64,000 bases of DNA, from NCBI GenBank assembly GCA_964016885.1, contig OZ024749.1, positions 54,932,001 to 54,996,000 on the forward strand, in the 5' to 3' direction. This DNA is from Eledone cirrhosa (Eukaryota). How positions within the stretch are numbered: the stretch's first letter is position 1; each line of letters opens with the position of its first letter. The translations under genes and the position numbers were made by a program. The notes beneath the pieces were generated by a model, which searched no databases, was not told where the DNA came from, and saw only the letters and a program-made list of their open reading frames with translations. Of the stretch, positions 1-64,000 are shown piece after piece.

Positions 1-49860: not shown

Positions 49861-50234
49861 GATTATACATACTCGCCTTCCCTTTGCTTATTTTTCAATT
49901 TGTTTTCTGTTAAAATTTCTGATTTTTCTTTTATATTTTGTTATATTTGGTCATTTCAATTTTCCTCATATCGCCTACATTTTAAAATTTATTTCGGGTG
50001 TGATGTTACGTAGTACAATATGCAAAATAAATAGTTCTCCCTTCTATAAAACCGATACTATTACTTTCTAACAAATATTTCAAAAACTTCTTCTGAAGAT
50101 ATTTTCAACTGTTTTGCTCAAAATGCATGAATTTCAATGGAGCTTTCAGTTCAGTCTTTATCGTTATACAAACAAAGACCAACCCACACAAACATACCCA
50201 CACATATACAAACAAACTCACACACAGACATGTA

Positions 50235-50396
50235 CACACACAAGACACACACACACAAGACACACACACACAAGACACACACACAAGACAGAGACACACA
50301 CAAGACAGAGACACACACAAGACAGAGACACACACAAGACAGAGACACACACAAGACAGAGACACACACAAGACAGACACACACACAAGACAGACA

Positions 50397-50432
<36 letters not shown>
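50235..50432. repeat. CACACACAAGACAGAGA-type minisatellite
   Basis: Direct inspection. Confidence 0.9.
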
Positions 50433-50433
<1 letters not shown>

Positions 50434-51142
50434 ATATACATACACAAGAATTTGTTACAGCCTCGGATGATTTGGGTTGCGGTTTGTTGCTATCGTAGTT
50501 AAAGACACCAAAAGGGTGACAAGGAAATCTAATCTGGGCAGGATTTGAACACAGAGCGAACAAGGCCGTAACTATGCTACAAAGCATGTTTTCCGACATC
50601 TCTAAGACAGAACGAATAATGCAAAGCATTGTATCGGATCTTCTAAGGACAGCTCCAATAATTCGCCGCCTACGTAGATATGTAGGGCAGCATATATTAC
50701 TTGGTAGAGTTCGATAAATTAATGATGAGACTAGGAAATAGAATGAAATAAATCAAAGAAAATGAATATATTAGATATTAGGAGAGATAAAAGAAGCGGA
50801 ATGGAATTAAAACGGGGAAAAGACAAAACAATTGCCAGAATGAGTTGACTGAGGGCTAGAATATAAAGTGGTGAAGGTGAAGGGGGGGGGGGGTGAATGA
50901 GGAGGTGAAGGAGGAGGCGAAAAAAGGGGGCGGGGTGAAGGGGGAGGGGATGTGAAGGGGGAGGTGAATGAGGAGGGGAAGGGGGAGGGAGGAAGATATT
51001 GACAAAGATGATTACTTACATGATAAGGAAGATGATGATGATGAGGGGGTTAAAACGTTGAGGAATGTGAGGGAAGCGATGATGATTAAGGATGATGCTG
51101 ACGATGAAGAATATAAGAGAAATGTTGAGGATGGACGACGAC

Positions 51143-51368
51143 GATGGTGGTGGTGGTGGTGGTGGTGTTGGTACAGGTGAGGTTGATATCACCGATGGTG
51201 GTGGTGGTGGTGGTAGAGGTGTTGGTACAGGTGAGGTTGATATCACCGATGGTGGTGGTGGTGGTAGAGGTGTTGGTACAGGTGAGGTTGATATCACCGA
51301 TGGTGGTGGTGGTGGTGGTGGTGGTGGTGGTAGAGGTGTTGGTACAGGTGAGGTTGATATCACCGATG
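51143..51368. repeat. 4-copy minisatellite with variable (GGT)n spacer
   Basis: GGTGTTGGTACAGGTGAGGTTGATATCACCGATG x4, separated by (GGT)n AGA. Confidence 0.9.
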
Positions 51369-51439
51369 ACGACAATGATAATGATTGAAAGTAGTAGTAG
51401 TAGTAAGAGGAGTAGCAGCAGCGACAGACAGCACCAATA

Positions 51440-52397
<958 letters not shown>

Positions 52398-52658
52398 GTG
52401 AGTACATTTTCCTTTAACTACAAATTATTATTATATACTTTCGTCTTTTCATTAACTTAATTAATTTCAAATAACCAGAATATACATATATATATATATA
52501 TACTCATATTTATATATATACGCTTCTCACTCACACACAAGAAAAACAAAAAACAAAAACAAAAAAAAAAAAAATAAATAAATCAAAAATAAATTTAAAA
52601 AAAAAAATATATATATATTGAAATACTTAACTAAAACACACACACACTCAAAACTAGA

Positions 52659-53813
52659 ATGGCTAACCAGCAAAAATCCAAACAGAACTGGTCTGATAAT
52701 GAAATCGACATTCTAATAAACACATGGCATTGCCTTTCCCAAACAGAAAATATAGATGCTTCATCTCTGAACGACATTGCTAAACGTACAGTTCAATTTT
52801 TGAAAACTCGATCTGAACAACAGATTCAAAATAAATTAAAGCAAATCGAAATTGCTTTTAAATTAATCAATAAACATTTGGATAAACTACGGTGTGTTTT
52901 CTCTTCGAATGCTGTCCAGCAGCAGCAACAACAACAACAGCAGCTACAACAGCAACAACAACAACAGCTACAACAACAACATCAACAACAGCTACAACAA
53001 CAACATCAACAACAGCAACAACAACAGTGTGAACCACTCCTTGATTCATCAACAATGGCCGATCTACTAAATGAAACTATTGACCCCCCAGTAGCCTCTG
53101 TCTCACAGCATGAAACGCCACATCCTTTCTCTGGCCCAGCAGTCCAATCATCACCACTGCCAACATCTCTGCCTACTACTACTACAACATTTTTGTCTAC
53201 TGCTATGTCAAGGAATTTACCTTCTAATACCAGAACAAGAACTCTCCCTCCCACAGTCCACAAAGGTCGTCAAATCCTACCCAAACCATCATCTACACCT
53301 CTCACAACACCCACACCCATATACCCACCCACTCGAAACCCCATCATTTGCCGCTACTCTCTACGCTATAGAATATGTACGGATAGTGGCTGCAAATTCA
53401 CCCATTTACCTAGGACAAAACGATCTATCCCCACAAACAGCCACCACCATAATACATACTCTAATTTAACACCAACACAACCACCAATAACTCAAACAAG
53501 GAATCCACAAATCTGCCGTTTTTCCCTGCGAGACAGATTGTGTTTAGACCGGGATTGTCCCTTTACCCATCTCCCGGGGACCCGTCGGATAAATGAAAAT
53601 AAAATTAAAAATAAAAGCAAAAACAAAAACCATAACCTACATAAAAATAACCACTACCACAGTCACCAACAGTCTTCTAAACAGGAAACTTCTTCTTCCT
53701 CTTTTTTAGCCATAATGAATCTGGCAAAAGAACTGGAAAAAAACATTCGAGCTATCACCCAGCACCACCCTCCACTATCACCCCACTGCACAAACTCCCA
53801 TTGCTGCCATTAA
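52659..53813 (+). CDS. LINE ORF1: Myb/SANT-like N-terminus, polyQ, Pro/Thr linker, two CCCH zinc fingers
   Basis: 384-aa ATG ORF; NWSDNEIDILINTW...RSEQQIQNKLK; C-x8-C-x4-C-x3-H at 53349-53405 and 53514-53570. Confidence 0.85.
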   Translation: MANQQKSKQNWSDNEIDILINTWHCLSQTENIDASSLNDIAKRTVQFLKTRSEQQIQNKLKQIEIAFKLINKHLDKLRCVFSSNAVQQQQQQQQQLQQQQQQQLQQQHQQQLQQQHQQQQQQQCEPLLDSSTMADLLNETIDPPVASVSQHETPHPFSGPAVQSSPLPTSLPTTTTTFLSTAMSRNLPSNTRTRTLPPTVHKGRQILPKPSSTPLTTPTPIYPPTRNPIICRYSLRYRICTDSGCKFTHLPRTKRSIPTNSHHHNTYSNLTPTQPPITQTRNPQICRFSLRDRLCLDRDCPFTHLPGTRRINENKIKNKSKNKNHNLHKNNHYHSHQQSSKQETSSSSFLAIMNLAKELEKNIRAITQHHPPLSPHCTNSHCCH

Positions 53814-56800
53814 CAAACAAACAAATTAACAACACACCAAAACAATTAAAACCATCCACTCTCGCCTCTACATTTTTGCTTAACGCCCAAGGCATCAGCC
53901 CTTCCACCAATACTCAAAAATGGAAGATCAAATTCCTGGAGGACTGGATTGATGTCCATCCAAACCACATCCCTTTCTTCGTCCTCACTGAAACCCATCT
54001 CAGTAACCTCCACTTGGAAGCCGAGGTGAAAGTGAAAAATTTCAAAGCCATCCGTGCTGATCGCGCTGGCAGAAGAAAGGGCGGAACTGCCATTTATGTC
54101 CATAATTCTTTCTCAACAGAGGCTATGAACATATTCACTAATGGATACTGTGAGGCAGTCACTGTATTCAGTCAAACCAACAACCTATTAGTAGTTGGGC
54201 TCTATAGGCCACCCCAAACGCCTGTACCATGCTTCAAGGAATGCCTCAACAGCATAAAGTGTTTCATCCAAGAGTGTCACCCTGACAACATCTTAATGAT
54301 GGGGGACTTCAACCTCCCCGGAGTTGACTGGTCCACAAACACCCTGCCACCAGGTTCTTCTGCCTCAACCTCTGACAGGGAAGCTGTGGAATCGCTTCTT
54401 GACTTCATGGATGATTTCTTCCTATCCCAACTAGTGCTCGAACCAACGAGGTGCCACAAAAACGTCCTAGACTTAATTTTCAGCAATCACACTGACAATA
54501 TCCACAATATTGCAGTGGAGAAAACTCTACTCTCTGATCATGACATGGTTCTCTGTGATCTGAGATTCCACCGTCCAATATACAAACCCAATGTCATTTC
54601 TCCTGTCCATCCGTTTGACGCTATGGATTTCCACAATGCAAACTGGGAAGCGATCAGTCATGATCTTGCACATGTCGACTGGTCCTTCACGCACACTCAT
54701 ACACCCACTAACATCAAAAAGTCCTGGCAGACATTTGTGGACACTGTTACAAACATATGTGCTAAACACACCCCATTAAGAACTATAAACAAATCTAAGA
54801 GCAGAATCCCTAGAAATAGAAAAACGCTCATCAGAAAAATTAAGAGAACGAACAAAAAAATCAACAATCTGAAATACTGTCAGCAGCAACACATCAACTT
54901 GACTGCCATTTCATCACTGGAGATTAAAAAACATAACCTCCAAAACAACATAATGTCCCTCATCAACAATCAGAGAAGAGCTGAAGAGGCCTGGGCCATT
55001 GAGAAGATCAAACTCAATCCCAAAGTGTTCTTTTCATTTGCAAAAAAACACAAAATCACTGGCTCTACTGTTGGCCCTCTAATTGATGAAAATGGCACTC
55101 TTCAAGACAATGCTAAAACCATGGGTGAGATACTGCAGAAACAATACTGCTCTGTTTTCAGCAATCCTGATATGGCCGATCTGGGCTGTATCGGCGATGT
55201 TACTCCCCATTACACCTTATCGGACATAACGTTTGGCGCCCCTGATGTCTTGGCGGCAATAAAGGAAATCAAGCATAATTCAGCAGTAGGTCCCGATAGG
55301 TTCCCTGCTTGTGTCTTGAAGGCGTGTCAACACCAACTTGCTTCTCCTCTTGCCAATCTGTGGCGGAACTCACTGGATGCTGGATATGTGCCAGAAAACC
55401 TTCTATCCCAGTCTGTTGTCCCAGTTTTCAAAAAGGGAAACAAATCCCTTGCCGTGAATTACCGTCCAATCTCACTCACCTCTCATATCATTAAGGTATT
55501 TGAGCGAGTGGTGAGATCGCGAATGACCCACTTCCTTGAGAGTAACAATATGCTGAACTCCAACCAGCATGGATTCCGTAATGGAAGGGATTGCCTGACG
55601 CAACTACTGCATCACTTTGATGACATTTTGAGAGCCTTGGGAGAGGGTTCCAACACTGATGTTATCTACCTTGATTTCAGCAAGGCCTTTGACAGGGTTG
55701 ATCATAACATTCTACTGAGAAAGCTGTCCAATATTGGTGTCACTGGAAAGCTGCTGCAGTGGATCAAGAGCTTCCTGTCAAACAGAACCCAACATGTTGT
55801 AGTTGAGGGAGTCAAATCAAGCCCAGCCAAAGTCAGTAGTGGAGTCCCACAAGGCACTGTGTTGGGCCCACTTCTCTTCATCATCTATATTAATGACATC
55901 ACTGACATCATCAAACACAGCAACATTAAAATTTTCGCTGATGATTCCAAGCTCCAAAAGGTCATCAATGGCGTGGATGACCGGATAGGCCTTCAGTCAG
56001 ACCTACTGGCTGTTACCCAATGGGCAGAAAAGAACAACATGTTACTGAACGAAGACAAATTCGAACTGATCCACTTTGGAAAAGAGGATGCTCTGAAACT
56101 CCCGTACTCCCTTCCCTCCGGGGAAACTCTCGTGGCATCTAACAACATCAGAGACTTGGGAGTAACCGTGGACAGCAACATAAGCTGGACCACGCATATA
56201 AGCAGCAAAGTTGACATGGCCCGCAGAATGTGTTCCTGGATCCTCAGAACCTTCCAGTCGAGAGATTCCCGCACCATTATCCTTCTCTTCTCTACTTTCG
56301 CCCGACCACACCTTGAATACTGTTGTCCACTGTGGTCTCCCCACACGAAACAAAGTATCATGAAACTTGAAGCTCCTCAAAGGGCAATCACGAAAAAGAT
56401 AGATGGCATGTCAGACCTTGACTACTGGGGTCGATTGGAAAACCTGAAACTTTACTCACTCCAACGTCGCCGTGAGCGTTATATTATCTGCATGATGTGG
56501 AAAATGTTCCATCATCACTGCCCAAATGATGTTGGCATCGCCTTCAAGATACACCCAAGGCTTGGGCCCCGTGCTATCCGTCCCATTCAAAAATCTAAAT
56601 CGCAACTCATAACAACAATACGGCACAATTATTTCACCTCAATCGGCCCTGCTCTCTTCAACATCACACCAGGACACGTCAAAACAGAAACTGACCACAC
56701 AAAATTCAAGAAGTCTTTGGACAAATTCCTCCAAGTAATCCCGGACAAACCACCCACACCCGGATATGTCTCCGCAAACAGTAATTCTCTTCTCGAATGG

Positions 56801-56821
56801 GCCATGGTGCCCAAATCCTGA
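53681..56821 (+). CDS. LINE ORF2: apurinic-like endonuclease plus reverse transcriptase (frame open from 53681; true start uncertain)
   Basis: APE motifs LLNAQG, LTETHL, LYRPP, MGDFN, LDLIF, SDH; RT motifs [33 protein letters not shown]; no stops or frameshifts. Confidence 0.95.
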
Positions 56822-56908
56822 ATTGAAAGACTTCGCCAGGTGGTGCTATTAAGTTAGACATGGCCTGGGCCAATACTGGCCAAAACATTTCAAAGTTATT
56901 CAAAGTTA

Positions 56909-57121
56909 TATATATATACATACATATATACATATATACATACATATATATATATATACATATATACATACATATATATATATATATATATACATACATA
57001 TATATATATATACATATATACATACATATATATATATATACATATATACATACATATATATATATATATATATACATACATATATATATATATATATACA
57101 TACATACATATATATATATAT

Positions 57122-57152
<31 letters not shown>

Positions 57153-57227
57153 CATACATATATATATATATATATATACATACATATATATATATATATA
57201 TATACATACATATATATATATATATAT

Positions 57228-57258
<31 letters not shown>

Positions 57259-57446
57259 CATACATATATACATATATACATATATACATACATATATATA
57301 TATATACATACATATATATATATATATATATACATACATATATATATATATACATATATACATACATATATATATATATATATATACATACATATATATA
57401 TATATATATATACATACATATATATATATATATATATACATACATA

Positions 57447-57486
<40 letters not shown>

Positions 57487-57589
57487 CATACATATATATA
57501 TATATATATACATACATATATATATATATATATACATACATATATATATATATACATATATACATACATATATATATATATATACATAC

Positions 57590-57620
<31 letters not shown>

Positions 57621-57683
57621 CATACATACATACATATATATATATACATACATACATACACATACATACATATATATATATAC

Positions 57684-57714
<31 letters not shown>

Positions 57715-57805
57715 CATACATACATACATATATATATATATATACATACATACATATATATATACATACATACATACATATATATATACATACATATATA
57801 TATAC

Positions 57806-57881
<76 letters not shown>

Positions 57882-58060
57882 ACATACATACATATATATA
57901 CATACATACATATATATACATATATATATATACATACATACATACATATACATACATATACATACATACATATATATATACATACATACATATACATACA
58001 TACATATATATATACATACATACATATATATATACATACATATATATATATACATACATA

Positions 58061-58092
<32 letters not shown>

Positions 58093-58211
58093 CATATATA
58101 TACATACATACATATATATACATACATACATATATATACATACATACATATATATACATACATACATATATATACATACATACATACATATACATACATA
58201 CATATATATAC

Positions 58212-58250
<39 letters not shown>

Positions 58251-58324
58251 CATATATATACATACATACACATACATACATACATACATATATATACATA
58301 CATACACATACATACATACATACA

Positions 58325-58418
<94 letters not shown>

Positions 58419-58669
58419 CATACATATATATATACATACATATATATATACATACATATATATATACATACATATATATATACATACATATATATATACA
58501 TACATATATATATACATACATATATATATACATACATATATATATACATACATATATATATACATACATATATATATACATACATATATATATACATACA
58601 TATATATATACATACATATATATATACATACATATATATATATATATATACATACATATATATATATAT

Positions 58670-58700
<31 letters not shown>

Positions 58701-58721
58701 CATACATATATATATATATAT

Positions 58722-58772
<51 letters not shown>

Positions 58773-58909
58773 CATACATATATATATATATATATACATA
58801 CATATATATATATATATATACATACATATATATATATATATATACATACATATATATATATATATATATACATACATATATATATATATATATATACATA
58901 CATATATAT

Positions 58910-58942
<33 letters not shown>

Positions 58943-58975
58943 CATACATATATATATACATACATACATATATAT

Positions 58976-59008
<33 letters not shown>

Positions 59009-59251
59009 CATACATATATATATATATATATACATACATATATATATATATATATACATACATATATATATATATATATACATACATATATATATATATA
59101 TATACATACATATATATATATATATATACATACATATATATATATATATATATACATACATATATATATACATACATATATATATATATATATATACATA
59201 CATATATATATACATACATATATATATACATACATATATATATATATATAC

Positions 59252-59285
<34 letters not shown>

Positions 59286-59488
59286 ACATATACATATATA
59301 TATATACATATATATATATACATATACATACATATATATACATATACATACATATATATACATATACATATATATACATATACATATATATATACATACA
59401 TATATACATATATACATATATACATACATATAAACATATATACATACATACATATAAACATATATACATACATACATATATATATATA
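56909..59488. repeat. ~2.6-kb (TA)n/(CATA)n array, right flank of the LINE
   Basis: Direct inspection. Confidence 0.9.
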
Positions 59489-59888
59489 ACCCAAATCAAA
59501 TTAAAATGTAAAAATGAATTAAACTGAAATCAATATGAAAAGGTGTCTATACACACACACGTACGTACGTGTGTGTGCGTGTGTTATTTTATATACTTTA
59601 ATAAAAAAAAAAAAAATAATTTCTAAAGAAAATACAATAACCCCTCCACCCACCATAATAGAGGAAGGAAGTTTAAAGAAGAGAAGTTCATTAAATATTA
59701 CTAAACATCGGCAATGTTAAATGATTTATGAGAGATAACCATGCGATAAGAAAGGGAAATTATGGTGGCAGTCATCAAACCTAGCCTGCTAGACTTTCCA
59801 TTCTATTAACTCATCTCACCTGCTCTTGGTGCCAGGAACGGAAAGGGATCTTCTGTGTATTTCTTTTTTCCATTTACTATATATATAT

Positions 59889-60075
59889 ATAGAAAGGCTT
59901 CTACAGGACTAGAACTGTTTCATTCGGGAGAAATCATCAGGAAGCCTGATGATTTCTCCCGAATGTTCCAGTCCTAGTCCTGTAGAAGCCTTTCTATATT
60001 AAATATTTTTACTCTGCTTTGTATTGAGTACCTTACTTACTGTGGTTACCCCCGGTTGAACCCGGGATAAACTTT
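59889..60075. mobile_element. Fold-back element made of two inverted hammerhead copies plus a tail with a terminal hairpin
   Basis: Arms ~59889-59941 and 59945-59997; tail ends CCCGGTTGAACCCGGG; TA flanks; family member at 15330. Confidence 0.85.
59895..59947 (-). ncRNA. Type I hammerhead ribozyme, intact core
   Basis: Minus: AGGCTTC-CTGATGA-tTTC tccc GAAt-GAAA-CAG ttctagtc CTG-TA^-GAAGCCT; 7-bp stem I; U.U at the base of stem II. Confidence 0.8.
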
Positions 60076-60305
60076 ATATATATAAATTCAGCGAGAATCG
60101 TATTTCGGCGGGTATAAATAAGCAAAACTCTCTATATATAAAAGAAACAGAGAGGGGGAGGTGGGTAGTACACTTGATTGAATGGTCACATTCCTGTTCG
60201 ATCAGATCACTATACAAGGAATTTCACACTGACAAAAGTTTTTTACCACGCTTTCACAGATAAAGAAATCAGTTATGTCCTCATTCGAACAAGACGAAAC
60301 CACCT

Positions 60306-60392
60306 AATACCCTCTTAGTACTGTTGCTAGTACCACCAATTGGTACAATACCCTCTTAGTACTGTTGCTAGTACCAACAACTGGTACAATAC
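60306..60392. repeat. Tandem duplication of a 41-bp unit
   Basis: AATACCCTCTTAGTACTGTTGCTAGTACC at 60306 and 60347. Confidence 0.9.
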
Positions 60393-61114
60393 ATGACTGA
60401 AGACGTGAAGAAATCTGCAACAAAACTGCACTCAAATCCTGCAGATTTAAAATCCACAGAGAAACAAAATATCAGAAATAGAAACATAAATCTTAATTCG
60501 ATAAATGCACTGCTATGGATGTACCATGACAACATGCAAATATCATGAGATCATCAGACACATAAGAAATAAAAGACGAAATATTGATTTCTGAAACCAT
60601 ACCAGTATGCTATGTGTAATATTGATTGCTACATCCTGTTATGACACAGGTAAACGTCTATTACATCTAAATCCTACTATATATAGAAACTATGATAAGA
60701 AGAAGAAAAAAAACTGGCAACAGATTATGTGTGAAGTTCAACGCATTTTCAAAGCCTAAAGAGATAGAAATGAATTTTTCATTGTGAAAGGAAATAGATT
60801 GAGAAGACTCAATGATTACGCAATTTTATGAGAAAATGGTTAGGAAATATGTTGATATATATATATATTTTTTAGTCGATGATTTTGAGATAAATGCTAA
60901 AGAACGCTTGTTTAAAGCACGCTGATCTCCGAAACAATCACAAGAGATTATTGTCAAGTCATGCAATTAAATTTGTTATTATGTAGCTAAATGTCAAATC
61001 CTCAACGTTTAATGTATCTTTTGTTATCTGCTTCGGGTTGTTGCTTTGGAAATCTAGTTCATTCGTAAAATGGATGCTATAGTTAAAATACATTTTTTAG
61101 GAAGGGTGAAAATG

Positions 61115-61203
61115 ATTGAATCAGCCCCAGTACTTGACTGGTACTATATTTTATCGACAACAGAAGGATGATAATCAAAGTGGAATTCGGCGAAATTTGA
61201 ATT

Positions 61204-61205
<2 letters not shown>
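61115..61205 (-). mobile_element. Degenerate SINE fragment (family of 18483)
   Basis: CCCCAGTACTTGACTGGTACTATATTTTATCGAC...AAGGATGA...CGGCGAAATTTGAA. Confidence 0.6.
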
Positions 61206-61258
<53 letters not shown>

Positions 61259-61527
61259 TGAAAGAGTGAAGAATAACATGGTCGGCTGTACAAACAGGGT
61301 TCTATTTACAGTATTAACAATTGTTTCATTGATCAGGTGAGTCTAAAGGCCACTAATCACTCGAAATTGCGTCACTCGACATTAAATACAGTGTGTGTCG
61401 CTGATCAAATCATCAGAATACTGGAGGGTCTAACACATGGCATTGGTATTTATAGATGCGTTAAAACTATCCATAGTACAGAGTACTCACAACTTAACTG
61501 GATTACCTAAAACGATAACTTGTTTTC

Positions 61528-61581
<54 letters not shown>

Positions 61582-62722
61582 TACGGTAACATTTTGTTAC
61601 ATAAACCAGGGTAAATATGGTGAAGGTCATGCTTCATTATGTATACACATTTAGCTATATAATAATTATGGCTATAGATATTTTGAAATTATAAAAACAA
61701 TATTTATTTTCTATTCCTACAAATTGATTTGCCGAGGGCTCAATAAAAATAATATTCATCGTAATAAACGTAAGGAATTTATAAAAGCCTAATGAACGTG
61801 AAACAAATACTTAAAACATTTTATGTTTTTACCGGGCATGATTGTGTTATGACTGGAAGTCAACTGTTCATACCGAATATATGGAGACGAGAGGGTTTTA
61901 CGAGAGGAATTACAAAGAGAGTCTAATCGCGTGAGGATGTCACTGTTTCTAAAATACCAAACTGTAAATATCATACGGAAACAGTGGCAACACGGTTTAC
62001 TTTGTTAAAATGGAATAAAAATTGTAGCTTAGAATTAACTTAACGAAATTCATCATTATAGAAACTATAGATATATAAATATTTCACAATTATGAAAAAA
62101 TAACAACAACAAAAAAGCCAGCCTTTCTTTTGTTCCAAGCGATTAACTGAGAAATTTCAAAAGAAATAAAAAGAGAGATTTAGATGAATAATAATAAATT
62201 TATATATATGTATAGTTGAAATGAAAGCAAGTAATATATTGAAATATGTACGTTATATATTCTACATATTTAAATAAATACATGTGTCGTATGTGGAGAT
62301 CAATGTTTCGTGCGTTAGTAATTTACTGCGTTGGAGATGTATTGGAATCTAACTTTTCAAATTTATGATTATGCATATAAATGTCTCCCCAACTAGATGA
62401 AAGTATAGACAGCAGACAGAAATATATTTAGAGAGATATTGATAGCAATCTACTTAGTGCATGTATATATATATATATTTATTTATATTAAGTATGAAGA
62501 TAGATTAATAGTTATAGATATTTATATATTTCATCTTTCTGTCTATCTACCTAGCTATTTACCTATCTTACTATGCATGAATCTAGCTACTTACCTATCT
62601 ATACATGCATCTATCTATCTTACTATCTATCTACTTACCTATCTATCAATGAATCAATCGCTCCATCTTATAAATATATCTACTTATCTATCTATCTGGT
62701 CTCTCTCTCTCTTTCTCCGTCT

Positions 62723-62760
<38 letters not shown>

Positions 62761-62789
62761 CGTGCGTGCTTAGATATTTATGCATGTAG

Positions 62790-62823
<34 letters not shown>

Positions 62824-63727
62824 CAATTTTTTTTAAATAAAGCAAATTACGTTAGAATGTCCTACAGGATGGTATAAGAGAAGCGGAGCATGCAATTGGG
62901 ATGCCAGAGAGTGGAAAAAAATATATTCTACTATACTATTTTTCAATTTATTTTATCTTCTTTTGAAAAAAATATATATTTGCTTATCAAAGGCCTGTTA
63001 GGTCTTTACCATTAAGGAGAATATAACCAATTATGAGGACTTGCTGTAGATATTTTAAAGGATCATTATCATTATTATGTTTGCAGAAATATTATTAATG
63101 TAAGGAAAAAAATATATGCTATGAAGAAAACGAAAATAAAAATGCAAAATTATAAAAAAGAGCAGCCATTTTCGATTTTATAAAAAATAAAATATAAACC
63201 TCGGATATTATCAATAATCTGAAAAATAAATAAATCAAATCAAATAAATAAATATCGTCCTACTTTTTACCTATCATTAGACCCAACCTCCCATTAGTTC
63301 TACTTTTTTTTTTAAGTTCTCTCTTGTTTGTTCTCCCTCTCTCTCTTCTTCCCCCACATCATTTCATCACCGTACTCTCAGTTATCATCATGATCAGCAT
63401 CATCAATTCTACCGTAATCATTATCATTGTCATCAGCATCATCAATTCTACCGTAATCATCATCATCATCATCACCAATTCCGTCCTCGTCGTCATCATC
63501 ATCACCGTCAACCTTATCTTAATCTTCACCATTATCATCATGATTATCAGGAATAATATGTGTATTCCAAGTATTAGTAGTAGTAGTGGTAATCCAAGTA
63601 TTAGTAGTAGTATGATCTGGAGAATTAACAGTAGTATTATTCAGCAGTGAAACCACCAAGGAAGTATCTTAGTGTTTAGTCGGTCTCCCATTAATGTGTA
63701 ATACTTTTATATAAGATGTAATAAATA

Positions 63728-63859
63728 GACAGAGTTAATCCCACAACATTTACTGAACCATACTTCAGAAGACGTCTTCTCGGCTATGATTCGGTAATTG
63801 TTGTGGAATTAACTCTGGTCCTTTGGACTGGGTGCTCTACCAAATTTGGATATAAACCT

Positions 63860-63865
<6 letters not shown>
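63728..63865. mobile_element. Diverged fold-back element (arms ~46 bp, no spacer) plus tail
   Basis: Centre AGAAGAC|GTCTTCT at 63767-63780; arms extend to 63728 and 63820; TA tract follows. Confidence 0.65.
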
Positions 63866-63896
<31 letters not shown>

Positions 63897-64000
63897 TAAT
63901 CTCCTTATATACATATAACTTCTCTTCCCCACTTAATCGCCTCACACTGCTGAAGGAAGTGATGAACAATTTCACTATTTTCGTTCGATACATATCCATG

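Follow-up and report, generated by a model that had tools for sequence, protein, structure and literature searches.

The window analysed here, a 64,000-nt stretch of Eledone cirrhosa DNA, contains a near-complete LINE that is flanked on both sides by TA/TACA microsatellites. The parts of the element to which the text refers are the following (positions in the window):

52398-56908, + strand: near-complete LINE
52398..52658, + strand: 5' UTR remnant, the final unit of a repeated 5' monomer
52659..53813, + strand: ORF1, 384 aa, from ATG 52659 to TAA 53813
53681..56821, + strand: ORF2 frame, 1046 codons from stop to stop, in -1 phase relative to ORF1
53702..53708, + strand: slippery heptamer T_TTT_TTA (ORF1 Phe-Leu), conserved, the putative -1 frameshift site
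53709..53725, + strand: weak 4-bp hairpin GCCA..TGGC, immediately 3' of the first heptamer
53738..53744, + strand: second phased heptamer A_AAA_AAC, family-specific, a possible secondary site
53761..53769, + strand: AGCACCACC, complementary to GGTGGTGCT at 56839-56847 in the element's own 3' UTR, a possible long-range helix
56822..56908, + strand: 3' UTR with two predicted hairpins, whose tail consists of two copies of TTCAAAGTTA and is followed by the TA/TACA microsatellite

The copy in the window is 5'-truncated and directly abuts the TA/TACA microsatellite; in other copies, the 5' unit is repeated further upstream. The first bases of the 5' UTR remnant, at 52398, are GTGAGT, a splice-donor-like hexamer. 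ORF1 comprises, in order, a weak Myb/SANT-like N-terminus, a poly-Q stretch, two Cys/His finger-like repeats (assigned by reading the sequence), an 'FL + helix' motif and a short tail. The match of residues 9-74 to Pfam PF13837 (E = 0.0023) falls under the curated cut-off. In ORF2, a Ser/Thr/Pro/Asn-rich linker of about 58 aa lies 3' of the heptamer and is followed by an APE endonuclease and a reverse transcriptase (RT), with domain matches to Pfam PF03372, PF14529 and PF00078 and to L1 ORF2p (8sxt, E = 4e-22).

A sequence-only reading of this DNA had proposed that ORF2 is made by retrovirus-style -1 ribosomal frameshifting. Its coordinates all agree with those found here: ORF2 lies in the -1 frame, is open from 53681 and overlaps ORF1 by 133 nt, and its first in-frame ATG (54125) is located downstream of the APE motifs LLNAQG and LTETHL. 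Likewise, T_TTT_TTA and A_AAA_AAC turned out to be the sole X_XXY_YYZ heptamers in ORF1 phase across the whole of ORF1, both within the overlap, and the predicted ORF1-ORF2 fusion is 1387 aa long from either of them.

Identity of the element and its copies in the genome

The element has the features of an APE-type LINE: an APE followed by an RT in ORF2, an upstream ORF1, a short tandem 3' tail and 5'-truncated copies. Its closest labelled relative is a family from Octopus sinensis. When the RT was compared by eye with that of O.sinensis_33_LINE (PMC10294476, supplement 23), 5 of 157 residues were found to differ. This family, with 69 members, is labelled Jockey/CR1 in supplement 19 of the same paper by Martelossi et al. 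Since it was classed as CR1 there by a tree, the near-identity of 152/157 aa indirectly places the present element in the CR1 clade (Jockey superfamily). Membership of Proto2 was ruled out, as the Proto2 RTs in supplement 23 of PMC10294476 carry different motifs. For O.sinensis_33_LINE, the RT alone was classified in that paper, whose main text does not contain the word 'frameshift'. A ctenophore and a crab are the sources of the named protein relatives. One further protein, P0029, joins ORF1 through the FL + helix to ORF2; this is probably a join made by a gene model, and the protein was left out of the support.

A DNA search of the element's own genome returned 1479 candidates, 40 of which were scored. 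All 29 other copies that were compared share the junction base for base, less one TCT codon, an agreement that is biased towards identity because these copies are the best-scoring matches. A count of the exact pattern over the genome gave 612 copies with six T, in which the frames overlap, versus 6 copies with seven T, in which they are fused. The six fused copies carry differing sets of variants and look like separate one-base slips. The overlap junction is the master form of the family, the form that transposes, and with these counts and the 29/29 shared junctions, the notion that the window copy is an indel mutant was ruled out. In the family form, LLNAQG is not preceded by an AUG, and ORF1 and ORF2 are not joined in a single frame. 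Open frames with a length of 1120-1580 aa were also considered as possible fusions, but 11 of the 12 that were fetched are 5'-truncated copies reading into the microsatellite, and the remaining one is a T7 fusion. The element is a young, active CR1-clade LINE, and the 3-Gb animal genome that hosts it has more than 600 copies with the junction.

The same counts bear on a transcriptional route, in which RNA polymerase would slip on the T6 run and add one U, so that a fused mRNA arises already at transcription. The six in-frame fused copies with seven T are what such slippage might leave behind. As the proteins of a LINE work mainly on the RNA that encodes them, new copies should come from T7 RNA and carry the extra T, yet 612 of 618 copies are T6. 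In addition, polymerase slippage could take place in any phase of the run relative to the ORF1 codons, yet the run is phased to them in every scored case. The transcriptional route is consequently deemed exceedingly improbable.

The ORF1/ORF2 junction across the clade

Relatives of the element were collected from a scan of metagenomes covering 19 of 64 parts, of whose 460 relatives the best 80 were kept, and from a second search of the same genome for diverged relatives. The metagenome relatives are contigs, and no activity of those copies is implied. No relatives were found among viral contigs, and the contigs of prokaryote genomes yielded four distant loci that are uninformative. A quick tree of the APE domain with 78 rows, from which five short rows had been left out, placed the window element within one clade of 29 rows (SH-aLRT 99). 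Of these, 24 have a scorable junction: the window element, 21 metagenome loci and two other families of the same genome (L179 and L164). The pairwise APE identity of the 24 is 25-78%, with a median of 32%. As for the five rows that could not be scored, four contigs begin inside or after the overlap; the fifth, L094, has neither ORF1 nor the heptamer in about 200 nt of upstream DNA, which counts against the frameshift reading.

All 24 scored rows show the overlap of ORF1 with ORF2 in -1 phase, and an 'xFL + helix' motif is present in each ORF1. T_TTT_TTA is found in ORF1 phase at this motif, right where the overlap begins, in 21/24 (the window and 20 of 23 relatives), a figure that includes L179 and L164, whose copies were chosen for an intact junction. 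Based on the elements' own codon use, 0.54 such heptamers would be expected in 24. Furthermore, among the 68 further FL dipeptides that occur in the ORF2 of 22 elements, none uses these codons. These two comparisons indicate selection on the nucleotides rather than a constraint on the protein, and the conservation across the clade excludes a chance origin of T_TTT_TTA. The FL motif is kept in five further ORF1 proteins, for which the protein sequence was compared. The remaining three rows have one- or two-base variants, namely G_TTT_TTA, T_TTT_TTG and T_TTT_CTG, one each. The last belongs to L073, the closest relative. These variants, T_TTT_CTG above all, fit tandem slippage less well and count against the reading. 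The expectation of a conserved phased heptamer is hence borne out for T_TTT_TTA but not for A_AAA_AAC, which is absent at the position of 53738-53744 from the relatives compared and occurs in the window's family only.

A conserved T run ahead of an AG could also belong to a 3' splice acceptor. According to this explanation, TTTTTTAG is a conserved acceptor, and ORF2 is translated from a spliced RNA in which an upstream exon is joined to 53710. An AG follows the T run directly in 19/24 rows, the resemblance to an acceptor is strong in the window, where the site is preceded by a pyrimidine run (64% over 25 nt), and the GTGAGT in the 5' UTR might serve as the donor. On the other hand, the AG is missing in 5/24, and the upstream pyrimidine share across the rows is 0.24-0.64 and mostly below 0.5. 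The T run itself is nearly invariant, whereas an acceptor would accept C in its tract and prefer CAG. A donor in the UTR would moreover supply the AUG at 53715, which lies in the ORF1 frame. Among about 620 genomic copies, two have a base other than T three bases before the supposed exon start; both are T-to-C point changes, and no spliced retrocopies were seen. Splicing is very improbable on these grounds. No joint into 53710 was found among the matches listed from four sequencing runs of unknown kind, all of them contigs, a result that bears on neither splicing nor expression.

The frameshift reading also draws on the state of the -1 frame, which opens 0-42 nt upstream of the heptamer in 23/24 rows and 78 nt upstream in the remaining one. 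From the heptamer to the ORF1 stop, it is open in 24/24, giving 36-203 codons of dual coding. Farther upstream, the -1 frame has an ordinary stop density of 0.03-0.16 per codon. Synonymous shuffles of the ORF1 frame gave a joint log10 P of -35.7 for the -1 frame staying open, a value that serves as an index and not as a true probability because the rows are related. In 15/24, there is no in-frame ATG ahead of the first APE motif. The other nine have one before or within this motif, at scattered places, which again counts against the reading.

ORF2 might instead be produced by termination and reinitiation at a non-AUG codon past the ORF1 stop, as in human L1 and, there with an AUG, in SART1, with another role for the heptamer. 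In-frame near-cognate codons are available past the stop (ATT 53825 and TTG 53876), and according to the review passages concerned, both SART1 and L1 rely on reinitiation, which in L1 does not depend on an AUG (PMC2881922, PMC1965478, PMC10275272). One of six relatives inspected, L095, has a SART1-like UAAUG, which favours reinitiation and counts against a frameshift; in the window element, there is no ORF2 ATG of this type near 53811-53813. What this explanation leaves unaccounted for is the codon-level conservation of U_UUU_UUA at 36-203 codons before the stop, as well as the -1 frame being open back to the heptamer and no further. Besides, the distance between the ORF1 stop and the APE varies among the elements (-4 to +65 nt), and in about ten of them the stop falls inside the first APE motif, which is awkward for reinitiation. 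This route is regarded as decidedly unlikely.

Structures that may stimulate a frameshift

The frameshift site of HIV-1 is accompanied by a stem-loop, and a stimulatory structure would be expected 5-9 nt 3' of a slippery heptamer. The equivalent region, taken as 50 nt beginning 5 nt past the heptamer, was folded for each row. A fold with z ≤ -2 was obtained in 6/24 rows versus 10/192 control windows (p = 0.026), and 18/24 had none. No local 3' stimulator was found in the window's family (z = -0.3). The GCCA..TGGC hairpin named in the sequence-only reading is present and weak: the 92-nt fold has -7.2 kcal/mol and the same z of -0.3. It is not credible as a stimulator.

RNAalifold gave a consensus stem in one of five subgroups, so the stem is not clade-wide. 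It begins 6-7 nt downstream of the heptamer, is common to L087, L103 and L095, and has one both-sided change at synonymous positions. In L091 and L096, the same 5' arm pairs with a nearer partner. A pseudoknot in L087, L103 and L095 is possible according to a model drawn from these same five rows.

Pairing with the far 3' end of the element, as in long-distance frameshift elements of the BYDV type, offers another candidate. The 9-bp helix between 53761-53769 and 56839-56847, located 52 nt from the heptamer, was the best of 28 ORF2 windows (rank p = 0.02-0.08). Across eight elements, 3'-end pairing gave a combined p of 0.011 in one control versus 0.18 and 0.13 in two others. Taken together, the stimulator seems to vary by subgroup, with a local stem-loop in one and none detectable in the window's family. 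For the latter, a low frameshift efficiency is predicted because no stimulator was detected.

The predicted fusion and related systems

An ORF2 that lacks a start codon, combined with an HIV-type heptamer where the overlap starts, makes it likely that the enzyme is synthesized by slipping back. Judging from the sequence, the AUG-less ORF2 is very probably made as part of a predicted 1387-aa ORF1-ORF2 fusion through low-level -1 ribosomal frameshifting. Most ribosomes would keep the frame and produce complete ORF1p, including the C-terminal helix. In a minority, tRNA-Phe and tRNA-Leu would slip back by one base on U_UUU_UUA (53702-53708), as they do at the HIV-1 site. The shifted ribosomes would leave ORF1 at Phe-Leu (...SSSFL/SHNESGK) and translate the low-complexity linker and then the APE-RT. 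The transframe product would consist of ORF1(1-350), the 58-aa linker and the APE-RT, without the C-terminal helix of ORF1. Such a process would fix a high ratio of ORF1p to ORF2p and tether the N-terminal and finger domains of ORF1 to the enzyme. The retrovirus-style proposal is thus supported by comparative sequence data, and none of the three outcomes testable from sequence that would have refuted it was observed.

U_UUU_UUA is the shift site of HIV-1 (PMC5009743; PMC4373837). According to the passages on HIV-1 gag-pol in the same papers, both systems have the same heptamer in phase with the upstream frame, an enzyme ORF without AUG in the -1 frame, and usually a G as the next base. They differ in that the present element is a non-LTR retrotransposon that has an APE-RT and no protease, and no stem-loop like that of HIV-1 is conserved across the clade or found in the window's family.

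Among LINEs, the sequence-only reading had held that those studied use termination-reinitiation. This stands for L1 and SART1. A -1 frameshift in LINEs nevertheless has a precedent in TRE5-A and TRE3-A of Dictyostelium, APE-RT non-LTR elements for which the figure legend of a review states that a -1 frameshift is required for ORF2 (PMC5911963). These are amoebozoan elements that target tRNA genes, and the passage names neither a slippery site nor an assay. In the present CR1 sub-clade of animals, by contrast, the heptamer is defined and conserved. SART1 and human L1 resemble the present element in having a bicistronic LINE RNA and a low ORF2 output that depends on translation of ORF1, as the passages in PMC2881922 and PMC3894237 describe. 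They make a separate ORF2p by termination-reinitiation, in contrast to the long -1 overlap, the lack of an AUG and the predicted fusion found here. The translation of LINE ORF2 is called an open question in a review (PMC3894237). A passage in PMC5009743 notes frameshifting in HeT-A gag and regards L1 ORF2 as a case of initiation, and the passages of PMC11835228 deal with retroviral frameshifting only. No published conserved slippery site in animal LINEs was found in the open-licence literature covered. For this CR1 sub-clade, programmed -1 frameshifting is the best reading of the junction, a known mechanism in a barely documented setting.

A seven-base signal that is kept across a clade whose endonucleases share about 32% identity would represent a mechanism distinct from the reinitiation of L1 and SART1, and one that is directly testable through a single synonymous mutation. 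If the product is a fusion, it would be Gag-Pol-like, and annotations that take the first AUG as the start of ORF2 would be truncated. With its many U_UUU_UUA sites, some with a stimulator and others lacking one, the clade is also a large natural library.

Outside the clade, there are 15 loci with a long ORF1 overlapping in -1 phase, 9 of which have a phased A_AAA_AAC. At eight A_AAA_AAC loci, the site lies at a K-N-L/M motif, where codon use predicts 0.76; among other K-N pairs, the count is 1/36. Since the presence of the site was the reason for choosing these eight loci, which fall into two subgroups, they serve as a lead only. A broader proposal, which we consider about evenly balanced between right and wrong, is that retrovirus-style -1 frameshifting, as an ancient mechanism, is one of the main ways in which CR1-group LINEs make ORF2, with U_UUU_UUA fixed in one deep clade, A_AAA_AAC used in other CR1-like lineages, a working Gag-Pol-like fusion, and lineage-specific stimulators, in some cases a stem-loop or pseudoknot and in others base pairing to the 3' UTR of the element itself.

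Families B and C and the N-terminus of ORF1

The T_TTT_TTA junction is also common to two more CR1 families of the Eledone cirrhosa genome, B and C, whose 3' UTR resembles that of the window element, with a G-rich motif, a hairpin and a short tandem tail. Intact frames of 1076 codons are numerous in family B; the frames of family C were interrupted in all three copies retrieved.

Copies of the two families in the Eledone cirrhosa genome
Family B: L179-L182
Family C: L164, L194-L196

Within the main clade, the N-terminal modules of ORF1 vary, while the Cys/His finger-like repeats and the Phe-Leu-plus-helix motif at the heptamer are common to its members. The N-terminus is Myb/SANT-like in the window's family (52659-52880) and apparently also in family B (L182); a Cys-rich, PHD-like region is found there in other clade members (loci compared: L076, L079, L086, L090, L095 and L164). 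In X1, one sequencing run of unknown kind, the summed contig depth was about 40-fold higher at the ORF1 end (window 53480-53775) than in ORF2, a measure that cannot rank gene parts.

Overlap junctions and downstream structure

A phased A_AAA_AAC was observed within the -1 ORF1/ORF2 overlap in nine of the 15 CR1-like elements outside the main clade that have a long overlapping ORF1 (L105, L117, L120, L121, L122, L127, L144, L145 and L147). A strong stem is predicted 7-8 nt 3' of this heptamer in L117, L121 and L122. In three loci of the main clade, a possible pseudoknot lies 3' of the slippery site: the loop of a 10-bp stem, GCGAA, is complementary to TTCGC further along.

Possible pseudoknots (stem plus loop complementarity)
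L087: 704-770
L103: 75-141
L095: 1497-1563

Element ends and surroundings

Copies of these CR1 families are very frequently surrounded by TA/TACA microsatellite (window 51440-52397 and 56909-59490; many other loci), which suggests a target preference for (TA)n. In longer copies of the window's family (L002, L006, L009-L016) the 5' UTR includes a tandem array of monomers about 260 nt in length, and every monomer contains a donor-like GTGAGT. Upstream of the window element, 51140-51370 is occupied by a short GC-rich tandem repeat with GGT runs and a unit of about 35 nt.
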